From the NCBI GenBank assembly GCA_963755715.1, contig CAVWLW010000023.1, positions 11,396 to 75,395 of the forward strand: 64,000 nucleotides of DNA, in the 5' to 3' direction. Shown in pieces: positions 1 to 64,000 of the stretch (positions are counted from its first letter, which is position 1; every line of letters starts with the position of its first letter). This stretch comes from an uncultured delta proteobacterium (lineage in GTDB: Bacteria > Desulfobacterota > Binatia > UBA9968). A model generated the notes under the pieces. That model was not told the DNA's origin. It saw nothing but the letters and a program-made list of their open reading frames with translations, and searched no databases. The position numbers and the translations under genes were made by a program.

Positions 1-2
1 TT

Positions 3-797
3 TTACTGTTGCAGAGTGCCGGTTACCTCGGCACGCTCCATCCGGTAATAGTCTTGTCGTTGGTCATTGTGACCAGCATGGTGATCAGCGGGGTCGCGGC
101 GATGGCACTGGAGCGCATCGCTTATCGTCCGCTCCTCGGTGGACCGCGCCTCGTCGCGCTGATTTCCGCCATCGGCGCGTCCTTTTTTCTTCAAGACGGA
201 TTGCGATTGTTCGAGAGCCTGTGGCGCAATACCTTTTATCTAAGCTATCCGAGCCTGGATTTTCTCGATCGCGCCGTGCCGCTCACCGCTAACCTGGTCA
301 TCCCCGTAAAATCGATGCTGGTCATCGTCACGGCCTTGGCGACTCTTGCGGGGCTTCATTTCTTCGTCAACCGAACCCGATTGGGCATGGCGATACGCGC
401 CGTGGCGCAAGACCCGGATACCGCGTCGTTGATGGGAGTGCCGGTCAATCGGGTCATCGCTCTGACGTTTTTCGTTGGTGGCTCGCTCGGCGGGCTCGCC
501 GGCGTGCTTTTCGGCATTCACTATAGCCTGGTCAATCCTTACAGCGGTTTTATTCCCGGCATGAAGGCTTTCACCGCCGCCGTGCTCGGCGGCATCGGTA
601 ATATCCCCGGCGCGATGGTCGGCGGCATGATGCTCGGTCTGCTCGAGGCTTTCGCCGCGTCTTATCTTTCTTTGATGACCGACGGCGCGTTCGGCGCCGA
701 GTATAAAGACGTCGTCGCCTTCCTGGTGTTGATCCTGATTTTGATCTTTCGGCCGAAGGGCTTGCTCGGCGAGACGGTACGGGAGAGTAACGCGTGA
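3..797 (+). CDS. livH: Branched-chain amino acid ABC transporter permease LivH (5' end outside window)
   Basis: ERIAYRPL, RTRLGMAIRAVAQD and KAFTAAVLGGIGNIPGA motifs; first gene of livHMGF. Confidence 0.93.
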   Translation, partial: LLLQSAGYLGTLHPVIVLSLVIVTSMVISGVAAMALERIAYRPLLGGPRLVALISAIGASFFLQDGLRLFESLWRNTFYLSYPSLDFLDRAVPLTANLVIPVKSMLVIVTALATLAGLHFFVNRTRLGMAIRAVAQDPDTASLMGVPVNRVIALTFFVGGSLGGLAGVLFGIHYSLVNPYSGFIPGMKAFTAAVLGGIGNIPGAMVGGMMLGLLEAFAASYLSLMTDGAFGAEYKDVVAFLVLILILIFRPKGLLGETVRESNA

Positions 798-2041
798 GGC
801 GCTCGCTGGCCGGTTTGGGGCTCTGTGTTTATATCGCCGCCAGTTGTTTGCTGGCCTACTTCTTTCCGCAATCCGTTCTCGCTTTTTTACTGGTCGAAGC
901 CTCGCTTTTGCTGCTCTACTATATCGATGCGCCGCGCCAGATCAAAATTTTTCTCGGTGTCCTCGTGCTGGTCATACTTTTTCCTATCCTCGGCTGGGCG
1001 AACGGTTATTATCTCGAAATTGCGATTCAGATCGGCATCTTCGTTGCCTTGGCGCTCGGGCTTAACATCGTCGTCGGTTTCGTCGGGTTACTCAATCTCG
1101 GTTTTGTCGCTTTTTACGCCATTGGCGCTTATCTCTGGGCGATCTTCGGCTCGCCTCAAGCTAATGCGTTTATTCCAGGCAACCTGTTTCCGCTGTCGCC
1201 CAACTGGTTTTTTGTCTTTCTCGTCTTAAGTATTATCGTCGGCGCGTTGACCGGTTTTGTCTTGGGCTTGCCGGTTCTGCGCCTGCGCGGCGACTATCTC
1301 GCCATCGTCACTTTGGGCTTCGCCGAGGTCGTGCGCGCGCTGATGAACAATCTCGACAAGCCGGTGAATTTCACCAACGGCCCGAGAGGGATCGCGCCGA
1401 TCAGCAAGCCGCCGCTATTCTTTCAGCCAGTGCTGGAATTTTTCGGCTTGCAAGTCCCTGAAGCCAAGCTTTATCCGCTCTACTTTTATTTTCTAATTTT
1501 GTTCTTGGTCTGCCTCATCATTTGGGTCACCCGGCAGTTGGAAAACTCGCGCGTCGGGCGTGCCTGGAAAGCGATCCGTGAAGACGAGATTGCCGCCGCG
1601 GCCATGGGCGTTCCGGTGGTGCGCATGAAATTGCTTGGCTTCGCCGTCGGCGCGTCTTTCGCGGCTGCCGTCGGTGTGTTGTTCGCCGCCAAGCAAGTGT
1701 TTATCAATCCGGAGAGCTTTACTTTCATGGAATCGATCGGTGTTTTGGCGATGGTCATTCTCGGTGGCATGGGTTCGATCCCGGGCGCTATTCTCGGCGC
1801 TACCGGTGTCACGATACTCAATTTGCAGTTGCTCAAAGGCTTGTCGCTTTGGCTGAACGGACTGCGCCAATCGGGCGCAGTCCTGTCGATTCCATTACTC
1901 GGCAGTTATTCGCTGAGCCAGCTGCCGGCGCAGTTCGAACCGGCGAAATACGAGCGCATGGTGTTCGGCTTGATTTTGATTTTGATGATGATTTTTCGGC
2001 CACAGGGCGTGCTGCCGGCCGGTCGGGAGCGCAAGAAATAA
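794..2041 (+). CDS. livM: Branched-chain amino acid ABC transporter permease LivM
   Basis: ALGLNIVVGFVGLLNLG, LRLRGDYLAIVTLGF, GRAWKAIREDE. Confidence 0.93.
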   Translation: MRRSLAGLGLCVYIAASCLLAYFFPQSVLAFLLVEASLLLLYYIDAPRQIKIFLGVLVLVILFPILGWANGYYLEIAIQIGIFVALALGLNIVVGFVGLLNLGFVAFYAIGAYLWAIFGSPQANAFIPGNLFPLSPNWFFVFLVLSIIVGALTGFVLGLPVLRLRGDYLAIVTLGFAEVVRALMNNLDKPVNFTNGPRGIAPISKPPLFFQPVLEFFGLQVPEAKLYPLYFYFLILFLVCLIIWVTRQLENSRVGRAWKAIREDEIAAAAMGVPVVRMKLLGFAVGASFAAAVGVLFAAKQVFINPESFTFMESIGVLAMVILGGMGSIPGAILGATGVTILNLQLLKGLSLWLNGLRQSGAVLSIPLLGSYSLSQLPAQFEPAKYERMVFGLILILMMIFRPQGVLPAGRERKK

Positions 2042-2826
2042 TGGCGCTGCTCGAACTCCGCGCCATCTCGAAACGCTTCGGCGGCTTGCAAGCGCTGATG
2101 AACGTGAGCCTCGAGCTGGAAGAAGGTACAATCGCTTCACTGATCGGTCCCAATGGCGCAGGGAAAACGACGCTGTTTAATACTTTGACGGGGCTTTACC
2201 GGCCGGACCAAGGCGAAATTCATTTTCAAGAGCGTTCCTTGCTCGGCTTGAAGCCCGATAAAATAACTGCCGCCGGCATCAGCCGAACCTTTCAGAATAT
2301 CCGTTTGTTCTCGCACATGACGGTTTTGGAAAACGTCCTGGTCGGCATGCACTCGCGGCTGAAGACGAGCTTGCCATCGATTCTTTGCAACTCGAAGGTA
2401 TTTTCCAGCCAGGAACATGAGGCGCGCTGCCGCGCCATGGAGCTGATCGAGCTTACCGGACTCTGCGGCCGCGAAAATGAGTGGGCACAGCAGTTGTCTT
2501 ACGGTGAGCAACGCCGGCTTGAAATCGCCCGGGCACTAGCTGCGGCGCCGCAGCTCTTGCTGCTCGACGAACCGACGGCGGGCATGAACACCGGGGAGGC
2601 GCAGTCATTGATGGCGCTGTTTCGTGAACTGATCGGTAAGCACGTCAAGGCGATCCTGCTAATCGAGCACAATATGCGGGTGGTAATGGGGATCTCGCAC
2701 CGCGTGCACGTGCTCGACTACGGTGAAAAGATCGCCGAAGGAAATCCTGAAGATGTACGCAAGGACCCGCGCGTGATTGAAGCCTACCTGGGCCAAGGAT
2801 CGTGGATGGGGAATGCTCAAAGTTAA
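2041..2826 (+). CDS. livG: Branched-chain amino acid ABC transporter ATPase LivG
   Basis: ATG overlaps livM stop; Walker A GPNGAGKTT, LSYGEQRRLEIARAL, LLLLDEP. Confidence 0.93.
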   Translation: MALLELRAISKRFGGLQALMNVSLELEEGTIASLIGPNGAGKTTLFNTLTGLYRPDQGEIHFQERSLLGLKPDKITAAGISRTFQNIRLFSHMTVLENVLVGMHSRLKTSLPSILCNSKVFSSQEHEARCRAMELIELTGLCGRENEWAQQLSYGEQRRLEIARALAAAPQLLLLDEPTAGMNTGEAQSLMALFRELIGKHVKAILLIEHNMRVVMGISHRVHVLDYGEKIAEGNPEDVRKDPRVIEAYLGQGSWMGNAQS

Positions 2827-3514
2827 AGCCATCCATGTCTACTACGGCGCCATCCATGCGCTGAAGGGCGTGTCGTTTGAAGTTCAACAGGGCGAGCTGG
2901 TGACGTTGCTCGGCGCCAACGGCGCTGGAAAAACCACGACTCTCAAGACGGTGTCGGGATTGTTGCGACCCGCGCGCGGTTCGGTCGAGCTCGAAGGAAA
3001 AGCGCTGCACCGAATCGATGCCGATGAGATCGTTCGTCGCGGCGTCGCTCACGTGCCCGAGGGAAGGAAAGTTTTTCCACGCTTCACCGTGCTGGAAAAT
3101 CTCAAGATCGGCGGCTACACGCGTCCCAAGTCCGCGCTCGCGCCAGAGCTGGATTTTGCGTTCCAAATGTTTCCGCGTTTAAAGGAGCGGCAAAAACAAT
3201 ACGCCGGCACTCTGTCCGGCGGCGAGCAGCAAATGCTCGCGATCGCCCGGGCATTGATGGCCAAGCCGAAGCTCTTACTGCTCGATGAACCGTCCATGGG
3301 CTTGGCGCCCAAGATCGTCGAGCTGATACTTGAGAATATCCAGAAGATTAATGCAGCGGGCGTTACCGTCTTACTGGTCGAGCAAAACGCGGCAATGGCG
3401 CTGGCGATCTCGCATCGAGGTTATGTGTTGGAAACCGGCGAGGTCATACTCGAGGGAACTGCCAGAGACCTTGCCGGGAATGATTTGGTACGCCAGGCGT
3501 ATTTGGGCGGATAA
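2813..3514 (+). CDS. livF: Branched-chain amino acid ABC transporter ATPase LivF
   Basis: GANGAGKTT, HVPEGR, LSGGEQQMLA, LDEPSMGLAP. Confidence 0.94.
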   Translation: MLKVKAIHVYYGAIHALKGVSFEVQQGELVTLLGANGAGKTTTLKTVSGLLRPARGSVELEGKALHRIDADEIVRRGVAHVPEGRKVFPRFTVLENLKIGGYTRPKSALAPELDFAFQMFPRLKERQKQYAGTLSGGEQQMLAIARALMAKPKLLLLDEPSMGLAPKIVELILENIQKINAAGVTVLLVEQNAAMALAISHRGYVLETGEVILEGTARDLAGNDLVRQAYLGG

Positions 3515-3566
3515 ATAAATTTTGCCGTCTTTAAAGGGCGGCGTCGAACGGTTAAACTCAAAACCA

Positions 3567-4280
3567 GTGCAATATCGAACGCGACAAGTATCATTTGGTC
3601 CAGGCACGGTGACGCCCGCGGTCAAATTTCTCCTGATCGCCAATACCGCGGTTTTCGTCGTGCAAACGCTGCTCGGCGCCGTGACCGACTACCAGTTGAC
3701 GCTTGATTTCGGTCTGGTGCCGCCGCTCGTCCTGCACGAGTTTTACATTTGGCAGTTGTTTACCTACCAGTTTCTCCACGGCGGGCTATTCCATCTTCTT
3801 TTCAATATGCTCGCCGTGTGGATGTTCGGCTGCGATCTGGAGCGGCGTTGGGGCAGCAATTTTTTTCTGCGCTATTATTTTATTACTGTCATCGGCGGCG
3901 GCATTCTCAATACGCTCTTCGTGCCCAATCAGATGGGGCCAAGCATCGGTGCCTCGGCGGGAGTTTACGGCATTCTACTCGCTTACGGTTTGATCTATCC
4001 CAACCGCATCGTCTATTTTTATTTTCTCTTTCCGATCAAGATGAAACACTTCGTCTGGATCATCGGCGCCATCGCCCTCTATTCCTCGATCACGGCCGGC
4101 CAAAGCGGCATCGCGCACCTGGCCCACCTCGGCGGCATGGTCTTCGGCTATATTTATTTGCGCGGCTTCAATCCGTGGGAGCGCTTCAAAGACTACCGCG
4201 ACCGCCGCCGCCTCACCCGTCTCAAACGCCGCTTTCAGATTCATACCGGCGGCAAAGATGACGGGCCGACCGTACACTGA
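3567..4280 (+). CDS. Rhomboid family intramembrane serine protease
   Basis: WQLFTYQFLHGG, HLLFNM, catalytic GASAG and AHLGG; GTG start is inferred. Confidence 0.88.
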   Translation: MQYRTRQVSFGPGTVTPAVKFLLIANTAVFVVQTLLGAVTDYQLTLDFGLVPPLVLHEFYIWQLFTYQFLHGGLFHLLFNMLAVWMFGCDLERRWGSNFFLRYYFITVIGGGILNTLFVPNQMGPSIGASAGVYGILLAYGLIYPNRIVYFYFLFPIKMKHFVWIIGAIALYSSITAGQSGIAHLAHLGGMVFGYIYLRGFNPWERFKDYRDRRRLTRLKRRFQIHTGGKDDGPTVH

Positions 4281-4328
4281 AAAAAGCCGCGCCTCCAGAT
4301 TTGCGCGTGCGCCCTGCGGCCGGCAAGC

Positions 4329-5195
4329 CTAGAGTTTTTCCCACGAAATTAAGAACACTCCCAAGATCACGAGCAGCACTGCGCCGATTTTCCGTGGCGT
4401 CAGTTGTTCGACGTCCTTTAGAAAGAGTGCCGAGAGCGGCAATACGAACAGCGAGGAGCCGTTGATCAATGGCGAGATGATCGATACCCGTTCCATGCTG
4501 AGCGCGGTGTAGGCGAAGGCGTAAGAAAGAAAGTTCATGAAGCCGGCGGCGGCGAAGAATTTCAGGCCGCGCGGGGCGGATTCGGCAAGCGGTTTTTTTT
4601 CTTCGAGGGCCAGATACATGAGCGTCATGGTTACAAACGAGGTGGTTGCGGCGATGGATGCGCCGAGGATTGGCGCGTGAATATGGACGACGCCGATCCG
4701 AACGAGATTGTCGCGCGCCGCGAACAGGAAAGCCGCCGCGAGAGGAAACAGAAGATCCCGCGTTTGCCAAGTTTTCGCCGTTCCACGCCAGGAGAGCGAG
4801 ATGATTCCGGAGACGATGGTGAACGTACCCAAAAGATTGGTCACGCTGGGTCGCTCGTGAAGAAATAATACCGCGATCAGCGTGGCGAAGAGCGGCGTGC
4901 TATTCGTCAAACAGGAGGATATCGACGCGCCGAGCCGCTCCATGCCTTTGAAAATGAAATAACGGGCTATCCCGGGAACGAAGACCCCAATCATCACGAA
5001 AAGCAGATTGGCCGGCTCCCAAAGATCGATTCTGTCGGTAAAAATCAAAACGTAAATCCAAAGGAACAGCGCATTGACCCCGAGGTTCGTCAGCAGGCCA
5101 CGAAAATAGTCAACCGAGAGGACGCCGCGGTTGATGAGAACCATCGAAACGGCGAACCAAAATGAGCCAAAAAGGCCAAGGAGAATGGCGAGCAT
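4329..5195 (-). CDS. DMT/EamA family transporter
   Basis: About 10 hydrophobic helices, with duplicated LFLHERP / LFLKDVEQ EamA ends. Confidence 0.85.
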   Translation of the reverse strand: MLAILLGLFGSFWFAVSMVLINRGVLSVDYFRGLLTNLGVNALFLWIYVLIFTDRIDLWEPANLLFVMIGVFVPGIARYFIFKGMERLGASISSCLTNSTPLFATLIAVLFLHERPSVTNLLGTFTIVSGIISLSWRGTAKTWQTRDLLFPLAAAFLFAARDNLVRIGVVHIHAPILGASIAATTSFVTMTLMYLALEEKKPLAESAPRGLKFFAAAGFMNFLSYAFAYTALSMERVSIISPLINGSSLFVLPLSALFLKDVEQLTPRKIGAVLLVILGVFLISWEKL

Positions 5196-5368
5196 GCTTC
5201 GCCCGCGACCTTACCCTGCGCCGGTTGGTCGTACAAATGGCGAAGCGTGAAAGGGCCGTCGCGGAAAATCATGGTAATGAAATTCACATTCAAACGTCTA
5301 ACAGAGAGGCGAAAAGGATTAGTGGTCGGTGCTATCGAGGATCACAGTTGCCCAAGTCGGGAGGCAAA

Positions 5369-5763
5369 ATGAAGCGACTGTTGGTTTTGGCGATAACACT
5401 TGCGGGTCTATTTTACTTCCCAAGCCCATCGGCAGCCGGACAAGGCCACGTGATGTTTCAATCGAGCGGCGTCATTTTCAAGCCAGCGCCGCGCGCCGGG
5501 GTGACACCGAACCGACCCTTCTATCGCCGCGGCTATCCCGTTTCGCCCTATTCTTATCCACCGATTCCGCTCATCCCGCCTTACGCAAGCGCTTGCTACT
5601 TGCCGTCTTCGGTCGTCATCACAGCGCCGTATCTTTGTATTTTACACAACGAAGCTTTTGTCAGTCGGATCGGCATGATCGATCACCTGGCGGGCATGCA
5701 CGGGATGCCGCTGCATCGATCTGTCCCGACGCTGCGGCCAATTGTATTTTTCCGTCCTATTAA
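5369..5763 (+). CDS. Small secreted Pro-rich protein with Cys/His motif (apparent frameshift near 5710)
   Basis: GGGAGG RBS, signal peptide MKRLLVLAITLAGLF; C-terminus probably continues in another frame as AASICPDAAANCIFPSY. Confidence 0.5.
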
Positions 5764-5863
5764 GTTTCTCTTAACCGCTACTTTTACTCGTTTTGCACTG
5801 CTAGGGTGATGTGCTACGAATGTGAAATTGCCTGCTTGCCGGGCGAACGCTTCTGGATATTTT

Positions 5864-7177
5864 ATGGCGGAAAAAATCTTCACGTCTGCAGAATTGTACG
5901 AAGCCTGGCCGGTGCTGTCATTGGAGGAGCGCGTCGAAGGATTTGAATTTTTAAAACGCGATGACGCCGATGATTTCTTTTTGCAATTAAATGCGCGCGA
6001 TCGCGCGGAGCTTCTATTGGCTTTGCCGCCCGGTGAGCGGCGCTTGTGGATGCGCTTGCTGGCGCCAGATGACGCCGCGGATGTTATTCAAGAAGCGCCC
6101 GCCGAAGAGCGCGAAAGTATGTTGTCGCTGCTCGACGACCAGACCCGCAGGGAAGTGAAAGGGCTTCTCGACTACGCCGAGGATGAAGCGGGCGGCTTGA
6201 TGAACACGCGCTACTCCCGTTTGCGCGCGGACATGACCGTGGACGAGGCGATCAGCTACCTGCGCAAGGACGCGCGCATGCGCGAAAAAACGGTTTACTA
6301 CGTTTTTGTCGTCGATGCTCAAGAACATCTGCACGGCGTGGTCTCATTCCGAGATCTGCTCGTTTCTCCGGGTGACAAACTTGTCCAAGACGTGATGCGC
6401 ACGGACGTGATCTCGGCGCCGGAAGACTTGGACCAAGAAGCGCTGAGTCAGCTTTTCATGCGCCATCATCTGTTAATGATGCCGGTCGTGGACGCCGAAG
6501 GGCGCATCAAAGGCGTGGTCAACGTCAACGACATCGTTGACGTCGTTCAAGAGGAAGCGACCGAAGACATTCAAAAACTCGGCGCCGTCGAAACGCTCCA
6601 AGGGCCTTACCTGCAGGTTCCGTTGCCGCGCATGATCCGCAAGCGCGCCGGTTGGTTGGCCGCGCTTTTTCTCGGTGAAATGCTGACCGCGACCGCGATG
6701 GGACAATTTGAAGCCGAAATCGCCCACGCCGTGGTGTTGGCGTTATTCGTGCCGCTGATCATCAGCAGCGGCGGCAATTCCGGTGCGCAAGCGACCACAC
6801 TGGTCATTCGCGCCATGGCGTTGGGAGAAGTGCGGCTGCGCGACTGGTGGCGGGTGATCCGGCGTGAAGTGATCACGGGCTTCGGTTTGGGCGCCATACT
6901 CGCTTCCATCGGCATGGTGCGCATTCTACTCTGGCAATTTCTCTTTAACGCCTACGGCGATCATTACTTTCTCGTCGCGCTGACCGTTGCTTTCAGTTTG
7001 GTCGGCGTCGTCTTGTGGGGCTCCGTCGCCGGTTCGATCCTGCCGTTCATCTTGCGTGGTTTGGGTTTCGACCCGGCGAGCGCGTCAGCGCCGTTCGTCG
7101 CGACTCTGGTCGACGTAACCGGTTTGGTGATCTATTTCTCGATCGCCGCGGTAGTGCTGAACGGCACTCTGTTGTAG
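5864..7177 (+). CDS. mgtE: Magnesium transporter MgtE
   Basis: N domain, CBS pair, SSGGNSGAQ, DPASASAPFVATLVD. Confidence 0.95.
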   Translation: MAEKIFTSAELYEAWPVLSLEERVEGFEFLKRDDADDFFLQLNARDRAELLLALPPGERRLWMRLLAPDDAADVIQEAPAEERESMLSLLDDQTRREVKGLLDYAEDEAGGLMNTRYSRLRADMTVDEAISYLRKDARMREKTVYYVFVVDAQEHLHGVVSFRDLLVSPGDKLVQDVMRTDVISAPEDLDQEALSQLFMRHHLLMMPVVDAEGRIKGVVNVNDIVDVVQEEATEDIQKLGAVETLQGPYLQVPLPRMIRKRAGWLAALFLGEMLTATAMGQFEAEIAHAVVLALFVPLIISSGGNSGAQATTLVIRAMALGEVRLRDWWRVIRREVITGFGLGAILASIGMVRILLWQFLFNAYGDHYFLVALTVAFSLVGVVLWGSVAGSILPFILRGLGFDPASASAPFVATLVDVTGLVIYFSIAAVVLNGTLL

Positions 7178-7315
7178 CTTGGATCGAGCGAACGAATTGC
7201 ATCGCCAGGGCGCGCCGCCAAGCTAAACATCTCGCCTCCCACAACACTCACACCTACTTTTTCGCTTGCCATGATTGAGATATGCTTTCGATCAGCGATA
7301 GTACACGCGGACGCC

Positions 7316-8698
7316 ATGAGCAACATTGCCAGCAAACTTGCGAAGGTAATCAATCCGGCAAGGATTGTCGCGGATTCCTCCATGCTCGACGAGCTTTCCT
7401 GGGATGCGCTCAGCGAGGGGCGCATGCACCCGAACCATCATCCCGAGCTGCGCACGCCACTCTGCGCCGTCAAACCACAATCGACGGAGGAGGTGCGCCG
7501 CATCGTCCAGTTCGCCAACGCGGAAAAAATCGCACTGGTGCCTTTCGGTGGCGGTTCAGGACTGATGGGTGGCGCCATTCCGATCCGGCCCAGCCTGGCC
7601 ATCGATCTGCGCGACTTGAAACAAATTGTCGAGATCGATATCGCCGCGCGTTCCGCCCGCGTCCAAGCCGGAGTCGTGCTCGAAGCGCTGGACGCAAGAC
7701 TAAATGAGCTGGGCTATATTCTCGGCCACGATCCATGGACGGTTCCAGTTGCCACTATCGGCGGCGCGATCTCGACCAACAGTGTCGGCTATCGCGCGGG
7801 TGTTTACGGTTCGATGGGCGAGCAGGTTTTGGGCTTGGAAGCTGTGCTACCGAATGGCGAAATCCTGCGCACGCGACCGGTATCGAAACATTCGGCGGGC
7901 ATCGATCTCAATGCGCTTCTGATCGGTGGCGAAGGCTGCTTCGGGGTGATCACCGAAGCGACGATCCGCATTTTCCCAAAGCCGCAAGCGCGGGTTTTTC
8001 GCGGGTTTCTCTTTTTTTCTTTTGAACAGGGGTTCGCGGCGATCCAGAAAATGTTTCATGAGCGGATCGAACCGGCGTTGCTCGATTTCGGCGACGATGA
8101 AGAAAAGCACGACCCCGGGGCGTTGTTGTACCTGGTCTTCGAGGGCAACGAAAAAATAGTTACGACGGAAGCAAATCTAGCGGCGGCGATCTGTACTGCC
8201 GGCGGCGGTGAGCCGCTCGACCGCGCGGAACCGGAGCAGTTCTGGCTCGAGCGTCATGAAATCGCGCGCCGCTTCATGCAGAACCGCCGCCAGCGCCGAG
8301 AACGCGGTCGAGACGGCATCTATCGGGATTGGATTCATGTTGCGCTGCCGGCATCGAAGGTTCTGGCGTTTAAAATTGCCGCGCAAAAGTTGATTCAAAG
8401 CCGCGGTGTGCGGCTTCAGGAAAGCGGTTTGTGGGTGCAACCGGAGCTGTTTTCCATGCGCTTGGGCGCCGACGAACACACGACACCAAACGCCCAATTG
8501 GTATTGGAGGAAACCGTCGAGGAATTGCTGCGCTTGGTGCAGCAGATGGGCGGTTCGATGGAATACACGCACGGCGTCGGCTTCAAACTGGCGCCGCTCA
8601 TGGCTGAGGAGCACGGCTACGGCTTGGAAGTGATGCGGCAAATCAAGAAGACGCTTGATCCCAACAATATTATGAATCCGGGAAAGCTCGGACTGTGA
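7316..8698 (+). CDS. FAD-linked oxidase (GlcD / alkyl-DHAP synthase-like)
   Basis: PFGGGSG, ATIGGAI, GGEGCFGVIT, EYTHGVG, DPNNIMNPGK. Confidence 0.87.
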   Translation: MSNIASKLAKVINPARIVADSSMLDELSWDALSEGRMHPNHHPELRTPLCAVKPQSTEEVRRIVQFANAEKIALVPFGGGSGLMGGAIPIRPSLAIDLRDLKQIVEIDIAARSARVQAGVVLEALDARLNELGYILGHDPWTVPVATIGGAISTNSVGYRAGVYGSMGEQVLGLEAVLPNGEILRTRPVSKHSAGIDLNALLIGGEGCFGVITEATIRIFPKPQARVFRGFLFFSFEQGFAAIQKMFHERIEPALLDFGDDEEKHDPGALLYLVFEGNEKIVTTEANLAAAICTAGGGEPLDRAEPEQFWLERHEIARRFMQNRRQRRERGRDGIYRDWIHVALPASKVLAFKIAAQKLIQSRGVRLQESGLWVQPELFSMRLGADEHTTPNAQLVLEETVEELLRLVQQMGGSMEYTHGVGFKLAPLMAEEHGYGLEVMRQIKKTLDPNNIMNPGKLGL

Positions 8699-9000
8699 TC
8701 GGAAAACGACGCGGCTGGCGCGCCATCCAGCAGAGCGGATGAGCCAGGAGATGCTGTTGCAGCTTGGCTGCGTCGAACTCGGCGTCGCCCTCGGGCGCAA
8801 TCCCACGCTGGCGAACCAGTCAAACCTTTTCCCAATTGTTTAAGGCCCTCGTCAATGCGTGCCGAACTCCGCTGGAAGTGACCATAAATCCGGCTTTGAC
8901 AACGCTGACAAATCCAGATAAGTAAATCAGTGAAGGTGTTCTTTGGGAGTGAGCAGATTAAGACTAAAACGATTCATAGCCGCTAGAGTTTCAGTACCAG

Positions 9001-9030
9001 AAATGCACCCAAACGGGTGCATTTTTTTTT
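9001..9030 (+). terminator. Intrinsic terminator hairpin directly upstream of the zinc-ribbon gene
   Basis: AAATGCACCC-AAAC-GGGTGCATTT followed by a T run. Confidence 0.75.
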
Positions 9031-9049
9031 CTAATCGGAGGATTGAAAG

Positions 9050-9775
9050 TTGCACGCACAGATCGAAATTTTGGCCTCGTTGCAAACTGTTGACCGCGAG
9101 ATAAAAGAACAAACCGGTCGCAAACAAAGGTTACTCGACGAGCTTCGGGTTACCGAGAAACAAATACAGAGCAAAAAGGGCGAAATCGATGCGCTAAACG
9201 CAATTTATGTCGAGAGGGAAAAAGCGCGCGTCGAAAAAGACCGGATCTTCCAGGACGAGGGCAAAAAAGCGATGGACAAGCGGATGCGCATGAACCGCAT
9301 CAAAAACACCAAAGAGTTGCAGGCGCTACAACGTGAAATCGAGCTGATGCGACAAACCAACGGGGACCTCGAGGAAGATCTAATCAGAATCATGCAGGAG
9401 ATCGATGCTGTCAAGGCTCAGATCCAGACAAAGCAATCGGAAATGGCGGCGATACAGGAAGAATGGCATAAAAAACAAGGAGAGCTGCAGGTGGAGATCA
9501 GTGGCATCGACGCGGCCGTCTCCGAAGCGGCCACACGCCGGCAGAGCATCGCATCGCAGGTCACCGGTGACTTGATTTCCCGCTATGAGCTGATTTTTTC
9601 TCGGCGTGGTGGAACAGCCGTAGTGGAAGTTGCGGGGGGGATATGCCAAGGATGTTACATGAATCTGCCGCCGCAGCTATGGAACGAGATCATCCGAAAC
9701 GAAAAAGTTCATCTATGCCCGAGCTGCCAGCGCATCCTTTTCGTCAAACCGCCGAATAGCGGCGCAGAGCATTAA
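9050..9775 (+). CDS. CT398-like coiled-coil / C4 zinc-ribbon protein (COG1579)
   Basis: GGAGG RBS with TTG start; long coiled coil, CQGC...CPSCQRIL. Confidence 0.88.
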   Translation: MHAQIEILASLQTVDREIKEQTGRKQRLLDELRVTEKQIQSKKGEIDALNAIYVEREKARVEKDRIFQDEGKKAMDKRMRMNRIKNTKELQALQREIELMRQTNGDLEEDLIRIMQEIDAVKAQIQTKQSEMAAIQEEWHKKQGELQVEISGIDAAVSEAATRRQSIASQVTGDLISRYELIFSRRGGTAVVEVAGGICQGCYMNLPPQLWNEIIRNEKVHLCPSCQRILFVKPPNSGAEH

Positions 9776-9928
9776 AGATCTTTTCTCCCTTCGTTGAATT
9801 GTTTGTGCCGCGCGGCGCGCGTGACCTGTTTCTTGCTTGCGCGCCCGTGGCGTTCGCCAGTTTGAGATCTTTTATTGTCCACACACTCTTCGCACAGCAG
9901 AGTCAAAATTATTATTGACGGATAAATT

Positions 9929-10304
9929 CATGGCGGAACCCTCAGCGGAATAGCTTGATGGTCGACGGCGTGGTGATTCTCGATGAAAATGGCGTGGGGT
10001 CACTACCTCGTCGCGCCACGAATAATGTCGCCGAATATGGTTGATGGGCCTCGAAGCGCTCATTCGACTGGGGCGAAAAAATATCGTCGTGCAAAGTGAT
10101 TCCCAACTGTTGGTGCGCCAGTTGAATGGTGAGTATCGGGTCAAAGACGAAAAGCTCAAAGAGCTATTTCAGCGCGCCGTGAGTTTGTTGCGGCAGTTCG
10201 ACTCGTATCGTATTGTTCACGTGCGCCGCGAATTTAACAAATTGGCTGATCGGATGGCCAATCGGGGCATTGACGAAGCGGTGAAAAGCAATATTGCGGG
10301 CTAA
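9929..10304 (+). pseudogene. rnhA: Ribonuclease HI family gene with degraded 5' half
   Basis: Fragments LMVDG, VILDENG, RATNNVAEY split by deletions; intact SDSQLLVRQ and HVRREFNKLADRMAN. Confidence 0.75.
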
Positions 10305-10672
10305 AGTGGATCAAGCGATCGCGCTTCGTGCTCCGGCATGAAGCGAGGAAAGTCCGGACTCCAAAGGACGCGGTGGCCGTTAACGACGGCTCCGAGTGAT
10401 CGGGGGAAAGTACCACAGAAATGATACCGCCTGCCGTTCTAGCGGCCGGTAAGGTTGAAATGGCGAGGTAAGAGCTCACCGGTTCGCCAGTAATGGCGAA
10501 CGCATGGCAAACCCCACCTGGAGCAAGACCAAATAGGAGGGTTGGGTAGTCCGCCCATAGCCCTCGGGTAAGGTCGCTCGACCCCTCGAGTAATCGAGGG
10601 GCAAGATGAATGATCGCTGTGACCCATTTTATGGGTTACGACAGAATCCGGCTTACCGATCCACTTTAGCCC
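10298..10672 (+). ncRNA. rnpB: RNase P RNA, bacterial type A
   Basis: GAGGAAAGTCCGG and ACAGAATCCGGCTTA motifs; P1 helix GGGCTAAAGTGGATC pairs with GATCCACTTTAGCCC. Confidence 0.96.
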
Positions 10673-10929
10673 AACTCTTCAACGAAATCGTCCGACTACG
10701 ATCATTTCCCGCATTTTCCGCCGTTCTTTGCCTAGCCAGCGATCCTTTCGGTTTCCAACACCTTTTGATTTTGGTTCGCGCTGTCTTAACCCCGGCACGC
10801 TAGCCTTGATACGCCTTGGTTAGACGGTCGAACTTTCCAGCCGTGCCCCTGTTATTCAAACGAACGTCCATCATTTACTGCACTGCTTCTTAAAATCTTA
10901 GAAAACCTCAATGTTTTGGTTCTTTTTTG

Positions 10930-10982
10930 TTGACAGGTGGAGGAGGGCAAGTTATAAGTGGCGCCTAGTGGGAAAAGGTGGG
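10930..10982 (+). promoter_or_regulatory. Sigma70 promoter of dcw cluster with MraZ operator repeats
   Basis: TTGACA-17 bp-TATAAG; GTGG boxes at 10958, 10968 and 10978 (10-bp period) plus one at 10937. Confidence 0.85.
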
Positions 10983-11022
10983 ATGACATTTATCTTCTAG
11001 TTACGGACACTGGTTAGAAACT

Positions 11023-11475
11023 ATGTTTCGCGGCAGCTTCGAACATACGCTCGACAACAAAGGACGCCTGAGTATCCCATCCAAGTTCCGCGACGTTTTG
11101 GTGGGCAAGGGCGACGAGCGAATTGTGATGACTAATTTCGTCATCGACAGCCAGCGTTGTCTTGATGTCTATCCGATCGATGCGTGGCTACGATTCGAAG
11201 AAGAGGTTCGCAAGAAACCGAAGTTCGATCCGCGCATGGTGCGATTTCAAAATTATTATCTCGGTTCCGCTTGTGAATGCACTGTGGATACTCACGGCCG
11301 GATTCTTATACCGCCGGTGCTTAGAAAATACGCCGACCTCAAACGCGATGTCATTCTAGTTTCCGCGCTGGAAAAATTTCGCGTGTGGGACCGCGAAGCA
11401 TGGAAAAAGATTTTTGTCGAGGCGGAAGACAAGCTCATGCAGGATCCGGATTTCCTCGGTGATTTGGGATTGTAG
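11023..11475 (+). CDS. mraZ: Transcriptional repressor MraZ
   Basis: MFRGSFEHTLDNKGRLSIP and second DTHGRILIP repeat. Confidence 0.96.
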   Translation: MFRGSFEHTLDNKGRLSIPSKFRDVLVGKGDERIVMTNFVIDSQRCLDVYPIDAWLRFEEEVRKKPKFDPRMVRFQNYYLGSACECTVDTHGRILIPPVLRKYADLKRDVILVSALEKFRVWDREAWKKIFVEAEDKLMQDPDFLGDLGL

Positions 11476-11520
11476 ACGCGCGCGAGCGCGGCTCCTGAAT
11501 CAACAAAAGGAGAATAGCGA

Positions 11521-11886
11521 ATGCTACTAGCGCGAAAACCCATTCAAGATATTTCAGTGATCGACCTCACCGGCGATATTGATTTTCGTGAGATGATTCG
11601 GATCAAGGACGCGATCGGTTCGTTGATCGAAAAAGAACGGATCAAAGTAGTGCTGAACCTTAAATCGGTGGACCATATCAATTACCTCAGCATCGGTGTG
11701 CTGCTGGAGCGCTTGAAGCTTTTGCGGAACTTGAATGGCGATCTCAAGCTCGCTGGCATGAGCCCTTTCTTACGCGATATTTTCAAGGTCGTCGGTATGG
11801 ACCGATTCTTCGAAGACTACACCTCTCTTGAAGATGCGATAGAAAGTTTCGACGATGACTGGGAGGGTGACGGAACCAGTCATTGA
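11521..11886 (+). CDS. STAS-domain (anti-anti-sigma-like) protein
   Basis: AGGAG RBS; IDLTGDID, VVLNLKSVDHI, GDLKLAG, DIFKVVG typical of STAS. Confidence 0.85.
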   Translation: MLLARKPIQDISVIDLTGDIDFREMIRIKDAIGSLIEKERIKVVLNLKSVDHINYLSIGVLLERLKLLRNLNGDLKLAGMSPFLRDIFKVVGMDRFFEDYTSLEDAIESFDDDWEGDGTSH

Positions 11887-11889
11887 GCT

Positions 11890-12816
11890 GTGTACTCGCA
11901 TATTTCCGTACTGGTGCCGGAGGTGATCGAGTTGCTTTCTCCCGGTCCGGGCAAGCGATATCTCGACGGCACGCTCGGCGGGGGAGGGCACAGCGAACAG
12001 ATTCTAATCAACAGCAGCCCGGATGGGCAGGTCTTAGGCTTGGACCGGGATGATGAGGCGCTGGGCGCGGCGCGCGAGCGGCTGCGACGATTTGACAAAC
12101 GGTTAATCGCGCGCCAGGCGAGCTTCGCCGAGGCATTTGATATTCTCGGCGAGATCGGTTGGCAGCATGTGGACGGAGCGATTTTGGATCTAGGAATTTC
12201 ATCCCATCAAATCGATTCTCTCGAACGGGGCTTCAGCTTTCGTTCGGACGCGGCGCTCGACATGCGCATGGACCGCCGTCAATCGATCGATGCGCGCGAG
12301 ATTGTCAATTCTTACGCGGCAGAGGATTTGGCGCGAATCTTTCGCGAGTACGGCGAAGAGCCCCAGGCACGAAGGCTCGCGCGGGCGATCGTCGAACAGC
12401 GGCAAAGCCGACCGCTCCAAAGCACCGGCGAGCTGGCTCGTTTGATCGAACGAATCAAGGGGCGCGGCCGGCGTGAGCACCATCCCGCTACTCAGGTGTT
12501 TCAAGCTTTGCGCATCGCCGTCAATCAAGAGTTGGACCACCTTAGGCGTTTCTTGGAGAGCGGCTACGAAACTTTACTGCCGAAGGGGAGAATGGCGATC
12601 ATTTCATTTCATTCTCTCGAGGACCGCAGGGTGAAGACGGCCTTTCGTAAATGGAGCCGCGCTTGTCTTTGTCCGCCGCGCGCTTTGCGCTGTCAGTGCG
12701 GCTGGAGCCAAAAAGTGAAGTTGCTGACAAAAAGGCCGATCGTCCCCTCGGCCGGCGAGATCCAGGCCAACCCGCGCGCTCGCTCGGCGAAGCTGCGCGC
12801 GGTGGAGAGGATCTAA
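11890..12816 (+). CDS. rsmH: 16S rRNA m4C1402 methyltransferase
   Basis: DGTLGGGGHS, LDMRMD, FQALRIAVN, ISFHSLEDR, NPRARSAKLR. Confidence 0.97.
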   Translation: MYSHISVLVPEVIELLSPGPGKRYLDGTLGGGGHSEQILINSSPDGQVLGLDRDDEALGAARERLRRFDKRLIARQASFAEAFDILGEIGWQHVDGAILDLGISSHQIDSLERGFSFRSDAALDMRMDRRQSIDAREIVNSYAAEDLARIFREYGEEPQARRLARAIVEQRQSRPLQSTGELARLIERIKGRGRREHHPATQVFQALRIAVNQELDHLRRFLESGYETLLPKGRMAIISFHSLEDRRVKTAFRKWSRACLCPPRALRCQCGWSQKVKLLTKRPIVPSAGEIQANPRARSAKLRAVERI

Positions 12817-12825
12817 GAGACAATC

Positions 12826-13173
12826 ATGGCCGCTACCGCCACCGCGTCAGGGCGCCAGACGGCAAATGGCAAACGGGAGCGATCGCCGCGCGCCGATCGC
12901 GCCGGCGGACGCCGACGCTTCGTTGTCGTGGCATTTTTGGCGCTCGCTTTAATCGGCGTCGTGCTGGTCCATGTCTGGTTGCGCTTGCAAGTGGTTCATA
13001 TGGGTTACGTGCTTTCGAGCGCGAGTAAATTGCAAAGCCGTCTGGAGCAGGAAAACCGCGAACTGAAAATCGAATTGGCGACGATGACTTCGCCCGATCG
13101 TCTGGAGTCGCTCGCTCGTCGCCGCTTAGGCTTGAAGCCGCCGGAGAAGGGCCAAATTATTGTGCTTCCATGA
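12826..13173 (+). CDS. ftsL: Cell division protein FtsL
   Basis: Single TM helix plus leucine zipper; lies between rsmH and ftsI. Confidence 0.85.
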   Translation: MAATATASGRQTANGKRERSPRADRAGGRRRFVVVAFLALALIGVVLVHVWLRLQVVHMGYVLSSASKLQSRLEQENRELKIELATMTSPDRLESLARRRLGLKPPEKGQIIVLP

Positions 13174-15126
13174 GAAGACCTTTACAGCGCAATCAGCGCC
13201 GCCTTGGCGTCGCCAAAATATTGTTTCTGGCTTTGTTTTTGATCGTCGGCGGACGCGCCGTTCAATTGCAAATGCTGCAAGGCGAAAAACTGATGAAGCT
13301 CGGCCAACGGCAGCATCTGAAAGAGTGGATCGTGCTGCCCAAACGCGGCGCTTTGTTCGACCGCGCCGGCGAACCGTTGGCGCTTAGCATGGAATCGCAA
13401 TCGGTCTACGCGCGTCCGCACCGCATTCAAGATGCCGAGCGGCTAAGCCGCGACTTTGGCGCAGATTCTCAACTTGCGGGTCGCCGACGTGAAGCAAAAG
13501 ATTGTCAGCGAAAAGCCCTTTATTTGGCTCAAGCGTCAGGTGTCGTCAGCGGAAGCGGAAAAAATTCAAACATTGAACGCAGACGGCATCGGCATGTTTT
13601 ATGAGCCCAATCGTCATTATCCGCAGGGGCAGCTGGCCGGCCAAGTGATCGGCTTTGTCGGCAGAGACTCGGAAGGACTCGAGGGCTTGGAGCTCAAATA
13701 CAATGAATATATCCGCGGCGAATCCGGCTCCTCGGTGGCGGAGCGTGACGCGCTGGGACGACGTGTGCTGGTGCAAGGCGTCGAGGATCTGTATGTTCCG
13801 CCCGGCAGCGATATGCATCTGACCATCGATACCTCGATCCAACACGTTGTCGAAAAAGAGCTCGAGGCCTCGATCGTCAAATACCGGGCCAAGGCGGGTG
13901 TCGCGATCGTGGCGGACCCGTTTACAGGGGAGATCCTCGCCCTCGCCAATTATCCATCGTTCGATCCGAACAACTATGCCAAACAGTCGGCCGAACAGAG
14001 ACGCAATCGCGCGGTGACGGACAGTTTCGAACCTGGATCGACATTCAAAACGATCTTGGCCGCGGCGGCGCTCGAAGAAGGCGTCGTCGGTAAAGACGAT
14101 CTCTTCTATTGCGAAATGGGCAAATACCCTTATGCCGGGAAAATTATTCACGACACGCATCCGAACGGTTGGCTGTCATTCTCCAAGATTCTTCAAGTCT
14201 CAAGCAACATCGGCTTCACCAAAGTAGCCGAGAAGCTTAAGAGGGACCGCTATTTTAGATACATCGAAAAATTCGGCTTCGGTCAGGAGACAGGAATCGA
14301 CGTGCCCGGCGAAGTCGCGGGAGTCGTGCGTAAACCGGAGAAGTGGTCGGCCGTCGACTTGGCCACCCACGCCTTCGGTCAAGGTCTTTCGACTACGCCG
14401 CTGCAACTCGTCATGGCCTACGGGTCGATCGCCAACGGCGGTTTTCTCATGCGTCCCTACGTTACCCGGCGCGTGGTCAGTCCGCAGGGGGAAGTGTTGT
14501 TGGAGAATCAGCCGCATGTGGTTCGCCGCGTGATTTCAGAAAAAACCGCTAAGCTTTTGGCCTCAATGCTGCGGAATGTGACCAGCGAAGGCGGCACAGG
14601 CGTGATGGCAAACGTCGAAGGGTTCGAGGTTGCCGGTAAGACCGGCACGGCTCAAAAGGCCGACCCGGTTCATGGCGGCTATGCGGCAAAGAAGCGGGTG
14701 GGCTCGTTCGTCGGTTTTGTTCCCGCCAATGATCCGCGTTTGGTGGCCTTGGTGCTGATCGATGAGCCCGAGGTAAACGTCTATGGCGGCGTCGTCGCCG
14801 CTCCGGTGTTTCGCAACATCGCGCAAGCGGCGTTGCGTCGTCTCGCCGTGGCGCCGGAAAAGGCAGCGCCGATTCCGACGATGCAGGATCAGTCGGAGTT
14901 GCCGAGCCGGCGCGCCGTTAAACAGCCCGGCGCTGTGATAGGGGAAGCAAATGCGGAAGCGACGCCTGACTTCGTCGGTCTCAGTTTGCGCGAAGCGCTG
15001 GAGAAAGCGCAGAGCTTGAAACTGAAATTGCGGCTTCAGGGCAATGGTTACGTGATCAAGCAGGTTCCCGCCCCCGGTGGTCGCTGGAACGAGGGTGAAG
15101 TTTTGGTTCTCAATCTGCAAGGCTAG
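13170..15126 (+). CDS. ftsI: Penicillin-binding protein FtsI with C-terminal PASTA-like domain (single frameshift near 13455)
   Basis: RGALFDR, EPGSTFK (SxxK), SSN, KTGTAQK; ORFs 13170-13604 and 13456-15126 join if one T in CGACTTTGGC is removed. Confidence 0.93.
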
Positions 15127-15130
15127 AGCG

Positions 15131-16687
15131 ATGCACATCAAGGAGTTTCTGGCGATCGACGCGGTGGAGCAAGCTGACGGTGATCTCGACCAAGACGTGA
15201 CCGGACTCGCCTACGATTCGCGCAAGGCCGGCGCCGGACAAATATTTTTCGCGGTACCAGGAGAAAAAGTCGATGGTCACGACTTTATCGCGGACGCGGT
15301 GCGCTGTGGCGCCGCAGCCGTCGTGTTCTCGCGCGCGGGCAATTGGCCGCGCGCGTCCGCCGCTGTGCGCGTCAAAGATACGCGCCGCACGCTGGCCTTG
15401 TGGGCGGCGCATTTTTTCGACCGGCCGAGCACAAAACTGACGCTCGTCGGTATCACCGGCACCAATGGTAAGACGACGCTCTCTTATCTTATCGAATCGA
15501 TGCTGCAGGCGGCGGCTCGGGAGCCCGGCGTGATCGGCACGATCAGTTACCGCTATCGCGGGTCGGAGGCGCCATCGCATCACACGACGCCCGAGTCGTT
15601 CGATTTGCAAGAGATGCTCGCCGAGATGGTCCAAGCCGGCGTCAAGTCCGTCGCGATGGAAGTATCTTCCCACGCTCTTGCTCAGGATCGAGTGCGTGGT
15701 TTGGCCTTCGATGTCGGCGTATTTACCAATCTATCTCGCGACCATCTTGATTATCACCGCGACATGGATGACTATTTTTTAGCCAAGAGCCGGCTCTTTA
15801 CTGATTATCTCAAAGAAAGCTGCAAGCCGAATAAGGCCGCAGTGATTTACGCTGACGATCCGTACGGCCGTAAGCTGCTCGCTAAAGTGCGCGGCGAAGA
15901 CTTCGACGCTTGGAGCTATGGCGAGGATGTGCAATGGGACGTGTACCCGCTTCATGTAGAGCAAGATGTTGGCGGACTGAGAGGGGCCATTCAGGCTCGC
16001 GGCTCGACGATCGAATTCAGATCTTCGCTGATCGGTGCGGCCAATTTACAAAATATCCTGGGCGCGGTCGGCGCGGGTTTGGCCTTGGGGCTCGATGCCG
16101 AGACCGTGGCCCAAGGCATTGAGCGACTCAAATCGGTGCCGGGGCGGCTGGAAAAAGTGGCCAACAATCTCGATATCGCCATTTTAGTCGACTATGCCCA
16201 TTCGCCGGATGCTCTGGAAAAAGTCCTCGGTGCGGTGCGCCCGATCACTCGAGGGAAGCTCATAACCGTGTTCGGTTGTGGCGGCGATCGCGACCGCGGC
16301 AAGCGGCCATTGATGGGCGCGATTGCCGGCCGATTGAGCGACGTTGTGGTGCTCACGTCGGATAATCCTCGCAGCGAAGATCCGCTGGCGATCATCGAAG
16401 AAGTGGAGGCCGGCATTCGCATGACCGGGGTCAAAAAGTTTAGCGCGTCGCGTCTTGAGTCAAGTGTTTTCCAAACTCGAAACCCGAAATCTGAAACGGA
16501 GAGCGGTTATTGCGTCGAAGCCGATCGACGCCTTGCGATTGGCATCGCGCTACGCGTCGCGCGTCCGCGTGATCTCGTGCTGATCGCCGGCAAAGGGCAC
16601 GAGGACTACCAAATCTTGGGCGCCGACAAAATTCATTTTGACGATCGAGAAGTCGCGCGCGAAGAAGCGGCGCGGATTAGCGCGTAA
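15131..16687 (+). CDS. murE: UDP-MurNAc-tripeptide synthetase (meso-DAP type)
   Basis: GTNGKTT, MEVSSH, VDYAHSPD, DNPR, GKGHEDYQ. Confidence 0.96.
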   Translation: MHIKEFLAIDAVEQADGDLDQDVTGLAYDSRKAGAGQIFFAVPGEKVDGHDFIADAVRCGAAAVVFSRAGNWPRASAAVRVKDTRRTLALWAAHFFDRPSTKLTLVGITGTNGKTTLSYLIESMLQAAAREPGVIGTISYRYRGSEAPSHHTTPESFDLQEMLAEMVQAGVKSVAMEVSSHALAQDRVRGLAFDVGVFTNLSRDHLDYHRDMDDYFLAKSRLFTDYLKESCKPNKAAVIYADDPYGRKLLAKVRGEDFDAWSYGEDVQWDVYPLHVEQDVGGLRGAIQARGSTIEFRSSLIGAANLQNILGAVGAGLALGLDAETVAQGIERLKSVPGRLEKVANNLDIAILVDYAHSPDALEKVLGAVRPITRGKLITVFGCGGDRDRGKRPLMGAIAGRLSDVVVLTSDNPRSEDPLAIIEEVEAGIRMTGVKKFSASRLESSVFQTRNPKSETESGYCVEADRRLAIGIALRVARPRDLVLIAGKGHEDYQILGADKIHFDDREVAREEAARISA

Positions 16688-16697
16688 GTGGCGAGGG

Positions 16698-18101
16698 ATG
16701 GGATGGCGCGCAGTAGAAATTCTTGCGGCGACCGGCGGCAAAGTCCTCCGCGACGGCGGCAAAACGCGTTTCGGTGAAATCGTGACAGACTCAACCAAGG
16801 TCAAAACCGGCTCAGTTTTCGTCGCGTTGAAAGGCGAGCGCCATGACGGTCATCGCTTTGTCGGCGACGCGGTCCGTCGTGGCGCCGGCTGCGTCATCGC
16901 GCATCGTTCATTGCCCAAGTCCGCGCTTGGCCGCGCGACCGCGATAAAAGTCGCTGACACGCTCACGGCCTTGGGCGATCTGGCCCACTATCGACGGCAA
17001 CAGTTTGCCCCGAAGGTGCTGGCGATCACGGGTTCTAATGGCAAAACTACGACTAAGGAAATGGTCGCGGCAATTCTCCAAGAAGCTTGGGCCGGCGGTA
17101 AACGGAGGCGCGGCAAAATTCTTAAGACGGAAGGAAATTTCAACAACCTGGTGGGGCTGCCACTAACGCTTTTACGTTTGCGCAAGCAAGACAAGATGGC
17201 GGTTGTGGAGCTCGGCACCAATCAGCCGGGTGAGATTCAGCGCCTCACCGAGATCGCCGATCCCGACATCGGCATCATCACGTCGGTGGCGGCGGCTCAT
17301 CTCGAAGGATTGAACAGCTTGGCGGGTGTCGCTCGAGAAAAAGGCGCGCTCTATCGGGGCATGCGCCCGAACGGCACGATTGTCGTCAACCTCGACGATC
17401 CGTGGGTTCGGAAAATCGCCGCGCGCTTCCCAGGGCGCAAGATTACCTACGGCAAACGCGGTTGGGTGCGCGCGCAGGCATGGCGTATGCGCGGCATGGA
17501 CGGCATGCAATTGAAGCTTAAAGCCGGCCAACGCAGTTGCAACGTGAAGCTTAACTACCTAGGTCAACACAATGTCGCGAACGCGCTCGGCGCGGCGGCG
17601 TTGACGCTCGGTGTTGGTGCGAAGCTGGCCGCGGTCCGCCGAGGGTTGGCCAAAGCCCGACCGTTTTCCATGCGCATGCAGAGCGAGGATTGGCGCGGCC
17701 TTAGCATTATCAATGACGCCTACAATGCCAATCCCGCTTCGATGAAAGCGGCACTGCAAACGCTTGCGGAGTTGCCCTGCCGCGGCCGCAGAATCGCGGT
17801 GCTCGGCGATATGTTCGAGCTTGGAAAACAGGCGGCGCGGGAACATCGCCAGCTCGGCAAAAACGCAGCGCGCGGCGCCGTCGATTTTCTCTACCTCCTC
17901 GGCGACCGAGCCGCGCTGGTGCACCGCGGCGCTCTGGCGGCAGGTATGAGTCCCGAGCGCGTCATCGTCGGTAAGGATCACACCGAGCTGGTCAAGCGTT
18001 TACGCGAGCAGGTGAAGAAGGGCGATTGTCTACTGTTCAAGGGGTCGCGCGGCATGAAAATGGAAAAAGTCTTGGACGGGCTTAAAAGCGGAAAGGCCTA
18101 G
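16698..18101 (+). CDS. murF: UDP-MurNAc-pentapeptide synthetase
   Basis: [35 protein letters not shown]. Confidence 0.96.
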
Positions 18102-18105
18102 GAGA

Positions 18106-19188
18106 TTGAACTTGCTTTATTACCTGTCGTTTCCGCTTTCCATGAGCTACTCGGGCTTCAACGTTTTTCGTTACATTACCTTTCGCGCGGCGATGGCGGC
18201 GTTGCTCGCGCTCTTGATCTCGTTTCTCCTCGGCCCCTGGTTGATTCGCACGTTGACGGAAAAACAGATTGGCCAGCAGATTCGCGATGACGGTCCGGCG
18301 AGCCACGCGGTCAAGGCGGGCACGCCGACCATGGGCGGCGCGCTGATCATCCTGGCGCTTTTGTTCTCGACGCTGATGATGGCCGACATCGCCAACCGCT
18401 ATGTCTTGCTCGCGCTGATCGCCACGGTCGGCACCGGCGTGGTCGGCTTTGCCGACGATTACTTGAAGCTGACCCGCAAAAACAGCAGGGGCCTTTCGCC
18501 GCGCGGCAAGCTGCTCGGCCAATTCTTGGTCGCACTCGTGGTCGCCTTGGCGCTTTATTACCAGCCCCGGTTCAGCACCGAAATCGCCGTGCCGTTCATT
18601 AAAACTTTTCACTTCGATCTGGGGCCGTTTTACGTACCTTTCGCGATGCTCGTGATCGTGTGCACTTCGAACGCCGTCAATTTGACCGATGGTTTGGACG
18701 GATTGGCGATCGGCCCGGTGATGGTCGCCGCGGGCACCTACGCGGTCATCGCCTACGTGACCGGCCATTTAAAGCTCGCCGAATATTTGCAGATCCCCTA
18801 CGTCGCGGGCGTCGGTGAGCTGAGCGTTTTTTGCGCCGGGGTCGTGGCGGCCGGTCTGGGTTTTCTCTGGTATAACGCCTATCCGGCGCAAATGTTTATG
18901 GGCGACGTGGGTTCGCTTTCTCTGGGCGCCGCCCTTGGCGTAGTCGCAGTGATGACTAAAAATGAAATTCTTCTGATCATCGTCGGCGGCGTGTTCGTCA
19001 TGGAAGCGCTGTCGGTGATCTTTCAAGTGGTCTCTTACAAGTTCCGACGCAAGCGCGTTTTTCTCATGGCGCCGATTCACCATCATTACGAGCTTAAGGG
19101 TTGGAAGGAGCCGCAGATCATCGTGCGGTTTTGGATTCTTTCTTTTATATGCGCCGTCGTGGGCTTGAGCACGTTAAAGCTCCGATGA
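18106..19188 (+). CDS. mraY: Phospho-MurNAc-pentapeptide transferase
   Basis: [37 protein letters not shown]. Confidence 0.97.
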
Positions 19189-19206
19189 GCGCGGTGACGG
19201 TCAAGC

Positions 19207-20541
19207 GTGGAGTTGCGCGGCAAAAAAATACTGGTGGTCGGACTGGGACGCACCGGCCGAGAATGCGCGCGCTTCCTGGCGCAGCGCGGGGCTACTGTGT
19301 TGGTTAGCGATCTGCGTGGCGAGAGCGAACTCGCCCAGGAAATGACAAGCCTCGCCGGCTTGCCCATTGAGTATCGTTTAGGCGGCGAACAAACCGCTTG
19401 GCTCGACGGCGTCGATTGCGTCGTTCCAAGTCCCGGCGTGCCCCAGGAAAATCCGCTGCTGCGGCAAGCGACGGCGCTGCGCATTCCTGTTCTTAGCGAG
19501 ATCGAACTGGCCGCGCGTTTTGTTCGCGCGCCGCTGCTGGCGGTGACCGGTACTAACGGTAAGAGCACGACGACGACGCTGATCGGCGCCATGATTCAAG
19601 CTGCGGGAAAAAAAGTTTTCGTCGGCGGCAATCTCGGCGTGCCCTTTATCAGCGCGGCGGCCGAGGATTGGGATTGGGCGGTCTTGGAGATCAGCAGTTT
19701 TCAATTGGAGTGGATCGAACAGTTTCGCCCGCAGATCGGCGTCATGCTTAACCTTACGGAAGATCATTTGGACCGCTACGCGTCCTTTGCCGACTACTGT
19801 GCGGCAAAAGAACGCCTGTTCGCGTTTCAAACCGGCGCGGACGTGGCGATCCTCAACCGTGACGATCCGCAGGTGTGGGACATGCGCAAACGGATTAAGG
19901 CTCGGGTCGTCTCCTTCGGTTTCACCGAAGTGGCGCAAGGCGTTTTTGCCACGGCCGACGAAATCGTTTGGCGCGATAGCGGCGTCGAAGAACGCTTCGT
20001 GCTCGGCGCCGTGAAGATTCATGGCGTGCACAATGTCGAAAACATGATGGCGGCCGTCGCCGCGGCGAAATGCGCCGGCATCGCGCGCGCGCAGATTCAA
20101 CAAACCTTGAATGATTTTCCCGGTCTCGAGCACCGGCTCGAGTTCGTGCGCGAGCACAACGGCGTACACTATTACAACGACTCGAAGGGAACTAATGTCG
20201 GCGCGGTCGTGAAATCGCTGGCGAGCTTTGCCGGTCCGGTGATCCTGCTTGCCGGCGGCGTCGATAAAGGCGGCGATTACGGCCCCCTTGAACGGGAAAT
20301 CAAACAGAAAGTTCGCCACCTGGTGCTCTTCGGCGCGGCCAAGAAGATCATCGCCCGTGCTTTGGGCGCGCTCACCGAGACCGTGATCGTTGACGATCTT
20401 CAGGCGGCGGTGCGGGAGGCGGCGGCGCAGGCGCGGCCGGGCGACGTCGTTTTGCTCTCGCCGGCGTGTTCGAGCTTCGACCAATTTCGCAATTACGCGG
20501 AGCGCGGCAAGCTTTTCAAAAGGCTCGTGCAACAATTATGA
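19207..20541 (+). CDS. murD: UDP-MurNAc-L-Ala-D-Glu ligase
   Basis: GTNGKSTTT, EISSFQL, NDSKGTN, LSPACSSFDQF. Confidence 0.96.
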   Translation: MELRGKKILVVGLGRTGRECARFLAQRGATVLVSDLRGESELAQEMTSLAGLPIEYRLGGEQTAWLDGVDCVVPSPGVPQENPLLRQATALRIPVLSEIELAARFVRAPLLAVTGTNGKSTTTTLIGAMIQAAGKKVFVGGNLGVPFISAAAEDWDWAVLEISSFQLEWIEQFRPQIGVMLNLTEDHLDRYASFADYCAAKERLFAFQTGADVAILNRDDPQVWDMRKRIKARVVSFGFTEVAQGVFATADEIVWRDSGVEERFVLGAVKIHGVHNVENMMAAVAAAKCAGIARAQIQQTLNDFPGLEHRLEFVREHNGVHYYNDSKGTNVGAVVKSLASFAGPVILLAGGVDKGGDYGPLEREIKQKVRHLVLFGAAKKIIARALGALTETVIVDDLQAAVREAAAQARPGDVVLLSPACSSFDQFRNYAERGKLFKRLVQQL

Positions 20542-21632
20542 GAGACCTTTTGGCTGTCGACAAATGGATGCTGCTCGCTCTCGCCGCGCTCTTGGCGATT
20601 GGGATGACGATGGTGTTAAGCACCAGTTATCTCTATTCCCAAGAACGCTACGGCGATGGAACCTACTTTTTTCGCAAGCAATTGATCGCCATGGGCGCGG
20701 GGATGATCGCGCTGATTGCCTGTTCGATCGTGCCATCGACGCTTTATCGACGCTTCGCTTATCCGCTTCTGGCCGTCAGCTTTGGCGTGCTGGCTTTGGT
20801 GCTGATTCCCGGCATCGGCGTGAGCCGCGGCGGGGCGCGCCGTTGGCTGATGCTTCCCGGCTTTGTTTTTCAGCCGTCGGAATTTGCCAAGCTCGCCCTA
20901 GTCTTCTACCTGGCCCGTTCCATGGCGAAAAAAGAGCAGTTGATTCGCACGTTTTCCATCGGCGTCTTACCGCATCTCATCGTCGGCGGGGCTTTTGCCC
21001 TGATGCTTTTGCTCGAGCCGGATTTCGGCACCGTGTTGATCCTGACGATGCTGCTTTATTTCATGCTCTTCATCGGCGGCGCGCGGGTGCATCATCTGCT
21101 CGCCACCGCGCTAATGGCTTTGCCCCTGCTGATTTACGTGATGACGAAAGCGGAGTACCGGTTGCGCCGCTTGATGAGTTTTTTAGATCCGTGGAGCGAC
21201 GCCTCGGGCAGCGGTTTTCATGTCATCCAATCTTTGATCGCCTTCGGCTCCGGGCAGATGTGGGGACGCGGATTGGGTGAGAGCCGCCAGAAGCTTTTTT
21301 ATTTGCCCGAAGCGCACACGGATTTCGTCTATTCAGTGATCGGCGAGGAACTCGGCTTGCTCGGCGCACTGGTGGTCCTGGCGCTGTTCGGCGTCATCAT
21401 CGTTCGCGGTCTGCAGCTTACGGCGAGGATCGAAGAACCGTTCGATCAATACCTGGCGTTCGGCCTGACGGTTTTGCTCGGCCTGCAAGCTTTGATTCAC
21501 ATGGGCGTGGTCATGGGCTTGATGCCGACGAAGGGCTTGGTGCTGCCGTTTATCAGCTATGGCGGTTCGGCGATGGTGATCAATCTGATGGAGGCGGGAA
21601 TATTGTTGGGCCTGTCGCGCCGGCGACTTTAG
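20538..21632 (+). CDS. ftsW: SEDS peptidoglycan polymerase FtsW
   Basis: FQPSEFAK, YLPEAHTDF, GEELG, PFISYGGS. Confidence 0.95.
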   Translation: MRDLLAVDKWMLLALAALLAIGMTMVLSTSYLYSQERYGDGTYFFRKQLIAMGAGMIALIACSIVPSTLYRRFAYPLLAVSFGVLALVLIPGIGVSRGGARRWLMLPGFVFQPSEFAKLALVFYLARSMAKKEQLIRTFSIGVLPHLIVGGAFALMLLLEPDFGTVLILTMLLYFMLFIGGARVHHLLATALMALPLLIYVMTKAEYRLRRLMSFLDPWSDASGSGFHVIQSLIAFGSGQMWGRGLGESRQKLFYLPEAHTDFVYSVIGEELGLLGALVVLALFGVIIVRGLQLTARIEEPFDQYLAFGLTVLLGLQALIHMGVVMGLMPTKGLVLPFISYGGSAMVINLMEAGILLGLSRRRL

Positions 21633-21634
21633 CG

Positions 21635-22702
21635 ATGCGAGTCATCTTCGCCGGCGGGGGAACCGGCGGACATCTATTCCCAGGTCTGGCGGTGGCGCGC
21701 GAATTTCAACGGCGCGATCCGATGACGGAAATCTTATTTATGGGCACTACACAGGGAATCGAATATCGTGTTTTGCCGAAGCAAGGCTATCGTCTTGAAA
21801 CGCTACCGGTGCGTGGCCTCAAGGGACGCGGCGTGCGCGGCGTGATCGACGCGCTCTACGGCGTGCCCGCGAGCCTGCTCCGCTCGTTGAAGATCATCCG
21901 CGGTTTTCGCCCGGATTGCATCATTGGTCTGGGCGGATACGCTTCCGGCCCGGCGCTGCTCGCGGCAAAGCTGGCGGGCATTCGCTGCGCGATCATGGAA
22001 CAGAATCTACGCCCCGGATTCACTAACAAGCTGCTCGCGCGCTTCGTCGATCGCGTCTTTACTGCGTATCCCGAGAGCGCGGCTTTTTTTCCCGGCGCTC
22101 GCGTGGTCGAGACCGGGAACCCGGTGCGCTGGCAAAAACTCCCCGCGGGTCGCAAGCGGGATAATTTTTCGCTGCTGATCTTCGGCGGCAGCCTGGGCGC
22201 GCGCCGGATCAATTTCGCTGTGATCGACGCACTTAAAGAATTAACCGAACTCAAGTCAGAGATTTTCATCACGCACCAGACCGGTGAACTCGATTTTGCC
22301 GCGATCCGCGTAGCTTATGACGGGTTGCCGTTTGCCGCTGAGGTGACGCCGTTTATCGACAAGATGGATGAGGCGTACGCGCAGGCGGATTTGGTGTTGT
22401 GTCGCGCTGGCGCGACCACCGTGGCGGAGCTTACGGCTTTCGGCAAGGCGGCGATATTGGTGCCGTATCCTTACGCGATTTACGATCATCAGCGCGGCAA
22501 CGCCCAGGCGCTGCACGAGCGCGGCGCCGCCGAGATGATTTTGGATCAGGAATTAAACGGACAAATTCTGGCGCAAAAAATCCGTGGCTATCTGTCCGAT
22601 CGCGGTCGGCTCGACCAAATGGCGGCGGCCGCTCGGATGCTCGGGCGGCCCGACGCCGCCGAGCACATCGTCGACGAGTGTTACGGTTTGGCCCATGCCT
22701 AG
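21635..22702 (+). CDS. murG: Lipid II GlcNAc transferase
   Basis: GGGTGGHLFP, GNPVR, GGSLGA, RAGATTVAE. Confidence 0.97.
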   Translation: MRVIFAGGGTGGHLFPGLAVAREFQRRDPMTEILFMGTTQGIEYRVLPKQGYRLETLPVRGLKGRGVRGVIDALYGVPASLLRSLKIIRGFRPDCIIGLGGYASGPALLAAKLAGIRCAIMEQNLRPGFTNKLLARFVDRVFTAYPESAAFFPGARVVETGNPVRWQKLPAGRKRDNFSLLIFGGSLGARRINFAVIDALKELTELKSEIFITHQTGELDFAAIRVAYDGLPFAAEVTPFIDKMDEAYAQADLVLCRAGATTVAELTAFGKAAILVPYPYAIYDHQRGNAQALHERGAAEMILDQELNGQILAQKIRGYLSDRGRLDQMAAAARMLGRPDAAEHIVDECYGLAHA

Positions 22703-22726
22703 TATTTTGACGGTGACTGAAATTTC

Positions 22727-24127
22727 ATGCTGCAAAAAAAGCATAAAATTCATTTCGTCGGTATCGGCGGCATCGGCATGAGCGGTATCGCCGAAGTGTT
22801 GTTGAATTCGGGGTACGCGGTGACCGGCTCCGATCTTCATGACAGCGATGCGACGCGCCGCCTGCGCGGGCTCGGCGCGCGGGTTTTTGTCGGCCACCAG
22901 GAAGAAAACCTTGCCGGCAACCCGTCGGTCGTAGTGATTTCCACCGCAGTAAAATATGCCAATCCGGAAGTGCTCGAAGCGCGCCGACGCCATATCCCGG
23001 TGATTCCGCGCGCCGAGATGCTCGGCGAGCTCATGCGCATGAAATACGGCGTCGCGGTGGCCGGCAGCCACGGCAAAACCACGACCACATCGATGGTCGC
23101 GGCGGTGTTGAGCACGGCGGGTTTGGACCCGACGATGGTGATCGGTGGCCGGGTGCACATGCTCGGCACCAATGCCAAAACCGGCGAGGGCGAATTTTTG
23201 GTCGCCGAGGCCGATGAAAGCGACGGCAGTTTTTTGCTGCTGTCGCCGACCATTGCGGTGGTCACTAATATCGATAAAGAGCACATGGACTTCCATCAAA
23301 CGATGGAAAGACTGAACGATAATTTTCTGACCTTCATCAACAAGGTGCCCTTTTATGGTCTCGCGGTGCTGTGCATCGACGACGTCAACGTGCGCGCTCT
23401 TTTGCCCAAGGCGAAAAAGCGCTTCGCGACGTACGGCCTTTCGCCGGAGGCGGATTTTTCCGCCGAAGATTTAAAGATGACGGCAGCCGGGGTCGAATTC
23501 ACCGCAATGCACGAAGCCAAAAGCTTGGGCAAGCTGCGTTTGCACCTGCCCGGCCGTCATAGCGCGACCAATGCCTTGGCGGCCGTCGCCGTCGCTCATG
23601 AACTGGAAATTCCTTTCACTCAAGTGAGCGACGCGCTCAGCCGTTTCACCGGTATCCACCGGCGCTTTGAAATCAAAGGCGAACCGAATGGAATCCTGGT
23701 GATCGACGACTACGGTCATCATCCGACGGAAATCCGCGCGACCATCGGCGCGATCCGTGACAGCTGGAAACGGCCGCTCACGGTAATCTTTCAACCGCAT
23801 CGATTTACTCGGACCCGAGATCTTTTCGATGAGTTCCTGACCGCTTTCGAGGGCGCGGACCGGTTGGTGCTGACGGAAATTTATCCTGCCGGTGAGGATC
23901 CGATCCCCGGCATGACCGGCGAAGCGCTTTATCAAGCGATCAAGCGCAAGGGGCATCTGGACGTGCAGTTTGTGCCGGACAAAAACGATATCGTCGCGCA
24001 AGTTGCCGGCGAACTAAAACAGGGTGACATCTCGTTGACGCTGGGCGCGGGTGACATTTACAGGGTCGGCGAGGCGTTGGTTGAGAAGCTTCAAATAACG
24101 AGTTGGAGGGGTGGGGTGATGGAGTGA
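22727..24127 (+). CDS. murC: UDP-MurNAc-L-alanine ligase
   Basis: GIGGIGMSG, GSHGKTTTT, EADESDGS, DDYGHHPTE. Confidence 0.97.
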   Translation: MLQKKHKIHFVGIGGIGMSGIAEVLLNSGYAVTGSDLHDSDATRRLRGLGARVFVGHQEENLAGNPSVVVISTAVKYANPEVLEARRRHIPVIPRAEMLGELMRMKYGVAVAGSHGKTTTTSMVAAVLSTAGLDPTMVIGGRVHMLGTNAKTGEGEFLVAEADESDGSFLLLSPTIAVVTNIDKEHMDFHQTMERLNDNFLTFINKVPFYGLAVLCIDDVNVRALLPKAKKRFATYGLSPEADFSAEDLKMTAAGVEFTAMHEAKSLGKLRLHLPGRHSATNALAAVAVAHELEIPFTQVSDALSRFTGIHRRFEIKGEPNGILVIDDYGHHPTEIRATIGAIRDSWKRPLTVIFQPHRFTRTRDLFDEFLTAFEGADRLVLTEIYPAGEDPIPGMTGEALYQAIKRKGHLDVQFVPDKNDIVAQVAGELKQGDISLTLGAGDIYRVGEALVEKLQITSWRGGVME

Positions 24128-24177
24128 TGGGAGAATTTGCCGAAGACCCAACACTCCATTGGCTTGAGATGTTTGCG

Positions 24178-25119
24178 ATGGCTCCAGCAAATAACGATGC
24201 ACCGTTGGCGGCGGAACTGAAACTGATTGCGGGCTTGACGGTCAAGATCGCCGAACCGCTGGCGCGCTACACGTCGATGAAGATCGGCGGGCCGGCGGAC
24301 TATTTCATCGAGGTGGAGAACGACGCGGCGTTGACGAATTTGCTCGGCGTGCTTTCACGGCACCAGGAAAATTTTTGCCTGCTCGGCAACGGCAGTAATG
24401 TCTTGATCAGCGACCGCGGCGTGCGCGGCGCGGTGATTCATTTGGCCGGTGAATTTAAACAAGCGCAATGGCGCGAAGAGGACGAGACGGCGCGACTGAA
24501 TGTGGGCGCCGCCTGCGCCGTGGCGCAACTGGTACGGCAAGCGGCGCGCAAAGGCTACTCCGGTTTGGAATTTGCCGAAGGGATTCCCGGCAGTGTCGGT
24601 GGTGCTTTATTCATGAACGCGGGAGCGTTCGGTTCCGAGTTCGAGAAAGTCGTCGATCAGGTCGAGGCGATGACGCCGCGCGGCGAGCCGCTTCATTTGG
24701 CGCGCGCGCAGATGACGTTCAGCTACCGCGATTCGCATCTGCCCGAGGGCACAATCATCACACGCGTGGGAATGATATTGCACAAACAAGAATCAATCGA
24801 GGTAACTTCGAAAGTGCGCGAGCTCGTCGGCAAACGAAAGAGCAGCCAGCCATCCGGTTTCCCCAATTCCGGTTCGATGTTTCGCAATCCGCCGGGAGAT
24901 TACGCCGGCCGGCTGATCGAGACCGCCGGTTTGAAGGGCAAGCGCATGGGCCAAGCCCAAATTTCAGAGCGTCATGCCAACTTCATCGTCAATCACGGCG
25001 GCGCCAAGGCGGACGACGTGCGAAGGTTAATGGAGCTGGCGCGCAGCGAAGTGCGCAAACAATTCGGCGTCGAGCTAGTCGCCGAGGTGAGGCTCTTGGG
25101 AGATTGGTCGGCGAATTGA
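24178..25119 (+). CDS. murB: UDP-N-acetylenolpyruvoylglucosamine reductase
   Basis: GNGSN, GIPGSVGG..MNAGA, GSMFRNP, HANFIVN. Confidence 0.95.
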   Translation: MAPANNDAPLAAELKLIAGLTVKIAEPLARYTSMKIGGPADYFIEVENDAALTNLLGVLSRHQENFCLLGNGSNVLISDRGVRGAVIHLAGEFKQAQWREEDETARLNVGAACAVAQLVRQAARKGYSGLEFAEGIPGSVGGALFMNAGAFGSEFEKVVDQVEAMTPRGEPLHLARAQMTFSYRDSHLPEGTIITRVGMILHKQESIEVTSKVRELVGKRKSSQPSGFPNSGSMFRNPPGDYAGRLIETAGLKGKRMGQAQISERHANFIVNHGGAKADDVRRLMELARSEVRKQFGVELVAEVRLLGDWSAN

Positions 25120-25140
25120 ACCATTGAACCAGGGTGTACC

Positions 25141-25956
25141 GTGCAGCTTAAGGTTTATCGCAAAGATAATCGCAAAAAGGATGGACAGCGCTGGCGCCGC
25201 CACTTGCTCTGGTGCGGTTGCATTTTCGTGGTGGCGATCCTCGCTTTCGCAGCTTATCGCCTGAGCGATCCGCTCGTGCTCACCGCTGCCTCGCTGCGCG
25301 ATTTTATCTTGGACAATCGTTACTTTTCGGTGCACGAAATTCAGGTGCGGGGCGGCGACAAAGTGAGCGGCAACGAAATCGTCACCATCGCCGGGCTGCA
25401 CCAGGGCATGAGTATCTGGAAGGTCGATCTGCCGGCGATTGAAAAAAAAGTCGGCAAACATCCATGGGTACGCCGGGTCTTGGTCCGCCGCGAGTTTCCG
25501 CATCGCATCATTATCGATGTCGAAGAACGAGTGCCGCGCGCCATCGTAGCGCTGCGAAAACTTTACTACGTCGATACGGACGGCGTGGTGTTCAAAGAAG
25601 TCGATCCCAATGAAAACGTCAAATATCCGTTGCTGACGGGTCTTCGCGCAGAGGAAGTTAGCGGGTCGAACCCGGCCATGCGCAAACGCATTCAAGACGC
25701 CATCCGCCTGGGCGACCTGATGGCGCAGCGAGCGCATTCGATTTCGGAGATTCACTTCGATGCACCCGACCGGCTGGTGGTTTATACGACCGATTTTCCG
25801 ATCCCGCTGCACATGGGTTGGGGAAATTGGGATGACAAGTTGGAGCGGATGGATCGCTTGATGTCGTTGTGGAAAGGCAACGAAGAACGGCTGGGATCAC
25901 TAGATATGAGCTTTCGCGATCAAATCGTCGCCCGGCTGCGCCGGGTTCAACGATAA
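25141..25956 (+). CDS. ftsQ: Cell division protein FtsQ/DivIB
   Basis: N-terminal TM helix, POTRA domain (PWVRRVLVRREFP); precedes ftsA. Confidence 0.9.
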   Translation: MQLKVYRKDNRKKDGQRWRRHLLWCGCIFVVAILAFAAYRLSDPLVLTAASLRDFILDNRYFSVHEIQVRGGDKVSGNEIVTIAGLHQGMSIWKVDLPAIEKKVGKHPWVRRVLVRREFPHRIIIDVEERVPRAIVALRKLYYVDTDGVVFKEVDPNENVKYPLLTGLRAEEVSGSNPAMRKRIQDAIRLGDLMAQRAHSISEIHFDAPDRLVVYTTDFPIPLHMGWGNWDDKLERMDRLMSLWKGNEERLGSLDMSFRDQIVARLRRVQR

Positions 25957-25983
25957 TTTGGCACAAGGTTTAGCAAAACGACT

Positions 25984-27213
25984 ATGGCGAAGAAAAACAG
26001 CATCGTAGTGGGTTTAGACATCGGCACGTCGAAAGTTTGCGCCGTGGTCGGCGAAATGACCGAGCACGGCGTCGAGATCATCGGCGTCGGCTCGCACCCG
26101 TCACAAGGACTACGCAAAGGAGTCGTGATCAATATCGAAGCCACGGTGAGTTCGCTCAAAAAGGCCGTGGAAGAAGCAAGTTTGATGGCGGGCTGCGAGA
26201 TTCACACCGTTTTCACAAGTCTATCGGGCGGCCACATCAAGGCGTTTAATAGCCACGGCATCGTCGCGGTGAAAAACAAAGAGGTGATGGCACGCGACCT
26301 AGGGCGGGTGATCGATGCCGCCAAGGCGGTGGCGATCCCGATGGATCGCGAGGTGCTCCACGTTTTGCCGCAAGATTACATCATCGATGATCAGGACGGC
26401 ATCCGGGATCCCCTTGGCATGTCCGGAGTCCGTCTCGAAGCGAAGGTGCACATCGTCACCGGGGCGGTGGCCTCGGTGCAGAATGTCATCAAGTGCTGCA
26501 ACCGCAGCGGCCTCAATGTTGCGGAGATGGTGTTGGCGCCGTTGGCAGTGGCAGAGGCGGTGCTTACCGACGAGGAACGGGAATTGGGCGTCGTGTTGAT
26601 CGACGTCGGCGGCGGCACGACCGACATCGCCGTTTATCATGACGGAACGGTGAAGCATACCGCAGTGATCCCGATGGGCGGCAACCACGTCACCAACGAT
26701 ATCGCCGCCGGCCTGCGCACCCCGTTCAACGACGCCGAGCGCTTGAAACAGCGCCATGGTTTCGCCAGGGCTTCGATGGCGACGGAGGACGAAAGAGTCG
26801 AAGTGTCGTGCGTGGCGGGGAAAGGCGCGGGAACGATTTCGCGCCAGATTCTTTGCGAGATCATCGAGCCCCGTCTCGACGAGATCTTCGAGATGGTGCA
26901 AAAGGAGATCGCTAAATCGGGGTTCGAAGGGGCGCTCGCATCCGGCATCGTGGCGACGGGCGGGTCGATGCTTTTGGCCGGCGCCGTCGAGATGGCCGAG
27001 CGCTCCTTCGGCTTGCCGGTACGTCTGGGCGTTCCCGCGCGAGTCGGCGGTCTCACCGATATTATCAATAACCCGATCTATGCGGCCGCGGTGGGTTTGG
27101 CGCTGCACGGCATGAAGCGGCAGGATCGTGGCACGGTGTTTCGCGCCCGCGACGACAAGATTCTCTCTAAGGTTAAGCACCGCATGTCGGATTGGTTGAA
27201 CGAATTTTTTTAA
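25984..27213 (+). CDS. ftsA: Cell division protein FtsA
   Basis: GLDIGTSKV, DVGGGTTD, C-terminal WLNEFF amphipathic helix. Confidence 0.97.
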   Translation: MAKKNSIVVGLDIGTSKVCAVVGEMTEHGVEIIGVGSHPSQGLRKGVVINIEATVSSLKKAVEEASLMAGCEIHTVFTSLSGGHIKAFNSHGIVAVKNKEVMARDLGRVIDAAKAVAIPMDREVLHVLPQDYIIDDQDGIRDPLGMSGVRLEAKVHIVTGAVASVQNVIKCCNRSGLNVAEMVLAPLAVAEAVLTDEERELGVVLIDVGGGTTDIAVYHDGTVKHTAVIPMGGNHVTNDIAAGLRTPFNDAERLKQRHGFARASMATEDERVEVSCVAGKGAGTISRQILCEIIEPRLDEIFEMVQKEIAKSGFEGALASGIVATGGSMLLAGAVEMAERSFGLPVRLGVPARVGGLTDIINNPIYAAAVGLALHGMKRQDRGTVFRARDDKILSKVKHRMSDWLNEFF

Positions 27214-27263
27214 TCATAAAGGCAAACAAAATTTACTGACTTTTTTCCAGAGGAGGAAAACTT

Positions 27264-28499
27264 ATGTTCGAGATTGTGGAGCACAATAGTCTGACCGCGC
27301 GCATCAAAGTGATCGGTATCGGTGGTGGTGGCGGCAATGCGGTCAATACCATGATCGGCTCGCGGCTTTCGGGCGTCGATTTCATGGTGGCGAACACCGA
27401 CGCGCAATCGTTGGATGCGAGCCAGGCGCCGGTGCGCATTCAATTGGGTGGCACGGTGACCAAAGGCTTGGGCGCCGGGGCCAATCCGGAGATCGGCCGG
27501 CGCGCCGCGTTGGAAGACCAGGAAGTGATTAAGGAGTACCTCGAAGGCTCTGACATGATCTTCATCACCGCCGGGATGGGCGGTGGCACTGGCACGGGCG
27601 GCGCACCGGTGCTCGCGCGCGTGGCGCGCGAAGTCGGCGCCCTGACGGTCGGCGTGGTGACCAAGCCGTTCATTTTTGAAGGTAAGAAGCGTATGCGCCA
27701 GGCCGAAGAAGGCATCGAAGAATTGAAAGCGAGCGTCGATACCCTGATCGTCATTCCCAACCAGCGCTTGTTGAGCATCGCTGCCAAGACCACGACGATG
27801 CTTGAAGCGTTTCACAAGGCCGACGACGTCCTGCTCCAAGCGGTGCGCGGAATTTCCGATCTCATTATCACGCCCGGTTTGATCAATCTCGACTTCGCCG
27901 ATGTGCGTACGGTGATGGCGGAAATGGGCTTGGCCTTGATGGGAGCATCGTCGGCATCGGGCGAGAATCGCGCCATCGAGGCGGCGCAAAAAGCGATTTC
28001 CAGCCCGCTGCTCGAAGACATCTCGATCCAAGGTGCCCGCGGCGTCTTGATCAATATCACCGGCGGCCCCGATCTCTGCTTGCACGAAGTGAACGAGGCG
28101 GCATCGATGATCCAAGAGGAGGCCCATGATGACGCCAACATCATCTTCGGCGCGGTCATCGATGAGAACATGACGGACGAGATCCGCATCACGGTGATCG
28201 CCACGGGTTTCGGCGAACTCCGAGAAGAGAAAAAAGTCGTGCAGGCGGCTCAAACTCAGGCGCCCGCGCCCGCGGCCAGTGTCGCGAAGATCGCCAACGC
28301 CACGCCAAAAAATCGCAAAGTCGTTCACCTTGGCACCATCATCGATGACCTCGACACGCCGACTTGGCAACGCAAGAAGTCGGGCAGTGACGAAGTCGAG
28401 GCGGTGACGTTGGGCAAGACCAGTTTCGAGTTCAACGGCAATCAGGAAGAAGACGATAAGTACGACATCCCGACGTTTCTGCGCCGCCAGATGGACTGA
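27264..28499 (+). CDS. ftsZ: Cell division protein FtsZ
   Basis: [17 protein letters not shown] tubulin motif, C-terminal DIPTFLRRQ. Confidence 0.98.
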
Positions 28500-28613
28500 G
28501 ACGATTGGCGCTGAGCCATCGCTTCGATATCGGTTGTAACGGCTTGCGGATTCGTGCCAACGCGTGGGGTGGCGCGACGGAATTTAGCGCTCGCGGCTAA
28601 AATGGCGCGAGCG

Positions 28614-28958
28614 CTATTTGTTGTAGCGCATGCGAGTGCCGTGCTGGATCGAGAGCGAGATCTCGTTGGCACTGAGCTCAACGGGGAAGAAGCCGCCGGA
28701 GATCCTTGCCCCGTTGATGCTAGCTCCCACGAGGCACGCTTTTGAGAAATCGACACCGCGCAAATCGGCGGCGCGAAAATAACAATCGGTAAAGTCGATG
28801 CCAGCGGCGTCGAGCCCGCGCAGGTCGAGATGGCGGAAATCGCAGGACGTAAGCTCGCATTTCTCGCCTTGGGCTTTGCGTTGATTGAACTCTTTGACGT
28901 TGCCCTCGCGCAAGAGCTGGTAGAGGGGATCCTCGTAGGTTAAGGGTTTAAGCGCCAT
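28614..28958 (-). CDS. Small pentapeptide-repeat protein
   Basis: DPLYQLLREG followed by CDFRH/LDLRG/ADLRG/VDFSK pentapeptides. Confidence 0.85.
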   Translation of the reverse strand: MALKPLTYEDPLYQLLREGNVKEFNQRKAQGEKCELTSCDFRHLDLRGLDAAGIDFTDCYFRAADLRGVDFSKACLVGASINGARISGGFFPVELSANEISLSIQHGTRMRYNK

Positions 28959-29005
28959 GATTTTCCCGGTTCTTTCGCACCGAACCGTCAATAGAATGAT
29001 CGGCG

Positions 29006-30097
29006 CTATTTCGAAGTCCTTAAACGCTTCTCGCGCCGCGCTCTTTCCAGGGCGAGTCCGATCAGGCGGTCGATCAGGCGGGAATAGCTTAGGCCCGTGG
29101 CTTCCCACATCTTGGGATACATGCTGATCTTGGTAAAGCCGGGAATGGTGTTGATCTCATTGACCAACACCTTCCCGTCGGGACGCAGGAAAAAGTCCAC
29201 TCGAGCCATCCCTTCACAGCAAAGCGCTCGGTAGGCGCGCACCGCCGTCCGCTGAATTTCTTTCACGACCTTTTTCGGCAAGCGCGCTGGAATTTCCAAG
29301 CGCGCGCCTTGATCATCGAGATATTTGGCGTCGTAAGAATAAAAGTCGTGCTGCACGACGATCTCGCCCGGTAGTGATGCGATCGGCTTTTCGTTGCCGA
29401 GAACCGAGCACTCGATCTCGCGGCCGCGAATGGCTTCCTCGATAATAATCTTGTTGTCGTAGCGGAAAGCGGTGCGCACCGCAGCGGCGAATTGATCTTT
29501 CTTGCTTACTTTGGAGATGCCGACCGAGGAGCCCAGGTTTGCCGGCTTCACGAAGAGCGGTAGGCCCAGGTTTTTTTTCACCTTCGCGAAGCTAATCGCC
29601 GGTTGCTCCGGCCGCTCAAACATGACGAAGTCTGCGATCGGGATTTTTGCATCGCGCAACAAACGTTTCATGACGTCCTTGTCCATGCCCACAGCGGAGC
29701 CCAACACGCCGGCGCCGACAAAGGGAATATTGGCGAGCTTGAGTAAACCCTGAACCGTGCCGTCTTCGCCGAAGGGTCCGTGCAGTACAGGGAAGACGAC
29801 ATCGATGGCACCCAACCCGGAGCCGCTGCTCCGCACCACCGGCGTTGCCGTGTCTCCGGGCCGCACCGCTGCGATATTCTTGGCGTCTTTGAAGTCGACT
29901 GCCGATTGTGCCACACCGTGCAGTAACCGCGCGCTTTCGTCGAGATGCCAGCGTCCTTGTTTGTCGATGCCGATGGCGACGACATCATATTTTGTCTTGT
30001 CCATCGCTTCGACGATATTTCTTGCCGATATGAGCGAAATCTCATGCTCGGCGGACTTGCCGCCAAAAAGAAGCGCAACGCGGAGTTTTTTCTTCAT
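29006..30097 (-). CDS. ddl: D-alanine--D-alanine ligase
   Basis: GGKSAEHEIS, LHGPFGEDG, GSSVG, YSYDAKY, NEINTIPGFT. Confidence 0.96.
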   Translation of the reverse strand: MKKKLRVALLFGGKSAEHEISLISARNIVEAMDKTKYDVVAIGIDKQGRWHLDESARLLHGVAQSAVDFKDAKNIAAVRPGDTATPVVRSSGSGLGAIDVVFPVLHGPFGEDGTVQGLLKLANIPFVGAGVLGSAVGMDKDVMKRLLRDAKIPIADFVMFERPEQPAISFAKVKKNLGLPLFVKPANLGSSVGISKVSKKDQFAAAVRTAFRYDNKIIIEEAIRGREIECSVLGNEKPIASLPGEIVVQHDFYSYDAKYLDDQGARLEIPARLPKKVVKEIQRTAVRAYRALCCEGMARVDFFLRPDGKVLVNEINTIPGFTKISMYPKMWEATGLSYSRLIDRLIGLALERARREKRLRTSK

Positions 30098-30118
30098 TGG
30101 GCGTTTTTCGAAACTGGG

Positions 30119-30200
30119 TCGAGAATAGAGGATGGAAGATCGACGGATAGAAAATCGAGGATGGCGAATCGATCTTCGATCCTCCATCTTCGATCCTCGA
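30119..30200. repeat. Intergenic palindrome built from ~7-bp units (GAGGATG/GAAGATC facing GATCTTC/GATCCTC)
   Basis: Left arm tcgagaatagaggatggaagatcga is roughly the reverse complement of right arm tcgatcttcgatcctccatcttcgatcctcga. Confidence 0.7.
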
Positions 30201-30215
30201 TTGTCTTGCGTAAGC

Positions 30216-31401
30216 TTACGACTTCTTGGCGACCGCCGCCGGCGCTTGCTGTTCGATGACTTTCACGACCTTGCCGGGATAGGCTTGTTTTTCGAACTGC
30301 AAGACGAAGTATTTAGCTTTGACTGGATCGCCTTTGCTGTCGAATTCGATGGAGCCGGTCACGCCTTTGAAGTTTTTGATCTTGCGCACCGCGGTCGACG
30401 ACGTCGGCGCGGCTCGGCTTCTTGCCGCCGTTCGCTTTGATCCACTGTTCCATCGCTTTGATTCCGACCAGCGTCGCGTCGTAGCCGTACATGCCGAAGG
30501 ATTCGGTGTCTTTGCCAAAGCGCTGCTTATATTTTTTGGCAAAGGCAGCGGTTTCAGGATACGCATCCGGCGGACCGGCGACGCTGGTGTAGTAGCTGTT
30601 GATTACCGCGCTCCCGGCGATCTTCGCCATTTCCGCCGAATCGAGGCCATCGGGTCCCATGAACTTGGCTTTTACGCCTTTTTCGCGCAGTTGCTTCAAC
30701 AAGAGACCGCCTTGGTGATAGATGCCGCCGAAGTAGACGAGATCGGGATTTTTGGCCTTGAGCGGAATAATCATCGGCGAAAAGTTGGCGCGCTCTTCCG
30801 TGCCGTCAAAGCCCAAGACGTTCATGCCCAGCTTCTTGGCTTCGTTGCGAAAATTTTCCGCCACGCCCTGGCCATAAAGCGTCTTGTCGTGAATGATATA
30901 GACGGATTTGAGCTTCAAATCTTGCGCCGCGAAACGGGCGCCGACCGGACCTTGGACGTCGTCGCGGCCGCACACGCGATTGACGTTCGGATAACCGCGG
31001 TCGGTGATCTCGGTCGCTGTGTTCGCCGGCGAAATCATCGTCAACATAGCGTCTTTGTAAACTTCGGAGGAAGGCAGCGCGACGCCGGAGTTGAAGTGCC
31101 CGACGATGACGAGCACGTCGGGGTCGGCAACCATGTTGCGCGCGTTGGCCACGCCGACTTCCGGCTTGGCCTGGTCGTCTTGGGGCACCAACACCAAGTC
31201 GTAGCCAAGATCTTTGAATGCCTTGGCCGATTCCTCGACCGCGAGCTGCGCGCCGAGTTTGATATGCTCGCCGAGCGCGGCCTGTTCGCCGGAAAGCGGC
31301 GCCTGCACGGCGATCTTGATCTTGCCCTTTTGCGCCCAAGCGGTCGCCGGTAGCGCTGCAATCAGGGCGAATAGGAAAACTAATGACAAGCGTTTCAGCA
31401 C
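30216..31401 (-). CDS. livK: Branched-chain amino acid ABC substrate-binding protein (frameshift near 30400)
   Basis: Signal peptide, PLSGEQAALG, VGHFNSG, HDKTLYGQG; C-terminus FKGVTGSIEFDSKGD lies in the second frame. Confidence 0.88.
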
Positions 31402-31521
31402 GGCGGGTCACTCCTTTAAATTGGAATGGCCCACGATAACAAATCGTAACTGAACGCGCTACCGGTTTTGCACCGAGCTGCTGTGGACCAGCCGCCGCAA
31501 GCGCGGCTGGATCTTAATTTG

Positions 31522-31880
31522 TCACACCAAACTGCGGTACCGTTCCATCACCGCGACTAAATCCTCGATTGGACCGTCGGAAAAAATCATAAAGAAGATT
31601 TCGTTGGCGTCGAGTTTTTTGACATCATCGATGTCTTTCTTAACTTGATCGAGTGAGCCGGCGAAGATTGAACGATCCGCGCCGACTGACAGCCGAGACC
31701 GAAACCGACGCGCAGCCGTCCGTTCGATAAAATATCTAGCGTGGTTAACGGCGCGCGAGGATGACCGGGTTGTAAAACGGAATGTCGAGAACGCTGGTGC
31801 TCAGTTATGGGCGGCGACAGACGTTAGCGCTTCGAGGGGATCCAAGACGCGCTTATAAATAGCGTCACTCCAACACGCAT
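31522..31880 (-). pseudogene. LLM-class (F420-dependent) oxidoreductase relic with large internal deletions
   Basis: AGGAGG RBS + MRVGVTL, then fragments YKRVLDPLEAL, TSVLDIPFYNPVILARR, TTLDILSNGRLRVGFGLG and a C-terminus VMERYRSLV*. Confidence 0.75.
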
Positions 31881-31922
31881 GCCAGCCTCCTATTCGGTCA
31901 AGTTCAATTTCGCCAAATTAAA

Positions 31923-32969
31923 TCAGCTCGCGGCTTCCTGAGCCACCACCGGCAGAGAAATTTTTTGCGACTGGCGCAGGAGCGTGAGCTCACAGCTCGA
32001 ACCGATGCGCGCCTCGGTCAAAACCTTGTGCAGATCATCGACCGACCGCACCGGCCGCGCCATCGAGCGCGATAATCACGTCGCCCTGGTTGAGTCCGGC
32101 ACGCTCGGCCGGGCTCTGTTTTTCGACGGAGATGACCAGCACGCCGGCTTCCGTTTTGAGCTGCTGCGAACGCACGACGATGCGCGGGATCGTGACATTC
32201 TGTCCGCCCAGGCCAAGATAGGCGCGGCGAATTTTTCCATCCTTGATCAATCGGGCCGCGACAAACTTTGCGGTGTTGATGGCGACGGCAAAACAAAGCC
32301 CCTGAGCCGGCAGAATTACGGCGGTGTTGACGCCGATGACTTCGCCGTTCGAGTTAACCAGAGGACCGCCGGAATTTCCTGGGTTGAGCGCGGCGTCGGT
32401 CTGGATGACGTTGTCGATGAGCCGGCCCGACTCGGAGCGAAGCGAACGACCGAGCGCGCTCACCACGCCGGCGGTGACGCTATACTGAAAACCGTACGGA
32501 TTGCCGATCGCGATAGCGAGTTGGCCGACACGAATTTTTTCGGAATCGCCCAGCGGCGCCGCCACCAGTCCGCCGGCGGAAATGCGGATTACCGCGACGT
32601 CACTGGCAGGATCGTCCCCGACCATCGCGGCTTCAAAGCGGCGCCCATCGTTCAGGGCCACCGTCAAACGGCTGGTGTCGTGGACCACGTGGCTGTTGGT
32701 CAAAATGAAACCGTCGGGCGTGAAAACAAAACCTGAGCCGCTGCCGCGAGTTTCACGCGCTCGCGTGCGGCTGCGCCCCGGCTTTGAGGCAGCATTTTGG
32801 TCGCTTCGATGAAAACCACCGACGGGCTGACCTTTTCGGCGGATTGAACCACGGCCTTGGAGTAAGCGTCGAGTAAGGAGCTGTCACGGTCGGAAATCGC
32901 CGGATTGGCCGCCGTAGGCTGAGGTGCGAAATCGTTGTCTAGAATTTTTTTCAAAGCTGGTACTGTCAT
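31923..32969 (-). CDS. HtrA/DegP-like trypsin protease with PDZ domain (two frameshifts)
   Basis: GSGSGFVFTPDG, TNSHVV, IQTDAALNPGNSGGPL, SPAERAGL; ends VDDLHKVL...EAAS*. Confidence 0.85.
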
Positions 32970-33068
32970 AATTATTCCTCGGTGCGAAAGATAACCATTA
33001 CCGTGCTTTGTGTTAAGTACGCACCCAGCGGTGCTATAGTATCCATTGAGTAACCGCAGGAGATTTTC

Positions 33069-33407
33069 ATGGGAACGAAGAATGAGGAATGCCCGGCCGA
33101 GATCACGCTGGCGATGATCGGCGGCCGGTGGAAAATCCCGCTAATCTTTCATTTAACGGGTGGCGCTAAACGGTTTTCGGAGCTGTCCCGCGCGTTGACG
33201 GGCGTGTCGCAGAAAATGTTGACCCAACAGCTCAGGGAAATGGAGCGAAACGGGCTGGTCGAGAGAAAAGTTTATGCCCAAGTCCCGCCGAAAGTCGAGT
33301 ACGAGCTCACGCCGCTCGGAAAAAGCTTGAAGCCGGTGGTCGACGCCATGTGCCGATGGGGGGAGCTGCATGGCGCGCAAACGGCGGATCGAGAGGCGCA
33401 GCCATGA
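33069..33407 (+). CDS. HxlR family winged-helix regulator
   Basis: CPAEITLAMIGGRWK, SQKMLTQQLRE, VPPKVEYELT. Confidence 0.92.
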   Translation: MGTKNEECPAEITLAMIGGRWKIPLIFHLTGGAKRFSELSRALTGVSQKMLTQQLREMERNGLVERKVYAQVPPKVEYELTPLGKSLKPVVDAMCRWGELHGAQTADREAQP

Positions 33408-33793
33408 TCATCAGCACCGGCGTGGACCTTGCCGAGGTCGACCGTATTCAAGCAGCGCTGGAAGATCCGCGCATCGGCAGGCGTTTTCGCGATCGCGTGT
33501 TCACCGAGAAAGAGATCGCCTATTGCGAAAAAAAATTGCGCGGCAAATATGAAAGTTATGCCGGCCGATTTGCCGCCAAAGAGGCGGTCATGAAGGCACT
33601 CGGCCGAGGCTGGGGCGCAAAGGTGCGCTGGCTCGACATCGAAGTGGCGCGTGCGCGCAGCGGCAAACCAGAAATCGTCTTGCACGACAAGACTGCGCGG
33701 CTGGCCGAAGAACTGAAGATCCGCCGTTGGGCCCTGTCGATCACGCACACCAAAGGTCATGGTCTAGCGTTCGTCATTGCTGAAGGCGAGTAA
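33404..33793 (+). CDS. acpS: Holo-ACP synthase
   Basis: GVDLAEVDRI, AGRFAAKEAVMKALG, SITH. Confidence 0.94.
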   Translation: MIISTGVDLAEVDRIQAALEDPRIGRRFRDRVFTEKEIAYCEKKLRGKYESYAGRFAAKEAVMKALGRGWGAKVRWLDIEVARARSGKPEIVLHDKTARLAEELKIRRWALSITHTKGHGLAFVIAEGE

Positions 33794-33961
33794 AGAACAA
33801 ACTTTCTTTCACCACGAAGTAAGCGCACGAAGATCGGAGAATTAAAATCTAAGATTTTTCCTCCATAATGGCGCCTTTGCGCCTTGCGGGAGGAATTCCC
33901 GACTCCGATACTTCGATGCCAATTATTTGCCGCATTTGTGCTTAGTGATAAGAAGCGATCG

Positions 33962-34162
33962 TCAGTTGCCGCCGGATGAATTGTGCTCCGGCTTTTTTGC
34001 CGGCAGCAAAAAGATCGCGGCCAGCGCCCAAATGCCGCAGAGCGCGCCGGCTAGAGTCCAAAGAGTTTTGTTCCGGCCGCTGTACTTGGCGATCACGCCG
34101 CAGAGAATCGCATCGAGAAGGTGGACCAATGCGGTGGTGCGCCACAATGTCGTTGGGTCCAT
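33962..34162 (-). CDS. Small two-TM hypothetical protein
   Basis: MDPTTLW...IAKYSGRN..W..G...GIWALAAIFLLP, two hydrophobic segments. Confidence 0.6.
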   Translation of the reverse strand: MDPTTLWRTTALVHLLDAILCGVIAKYSGRNKTLWTLAGALCGIWALAAIFLLPAKKPEHNSSGGN

Positions 34163-34285
34163 GTCAGACTTGATGAAAAAGAGCCCGGAGAAGTAGCCCA
34201 GCAATTTGTAGAAATCCACAGCGGCTCTTGACGCTTCCTTTGAACAGCTAATATACTCGGTCTCCGCGCAATTAGAAATATTATT

Positions 34286-35317
34286 ATGGCGGTCAAAACT
34301 ATAGAGTGGAAAGACGATCGAGTTGTCATGCTCGATCAGCGACTGCTGCCGCATCGAGAGGTGTACCGAGTCTGCCGAAATTACGATCAAGTGGCCGACG
34401 CGATCCGCAAAATGGTCATTCGTGGCGCGCCGGCAATCGGCGTTGCTGCGGCGATGGGCGTGGCGTTGGGCGCGCTCAAGGCGCCGGCAAAAACTTTCGA
34501 TCGCGACTTCGAGCGGATTCTCTTAATACTGGGGAAAACTCGTCCGACCGCGGTGAACTTGTTTTGGGCGCTGGGTCGGATGCGCCAAGTCTATTCGGAG
34601 AACCGCAGCGGCGGCGTCGATCTCGTCAAGCGAGCGCTCAAGGACGAAGCGCAAAAAATTTATAAAGAAGACATTGCCGCGAACAAACAGATCGGCAGAA
34701 ACGGCGCCAGCCTCTTGCGCAACGCCAAGCAAATCATGACGCACTGCAACGCCGGCGCGCTTGCCACCGCTGGTTACGGCACGGCGCTGGGCGTGATCCG
34801 AGCGCTCAAAGAGTCCGGCAAGGAATTTGAAGTTTTTGTAAATGAAACGCGGCCGTTCTTGCAAGGTGCCAGACTCACGGCCTGGGAGCTCAAAAAGGAA
34901 AAGATCCCGGCGACGTTGATTACCGACAGTATGGCTGGTTATCTTATGCAACAGGGGAGAGTCGACGCGGTAGTCGTCGGTTGTGACCGAGTCGCCGCCA
35001 ATGGCGACGTGGCAAACAAGATCGGCACTTACACGATCGCGGTGCTGGCGCGGCGCCACGGGATTCCATTTTTTGTTGCCGGGCCGACGTCGTCGATCGA
35101 TGTCAATTGTGCCTCGGGCAAAGATATTCCCATCGAGCAGCGCGATGCCAAGGAAGTGTCGCATATATTCGGTAAGGCACTGGCGCCCAAGGGCATGCGT
35201 GTTCTCAATCCGGCTTTCGATGTGACGTCGCAGGATCTGATCACGGCGATCATTACGGAAAAGGGTGTGATCCATCCGCCCTATCAGCAAAATATTCGCA
35301 ACCATGTCTGTCATTGA
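34286..35317 (+). CDS. mtnA: Methylthioribose-1-phosphate isomerase
   Basis: LDQRLLP, IRGAPAIG, RPTAVNL, THCNAGALATAGYGTALG, ETRP; upstream TTGACG-18-TATACT promoter. Confidence 0.96.
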   Translation: MAVKTIEWKDDRVVMLDQRLLPHREVYRVCRNYDQVADAIRKMVIRGAPAIGVAAAMGVALGALKAPAKTFDRDFERILLILGKTRPTAVNLFWALGRMRQVYSENRSGGVDLVKRALKDEAQKIYKEDIAANKQIGRNGASLLRNAKQIMTHCNAGALATAGYGTALGVIRALKESGKEFEVFVNETRPFLQGARLTAWELKKEKIPATLITDSMAGYLMQQGRVDAVVVGCDRVAANGDVANKIGTYTIAVLARRHGIPFFVAGPTSSIDVNCASGKDIPIEQRDAKEVSHIFGKALAPKGMRVLNPAFDVTSQDLITAIITEKGVIHPPYQQNIRNHVCH

Positions 35318-36647
35318 GAAAAAGCACGAACTCGAAGCCTACTTCCACGATGCCGGCAAGCCGCGCGAGCGTTGGCGGGTCGGCACCGAATACGAAAAAG
35401 TCGGTATCTACCGCGATACGGGGCAGGCGATTCCCTATTTCGGTAAGCGCGGCGTCGACTTTATTTTGCGCGAGCTGATCGAGCGCTTCGGCTGGGAGCC
35501 GGAGGAGCAGGACGGCAATATCATCGCGCTGACGCGCGACAAAGCACAGATTACCTTAGAACCCGGCGGACAGATCGAGCTCAGCGGCGAGCCGTGCGAG
35601 AGCATTCACTGCACCTATGCCGAATTCGATCAGCATATTCGCGAGCTGTTGGAAGTGACCGAGCCGCTCGGCATCATTTTTCTCGGACTGGGCATGCAGC
35701 CGGTAAGCCGCTTGGAACAAATCGAGTGGGTGCCGAAGCAACGCTACCGCATCATGGCGCCATACATGCTCAAAGTCGGCAAGCTCGGACAGCGCATGAT
35801 GAAGCAGACCGCCACGGTGCAAGCCAATATTGATTATAGCGACGAGAAAGACGCCATGGCGAAATTCCGCACCGGCATGGGGCTGGCGCCGGTGCTCATT
35901 GCCATGTTCGCCAACTCGCCGATCTGCGACGGCCAGTTAAACGGTTACCGCAGCTTTCGCGAGCATATTTGGACCGACACGGACAGAAACCGCTCCGGAC
36001 TGCTCAAGTTCGCTTTCGCGCCGGAGGTTTCGTTCGCCCATTACGTCGAATATGCGCTCGACGTGCCGATGTATTTTATCGTCCGCAACAAGAATTATAT
36101 CGACATGACCGCGGTCACTTTCCGCCAGTTTCTAACTTCCGGCTATAACGGCGAGCGCGCGACGATCGAGGACTGGAACGATCATCTGACGACGTTGTTT
36201 CCGGAAACCCGCATCAAGCGCTATCTTGAGATCCGCTCCGTCGACAGCCAGCCACCGGATCTCATGCCAGCCCTGTCGGCGCTGGTCAAAGGCGCCTTTT
36301 ACGACAACGACTGTCTGCAGGCGGCCTGGGATCTCGTGAAGGGCTGGAGTTGGGACGAACGCATGCAGGTTTATCTCGACTCCCATCGCGATGCGCTGGC
36401 CGCGCGCGTTCGACGTTATTCGCTTCTCGATCTCGCTCGAGAGCTCGTGGAGATCGCCTGGGAGGGGCTCAGGCGGCAAAATCAGGTCAACGATCTCGGC
36501 GATGACGAAACGATTTACTTAAAGCCGTTGAAAGATCTCCTGTCCCAAGGCAAATGTCCGGCTGATGTCCTGCTGGAAAAGTGGGAGGGCGAGCTGCACC
36601 ACGACATCAAGCGTCTGATCGCCTATAGCGCCTACAAGCTGCCGTAA
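35304..36647 (+). CDS. gshA: Glutamate--cysteine ligase (GCS2, plant/alphaproteobacterial type)
   Basis: VGTEYEK, ITLEPGGQIELSG, MMKQTATVQANIDY, HLTTLFPE, YLEIRSVD. Confidence 0.88.
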   Translation: MSVIEKKHELEAYFHDAGKPRERWRVGTEYEKVGIYRDTGQAIPYFGKRGVDFILRELIERFGWEPEEQDGNIIALTRDKAQITLEPGGQIELSGEPCESIHCTYAEFDQHIRELLEVTEPLGIIFLGLGMQPVSRLEQIEWVPKQRYRIMAPYMLKVGKLGQRMMKQTATVQANIDYSDEKDAMAKFRTGMGLAPVLIAMFANSPICDGQLNGYRSFREHIWTDTDRNRSGLLKFAFAPEVSFAHYVEYALDVPMYFIVRNKNYIDMTAVTFRQFLTSGYNGERATIEDWNDHLTTLFPETRIKRYLEIRSVDSQPPDLMPALSALVKGAFYDNDCLQAAWDLVKGWSWDERMQVYLDSHRDALAARVRRYSLLDLARELVEIAWEGLRRQNQVNDLGDDETIYLKPLKDLLSQGKCPADVLLEKWEGELHHDIKRLIAYSAYKLP

Positions 36648-37720
36648 ACTTCATCGACGATTCGCTGGTGGTTCATTGCTTTCAAGCGCGCGATGATCTC
36701 GTCATCGGCCAAAGCGGTAAAGCTTTTTAAATAGCGCCGCTTCAGTTCCATAATCCTTCGATAACTGTTCTCAACCCGGGCGCGCAGCGCCGGCTCCTTT
36801 TCCGCCTCCGCGCAGAGAAATTCGCAAACCTCGACCGCCTTTGGCAAGTCATGGCAAAACAACAATGCATCGACGCCGGCGAGTACGGCGCGCGCGGCGG
36901 CTTCCTGCGGTGTGAAGTTGTCGCTGATCGCTTTCATGTCCAGGTCGTCGCTAAAGACGACGCCGTCGTAACCTAGCTGGTGGCGCAGTAGCCCGGTGAC
37001 GATGCGCTCGGAAAGCGTCGCCGGAACATTCGAATCGAGCGCGGTATATCGGACGTGGGCGGTCATGAGCGCGTCAATGCCATTTCGACAAGCGTGAGCG
37101 AAGGGCGGCAGCTCGATCGCTTTTAAGTCGTCAAGAGATTTTGCCACCACGGGAAGGGCCAGGTGGGAATCCTGCTCGGTGGCGCCATGGCCGGGAAAGT
37201 GTTTGCCGCAAGGAATAATTCCCCCGTCGCGCAGGCCACGCAGCCAGGCTGAACTCATATCGATCACTTGCTCCGGCTCGTTGCCGAACGAGCGATCGCC
37301 GATAATGGGATTCAGCGGATTCGAGTTTACATCCAGTACCGGAGCAAAGTTGAGGTTGATTCCAACCAGTGCCAATTCTGTGGCCGCGGCGCGGCCGCAA
37401 CGGTAAGCCAGATCGCGGTCGCGGCGCGCGCCGATTTCCGCCGCAGCGGGAAAATGGGTGAAGGGCGAGGGCAGGCGATGCACCCGCCCGCCTTCCTGGT
37501 CGATAGCGATAAACGGCGGCGTGTTCAGAGTCGTGTGCCAAAGCTGTCGGCAGAGCGATGAGATTTGCCGCGGCTCACGGCAATTATCCCGAAAAAGTAT
37601 AAAACCGCCGAAAGCGTATTCCTCGAATAGCAATCGTTCATCGCCGCCCACGCGTTCGCCGCGGCAGCCGACGATAAACATCTGAGCGATTTTTTCGCGC
37701 AGCGAGTCCACGGCTGACAA
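36632..37720 (-). CDS. nagZ: Beta-N-acetylhexosaminidase (GH3)
   Basis: IDQEGGRV, NFAPVLD, KHFPGHGATEQDSH, FSDDLDM. Confidence 0.93.
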   Translation of the reverse strand: MSAVDSLREKIAQMFIVGCRGERVGGDERLLFEEYAFGGFILFRDNCREPRQISSLCRQLWHTTLNTPPFIAIDQEGGRVHRLPSPFTHFPAAAEIGARRDRDLAYRCGRAAATELALVGINLNFAPVLDVNSNPLNPIIGDRSFGNEPEQVIDMSSAWLRGLRDGGIIPCGKHFPGHGATEQDSHLALPVVAKSLDDLKAIELPPFAHACRNGIDALMTAHVRYTALDSNVPATLSERIVTGLLRHQLGYDGVVFSDDLDMKAISDNFTPQEAAARAVLAGVDALLFCHDLPKAVEVCEFLCAEAEKEPALRARVENSYRRIMELKRRYLKSFTALADDEIIARLKAMNHQRIVDEVYGSL

Positions 37721-37773
37721 TTATAGCACGACCTAGACAATTTTTTGGTCAGCGTGTAGATTCGATCGAACCG

Positions 37774-38415
37774 ATGGAACGGACAAAATATATAGTCGTC
37801 GAAGGGCCGATCGGCGTGGGCAAGACGAGCTTGGCGAAGATGCTGGCCCATGAGTTCCAGGCGCGCACGGTGTTCGAGAGAGTGGAAGATAATCCGTTTT
37901 TACCGAAGTTTTATAAATCCCGCGAGATCTACGCTTTTCAGAATCAGACTTTTTTTTTGCTCAACCGCTACCAGCAGCAGATGGAGCTGGCGCAGCAGGA
38001 CCTATTCGAGCAGAATACCGTCGCGGATTACCTATTCGCCAAGGATCAAATCTTCGCGAGCCTTACTCTAACGGCCGAGGAACTCAGCCTTTATCAGCAA
38101 ATCTACGCGCTATTGAACACCCGAGTGCCAAAACCGGATTTGGTCGTCTATCTGCAAGCTCGTCCCGAGGTGCTTTACAAAAGAGTCAAAAAAAGGGATA
38201 AAAAATACGAGCGAGGCGTTACCTTCGAATACCTCGGCGAAGTGGCACAGGCGTATAATCAGTTCTTTTTTCACTATGATGAGACGCCGCTGCTGGTGGT
38301 GAATACTTCGGAGATTGATTTCGTGTCGAGCAGCAAGGATCTGGCTGACTTGATCAAGGAAATCAACAGCATGGGTTCGGGAACGCAGCACTATATACCG
38401 CTTGGATCCAGGTAA
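37774..38415 (+). CDS. Deoxynucleoside kinase family protein
   Basis: EGPIGVGKTSL, NPFLPKFY, DYLFAKD; upstream of panB. Confidence 0.9.
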   Translation: MERTKYIVVEGPIGVGKTSLAKMLAHEFQARTVFERVEDNPFLPKFYKSREIYAFQNQTFFLLNRYQQQMELAQQDLFEQNTVADYLFAKDQIFASLTLTAEELSLYQQIYALLNTRVPKPDLVVYLQARPEVLYKRVKKRDKKYERGVTFEYLGEVAQAYNQFFFHYDETPLLVVNTSEIDFVSSSKDLADLIKEINSMGSGTQHYIPLGSR

Positions 38416-38430
38416 TCTGGACTGAGACGG
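38398..38430 (+). ncRNA. pan RNA motif-like hairpin with bulged adenines
   Basis: CCG-CTTGG-A-TCCAG-GTAAT-CTGGA-CTGAG-A-CGG upstream of panB. Confidence 0.7.
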
Positions 38431-38483
38431 ATGCCAAAAGGTGATTTTTCGGGGAGAGAGAAGCGGCTCTTCCTGCCCGCGTT

Positions 38484-38520
38484 GGCCTTCCGGTTTGGTC
38501 CGGAAGGCTTTTTTTGTTTT
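38484..38520 (+). terminator. Intrinsic terminator/attenuator in panB leader
   Basis: GGCCTTCCGG-TTTGGT-CCGGAAGGCT plus T run, ending about 10 bp before the panB ATG. Confidence 0.85.
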
Positions 38521-38529
38521 GGGGGTGTC

Positions 38530-39333
38530 ATGGGCGACAAGATCACCGTACCTCATATCCTTAAAATGAAGCAGCGCGGCGAGAAGATTACCTGTCTCAC
38601 GGCCTACGATTACTCTTTTGCGCGGATCCTCGACGAGGCGGGGGTCGAAATGCTGCTGGTCGGCGACTCGTTGGGCTGTGTCGTTCAGGGCCAGCCCAAT
38701 ACTCTGGCGGTGACTATGGACGAGATGATTTATCACACGCGGCTGGTCGCGCGTGGGCGCAAACGCGCGTTGCTGATCAGCGACATGCCGTTTCTTTCGT
38801 ATCAGACGAGTAGAGAACAAGCGCTGCAAAATGCCGGCAGATTTCTCAAAGAGGCAGGCGCCGAGGCAGTCAAGCTCGAGGGCGGAGTCACGGTGCGCGA
38901 GACGATCGACGCGATTGTCAAAGCCGGCATTCCGGTGATGGGCCACGTCGGGCTGACGCCGCAATCGGTGCATCAGTTCGGTGGCTATAAGATTCAAGGC
39001 AGGGAAAAGGATCGACGCGAAAGGGTGCTGCGCGATGCGCTCGCGGTCGAAGAAGCCGGCGCGTTTTCCATCGTTTTGGAGGGAATGCCGCTCGAATTGG
39101 CCAAGGAGATCACCGAGCGCTTGACGATCCCGACGATCGGCATCGGCGCCGGCGCTCACTGCGATGGGCAGGTGCTCGTGATCCATGACATGCTCGGCTT
39201 GTTCGATGATTTCACGCCGAAGTTTGTCAAACGATACGCCGATCTAAAAAATACCGTTACCGGCGCAGCGAAAGAGTTTATCGGCGAAGTGAAAGAAAAA
39301 AAATTTCCCACGGAGGAACACTCGTTCAGGTGA
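38530..39333 (+). CDS. panB: Ketopantoate hydroxymethyltransferase
   Basis: [41 protein letters not shown]. Confidence 0.97.
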
Positions 39334-39365
39334 GAATGGGGCATTCCACCGGTTCCGTAGTTGCT

Positions 39366-40212
39366 ATGCAGATCATTGACTCCATTTCCGCTATGCGCCG
39401 CTGGAGCGAGGCCGAGCGCAGACAAGATCATCGTATCGCTTTTGTGCCCACCATGGGGTTTTTACATGAGGGGCATCTTTGTTTGGTGCGCGATGCCAAA
39501 AAACGCGGCGATCGAGTAGTGGTATCGATCTTCATCAATCCGACGCAGTTCGGCCCGAACGAGGATTTCGCGGCTTATCCGCGCGATTTGGAGCGCGATA
39601 TTAAATTACTCGAAAAAGAAGGTGTCGATATTCTTTTCCATCCTTCCGTCGAGGTCATGTATCCGCAAGGAGCCGAGACTCACGTCGAGGTTGAAAAGCT
39701 GAGTTTGCCGCTTTGCGGCGCCGCGCGGCCGGGACATTTTCGTGGCGTCGTCACGGTCGTCTCGAAGCTTTTTCATATCGTGCAGCCGCATATGGCGGTC
39801 TTCGGCGAGAAAGATTACCAACAACTGCAGGTGATCCGGCGCATGGTGCGCGATCTAAACATGGACGTCGAAATCGTCGGCCACCCGATCGTTCGCGAAG
39901 CCGACGGCTTGGCGATGAGCTCACGCAACGTCTTATCTCACGGCGGAAGAGCGGCAGGCAGCTCTTAGTTTGTCCCGCTCGCTTTGCAAGGCGGAGCGTT
40001 TGCTCCGGCGCGGCGAAACTTCAGCGCCGGCTCTGCTTCGCATGGTTCAGGCGGAGCTTGAAGGAGAGCCGCTTGCCAAGGTCGAATATGTTAAACTCTG
40101 CGACGCCGAGACTCTCGATGACATCGGTAAAATTGACGGCTTGGCATTGCTTGCTTTGGCAGTTCGGTTCGGCAAAGCCCGGTTGATCGATAATCGGGTG
40201 CTTGGCCGTTAA
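39366..40212 (+). CDS. panC: Pantothenate synthetase (frameshift near 39930)
   Basis: [41 protein letters not shown]; second frame ends ARLIDN. Confidence 0.93.
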
Positions 40213-40230
40213 AGAGAGGTCGTTGCGCTG

Positions 40231-40885
40231 GTGGACGAGGGATCTGCAAAGGTTAAAACACGCTGGAGCGATAGTCTGCGGCGCTACTTTCTCGCCGGAC
40301 TGCTCGTCTTTCTGCCACTGGCAATTACCCTTTGGTTTATCGGCTGGGTAATCGATTTATTGGATAGCGTGTTGGCGGTTCTGCCGGACGCGCTTCATCC
40401 GAATTCCTATCTGCCTTTTGCGATTCCTAAACTCGGCGCGGTCGTTACCTTATTACTGATTCTTTTTCTTGGCGTTCTTACCCGCGGCGTGGCGACACGG
40501 CGATTCCTCGCGGCATGGGAAAGTATCTTTATCCAAATTCCGGTGTTTCGCGGCATTTATACCGCCGTGCAAAAATTGGTGCAGACTTTCTTAGGCCAAT
40601 CGAATGCGCAGCGCCAGGTGGTCATGATCGAATATCCGCGCGATCGGCATGTTTACAGTGGGCTTTGCCATGGGCCGTGCCTGGTCGCATTTGGAAGAAA
40701 AGAAGAACGCCCAGCTGGTCAATGTCTTCGTTCCGACAACGCCGAATCCCACTTCTGGATTCTTTCTCCTCGTGCCCATCAACGAGGTAACCCTGCTTAA
40801 CATGACGATGGAAGAAGCGCTCAAGCTGATCACATCAAGCGGTCTAATCACGCCTGACGACAAGCTCAAGATCAATGGCCGCTAA
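40231..40885 (+). CDS. DUF502 membrane protein (frameshift near 40640)
   Basis: RRYFLAGLLV, IEYPR, second frame VFVPTTPNPTSGF. Confidence 0.85.
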
Positions 40886-41351
40886 GAAATCCGAGGCGCC
40901 GGGCGAGCAGATTGTCTGCGTCAATCGCCAGGCGCGCCATAACTACTTCATCGACGAGACCTACGAAGCGGGGCTGATTCTCGTCGGCAGCGAGGTGAAA
41001 TCGCTGCGCGACGGCAAAGCCAATCTGGTCGATAGCTACGCGCGCATTCAAAAAGGCGAAGCGTTTTTGGTCAATACCCATATCAGCCCCTACGCTGGGG
41101 CGAATCAGTTCAATCACGAGCCGACGCGCACGCGCAAGCTTTTGTTGCACGCACAAGAGATCGAGCGGCTCACCGGCAAAACCAAAGAGCGCGGCTTGAC
41201 CCTGATTCCGCTCAAGATCTATTTCAAAAACGGCCGGGCCAAAGTCGAATTGGGCCTCGCGCGCGGTAAGAAACTCTACGACAAGCGCGAGACACTCAGA
41301 CGCAAAGTCGCCGAGCGCGAAGTCGAGCGGTCAATCAAATCAAGAAACTGA
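40875..41351 (+). CDS. smpB: SsrA-binding protein
   Basis: NRQARHNY, EAGLILVGSEVKSLR, RTRKLLLH, GKKLYDKR. Confidence 0.97.
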   Translation: MAAKKSEAPGEQIVCVNRQARHNYFIDETYEAGLILVGSEVKSLRDGKANLVDSYARIQKGEAFLVNTHISPYAGANQFNHEPTRTRKLLLHAQEIERLTGKTKERGLTLIPLKIYFKNGRAKVELGLARGKKLYDKRETLRRKVAEREVERSIKSRN

Positions 41352-41445
41352 GTTTCTGGATCCCAGTATCTAGTGGGGACTGCGGAAACGATGCTCTTGA
41401 TTGGCAACTAGAAACTAGCGGCTGGAAACTGTAAACTACTCACAT

Positions 41446-41798
41446 GGGGGCGATATGGGTTCGACGGAGGGTAGGAAGTCAGAGTGGCATGCCGGGTTCT
41501 GTTCACCCGTTAAACAAACAGATCTGCAATTTAAACGCAGACAATTTCGAATACTCCCTAGCTGCCTAATCGCAGTTAGCGTCTTACCGGCTTTCTCCCA
41601 CGGGGTTGGATAAGACGTCATTCAGTGGGATGGGCCGATTCTCCTGCCGGAGGGGATGAGGCTGAGATCCAAACCGGATGGCTCTGCGAGACCCAGCCGT
41701 TGGGGGCTCAAAGAGCGAGATCAAAACGGCGGCTAAGCATGTAGGCATATCTGATGGAAGACCTTCGGACGGGGGTTCGATTCCCCCCGCCTCCACCA
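41446..41798 (+). ncRNA. ssrA: tmRNA, tag peptide (A)ADNFEYSLAA* at 41537-41569
   Basis: 5' GGGGGCGATATGGGTTCGAC, 3' T-arm GGGGGTTCGATTCCCCC and CTCCACCA; adjacent to smpB. Confidence 0.96.
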
Positions 41799-41898
41799 AT
41801 CTCACTTCCAGCCTGTTCCAGTAAATCACAAAAGCTTGTAATCCAATAGCAGAATGTCCGGCACGGTCCAGTGCTGTGCCGCTACAGCTGCCCCATTC

Positions 41899-41919
41899 TG
41901 GGGGCATTTTTGGGGCTAT
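41899..41919 (+). other. Putative tyrosine-integrase (P4-like) arm-type repeats near the tmRNA 3' end
   Basis: TGGGGGCATTTTTGGGGCTAT tandem motif about 100 bp downstream of ssrA. Confidence 0.5.
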
Positions 41920-42375
41920 CAGAGTGGCCGTCGGATATACCTCGATTGCCGCGACAAGATGAAATGTCGGCGCCTCCATGCCAGTGGAATCGCAATTCCA
42001 AGCGCAGTGCGAAGAGCGCCGAGAATGGCCAAAGCTGCGTGGGCCGATCCGAGCGATTCGGTCCGCTCGGACATCGAGTGGAGTTTTTTGAGCTTCTGTT
42101 GGATGAACAGGTCAGTGGTGCGGCGAAACATCGCATTAGCGGGAGTTCCAATTCGCCTCCCGGCATTATGATTAATCAATGTCTCGGCTAATGCTTTCGG
42201 CCAGCCGAGCGGTGCGTCGATCGCGATCAACACCGCGTCTTAAGCAACACGACGCAGCCCGCAATGACAATTGCGGCTGCTCGTTCACGAGTGCATAACG
42301 TCGCCTCCTGGATTTCAACGCCTCCTTCCCAGAACACCCACTGTGAGGCACACCGCGCGCTGCCGATAAACTCAA
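41915..42375 (-). pseudogene. DUF429 predicted nuclease (RNase H fold), fragmented
   Basis: IAIDAPLGWP, MFRRTTD, AHAALAILG, AAIEVYP in several frames. Confidence 0.7.
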
Positions 42376-42439
42376 AACTCAGGCTCGGTCGAAAGAATGG
42401 AGAGACATAAAGAGACCTGCAAAAAAACTGCGCTTAAGA

Positions 42440-42970
42440 ATGCGCCTTGAAGAGCGAATCAAGAAAATTTTCAAATTGATCACACAAATTTCAGTGAAGC
42501 TGAACGGAAGTGAAGTCGATCCTGTCGGCATAGGCATGGATTGGCAGGAGCGTGAATACGACCTTGCCTACAAGTACCCGCACGCAAATTCGTGCTGGCT
42601 ATGGTTGGCTCAACGTTCTTGAGAATGGGCAATGCTGAGCGTCGAAGGCTTAACCGGATGCAAGTTGAATCAGACGATTATCGTGAAAATTTTTTTTGCG
42701 ATCTCCGAAATTACAGACCAACGAGAGTGGGTTTCGCTGACCGCTCAACCATACCCGACGGGCCGACGTCGAAGTTGCTACGTGAAAGGGGAAAGGCAGC
42801 CGCGTTATTACCGTAAGCATTCCGTCCGGTTTGGTGAGTGGACGCGTGTCTATTCTGAGCTGATCATCGATAAAGAAGTAATCCGCAAGCTGCCACTTTG
42901 CTTGCCCATCATCTGGTCGAGTGGTTACAAAAAGCATGACCAAACTGAGGAGCGGCGTGAGATTGTTTAG
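42440..42970 (+). CDS. Hypothetical protein(s): two ORFs in the same frame separated by TGA at 42620
   Basis: 42440-42622 and 42632-42970 share a frame; no recognised motif. Confidence 0.3.
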
Positions 42971-43039
42971 GCGGTCGCCTGCAGGATTTCCAGGCCTTCT
43001 TCACTCAGAACACCCAGTGCGAGGCACCCTCGGCATCCA

Positions 43040-43150
43040 GGGCGCCGAGGTTATCTCCAACGCGTCTCCCCTCCAGTATCTACATCAGCTCGGTGTGCTG
43101 TATGTTCTTCCAAAGCTAGTCACAACAATTACAGTGCCGCCGGCGGTCCA
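43040..43150 (+). pseudogene. DUF3368 / PIN-domain N-terminal fragment
   Basis: AEVISNASPLQYLHQLGVLYVLPKL...TITVPPAV. Confidence 0.6.
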
Positions 43151-43154
43151 ATGG

Positions 43155-43420
43155 CTATTGCGGCCAGGGCTTCTCTAAACTGACGATCCAGTCTCTCTCC
43201 CTCACCCACTTCCCGGGGCATTTCCCCTTATACTCAGTGCAATGGTAATAAACATATCTGCCTTTCTTGATTTCAGCGGTGAGCGCACAGCCGCAACGAC
43301 CGCAGGAAACCAGGCCCCGAAATGCCCAGTTGTGCTTTTGCGGCCGTGTTGGGTGACGCGAACTCTTCTCGGCAAAAACCGATTGGACCCGGTCAAAGAG
43401 ATCTATTGTAAACCATTTGA
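43155..43420 (-). pseudogene. Large serine recombinase fragment (zinc beta-ribbon region)
   Basis: DLFDRVQ...AFRGLVSCGRCGCALTAEIKKGRYVYYHC. Confidence 0.8.
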
Positions 43421-43539
43421 GTTGGCAGGGGGGGGACCCCTGTAAGAAGACTCGAACCCTATGTAACATTTCAATACGAGCGAAAACGGAATCTCAGCGG
43501 TAAGAAAATGAAACGAAGTGGAAATTCCGCTGCTTTTCG

Positions 43540-44661
43540 TTATGCCGTCTCGAGCAATTTGTCGAGACAAACACGCCAATCCATTGGCAAATGAACGAGC
43601 TCATTTCCTCCTCTCCAGGTAAGACCCTTCGTTGCAAAGGTTTGTTGGTAAGCCCACTGAGCTATTCGGGTCGATACTCCCAGATTATGGACAACGTGGG
43701 CCGAATCAAAGCGCAAGCGAAGTTCGTCGCTTAATCGGGCATTCCGCTCAGCCCATTTTTTTAGATGATCGTCGGCCGCAAGCATGTCCGCCTTCTTGAT
43801 ATTGCACGGACGCTCATGTGCGAGCACAAAGTTATGTCCCAAGTCGAATGGGTACAAAGCCCAGGGTATAAAGTGATCGACATCTGTAGAGCTTCGCCTT
43901 AAATTCTGGCCGCAGTAAAAGCATGATCCTTTTTGTAAGTCCCAGAGAATAGGAATGTAATCACCTAGACTGACTCGGTCTGTGCCGAATAGAAACCCAT
44001 TTAAATCGGTGGTTGTGCCAAGAACAGTATGGTTGAAACGCCGAATGTAACGGGCCCAACTTTCTCGAACGATGTCCGTCACCATCTGGTAAAATTTTCG
44101 AAAACAGAATGCGACTCCACTTTTGAGCACGATAACATTTGTTTTCTCTGCATCTGAATATAAAAATTCCAGATATTCACTACCCACCCTTTGAAGTTTC
44201 CACAACGGTTGCTTAATGACTGTCGCTGAAACCGCATTTACCAATCGCTTCCACTCTTGAGGCGCGGCTCGTCGGAGACTCTGGATATCCCGATGGTTCT
44301 CACGAATTCGAGCTATCAATCGCACGATCTCAGCCTGTGATCCAGTATTTTGTTGGAGAATTTTGCCGCTTTCTGTTTCTTTCCCTGAGATCGGTGGGAT
44401 GTAAGGCATAGTCTGCCTCCAATAATAAACGACGAACTTTTCGGCGATCTCGGAAATGTGCAATTTTAATGGACTGCCGGTATCGTCGCCTTTCTCGACG
44501 CACAAATCCGCCAATGCCGTAAGGAGAGCGTATTTGTATGTGGCAACAAATGCGCCTTCCTTGAGCAAACGCTGGATATTTATTAGAAACTCGATTTGCT
44601 TCTCAGCCGATGGCGCGACTACCGCTGAATCCAGTAAGCGGCTTTCTGTGGTATCACCCAT
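43540..44661 (-). CDS. HNH endonuclease with N-terminal helical domain
   Basis: N-terminal ATYKYALLTALADL; C-terminal CFYCG...DVDHFIPW...HNFVLAH..CN..K. Confidence 0.85.
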   Translation of the reverse strand: MGDTTESRLLDSAVVAPSAEKQIEFLINIQRLLKEGAFVATYKYALLTALADLCVEKGDDTGSPLKLHISEIAEKFVVYYWRQTMPYIPPISGKETESGKILQQNTGSQAEIVRLIARIRENHRDIQSLRRAAPQEWKRLVNAVSATVIKQPLWKLQRVGSEYLEFLYSDAEKTNVIVLKSGVAFCFRKFYQMVTDIVRESWARYIRRFNHTVLGTTTDLNGFLFGTDRVSLGDYIPILWDLQKGSCFYCGQNLRRSSTDVDHFIPWALYPFDLGHNFVLAHERPCNIKKADMLAADDHLKKWAERNARLSDELRLRFDSAHVVHNLGVSTRIAQWAYQQTFATKGLTWRGGNELVHLPMDWRVCLDKLLETA

Positions 44662-45017
44662 CTAACTCCACCTCTTGGATCAGGAACGTCTCCATCACGT
44701 CGCGGAATGATGTGGATGTGTGCATGCGGAACTGTTTGTCCAGCCAGGATTCCATCGTTAACCCCAACGTTGAAGTTGTGGACATTCAGTTTTGTCGCCA
44801 GCAAGTTTCGCACACGGCTAACAAAGACCCAGATATTTGCTTGTTCGTCTGGCGGCAGCTGAAACACCGTTGGCACATGCCGTCGGGGAATCACCACAAT
44901 ATGGCCGTCAGTGACGGGATATGCATCAAGAACGGCGAATGCTTCTAGATCTGAAACCACAATCCGGTCGGGATCTATTGCACAAAAAGGACACTCGGAT
45001 TCATTTGGTGTGGACAT
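44619..45017 (-). CDS. HIT family nucleotide hydrolase
   Basis: CPFC, DAYPVTDGH, AGQTVPHAHIHIIPR, DPRGGVRW. Confidence 0.92.
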   Translation of the reverse strand: MSTPNESECPFCAIDPDRIVVSDLEAFAVLDAYPVTDGHIVVIPRRHVPTVFQLPPDEQANIWVFVSRVRNLLATKLNVHNFNVGVNDGILAGQTVPHAHIHIIPRRDGDVPDPRGGVRWVIPQKAAYWIQR

Positions 45018-45035
45018 TGTTTGGTTGCACGTTTG

Positions 45036-45198
45036 TCAATAACGCCGCTGTAAGCTTGTATCTACGTACGTATCAAACTCATCATTGAAAGCAAAGACGA
45101 TGGCTGGACTGACGGCGTTCGCATTCTTGTCTAGAGTGGTTTCGAATGTTGGCGCGCTTTCTTCTTCTGTCCGTCTGATAAACCTTCCCTCTCGCAGG
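45036..45198 (-). pseudogene. 3' remnant of a gene upstream of the HIT gene
   Basis: LREGRFIRR...YVDTSLQRRY* stops 18 bp before the HIT ATG; truncated by a transposase-derived fragment. Confidence 0.4.
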
Positions 45199-45199
45199 C

Positions 45200-45285
45200 T
45201 TGTCGGGCAAAAGCTGACCCGGCGGTCCATCGAGACGGTGGCGAGAGAGCTGGCGAAGCTATTGAAAATTGACGTCCAGGCGCTG
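45200..45285 (+). repeat. Near-identical copy of an internal segment of the RAYT gene (47872-47958)
   Basis: gacccggcggtccatcgagacggtggcgagagagctggcgaagctattgaaa(a/g)ttgacgtccaggcgctg occurs at both sites. Confidence 0.9.
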
Positions 45286-45413
45286 TGGAGTGACGCGTCG
45301 TTCAGTTCAATCGTGCGGTATGCATTGCAAGCGGTCTCGTTTTTTGTGAGGTCGAAAAGAGAAAACGTGATATACTGCCCGGACATTCGGCAGTTAACTT
45401 ATCAGTTGCCTAG

Positions 45414-45826
45414 ATGAGATTACGAGTGTTCGTCACGCTCGGCATCGGCGCAACGGCTGTATCGCTGTGGCTCTGGGTTGCCGTCTCAGCCGGTCAAATC
45501 GTCTGCAACGTTGTAACCGGTGCCCTGATCATCGCGCAGGACGGCAAGATACATTCCTAGGGAAGATCACCAACAGCTTTGACAGCGAGTCGATATTCAA
45601 TGAGTTTGGGACGTACGGGAACGAATTCAGTTCGAGCTCTATCTGGAACCAGTCCTCTACCTTCGGGAACGAGTTCAGCCCTTACTCTCCGTTCAACGCG
45701 TTCTCGACGACTCCGCCAATGATCATCAAAGATCGTAACGTTCTCGGCTATCTCACGCCGAACAAGAGCATTCGGTCGTCGATCTCGCCGAACGTGCTCA
45801 AAGCGCTATGCAAGGACGCGTTGTGA
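45414..45826 (+). CDS. Secreted hypothetical protein with SIFNEFGTYG / SIWNQSSTFG repeats (frameshift near 45550); probable gene cassette
   Basis: Hydrophobic N-terminus MRLRVFVTLGIG; internal repeats; attC-like site just after the stop. Confidence 0.6.
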
Positions 45827-45835
45827 CACAGGCGA

Positions 45836-45909
45836 ACGTAACTTCACGATTCAGGCCGATACCGAAACGTTTACCGGTCTGGTCAACGGCCAAATGAATC
45901 GGGTTATGT
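45836..45909 (+). other. attC-like recombination site (degenerate)
   Basis: ACGTAAC ... CGATTCA/TGAATCG ... GTTATGT; L'-R' spacer is abnormally short. Confidence 0.5.
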
Positions 45910-46050
45910 TCATGGAGAGGGTCTTTCGGAATGTTTCTGCGGCTCACAGCGGAATCTGCCGAACACCGAGCGGCTTGCAAGCGTTATTAGGGAGCGTCAT
46001 GTGACGTGCGCAACCATGCGTGGGCGGTAGTTCTGCATGGGGAGGTGTTC

Positions 46051-47028
46051 ATGGAAGCGAGCATAAAGCTTCGGCTAGGAAATCTGTTCGATGGTCCCGC
46101 TGATCTCATCGCCCTACCGTGTTCAACCGGAGGAACTATCACAGGTTTTGTTGCTCGTTCGCTTGTGGACTATGCGATTCCGCATCCGCGGGCAGGTATG
46201 TCATTGGGGGAAGTGGAGATTCTTCCCTTTGAAGGAGGTGGTGACATCGCTCAGTTTGTCGCCTTCGCTGCCTCTGTCCGTCGTGATGCATCAACCCCAA
46301 CGGCAATTGAAACCATCGGCGGAAAGCTCGGTGCTTTCACTAAAGCGGAAGCCTCGGTCAGAAAAATCTCTACGCCGCTTTTGGGTGCCGGCGCTGGTGG
46401 ACTGCAGAGCGAAGTCGTCGTAGCCGCACTGAAGCGCGGATTCGTATCTGCTGCGCACCCATCAGCAACGCTTGTTATTCACATCCTGCATCAAGACCTA
46501 TACGAACGCCTTAAAGGCAATCGTAGTGTCTTGCATGGCAAGCCAAAACAGGACGTCCGAGTTTTCATTAGTCACACATCGAAGACCAATGAAGATGTCG
46601 AATGGGTGAAAGGGCTGGCCTTGTTCCTTATTGAGCAAGGCATCCAAGCTCGTCTTGACAAGTTTCATTTGAGGCGGGGAATGGACCTTCCCCAATGGAT
46701 GTGCAATGAGTTGGCATTGGCTCAAAAAGTCATCGTTATTTGCGATGAGACATATAAGCAAAAGGCGGACGGTCGGCTCGGTGGCGTCGGATGGGAAACC
46801 ATGATTATTCAAGGCGATATAGCTAACCTGCCTCCTGATAGCACCAAGTATCAGGTTGTGGTCCGAGCCCATGAACTGCAGAAGGGCTTGCCCTTGTATC
46901 TCAAAACCCGCTATGCATTCCACGCTCCCGACCCAGGTGGTGACGTGTCGTTTCGCGCTGAACTCGTCCGCGAATTGCTCGATCTACCGATCGACCCAGT
47001 GCTAGAAACTAAAGAGTTTCATCTGTGA
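46051..47028 (+). CDS. Macrodomain-like N-terminus fused to SEFIR/TIR domain
   Basis: GGAGG RBS; GNLFD..ADLIALPC and PLLGAGAGGL (macro-like); RVFISH..WV..LA..L...GI...LD..L..G.DLPQWM...GGVGWE (SEFIR/TIR). Confidence 0.78.
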   Translation: MEASIKLRLGNLFDGPADLIALPCSTGGTITGFVARSLVDYAIPHPRAGMSLGEVEILPFEGGGDIAQFVAFAASVRRDASTPTAIETIGGKLGAFTKAEASVRKISTPLLGAGAGGLQSEVVVAALKRGFVSAAHPSATLVIHILHQDLYERLKGNRSVLHGKPKQDVRVFISHTSKTNEDVEWVKGLALFLIEQGIQARLDKFHLRRGMDLPQWMCNELALAQKVIVICDETYKQKADGRLGGVGWETMIIQGDIANLPPDSTKYQVVVRAHELQKGLPLYLKTRYAFHAPDPGGDVSFRAELVRELLDLPIDPVLETKEFHL

Positions 47029-47035
47029 ATCTGAC

Positions 47036-47116
47036 GCGCAACCATGCCTTGCACCGGACGCTTCACCAGCGGCGCTTCGTTTGCTGGTTTCGCGCCCGTG
47101 AAGGCAGACGTTATGC
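47036..47116 (+). other. attC recombination site
   Basis: R'' GCGCAAC, L'' TGCCTTGCAC pairs with L' GTGAAGGCA with extrahelical base, R' GTTATGC; 7 bp after the stop codon. Confidence 0.72.
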
Positions 47117-47191
47117 AGCATGGGCGGCGACGCAGGTGAATGGAGAACGACGGTAAGCCGTCACCGCGAGAGATGATGAAGGAAAAACTAT

Positions 47192-48189
47192 GGGGTCAGA
47201 CTTCTACAAATTGACTATCTCGATTCACCTTGATATGGACTTGCATCATGGCGCGCCGTCCCCGACTATTTGCCGCAGGGGTTCTCTATCACGTGATTGT
47301 GCGAGGCAACCAGCGGCAGAAGACCTTCACTGCGGAAAGTGATTATCAGGCCTATATCGAACGGCTGGCACGGTACCGTAAGAAATATGACTATGTGTTG
47401 CACGCCTACTGCCTGATGCCCAACCATGTCCATCTGCTCGTTGAAAGCTCCGAACAGCCACTGGCGAAATTCATGCAAGGGCTGCAACAATCTTACAGCC
47501 AATATTTCAATCTTAGACATCGCAAGACCGGACACGTGTTTGAAGGGCGCTACAAAGCGATCCTTTGCCAGAAAGACCAGTATCTCCTTCAGCTGATCCG
47601 TTATATTCATCTCAACCCGGTGCGCGCCGGCATGGTAAGAAGTCCGAAGCGCTATCGGTACTCGGGGGATCACGTTTATCTGCAGGGGAAGGCTACGGAA
47701 ACCATAGATCCGGCGACGGTTCTATCGATGTTGGGAGGGAAACAGGCCTATCGAAGGTTTGTTCAAGACGGTTTGAGCGAAGGGCATAAGGAGGAATACT
47801 ATGCGGTGGAGGACCAAAGATTTCTAGGCGCCGAAGGGTTCGGCGCAAGGTTGCTGAAGAAGGAAGCGGGTTTGTCGGGCAAAAAGCCGACCCGGCGGTC
47901 CATCGAGACGGTGGCGAGAGAGCTGGCGAAGCTATTGAAAGTTGACGTCCAGGCGCTGCGTAGTCCGGATCGGGGTTGGGCGATATCGAAAGCGCGCACG
48001 ATAGCGGCGTACGTATTGGTTCGGAGACTGGGCTACCGGTTAAGCGATGTGGCGGCCTATTTTGGCAGAGACATGGCGACACTCGCGACCTTGCTCGCAC
48101 GGCTGAGCGATCGGGTGCAAGCCAATGATACGGCCAGACGGGAGATCGAGCGGCTGAACGAGATAGTTGAGTCGTAGAAGTCTGACCCC
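47192..48189 (+). mobile_element. HUH-transposase element with perfect 16-bp terminal inverted repeats
   Basis: GGGGTCAGACTTCTAC (47192-47207) and GTAGAAGTCTGACCCC (48174-48189) bracket the transposase gene. Confidence 0.75.
47248..48177 (+). CDS. REP-associated tyrosine (Y1/HUH) transposase with C-terminal HTH
   Basis: MARRPR, YHVIVRGN, AYCLMPNHVHLL, GHVFEGRY, YIHLNPVRAG. Confidence 0.9.
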   Translation: MARRPRLFAAGVLYHVIVRGNQRQKTFTAESDYQAYIERLARYRKKYDYVLHAYCLMPNHVHLLVESSEQPLAKFMQGLQQSYSQYFNLRHRKTGHVFEGRYKAILCQKDQYLLQLIRYIHLNPVRAGMVRSPKRYRYSGDHVYLQGKATETIDPATVLSMLGGKQAYRRFVQDGLSEGHKEEYYAVEDQRFLGAEGFGARLLKKEAGLSGKKPTRRSIETVARELAKLLKVDVQALRSPDRGWAISKARTIAAYVLVRRLGYRLSDVAAYFGRDMATLATLLARLSDRVQANDTARREIERLNEIVES

Positions 48190-48245
48190 GTAATTTCCTG
48201 TTGACATTGCGGGGCCTGCAAGTTAGCGTTCGATGGGAGGTCCCA

Positions 48246-48811
48246 TGATAAAGCGAGCTTTGTTGGGAATGCTAGTATGCTTCTCGTGGCTTTTTTTGGC
48301 GAGGTCGGCCTCTGCTGTAGACCGAGTTAGACCGGCTTTTCATGAAGAACTGGGCCAAGCCTGGGACGTTATTGGGCGTGAAGTGCAAGGACTTTTTGAC
48401 CTCTGGGAGGATCACTTCGGTTCTATCGGAGGAAAAGAAGAGTCGCCGCCGATTTCTATGATAATTCGCAATCGGGAGAAACTCGGTCCCTCCACCGAGC
48501 AAGTTAGGAATCTTGAGCGATTGAAAAACAATTTCGAGAAAGAGTCGATTCGCAAGGAGGCCAATATCCGCGTCGCCAAGATGGACCTCCGCGATCTCCT
48601 CAACGCTCAGCCCGTTGACATGTCAAAGGTGGAAGCGAAAGTGCACGAGGTCGAACGGCTGCGCGCGGATTTACGATTTGCACGCATTCGCACGGTTGAA
48701 AAAGGCAAAAAGCACTTACCTCCGATCAACGCGAGAAACTCGGCGCGCTTTCCTCCGACTCTCAGCTCATACGTTTCCAACCTTGAAACTGACCCGGTGT
48801 CCGGGAACTAA
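48246..48811 (+). CDS. Spy/CpxP-like periplasmic protein (C-terminus probably frameshifted)
   Basis: Signal peptide, REKLG.STEQV..L, DL..LL...PVDM.KVEAKV.E..RLRADLR. Confidence 0.65.
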
Positions 48812-49619
48812 AGTTCACAAAGTAAATCAGCCTGCGCCCGGCATTTCAGCGGCCGGCTCCTGCGAAGACGGCGGTTTGAATCGGGGGGCGGTAAATTCCT
48901 GCTTGGATATCTTTAGGACCACTTTGAGACCCAAAGACTTCAGTTGGTTGCCACCTACCAAAATCCGGTCCATCGAGTCCATGTATGCCTTGCTGCATCT
49001 TTAGTACGAATAGCTCCGATGCGAATTTTACTCACGACCGCTGTCGTCTTTGCATTGTATCGGGCGGGATTTATTTGGTTCTGGTGTTGGGTCTCAGCAC
49101 AAAGAAAAGGCACCTTAGGGGGCTAAGACGCCTTTGGATTGGCGATCAGGAACAGGGAGGCAAACGCCGATCGCTCCGCTTAACGATGTGGCGACGTTAA
49201 GGAGGCCAGATCGCCAACTCCTAATTTCAGAATAGCGCTCGAAAAAGCCGAAAAAAGTAGCGCAGAAAAAACAACGACCGTTAAGATGTGCGAGCTAACG
49301 GATATGCCTTCATGGATGTGCCCGGCGCTGTCCAAGACTGGCTCTGAGGTCGCATGAAAGTCTCGCCCTCACGGCAAAACCATTGGCACGAATCTCAACC
49401 TTGATTTACTTAAACGTGTGATCCCTAACCATGCTTCATACTTGGCGAGACTGCGAAACCTTACAATCCTCATAGCCGGAGCTGCACAGCGGCTCCGCGG
49501 TTTAGCTCAACCTCGTTTTATCCGCTCGACGTTACCTCGCCACCATCAAGTAACTTGATTGCCACCAACCTTTAGGGATAAAACGCTATACGTTAGACCC
49601 AGAAAGTAGAGGAGTTTTC

Positions 49620-49685
49620 ATGAGCAATGCAATTGAGAATCTGGTGTCTGCCCAACAACGGGTGATGGCCAAAATTCCGAGGTAA
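49620..49685 (+). pseudogene. DUF1398-like N-terminal remnant following a GTTAGAC core site
   Basis: GTTAGAC, GAGGAG RBS, MSNAIENLVSAQQRVMA then stop. Confidence 0.45.
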
Positions 49686-50351
49686 GTGGTGGCGTTTGAC
49701 TACCGATTAGCTCGAGCACTCGTTCTCGCATGGATTGTCATCGCACCCATTTGCGCAGCGGCGGCTGGTCCGAACTACATTCCGATTGTCACTGCCAGGG
49801 TTCAAGCGCAAGGAACAACGGTTGCAGTCATGGGCTTGGTAACAGTTCCCTCTGGAGATTTTCGGTCGTCCAGCGGAGATGAGGGCTTTGCTATTCAAGA
49901 TCAGACCGCAGGCATTTGGATCAGTGTCAAGAAGAACCTTAAGTTCAAAGTAGGTCAGAGGGTGCTAGTAAGTGGAACACTCGGACAGAACTTCGGAAAG
50001 CTTCAGATCGTTCCTAATAGCCTCGCTGATGTCAAAGCGCTTCCGGGCGTGAAACTGGGAGTGGCGACCGGTCAAGTCGGAATGGCGACTCTGGGATATC
50101 TCATTTCGGTCGAGGGAACCATCACGCAGGACGGTGTCGTCGCTGACCTCCCGTATGGTTACAAGGTGTTCCTGAATGACGGTAGTGGCGTAGTACAAGT
50201 GTACCTCAACGCATCAACGAACATTGATCCTCGTGCGCCTTATCTGAAACCCGGACGACAGTTGCGGGTTACGGGGTTTGGCAGCCAATACAACACAACT
50301 TATGAGATCGAACCTCGCGATCGTCGAGACTTGGAACCCATCTCACTGTAG
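49686..50351 (+). CDS. Secreted protein with two OB-fold-like repeats
   Basis: Signal-like N-terminus; GLVTV..G...FAIQDQTAGI and VFLNDGSG.VQVY...VTGF..QY...YEIEPR. Confidence 0.7.
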   Translation: MVAFDYRLARALVLAWIVIAPICAAAAGPNYIPIVTARVQAQGTTVAVMGLVTVPSGDFRSSSGDEGFAIQDQTAGIWISVKKNLKFKVGQRVLVSGTLGQNFGKLQIVPNSLADVKALPGVKLGVATGQVGMATLGYLISVEGTITQDGVVADLPYGYKVFLNDGSGVVQVYLNASTNIDPRAPYLKPGRQLRVTGFGSQYNTTYEIEPRDRRDLEPISL

Positions 50352-50412
50352 TGAAAAGACGAATCTCGGGCGAAACGAAAAAGTATTTCGGTTGCGAGGG
50401 AGTAATCCGGCG

Positions 50413-50540
50413 GTCTAACCAGTCGCTCCACGCGAACCGCCGCCGTGCATCCTAGTTTCAGGGCGCACCGTATTCAGCGAATGTTGGATACGCTACCAAC
50501 GCCCGGTCCCGGCGACGGTCGGTGAGCTCTATTGTTAGGC
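50413..50540 (+). other. attC recombination site
   Basis: R'' GTCTAAC, L'' CGCTCCAC, stem ACCGCCGCCG/CGGCGACGGT, L' GTGAGCTC, R' GTTAGGC, followed by RBS and ATG. Confidence 0.8.
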
Positions 50541-50568
50541 AGCGGAGAGGCGACCGAAGGAGACAGTG

Positions 50569-50640
50569 ATGACGACCGCCCATGACCTGTTGCAACGACA
50601 CATCCAAACGCTCGTGGGTGACCACGAGCGATGGCTGGCG
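50569..50640 (+). pseudogene. Truncated cassette gene resembling a SnoaL/NTF2-like N-terminus
   Basis: GAAGGAG RBS then MTTAHDLLQRHIQTLVGDHERW. Confidence 0.45.
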
Positions 50641-50746
50641 GATGCGTTTGGGTAAGGCTGTCCCCCGTCGATAGCTTCAAGATTATCGACGGTCCTCGGC
50701 AAGGACTCCCACCTGACTAACGAACGGCGCCGGCGCGAGACGCCGA

Positions 50747-51508
50747 TTAGCGCGCGGAGTCGTCAAATAGTCGTTCTAAAATTCCATGCGAATACGCGCT
50801 GGCTACTTGCCGAAGGAAGAGCGGGAAATCGTGGGTGGCGGATTCGTCGGCGGCGTCGGAGATTGTGCGCACGACCGTGAACGGGACGCTGTACTCGTGG
50901 CAGACCTGAGCGACGGCCGCGCTCTCCATGTCGACGGCAGCAACGGTCGGTAAGCGGAGGAGCAGATCGGCACGGTCGGCGCGATGTGCGAAAAATTTGT
51001 CGCCGCTGGCGATGTCTCCCTTGATGGCCTTGGGTGATTGGATATTGAACGCGGCCCGCGTGGCTTCGGAGACCGCTTTGGGCAGATCGTCGCGCAGGAA
51101 AGCCGCGGCAGCCTGAAGCAGTTGGTCACACCGTTTTTCGTCGCTGGCAAATGAACTACGGCCGAGCAGGGGAATCTCGTGACGCGGAAAGAGTGGGCGG
51201 GCATCCATGTCGTGCTGCCAGAGCCGAGCCCCAACGACGATGTCGCCGACTTTGAGCCCAGGCTGAGCCGCTCCCGCAACGCCGGTGAAGAGGATTTCGG
51301 TGACGCAGAAATCGGAAATAAGGTCCGTTGCCGTGGTGGCCGCAGCCACTTTGCCCCATCTCGAAAAGACGATGACCACGGGTGTACCCCAAAGATGACC
51401 CGAGTGATAGGTCCGCCGCCCGTCGTTGACAACTTCAGAGCCCGCGGGAAGCTCCCTCAAAAGCCTGTCGATCTCCTCCTGCATAGCGGCCATGATTCCA
51501 ATGGGCAT
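50747..51508 (-). CDS. mtnN: MTA/SAH nucleosidase
   Basis: IGIMAAMQEE, WGKVAAA, FTGVAG, IASGDKF, DMESAAVAQVC, RTISD. Confidence 0.9.
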   Translation of the reverse strand: MPIGIMAAMQEEIDRLLRELPAGSEVVNDGRRTYHSGHLWGTPVVIVFSRWGKVAAATTATDLISDFCVTEILFTGVAGAAQPGLKVGDIVVGARLWQHDMDARPLFPRHEIPLLGRSSFASDEKRCDQLLQAAAAFLRDDLPKAVSEATRAAFNIQSPKAIKGDIASGDKFFAHRADRADLLLRLPTVAAVDMESAAVAQVCHEYSVPFTVVRTISDAADESATHDFPLFLRQVASAYSHGILERLFDDSAR

Positions 51509-51699
51509 CGGGTTTCTCGTAGTTAACCCTTCCACGAGCCGTGATGGAAGTCGGCGGTCTGGTTTCTTTGTGTCTGGCGACTTGCCAGACGAACCGCTGA
51601 CTGTGTGTAGACCCAAGCAACTCCGAGGATTTCAGCACGACGCGCAGCTAGTCCTTGAGCTTGTTTGGGTCTCTTGGGAAGAGTTCTCGGCGGGTGCCC

Positions 51700-52149
51700 T
51701 CAGCGGCGCGTGGTGCGGATGTAGATCTCGATCTCCTCGTAGGTGAGCACGCCGTCCTTATCGCGATCGGCGGAATCGAAATCCTTGAAGAGGGCGTTGA
51801 CGTATTCTTGCAGGGAGAGCCGGCCGTCACCATCCCGGTCGGCCGCGCGGAAGCCCTCGGCGCTCAGCTCGGTCAGCTCCGCGATGACCAGGTAGCCGTC
51901 CTTGTCGCGATCGCGAAAGAAGAACGCCTCGACGATCACGCGGTGAAACTCCTCCCGGTCGAGCGTGTGGTCGCTGTTCCGATCATAGTTCTTGAAGATC
52001 TGGCCCAGGTCGGATGGCCCCGGCGCCTGGGCGGACGCTGAGAACGCGGCCATGACGACGAGGGACAGGACGGCGAGGCTCGCCCACCACCAGGGACGCG
52101 CGCCGGGCACGAGTCGGCGGACCATCTCAGCCCACCTTCCAGCTGCCAT
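51700..52149 (-). CDS. Secreted EF-hand protein
   Basis: DRNSDHTLDREE, DRDKDGYL, DRDGDGRLSLQE, DRDKDGVLTYEE. Confidence 0.85.
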   Translation of the reverse strand: MAAGRWAEMVRRLVPGARPWWWASLAVLSLVVMAAFSASAQAPGPSDLGQIFKNYDRNSDHTLDREEFHRVIVEAFFFRDRDKDGYLVIAELTELSAEGFRAADRDGDGRLSLQEYVNALFKDFDSADRDKDGVLTYEEIEIYIRTTRR

Positions 52150-52633
52150 CGGGCTGACGGCACGCCGTCCCGTACGACTGTTCCTGCTTGCCCCCGATGG
52201 TCACGGTCTGTTGATACTCGCGGCAGTAGGTCCCACCGGACTGGTACGTTCGGATGGGTGTCACGGAGCCGGAATGACCGCTGTCGGGGTTGTTCCACGC
52301 CACGCTCTGGCCCGACGGGGTCGTTTCCAGCGCGCGGTTTTGGCTTTGCGCCGCCATGCGCTTGTCTCGCTCGTCGAGCATGTTGCCCACGAGCCCACCG
52401 ACCAGGGCGCCTCCGACCACGCCCGCGGCGATGGCCGCACCCCCGCCTCCTGCGGCGCCCGCGATGAGGCCACCGAGCGCTGCCCCGCCCAGCCCCCCGA
52501 TCGCCGTCTTGGTGCCGACGTCGCCAGTGGCGCAGCCGGCGATCAGGACGAGGAGAACGGCAAGTGTGATGCCCTTGAACACCGGCGAGCGCGTTGGACC
52601 CGGCTGCGAATGCGCTTCGATCGTCTGTGTCAT
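52127..52633 (-). CDS. 17-kDa surface antigen-like glycine-zipper lipoprotein (RT0821/Lpp0805 family)
   Basis: Lipobox IAGC, glycine zipper, WNNPDSG, CREYQQTV.IGG...YGTACRQPDGSW. Confidence 0.9.
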   Translation of the reverse strand: MTQTIEAHSQPGPTRSPVFKGITLAVLLVLIAGCATGDVGTKTAIGGLGGAALGGLIAGAAGGGGAAIAAGVVGGALVGGLVGNMLDERDKRMAAQSQNRALETTPSGQSVAWNNPDSGHSGSVTPIRTYQSGGTYCREYQQTVTIGGKQEQSYGTACRQPDGSWKVG

Positions 52634-53012
52634 CGTGTGATGCGCCCTGCTCGAACGGATAGGATTTTTAAACGACCTTTTTTATAGCCCGGAGCTATAT
52701 CGCAGGACCGGGAGAGATGTCAAATTTTTCTGCCGTCGGCTTGCGTTGGCAAGCGGTTTTCGACTGTCAGATTGTCTGGAATAGATCGACTTGACGAGCT
52801 GAGCTTCCCTCACAGTCTCCGCTTTACAGGTTCATTCGCGACCTGAACAGGATCGCCAGCATGACCAGTCAGCCGAACAGATCAAAAAATATAAAAAGAG
52901 GTTCGGTGAGATCCCTGAAGCGGATTAGTACGAACCTTTGTCCGTGAGGCCGTGTATGAATGCGATTCATTCAGCCCGGTTGTCTCCAGATGTGACACTA
53001 ACCGTCTCATTA

Positions 53013-53447
53013 CTATTTTGATACAGTTACAGCCTGTCCAACGATACCGGCATAAAAGACGACGATTTCCGCGGGAACCGTTCCTTCATTAATTCCATAG
53101 TGGAGGGTGTTCACCACCTCAATTATGGGATCTCCTGCCTTCAAATGCAGCACGTTTCCGTCTGTGGTCTCGACGGTGAGTTGCCCGCTCATCAGCACGC
53201 CGGCCTTGATCGCCGGATGACTGTGAGTCTCGAGCCGTGCTCCCGCAGGTATACTGATCCTCCGAATTGTAATCTCGGGCTGACCTTGCGGGTACGGAGC
53301 CAATAAGTTCCCATCCCAACTCTTGCTACTCCTAACTAGTTCCTTGACGACGATAGCGCCGTAGTTAGCCTCCTCGCTCGCACAGCTAGACTGAATGAGA
53401 ACAATGACGGAAACGATTGCGAAAATTCGAACGGTTTCTCTTGTCAT
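53013..53447 (-). CDS. Cupin domain protein (exported)
   Basis: SWDG...YPQGQPEIT, HSHP, EVVNTLHYG. Confidence 0.85.
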   Translation of the reverse strand: MTRETVRIFAIVSVIVLIQSSCASEEANYGAIVVKELVRSSKSWDGNLLAPYPQGQPEITIRRISIPAGARLETHSHPAIKAGVLMSGQLTVETTDGNVLHLKAGDPIIEVVNTLHYGINEGTVPAEIVVFYAGIVGQAVTVSK

Positions 53448-53916
53448 CGAATTGCCTCTTAACGTTATGTAGATGGTTCACACTTTGCCCGCCCGCAACC
53501 GGATCACTTTGAGCGCCTTCTGGGGGGGCCGGATCGACCGCGTATGCCTGCCATGGGCTCCAGAACAGCGGACATACGCCCTTTTTGCCTGTGAATTGGC
53601 GGGATTCGATTTCTCAGACGTGAATTGATCCGTATTTGGCCAGGTTTTTGTTCTGGCAAAGCCATGGCAAAGTGGAAAAATTCATGTGTCATATCTTCTA
53701 CTCACACGCGCTACGAGAATTGACAATCCTCGTGTCGGGTCTTCTTTGTTTGGGGATCCTGGCGGTCCCGCTCTCAGATCCGGAGGCGATTCGAATATCG
53801 GAAAAAGAATTCACGCTGATCACGCCGACTCTGGAATCGCTGTGCGAGCAGATTCAGCGTGCTCAAGAGTAGGGTTCACATATGCGCTGGATTTCGAATA
53901 AGGCAGTATCGGCGCT

Positions 53917-55929
53917 CTAGAACCCGGCTCGATATTCGGGGGAGTTAAGAAATCCATCAATCACGGACGGGAGCGACGCTCCTGAGCTCAATACTCCAAC
54001 CCAAGCAGAAAAGCTCCCTGGGTCAGGGTCCCGCTGCAGCATGTCAAAATACAAAAGCGAGATATCGACTCGGTTCTGACTTACAAACAGCCCCTGAAAC
54101 TCTTCCGAATCCAACAAACTCAACGCCACCTGAGCCTTAGTCAATTGGCCGTTGTTTAGTGCCCCAACCCAGACATTAAGTTCCCCGGGATCAGATGAGC
54201 GCAGCAAGACGTTATTGTACATCCTCTCGACAAACTGCCCGTTGGTGAGATTGCTGCCAAACCTGGATTGAAATTCGCCCGAGTCGAAAAACACCTGCAC
54301 GATCTGCTCCCGTGGTAGCCCGCCAAGCAAGGCCCCCAACCAACTCCGAAATCCAGCGTAATCAGCATCCCGAGTCAAAATCCCCAAGTAAGTCTGTGCA
54401 ATGAACTTTCCCTCAAAGCGAAATTCTCCGGAATTCATGAACGCTTCAATCAAATCGGCCTTCGCTAACCCGTTGTCCAGTGCACTCACCCAGGCAGAAA
54501 CTTCCCCAGCGCCGGGCTCCCGATCCAAAAAATCGATATACTGCTGAAACACGAAAGTCGTATTCTTGCCGATGACGGCACTAGCTTCGTAGGCACCGAT
54601 GTCGCATCCGGCGGTGCCGTCGTTATTGCCGTCAGCCGGTCGGAGAAAACCCCGCTGATCGGTCTGCAAAAGCACCCCTGCATTGTCCCGGCAGCCGTTA
54701 GGATTGCCCGCATCGATCGCCGGACTGCCGGCGACGAGAGCGTGTGTCTGAGTGGGGCCGCCGTTGTTTTGTAGAGGGCCGAGGATATTCGCTAGCGGAA
54801 CACTGGGCACGATGTCGGTGGGTCCGGGTGCGAAGCCGGTGACACCGGAATTGCCATTAGAGCCAAACAAATTGAAGTTGTTTGCGTTGATGGTGTTGGG
54901 AGCGCAACCGAAACGGCGCGGACAATCTGTTACGTTTTGTATTTCAGGCGCGACCGCCGCCTGATTGCCAACGATCAAGCTATTGTTGAGAGACAGGTTT
55001 GAATTACCATTAGTATAGAAGCCGCAATAAGGACCGTTAGATACGCCACCGCCCTGGTTGGCGATATTTCCTGAGATAGTGCTGTTGTTAATCATGAAGC
55101 TGGATCCGTACGGCCCACTGCAGTTAATTATGCCACCGCCAGTGCTGGCTGTATTACCTGAAATCGTGCTGTTACTGATCGTGACAAGACCACCGTAATT
55201 TGACACGCCGCCGCCGGCCGTATTGCCCCAGATCGTGCTGTTTTCGATAGCAAGATTGCCGAAATTATGTACACCGCCTCCGGTATTACCCGAGATGGTG
55301 CTGTTTTTGATACTGAGATCGTTACCGTTAGACACACCGCCGAAAAGAGATCCTCCACTCAGGGTCGCGTTTTGAAGCGTCAGGTTCCCGGGAAACCTCA
55401 CGGCTATTAGCCCGAACGGAGGCGCGCTCGGTGCGCGAGCAATCGTGGCGCCATTACCTTCAATGGTAACGGGACTAGTAATCAGAGGTAGACCGAGAGG
55501 GTCGCCGAATTGGCCGTACCTAAGACCATTTACAGTGCTGAGTATAACATTGGCACTTGCCGGCAGTACAATCGTATCGGCGCCATTACCCGCCGGGCAG
55601 TCAGGAAACGTGGCAGCATCGTTGTTCGCATTGAAGATGGCTTCGATCGAGCGACACTGTCCGTCGGCTGCGATATCTGAATTGGTTGTCGTAACTGTGA
55701 TTATAGCCGCTGCTCCCACTCCTTGTCCGAGTGCCAGCAGTAAAGCGGCACCGCCAAGCGACCAAGCCATCTTACGCTGTAATCGTCGTCCACGTTGCTG
55801 AAAGTATTCGGGCAGGGTCGCGGTTAGCGCACTAGAGCGTGCAAGACGTCGCTGAAGGCTTCGCCGCGCACTGCGGGGCAAAGAACGGAGGTCCGCATAA
55901 GTTTTCGGCAAAACGCGCAAATAGCTCAT
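53917..55929 (-). CDS. Secreted beta-helix / choice-of-anchor Q protein with C-terminal DUF4214 repeats
   Basis: NSTISGN repeats, LQNNGGPTQTHAL..GSPAID, CDIGAYE, repeated SGEF/SEEF/SPEY units. Confidence 0.8.
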   Translation of the reverse strand: MSYLRVLPKTYADLRSLPRSARRSLQRRLARSSALTATLPEYFQQRGRRLQRKMAWSLGGAALLLALGQGVGAAAIITVTTTNSDIAADGQCRSIEAIFNANNDAATFPDCPAGNGADTIVLPASANVILSTVNGLRYGQFGDPLGLPLITSPVTIEGNGATIARAPSAPPFGLIAVRFPGNLTLQNATLSGGSLFGGVSNGNDLSIKNSTISGNTGGGVHNFGNLAIENSTIWGNTAGGGVSNYGGLVTISNSTISGNTASTGGGIINCSGPYGSSFMINNSTISGNIANQGGGVSNGPYCGFYTNGNSNLSLNNSLIVGNQAAVAPEIQNVTDCPRRFGCAPNTINANNFNLFGSNGNSGVTGFAPGPTDIVPSVPLANILGPLQNNGGPTQTHALVAGSPAIDAGNPNGCRDNAGVLLQTDQRGFLRPADGNNDGTAGCDIGAYEASAVIGKNTTFVFQQYIDFLDREPGAGEVSAWVSALDNGLAKADLIEAFMNSGEFRFEGKFIAQTYLGILTRDADYAGFRSWLGALLGGLPREQIVQVFFDSGEFQSRFGSNLTNGQFVERMYNNVLLRSSDPGELNVWVGALNNGQLTKAQVALSLLDSEEFQGLFVSQNRVDISLLYFDMLQRDPDPGSFSAWVGVLSSGASLPSVIDGFLNSPEYRAGF

Positions 55930-56259
55930 TGCCGTATTGCAGCGCCTCGTTGCGGCACAGACTCTTAGTTACGTATTTCCGCTGAGCTTCCCAAGCCACG
56001 GTAATGCTTCTGTCGGAATAAGACGAATGCGAATCGAGGTAGTTGACATCGTCTATCCTCCGATGCTCGGACCAAGAATATTGGAGAGAGGCAGAAGAAA
56101 TTGATAACGGTGGATGGCACGAGCGATGGACTCGGAAACCTCCCCAGACTCGACGGGCCCACCCGGGCTTCCGCGCAAGTCGAGGTGAGAATCAACCAGG
56201 CGAGCAGAGCCACGAGGCGCATCAGATCTCCCTGAGGCAGAAACATCGGGTTTCGAGAC

Positions 56260-58453
56260 CTAGCGGATGAAGTTCAGGTCCTCCGGAAGCGGACTGCTGA
56301 TCGGAACCTCAAAGAACTGTGCGGGCTCGGGATGAATGACGACAGTGCCGTCAGAGGCCAGGAAGGCACCGATCTGATCCTGCGCTCCTCGCGAGATCTC
56401 ACTAAACAGCGCGTTCGGAGCAGTCGGCGAACCGGCGAACAGATGAGGATTCTTGGGCATCGTGGGACGGATCCTGCGCGAACGCCAGATCGTGGCGGTA
56501 GTAAAGCGTCCGATCCGCCAGGTTTCCCGCGCGAATGAGCGCCGTGGTGCCTGGATTGACTGCCTGCTGATCGCCTTTGCGAACTGATAGATAACGGACT
56601 TGGGATAAAGCCCTGGTAAAGGCTTCTTCGCGAAGGTGGCGCGCCCACACCACCGGTGTGAGACCTGACTCCGATACCATTTCAGAAAATTCCAAAGCAT
56701 TCTGGATCTCGATCGCACCTGGAATGGTGTTGATGACGGCCGGCTGGTCCGCAGCGGCTTGTTCTCGTTGAAATAGGGCACCCTCGACGGGGACGCCGTC
56801 GATCTCGGTCAGCCCTGGTGAGTTGATCAGCGACGGCATTCGCGGACTGGAGGCCGACTCCGATCTGCGGCCGGCGGCCCGGTTGCCATCGCGCGTGCTC
56901 GGGAATCACGCCGGGCGATGCGGCGACGACGCCGACACGGCACGCTCGGGTCGAGAGCCATAGAAAATCGTGCCGATCATCGAGCCCGCAGAGGCCCGAC
57001 GAAATAGATGCGCGATGGATCGATATCGGCGATGGTGTCCCCGTCGACGTCCATTCCGACCTCGATGACGCGCACGAGCTGCATCAGATCGATCACCGTC
57101 TGGCGGTGGGAATCGCGCGGAGGAGATCGTCCAGGCCAGGGGGGGGCGGCGTCGCTCCCTTCTGTGATTCGTGATGACGTTGTCGCCGTTCTGATCGATC
57201 GCCCGGCCCGCATCGGGGATGGTCAGGGACTGAACCATCTGTCATGTTCAAGGTGAGCGTGCCGAGCGGTCCCAAACCCTGTCCGACGTGGTTGATTCCG
57301 ATCGTGGCGATACCGTTGGCAGCCAGCTTGGACGCGAAGTTGCCGGACGTGAAATGCTGGTTGCGCTCGCGCCGCCCCGATCAGGGCGATCGGCCAGCCT
57401 TTTTCCGGCCTGGGCCGGATGGCAGAAACAGGGTGAAGTAGATGTTGTTAAAGCCTTGCACGACGGGGTCCCGGTGCGCGTTCCGACCGCGGGATGTATT
57501 CGCCCGGATGAACGTGTAGTCGGGTGAAACGAAGACCCATAGCCGATCGTCCCCATAGCCCCCGGCGATGTAGCGAAGAACCGCGAGGTGATGGGGATTT
57601 CGGTGAAGCCAGCGGGGTTCACTCGGGTCTGCTGGCTCCAGACGAGCTCGCCACGTCCGCCAGATTGAAAACCGCGCGTTCACCCGTCGGCCCAGCAGGA
57701 AGTCGGCGGGGTCCGGCGTCCCATCCTTGATTTGATCGCGGATTCTCTCCATGACCGACGTGATGCTCCGCGTCGTGAAGACACTCGCGGCCACTATGTC
57801 GCGCTCTTGAACGCCGAGGCGACGTGCCGCGGCTGAATAGCCTCGAGCAGCGCCTGCTTGTACACTCCTCTGACCGTCTGCCGAAGCCGGCGAAAGCTCT
57901 CGGTCGCCTCGACAGGCCTTCCTTTGATATCTCGCAGTCGATTGGTGACGATGAGCGCGTAGCGCGTGTGTTAGCGTGAGCAGTTCGTCCGTCTCGACGT
58001 GCAGCGTGTCCGTAAAAGTATCCCACACGATTTGATTGATGCCGATAACCGTGCCGGGCGGATCACCCGTCGGCGATCGTGTACCAAGACTGATGAGAAA
58101 CACGGTATCAGACGTAGCCGTATTTACATCAATCGAGCCGTTGAACGGGATCGAAAGGCGAGTTTGCAGGCCAAACCCATCCAACGTATTGACCACGCCT
58201 AGATCTTCGCAGTCGGACACGCGAATTGTGCAGTCAGGGTACGGCAGGTTCACCCTGCGTCCCGTGTTTTGCGTGCGATCGGCAACCGTGAAGATGTCGG
58301 TGGGGAAGGGTCCCGTTTCGGGATGGTGAAGATTAAAGAGGGCGTGAACGGTGTGGTCAGGTTTGGCTGCGGTGGCGCCTTATGTACACGCCAGAGTGAA
58401 GACGAGGCAAACAACGAAAACGCCACCCATACTAATTCGCTGGATAGAGACAT
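56260..58453 (-). pseudogene. Large secreted Ig-like / lipase-type alpha-beta hydrolase gene with many frameshifts
   Basis: Fragments NTLDGFG, ASVFTT, RQTVIDLMQLVRVI, DPSRIYFVG.S.G, QFAK, AQDQIGAFLASDG in at least six overlapping ORFs. Confidence 0.65.
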
Positions 58454-58956
58454 TCGTTCTGATTATTTTGTATACGGCTGAGCTGTTTCATTGGATCTCC
58501 TTGGGGTGCTTGGTTGGTAGAGGCCACTAATCATTTCTTTTGCAACCGGAGTTGCACCTCCAACGCTCGACAGAAATTTGATGGTGATCGCTCCGAAAGG
58601 CGATTAAGTTGCAGCACGAATTATCGACCCCTGGGCAAATTGCCTTTGACTACTCTGCGTCGATCAATAGTCCCAGCAGCCTCGGCACGAAGGATCGGCG
58701 GATGGAGCGATATACCATGCCCCGTTTCGGTACAGCGCCGGATCTGCTTTTCCATCGCCGTCATAGTCCGCCGGCACTGGAATATCGTGAGCTGCTCCGC
58801 CCCAATCCGCTGACACCTCCATCCCATCGGATGACCCGAATGATAAGAGTTACCCGCAAACTTGATTGAGAATCAATTTCGTTTCCGTTCCTCTCGTCGC
58901 CAGCCTTCGTATCTCTCAAGACCTGAGCGCCGCGCTCGCCCAGGTCGCGTCTCGCG

Positions 58957-59427
58957 TCACACTCCCGGGCACGTGCCAGGGTCCGGGTCGAAGTCGATTC
59001 TTGGGGAGTCGCCCTGAGGTACATGTGGGAAGGTGACGAAAAGGATATACGGGATCGTGCCCGTATTGATGACCTGGTCCACCTCCCCTGGTCGCTCGAT
59101 GAACGCCTCCCCGGCGCTGTACGTTTCAATCTCGCACTGGCTGCCAATCGACCGGTAAACCGTGAGCGAGCCCTGCTTTACGACCACGATCGCGCCTCCC
59201 GGATGGGAGTGCCAGCCGGAAGAGCCGCCCACATCAACCATGATCTGCGCCATGGCGACGTCTGTTCCGACTTGAAGCGGGATGGTCCCATGAGAGACGT
59301 TCGTTCCACGCGCCAACGGGATGTTCGTCAGTTCTGACGGCGGGGTGGCATGCGCCCTGATCACCGCCACGCCCGCTAATGCCACAAAGGCCGTCGCGAA
59401 TATCGTTTGACTAAGCTTCCGCTTCAT
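58957..59427 (-). CDS. Secreted cupin domain protein
   Basis: AAGGAGG RBS, signal peptide, GGSSGWHSHPG..V.V..G.L. Confidence 0.85.
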   Translation of the reverse strand: MKRKLSQTIFATAFVALAGVAVIRAHATPPSELTNIPLARGTNVSHGTIPLQVGTDVAMAQIMVDVGGSSGWHSHPGGAIVVVKQGSLTVYRSIGSQCEIETYSAGEAFIERPGEVDQVINTGTIPYILFVTFPHVPQGDSPRIDFDPDPGTCPGV

Positions 59428-59557
59428 ATCTACCTCCTTAGGGAAACTCTGATCACGCACTGCCCTTGTACGGTGTTGTGCGTGTGTTCAGTCGGTCTTG
59501 GTCAACTGTTTCTTCCGATTGGGGTGCGGTCTGTGTCATCATCGCGATGACGTGTTG

Positions 59558-59574
59558 AGCAACCGCAATGCCAG
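59558..59574 (-). promoter_or_regulatory. Sigma54 (-24/-12) promoter for the cupin gene
   Basis: Minus strand CTGGCATTGCGGTTGCT = GG-N10-GC. Confidence 0.6.
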
Positions 59575-59777
59575 CGACTAACTGCCGCCTAAGTCATTGA
59601 GTAAATGAGGCAGTGAAAAAGAAAAGTACTCGCTGAACGCTTAATGAGGATGTCTTTTGCGCCACCCCCGGTGTGCTAAAAGCCATGCTCGTTATAAGAT
59701 TAAGGTCAAAACACCAAAATGCTCCTGAAATTAGTTGCTCATTCCAGGTGTTTCGCGAAAACTTTTGACTTCGTGGT

Positions 59778-59793
59778 TGGCATTCTCATTGCC
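59778..59793 (+). promoter_or_regulatory. Sigma54 (-24/-12) promoter for the ABC substrate-binding gene
   Basis: TGGCATTCTCATTGCC = GG-N10-GC. Confidence 0.55.
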
Positions 59794-59891
59794 AGGGAAT
59801 AGGAGTTGGGTAAAGGTACTCCCATCTTCTGATCTCAAGTAAGAGTGTGAGCGAGCAAAAAGCAGTGAATGGCAAAGACCTAGGAAATCCC

Positions 59892-60236
59892 GTGCGTAAA
59901 AGAGTTATTCGCCTGGCTCTAAGCACTCTGCTCTTGAGTCTTAGCTTTGGCGCAGAAGCGGAACAGCCGGAAAAAGTTCTCCGGATAGGAGTTCTGGTCG
60001 CACCGTCAGCGTCCTACATTTCGTACAGGATTGGAGCATTTCGTCAACGACTGCGCGAGCTTGGCTATGTCGAAGGAAAAAACGTGGCCATTGAGTACCG
60101 ATATGCGGAAGGAAAACTCGATCGGCTACCAGACCTTGCAGCCGAACTAGTCGGGCTTAAAGTTGACGTCATCGTTACCGTCGGCCCCGCCAGTAGAATT
60201 GCTATGAAAGCGACCTCAGCGATTCCCATCGTAACC
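59892..60236 (+). pseudogene. ABC substrate-binding protein (COG2984-like), truncated
   Basis: AFRQRLRELGYVEGKNVAIEYRYAEGKLDRLPDLAAELV.LKVDVIV...AT..IPIV, after which similarity ends. Confidence 0.8.
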
Positions 60237-60335
60237 GAAGCGAATGGCGCGACCTCACCCTGCATTAATGCCGCCTCTGGTTCCATCTCGACGCCTCCGG
60301 TCATAGCGAAGGGGGTAGCGGCCCAGCCCGACTTA

Positions 60336-61652
60336 GGACTCGTTAAGAAATAACGTTTACTTTTGGTCTGCGGGCTGTCATGCTCGTGGTATGGCTGGGG
60401 CCGTGCAGTCCGAGGAGGCGTTGGCGGCGAAGTTCGCCGCGCTGCTGCCGCATCTGGACGAGCGGCAGCGGCGGCTGGTGATGGGCGCGGAAGCGCGGGC
60501 GCTGGGCCATGGCGGGATCAAGGCGGTGGCGCGTGCGGCCGGGACCAGCGCGGTGACGGTGTCTCGGGGCGTGGACGAGCTCGAGGCGGGCGGAAAACCG
60601 TTGGGGCGCACGCGCAAACCCGGTGGTGGCCGCAAGCCGGCGACGCAGACCGATCCGGGTTTGGGTGCGGCCCTGCTGGCGTTGGTGGAACCGGGGTCGC
60701 GGGGTGATCCGGAATCGCCGCTGCGGTGGACGACGAAGTCGGTGCGTCGGCTGCAGACGGAGCTGGCCGCCGCCGGGCACCGGGTGTCGGCGCCCACGGT
60801 GGCCAAGCTGCTCAAGGCCGAGGGGTTCAGCCTGCAGGCCAACGCCAAGACGATCGAGGGCGCCCAGCACCCCGATCGCGACGCCCAGTTCCGCTACCTC
60901 AACGACCAGGCCCGCGACCACATCGGCAGCCGGCGACCCGGTGATCAGCGTGGACACCAAGAAGAAGGAGCTGGTCGGCCAGTTCAAAAACGGTGGGCGG
61001 GAATGGCATCCGCGCGGCGAGCCGGAGCGGGTCAACGTGCACGACTTCATGGACAAGCAGCTGGGCAAGGCGATCCCGTACGGCGTCTACGACGTGGCCG
61101 CCGACGCCGGCTGGGTCAGCGTCGGCACCGACCACGACACCGCCGAGTTCGCCGTCGCCACCATCGCGACCTGGTGGCGCAAGGCGGGATCAGCCGCCTA
61201 CCCGGACGCGTCCCGGCTGCTGATCACCGCCGACGGCGGCGGCTCCAACGGCTACCGCACCCGGCTGTGGAAGATCGAGCTGGCCCGCCTCGCCGACGAG
61301 ACCGGGCTGACCATCACCGTGTGCCACCTGCCGCCCGGCACCAGCAAATGGAACAAGATCGAGCACCGGCTGTTCTCCCACATCTCGATGAACTGGCGCG
61401 GACGGCCCCTGACCAGCCACGAAGTCGTCGTCAACACCATCGCCGCGACCACCACCCGCACCGGGCTGACCGTCGCCGCCGAACTCGACACCGCGAACTA
61501 CCCCAAGGGCATCAAGATCACCGACCAGCAGATGCGCGACCTCGAACGCACCGCCCTGCGCCGCCACGACTTCCACGGCGAATGGAACTACAGCCTCACA
61601 CCGGGCCGGTCAGACCCACCCTGAAATCAGCGTGTTATTAATTAACAGGTCC
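60336..61652 (+). mobile_element. ISAzo13 family insertion sequence
   Basis: Imperfect TIRs GGACTCGTTAAGAAATAAC and GTTATTAATTAACAGGTCC, TTA duplicated on both sides. Confidence 0.85.
60391..61624 (+). CDS. ISAzo13 DDE transposase (frameshift near 60930)
   Basis: LDERQRRL, GDPESPLRWT.KS, HPDRDAQF, ISVDTKKKE, ADGGGSN, PPGTSKWNKIEHRLF. Confidence 0.9.
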
Positions 61653-61733
61653 TTAGGCCGAAGTTTCCCCCGCTAAGTGGGGTCTGAATCCCCGATGCGC
61701 TTTGTGAGCAGGTGTTCTGTGTGAGGAGCCAAC

Positions 61734-62003
61734 ATGGCAAGGACCTACACGGTTGTAGCAGGTGAGACCTTGTCCGCCATCGCCTTTCGGTTCTACGGCG
61801 ACGCGAACCTCTATTCGCTTATCGCGACCGTAAATGGCATAGCTGATCCGAACGTGATCCGAGTGGGACAGGTGCTGACAATTCCCGATCTCCCAGGCCA
61901 CCCCCAGTCGATGAAATTGCACCCCGTGGTTGACGCCTTTGCTTGCGTCAACATTCCATCGCCGAACCGCGTCCAAAACAAGCCTCTTACCTGGGTATAC
62001 TGA
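61734..62003 (+). CDS. LysM domain protein
   Basis: GAGGAG RBS; [17 protein letters not shown]...IA..NGIADPN.I.VGQVL.IP. Confidence 0.85.
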
Positions 62004-62532
62004 CTGCTGGATTGCGGACGGGCGGCAATGGAAATGTACGCAGTGCGCCCATACCCGCCGATATGGCGACTTCAACTCCACCCTGTTCTGGGGAGCCTTG
62101 ATCTTCCTAGCCCTGTTCCTGTCCTGTTTCCTCGCGTGGAAAGGGATCGAATGGCTACGCAAACGGCGAAAGGTCGATGATGCAGCGGCCAAGGGAGGGC
62201 ACCATAAGGACCCGAGGAGGGGATCCCTGGGTCCATTCGATTTCAAGAGCGTTGGCAGGTCATGATGGCGCTGCCCTCGGACAGGAGCCGCCAATTACGG
62301 GGGCCGGCATGAACCAGCGCGAGCAGGAGGAGATCTTCTCGGCCGCGCGGAAGGCACGCAAAGTATAATGCAGCGCCAGCGGACGGCGCGTGAGCAAGCG
62401 CAGAAGACGCAGAGCGACTCATAGGCTGGTAGGCATGCTGGGCGAACTGGTACAGACCACGGCCGGGAAGTGGATCACCCACCCACCTAGCCGCTGCCCC
62501 GAACCGGCACAGCCTCGGCCCCGTACCAAGTC

Positions 62533-64000
62533 CTGATATGGGGAGCATTTTGTTCAAGGGGGCAGAGTGAAGCGGCGGGCCGTAACCGTCGTTGCGGCCC
62601 GCCGCTTCGTTGTGGCCAGGTGAGTTCGCCGGTGGGTGTCGAGCGTGTCGATGCCGACGCGTTGTGCAGTATGACATGCGCGGGTTGGTTACCGCAGGAC
62701 CGTGGGTTCGAAGTCGGAGTTTGGCCGCTGGTCTAGAGATCGAGCGTGATCTGTTGCGGGGCAACGTGATTGCTCATAGAACTGGCGCGGATCACTCCGA
62801 GACGCTTACCCGACACCGTGGCTGGCTCACCTGGACGTTTGTGTGGGCGCCTGCTTGTCATCGAGGACTGCCAGCGACCAGGACCAGCCGGCCAGCTCAC
62901 GGGCGATCGCGGCGTTGGCGACCACCGGGCATTCTTGCGCTGATCGAAGCTGGCCCACCGGGTGTGCAGCCGATGGTTGGCGGCATGCCCCCGCTGACGT
63001 GCGGCCACGGTGGCGGCATCCAGCGGCGCCGCAGGTCGCGTCCTGGCCGATAAGTGCTGCGGTGATGCCAGGCCGCTTCGACCAGCAGACGCCGGGCATG
63101 GCTGTTGCCGGTCTTGGTGACCCCACCCTGGACCCGTGCCGTGCCCGAGGAGTACTCGCACGGCACCAAACCCAGGTAGGCGCCGATCGAGCGCCCGGTC
63201 AGCCGGTGCCAGTCGCCGATTTCGACAGCCAACCCGAACGCGGTCAGGGTCGACACCCCACGCAGGCAGCCCAACCGCGTCACGACCGGGGTGAACTCGG
63301 AATCGGCGGCCATCGCGGTGATGGCCTCATCGAGACGATCCCGGCGGTGCACACCAGCCACCATGGCATCCAACGCCGACTCATAGGCCAGCATCAGGGC
63401 CGGGCTGTCGAACCGCTGGGCGCGCAGCCACATCTCATGCTTACCAGTCCAAGCCTGCCCGCCGTAATAGACGATCCCCTGTCGCAGAAGCAGTTTCGAG
63501 ATCCGGTGCCGACTTGTCATTACATCCCCACGACAGTCTTCGCGTGCCCGCACCAGATCCCGGGCCGCCTCCTGGGCGACGGTGGGAATCCTGACCTCCA
63601 CGATCTGGCCCAGATGCAGCAGCCGGGCCAGATGCGCGGCATCTCGGGCGTCGGTCTTGACCCGATCCCCCGCCGGTCGCTGCAGCTTCGACGGTGCCGC
63701 CACCCGACAATCAATACCCGCACCGATCAGCGCCCGCGCCAGCCCGAATCCCGTCGGCCCCGCCTCATAGGTCACCGCCACCGGCGCCGGCAGATCAGCC
63801 AGCCATTCCAGGATCTCCCGGTGATCCGGAGTCAACCGGCGCTGGAACACCTCACCGGTGTCCCCATCAAGAGCACATCCGACGACCGAACGTGCGTGCA
63901 CATCCAAACCGATGCTCGTACGCTGAACCTTCACTGGGGCCTCCTACAACCGCACATCTTGTGGCTCTACCGGCCAGGACCTGATTCCCGTCGGCAACCC
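62533..64000 (-). mobile_element. IS110 family element (left end probably outside window)
   Basis: Transposase followed by about 290 nt of structured non-coding DNA ending in CCATATCAG with a TTGAAC -35-like box. Confidence 0.75.
62827..63934 (-). CDS. IS110 DEDD recombinase (frameshifts near the 3' end)
   Basis: GLDVH, YEAGPTG, VKTDARDA, YLGLVP.EYSSG, TKTGN..ARRLLVEAAW; last frame AIARELAGW. Confidence 0.92.

Follow-up and report, generated by a model that had tools for sequence, protein, structure and literature searches.

The question raised by this locus is whether one gene, encoding a macrodomain fused to a SEFIR domain and followed by an attC-type site, could make up a phage defence in a single protein, and how the two domains would divide the work if it did. 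The gene lies in a stretch of 64,000 nucleotides, the whole of which was analysed (hereafter the window), and had been singled out by a sequence-only reading as an intact 325-amino acid ORF with a strong RBS and a series of short motifs, all of which were confirmed from the sequence and its translation. The fusion ORF (P0001) occupies positions 46051..47028 of the + strand, including the stop codon at 47026-28, and a Shine-Dalgarno sequence, GGAGG (46041..46045, + strand), is found 5 nucleotides upstream of the ATG codon, within a CTGCATGGGGAGG leader that is the same in the homologous locus L043. The motifs are GNLFD (aa 10-14), LIALPC (aa 19-24), PLLGAGAGGL (aa 109-118), and GGVGWE (aa 244-249). 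The predicted structure of the protein consists of two globular domains with an uncertain inter-domain geometry (pTM 0.56), and a homodimer prediction, made for two copies with alignment A3 and without controls, scored 0.00 against a mark of 0.42, which carries no weight either way.

The C-terminal half had been taken for a SEFIR/TIR domain with a glutamate in GGVGWE, an assignment that is borne out. Residues 168-316 (46552..46998, + strand) match the Pfam families SEFIR (2.1e-10) and TIR_2 (3.4e-9), the former being the stronger match, as well as the PADLOC bSEFIR model (3.1e-37, over model positions 38-187 of 412 only). When a profile of the 80-member family was compared with known structures, the best PDB relative was BcSEFIR (5y8e, a Bacillus cereus SEFIR crystal structure) at 4.4e-32, with TIR domains of known structure matching the profile at 1e-14 or weaker. 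The glutamate of the GGVGWE motif, E249 (codon 46795-97), is Glu in 68 of the 80 aligned family members, and the remaining 12, which are of the TIR_2 type, have their Glu three columns further on, which is the canonical W+4 position. E249 is therefore a candidate, rather than a proven, catalytic residue.

The SEFIR domain is 39-45% identical to those of bSEFIRs from Psychrobacillus. In the available parts of the preprint describing it, bSEFIR is a single gene from Bacillus sp. NIO-1130 that protects against phi29; bSEFIR is also described as using up NAD+ by means of the SEFIR domain at its N-terminus, yielding ADPR and nicotinamide. The same parts of the preprint select bSEFIR instances by their N-terminal SEFIR domain, and attribute the D40A mutant to SEFIR-SEFIR contacts, not to catalysis. 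The canonical Psychrobacillus bSEFIR (L005) is a protein of 483 aa that matches the PADLOC model at 1.5e-97 over positions 35-361, and shares the sequence VICDETYKQKADG..GGVG.ET with the window protein. The two have in common a single-gene arrangement, a related SEFIR domain with its GGVG.ET motif, and a presumed output of NAD+ depletion. Unlike bSEFIR, in which the SEFIR domain is N-terminal, the window protein carries it at the C-terminus (aa 168-316 of 325), is shorter (325 versus 483 aa), lacks the C-terminal domain of approximately 300 aa, and has a macrodomain preceding the SEFIR domain. Kinship to the SEFIR domain of bSEFIR suggests that the window SEFIR domain is likewise an NADase effector.

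For the N-terminal half (aa 1-165; 46051..46545, + strand), the earlier assignment to the macrodomains also stands, though with no Pfam Macro match: searches of Pfam (including Macro, PF01661), NCBIfam and PADLOC gave no match to aa 1-165 at E values up to 1. Likewise, a manually tallied Pfam scan of 149 of the best 150 macrodomain clusters, the remaining one being the fusion's own cluster, found no Pfam family with its best stretch on the N-domain (E up to 1e-4). The half has the three-layer alpha/beta/alpha macro fold, and a profile of 27 N-domain sequences matches, at 1.3e-5 and across 130 residues, TTHA0132 of Thermus (2dx6), with weak matches to the macrodomains of alphavirus nsP3, YmdB, and DarG. 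A protein atlas search gave scores of 0.87 or below, which serve as leads only, and one named cluster, 'Macro'. The domain is divergent, with 10-17% identity to TTHA0132 and to macrodomains of the DarG/TARG1, Af1521 and alphavirus nsP3 types.

In the 80-sequence alignment, D18 (46102-04) is conserved in 77 sequences, and within the stretch P23-C24-S25-T26 the counts are 80 for P23, 72 for C24, and 77 for S25. G112 and G116 are present in all 80, and the whole P-L-L-G-x-G-x-G loop (P109-G116) is nearly invariant. In the alignment to 2dx6, D18 falls on the Asp of GDAIV and the P109-L118 loop on FPLLGTGVGG; in macrodomains, the Asp after strand 2 contacts the adenine, and the Gly-rich loop 2 the diphosphate. 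The N-A-A-N of MacroD, which includes the catalytic Asn, is replaced by P-C-S-T within the aligned residues L-P-C-S-T-x-G-T, and Gly-rich loop 1 is not conserved. With D18 and the second loop kept, and N-A-A-N and the first loop lost, the domain likely retains an ADPR-type pocket, as read from the alignment to 2dx6 only, whereas a MacroD-type mechanism is not likely.

A mechanism that would accommodate both halves is one in which the C-terminal SEFIR domain acts as the effector, converting NAD+ to ADP-ribose and nicotinamide upon assembly of the protomers, as in bSEFIR, with E249 as the likely catalytic Glu. The resulting loss of NAD+ would starve the infecting phage, the outcome being abortive infection. 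The N-terminal macrodomain would substitute for the C-terminal sensor of bSEFIR, most likely by binding either a ligand of the ADPR family or a target that is ADP-ribosylated, and would in this way gate the assembly or activity of the SEFIR domain, with the gene moving as an integron cassette composed of the ORF and its attC. This reading is favoured because the macrodomain sits at the place of the bSEFIR sensor and keeps an ADPR-type pocket. On balance, the protein is probably a ligand-gated, self-contained abortive-infection protein that targets NAD+ and is horizontally mobile, a judgement that is held with modest confidence.

In a different division of labour, which is unlikely although it has several features on its side, the macrodomain would itself be catalytic, processing the SEFIR product or a phage ADPR compound (for instance, by removal of a 1''-phosphate, a pyrophosphate, or a conjugate) or erasing phage ADP-ribosylation, while the SEFIR domain depletes NAD+. 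The nearly invariant C24 and S25 lie exactly at the position of the MacroD catalytic Asn, and macro-only proteins of the family are fused to EAD1/5/7 adaptors in the usual effector position, which suggests that the macrodomain may be an effector in its own right. Moreover, the accessible parts of published accounts list Macro domains generically among the effector-type enzymes that act on ADPr/NAD+ in conflict systems, and describe phages that rebuild NAD+ from ADPR through ADPR-pyrophosphate, a route that would offer such an enzyme a target. However, the canonical Asn and Gly-rich loop 1 are missing, and no Cys/Ser macro hydrolase mechanism was found in the literature searched.

Type II Thoeris, as far as the available descriptions of its ThsB (TIR) and ThsA (Macro-TM) proteins go, likewise builds its ADPR chemistry on a TIR-superfamily domain paired with a macrodomain. 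Unlike type II Thoeris, the window protein is one polypeptide rather than the product of two genes, has no membrane effector, and carries a TIR-type domain that is more like an NADase effector than like a signal synthase. A fused circuit of the Thoeris kind would have the SEFIR/TIR domain making an ADPR-derived signal that is received by the macrodomain of neighbouring protomers, resulting in a feed-forward, all-or-none switch. The fusion of TIR-type and macro domains in 59 of the 149 representatives, in both orders, is consistent with such a circuit, but it is improbable here, as a downstream killing module, for instance TM or SIR2, is lacking, the PADLOC models for ThsA and ThsB do not match the fusion protein at E values up to 1, and what the SEFIR domain most resembles is an NAD+-depleting effector and not the signal-making ThsB.

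Compared with sensor-fused TIR NADases, namely TIR-STING, TIR-SAVED, the CARF-TIR protein Cat1, and the TIR-APAZ protein of SPARTA, the sensor of the window protein is a macrodomain, and there is no partner cyclase or Argonaute gene. With the match to the bSEFIR model confined to part of its length and the Thoeris models silent, the proposal that no described system matches over the full length holds. The protein would therefore work like bSEFIR or type II Thoeris but is a member of neither, since its SEFIR domain is not N-terminal, its match is not full-length, and it is not encoded by two genes. No macro-SEFIR or macro-TIR fusion described as a defence was found in the literature searched, which included few subscription journals and no preprint supplements, so that a listing elsewhere is possible.

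The sequence-only reading had also placed an attC 7 bp after the stop codon and a collapsed attC in front of the gene, and both readings are supported. The downstream attC-type site is 81 nucleotides in length (47036..47116, + strand), with an R''-like core, GCGCAAC (47036-42), that begins 7 nucleotides past the stop codon, and an R'-like core, GTTATGC (47110-16), each one base off the consensus (RYYYAAC and GTTRRRY, respectively). The bottom strand folds into a single hairpin that is long and imperfect, two bases being bulged on the R''/L'' side. The folding energy is no better than that of shuffled sequences (z of -0.79 for the bottom strand and 0.13 for the top), and the case for an attC thus rests on its architecture and on the homologues. 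At the 5' edge of the cassette, the 12-mer GCGCAACCATGC of positions 47036-47 is present a second time, at 46008-19, and this upstream copy continues into GTGGGC, which an alignment by eye places opposite the GTTGGGC R' box found ahead of the CTGCATGGGGAGG leader in L043. Given this alignment, it is reasonable to read positions 46008..46025 (+ strand; GCGCAAC, CATGC, and GTGGGC, the R' box minus one T) as a collapsed attC remnant.

Sites in the homologues were located with a crude attC finder that pairs NNNNAAC...GTTNNNN cores 48-144 nucleotides apart with an across-the-hairpin fold; taken across the window as a whole, its background amounts to roughly one match per 3.4 kb. An attC-like hairpin started no more than 45 nucleotides past the stop codon in 13 of the 78 homologue loci with enough downstream DNA, as against 0/78 in each of two controls (the reverse strand and coding sequence). 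About 9 of the 13 are convincing, and a stricter version of the finder gave 6/78. Five of the homologue attCs share the 7-nucleotide offset and have textbook cores, for instance GCCTAAC/GTTAGGC (L002, L018/L020, L021), with that of L025 at 9 nucleotides. Upstream of the homologues, the crude finder gave a hairpin at 4 of 62 loci versus 7 of 62 on the reverse strand, and a GTTRRRY core lies 10-80 nucleotides before the start codon in 13 of 64 distinct loci versus 3, 6, and 2 of 64 in controls, a modest enrichment. Three family members (L002, L016, and L021) are found inside cassette arrays, and L002 shows the run of small same-strand ORFs that is typical of such arrays. Judged by sequence, a minority of the family, the window copy included, are integron cassettes, and most members are not recognisably so.

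Accounts of integron cassettes that encode defence systems have been published, and the macro-SEFIR family is absent from the parts of them that were available. Like those cassettes, the window copy is a single ORF followed by an attC, but unlike them it has no integrase or attI on its contig, none of the 15 integron-integrase model matches listed being on that contig (C23), and its surroundings are a tmRNA-linked island, with an IS200-like element next to it. The best integron-integrase match in the genome is on contig C45 (103861-105087; L007, L008), near the contig end, where TIGR02249 matches in three pieces that are in different frames (250.6, 151.6, and 35.4 bits), so that the gene is a pseudogene or else is misassembled. 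The scan of its vicinity showed a single attC-like hairpin (107099-107161), at the end of the contig, and no array. Close to the macro-SEFIR cassette the window holds at most one further attC-like hairpin, a palindrome of 74 nucleotides (45836..45909, both strands; ACGTAAC...GTTATGT) that begins 10 nucleotides past the stop codon of a 119-aa ORF (45467-45826) with no Pfam or PADLOC match. The ORF and hairpin are possibly a preceding or second orphan cassette, although this is uncertain.

The surroundings are those of a degraded, tmRNA-linked island, not of an integron, and the cassette is stranded there, next to the tmRNA gene. Just upstream lies smpB (40875-41348), followed by the tmRNA gene (41446-41798, with the tag ADNFEYSLAA), a decayed recombinase Zn-ribbon fragment (43158-43469), an HNH-like gene and an HIT gene (43543-45017), a decayed, truncated copy of a Y1-transposase element (45194-45291), the 119-aa ORF with its hairpin, the macro-SEFIR gene, and an IS200-like element (47185-48196). 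The description of the gene as lying amid decayed genes is accordingly true of the Zn-ribbon fragment and the truncated transposase copy, but not of the HNH-like gene (373 aa; a weak match to Pfam HNH_4) and the HIT gene (132 aa), which are both intact, lie on the - strand, and overlap by about 40 nucleotides. The HIT protein matches the PADLOC 'ThsC' HIT model at 1.1e-13, and together the two genes may form a defence pair within the island.

The IS200-like element is full, encodes a Y1 transposase of 315 aa fused to a DnaA_C-type HTH, and is flanked by 38-nucleotide inverted repeats. The truncated copy upstream is 95% identical to its 3' part, which places the two cassettes between copies of the element. 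In soil DNA runs, in which contigs X1 and X5 span parts of the compared stretch only, the contig depth of the element is about 10-fold higher than that of its flanks, suggesting that it is present in many copies. A direct repeat of the tmRNA 3' end that would delimit the island was looked for and not found. Elsewhere in the window, the G+C content peaks at 0.71 over positions 52000-52600, in surroundings of about 0.53, and this peak overlaps a 231-aa ORF (51992-52687) with no Pfam match.

The distribution of the family is patchy. The number of homologues of the full-length fusion is 737 (E<=1e-3). In 106 of the best 120, which are 68-78% identical and come from Geobacter, Pseudolysobacter, Paraburkholderia, Caldilineaceae, Thiodiazotropha and others, the length is exactly 325 aa. 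Within the genus of the source genome, the fusion is found in just one out of 24 other genomes, at 69% identity, and within the phylum the macrodomain (E<=1e-8) is found in just one out of 400 others sampled. Full-length homologues are absent from 72,556 plasmid records and 50,697 phage records, which hold SEFIR-domain matches only, and a search of genome contigs with the single protein gave only 4 full-length loci. Such a patchy, cross-phylum pattern at 68-78% identity points to a rare accessory gene that spreads horizontally.

In the 59 representatives that join the macrodomain to a TIR-superfamily domain, SEFIR or TIR_2 domains are mostly C-terminal to the macrodomain, and TIR domains of the CAP12/Pycsar type are N-terminal. 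A further 18 of the 149 have other domains, including EAD1/5/7 adaptors, KAP NTPase, CHAT, PNP with EAD7, DUF4062, DUF2203, kinase-GGDEF, and a few more, and 72, mostly short, have no Pfam domain. A broader proposal, which is doubtful at present, is that the macrodomain family reads or processes an ADPR-derived molecule that exists only during infection, such as the product of a phage ART or ADPR-pyrophosphate. Together with a SEFIR domain it would form a one-protein guard that either fires NAD+ depletion upon phage interference with ADPR metabolism or destroys the intermediate, so that phage NAD+ rebuilding fails, and EAD/STAND, KAP, and DUF4062 systems would draw on the module as a common ADPR-sensing component of bacterial immunity.

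The genes that neighbour the homologues were surveyed by a Pfam scan that took in 20 loci and, of the 172 ORFs selected from them, 150, leaving out L002, L057, L068, L085, and L086 (array or duplicates) and not covering L087, L095, and most of L084. Conflict- or defence-type neighbours, confirmed in part by PADLOC, are present at only five of the 20 loci. Three of these have the neighbour directly upstream of the macro-SEFIR homologue: a SLATT and TIR pair in L022 (1763-4430), a PADLOC TIR-TM in L043 (5e-59; 3985-4863), and a 1270-aa TIR-SLOG-CHAT protein in L062 (1145-4954). In the other cases, L021 encodes a double-TIR protein, an Mrr type IV enzyme, and an HNH protein, and L041 an IetA-like ATPase. 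The remaining 15 loci have no defence-type gene; five have integrase or transposase genes, and the neighbours at the rest look like housekeeping or unknown genes. The expectation that homologues gather near attC sites and defence genes is thus borne out in part: attC-like sites exceed their controls, but most homologues have no recognisable one, and defence-type neighbours are in the minority.

The housekeeping genes that surround many homologues bear on a role outside phage defence, as either a housekeeping regulator of NAD/ADPR or a cis toxin-antidote (addiction) module that stabilises arrays and islands, the macrodomain neutralising the SEFIR domain. Macrodomains are antidotes in DarTG, and Sir2-Macro pairs exist, according to the accessible parts of the literature; in addition, cassette arrays often hold TA genes, such as the DUF4160/DUF2442 cassettes in L016. 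Against this, a fused toxin and antidote cannot yield post-segregational killing by differential stability, a rare and patchy family is a poor fit to housekeeping, and the fusion partners of the macrodomain are immune-type domains, so that a non-defence role has little probability. A virulence-type secreted TIR protein was also considered and rejected, the domain partners being of the immune type and the family being found in soil and sediment bacteria.

Whether the window copy is expressed is a separate matter. No sigma-70-like promoter was found in a scan of positions 45400-47300, and the cassette may for this reason be poorly expressed outside an integron. Metatranscriptomes from two runs of one study contain exact contigs that fall within the ORF, those of one run at 46282-46432 and 46543-46693 and that of the second at 46045-46237, with no piece of at least 31 nucleotides in the compared flanks; these contigs are a weak hint of expression, and could be DNA carry-over. 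The last reading, that the cassette is a silent relic that no longer functions in this genome, would fit the missing promoter, the collapsed upstream attC, and the lack of an integrase match on the contig when the only strong one elsewhere is split over three frames, but is very improbable given the intact ORF, the good RBS, the retention of all family-invariant residues, and the RNA-library contigs.

The macro-SEFIR protein, as a plausible candidate for a one-protein phage defence, bears on the question of how NADase defences made of a single protein sense infection. The family replaces the uncharacterised sensor of bSEFIR by a small domain whose nucleotide pocket can be predicted, which opens the trigger to tests by ligands of known identity and by mutation of single sites (D18, C24/S25, the G112/G116 loop, and E249). 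None of Pfam, NCBIfam, and PADLOC annotates the macrodomain family, although on its own it comprises 355 sequence clusters at E<=1e-3. As it recurs with TIR, CAP12-type TIR, DUF4062, PNP, EAD adaptors, and KAP NTPases, knowledge of its ligand could account for an entire group of systems. For the integron gene pool, the macro-SEFIR gene adds a compact (~1.1 kb) candidate defence cassette with a cross-phylum distribution.
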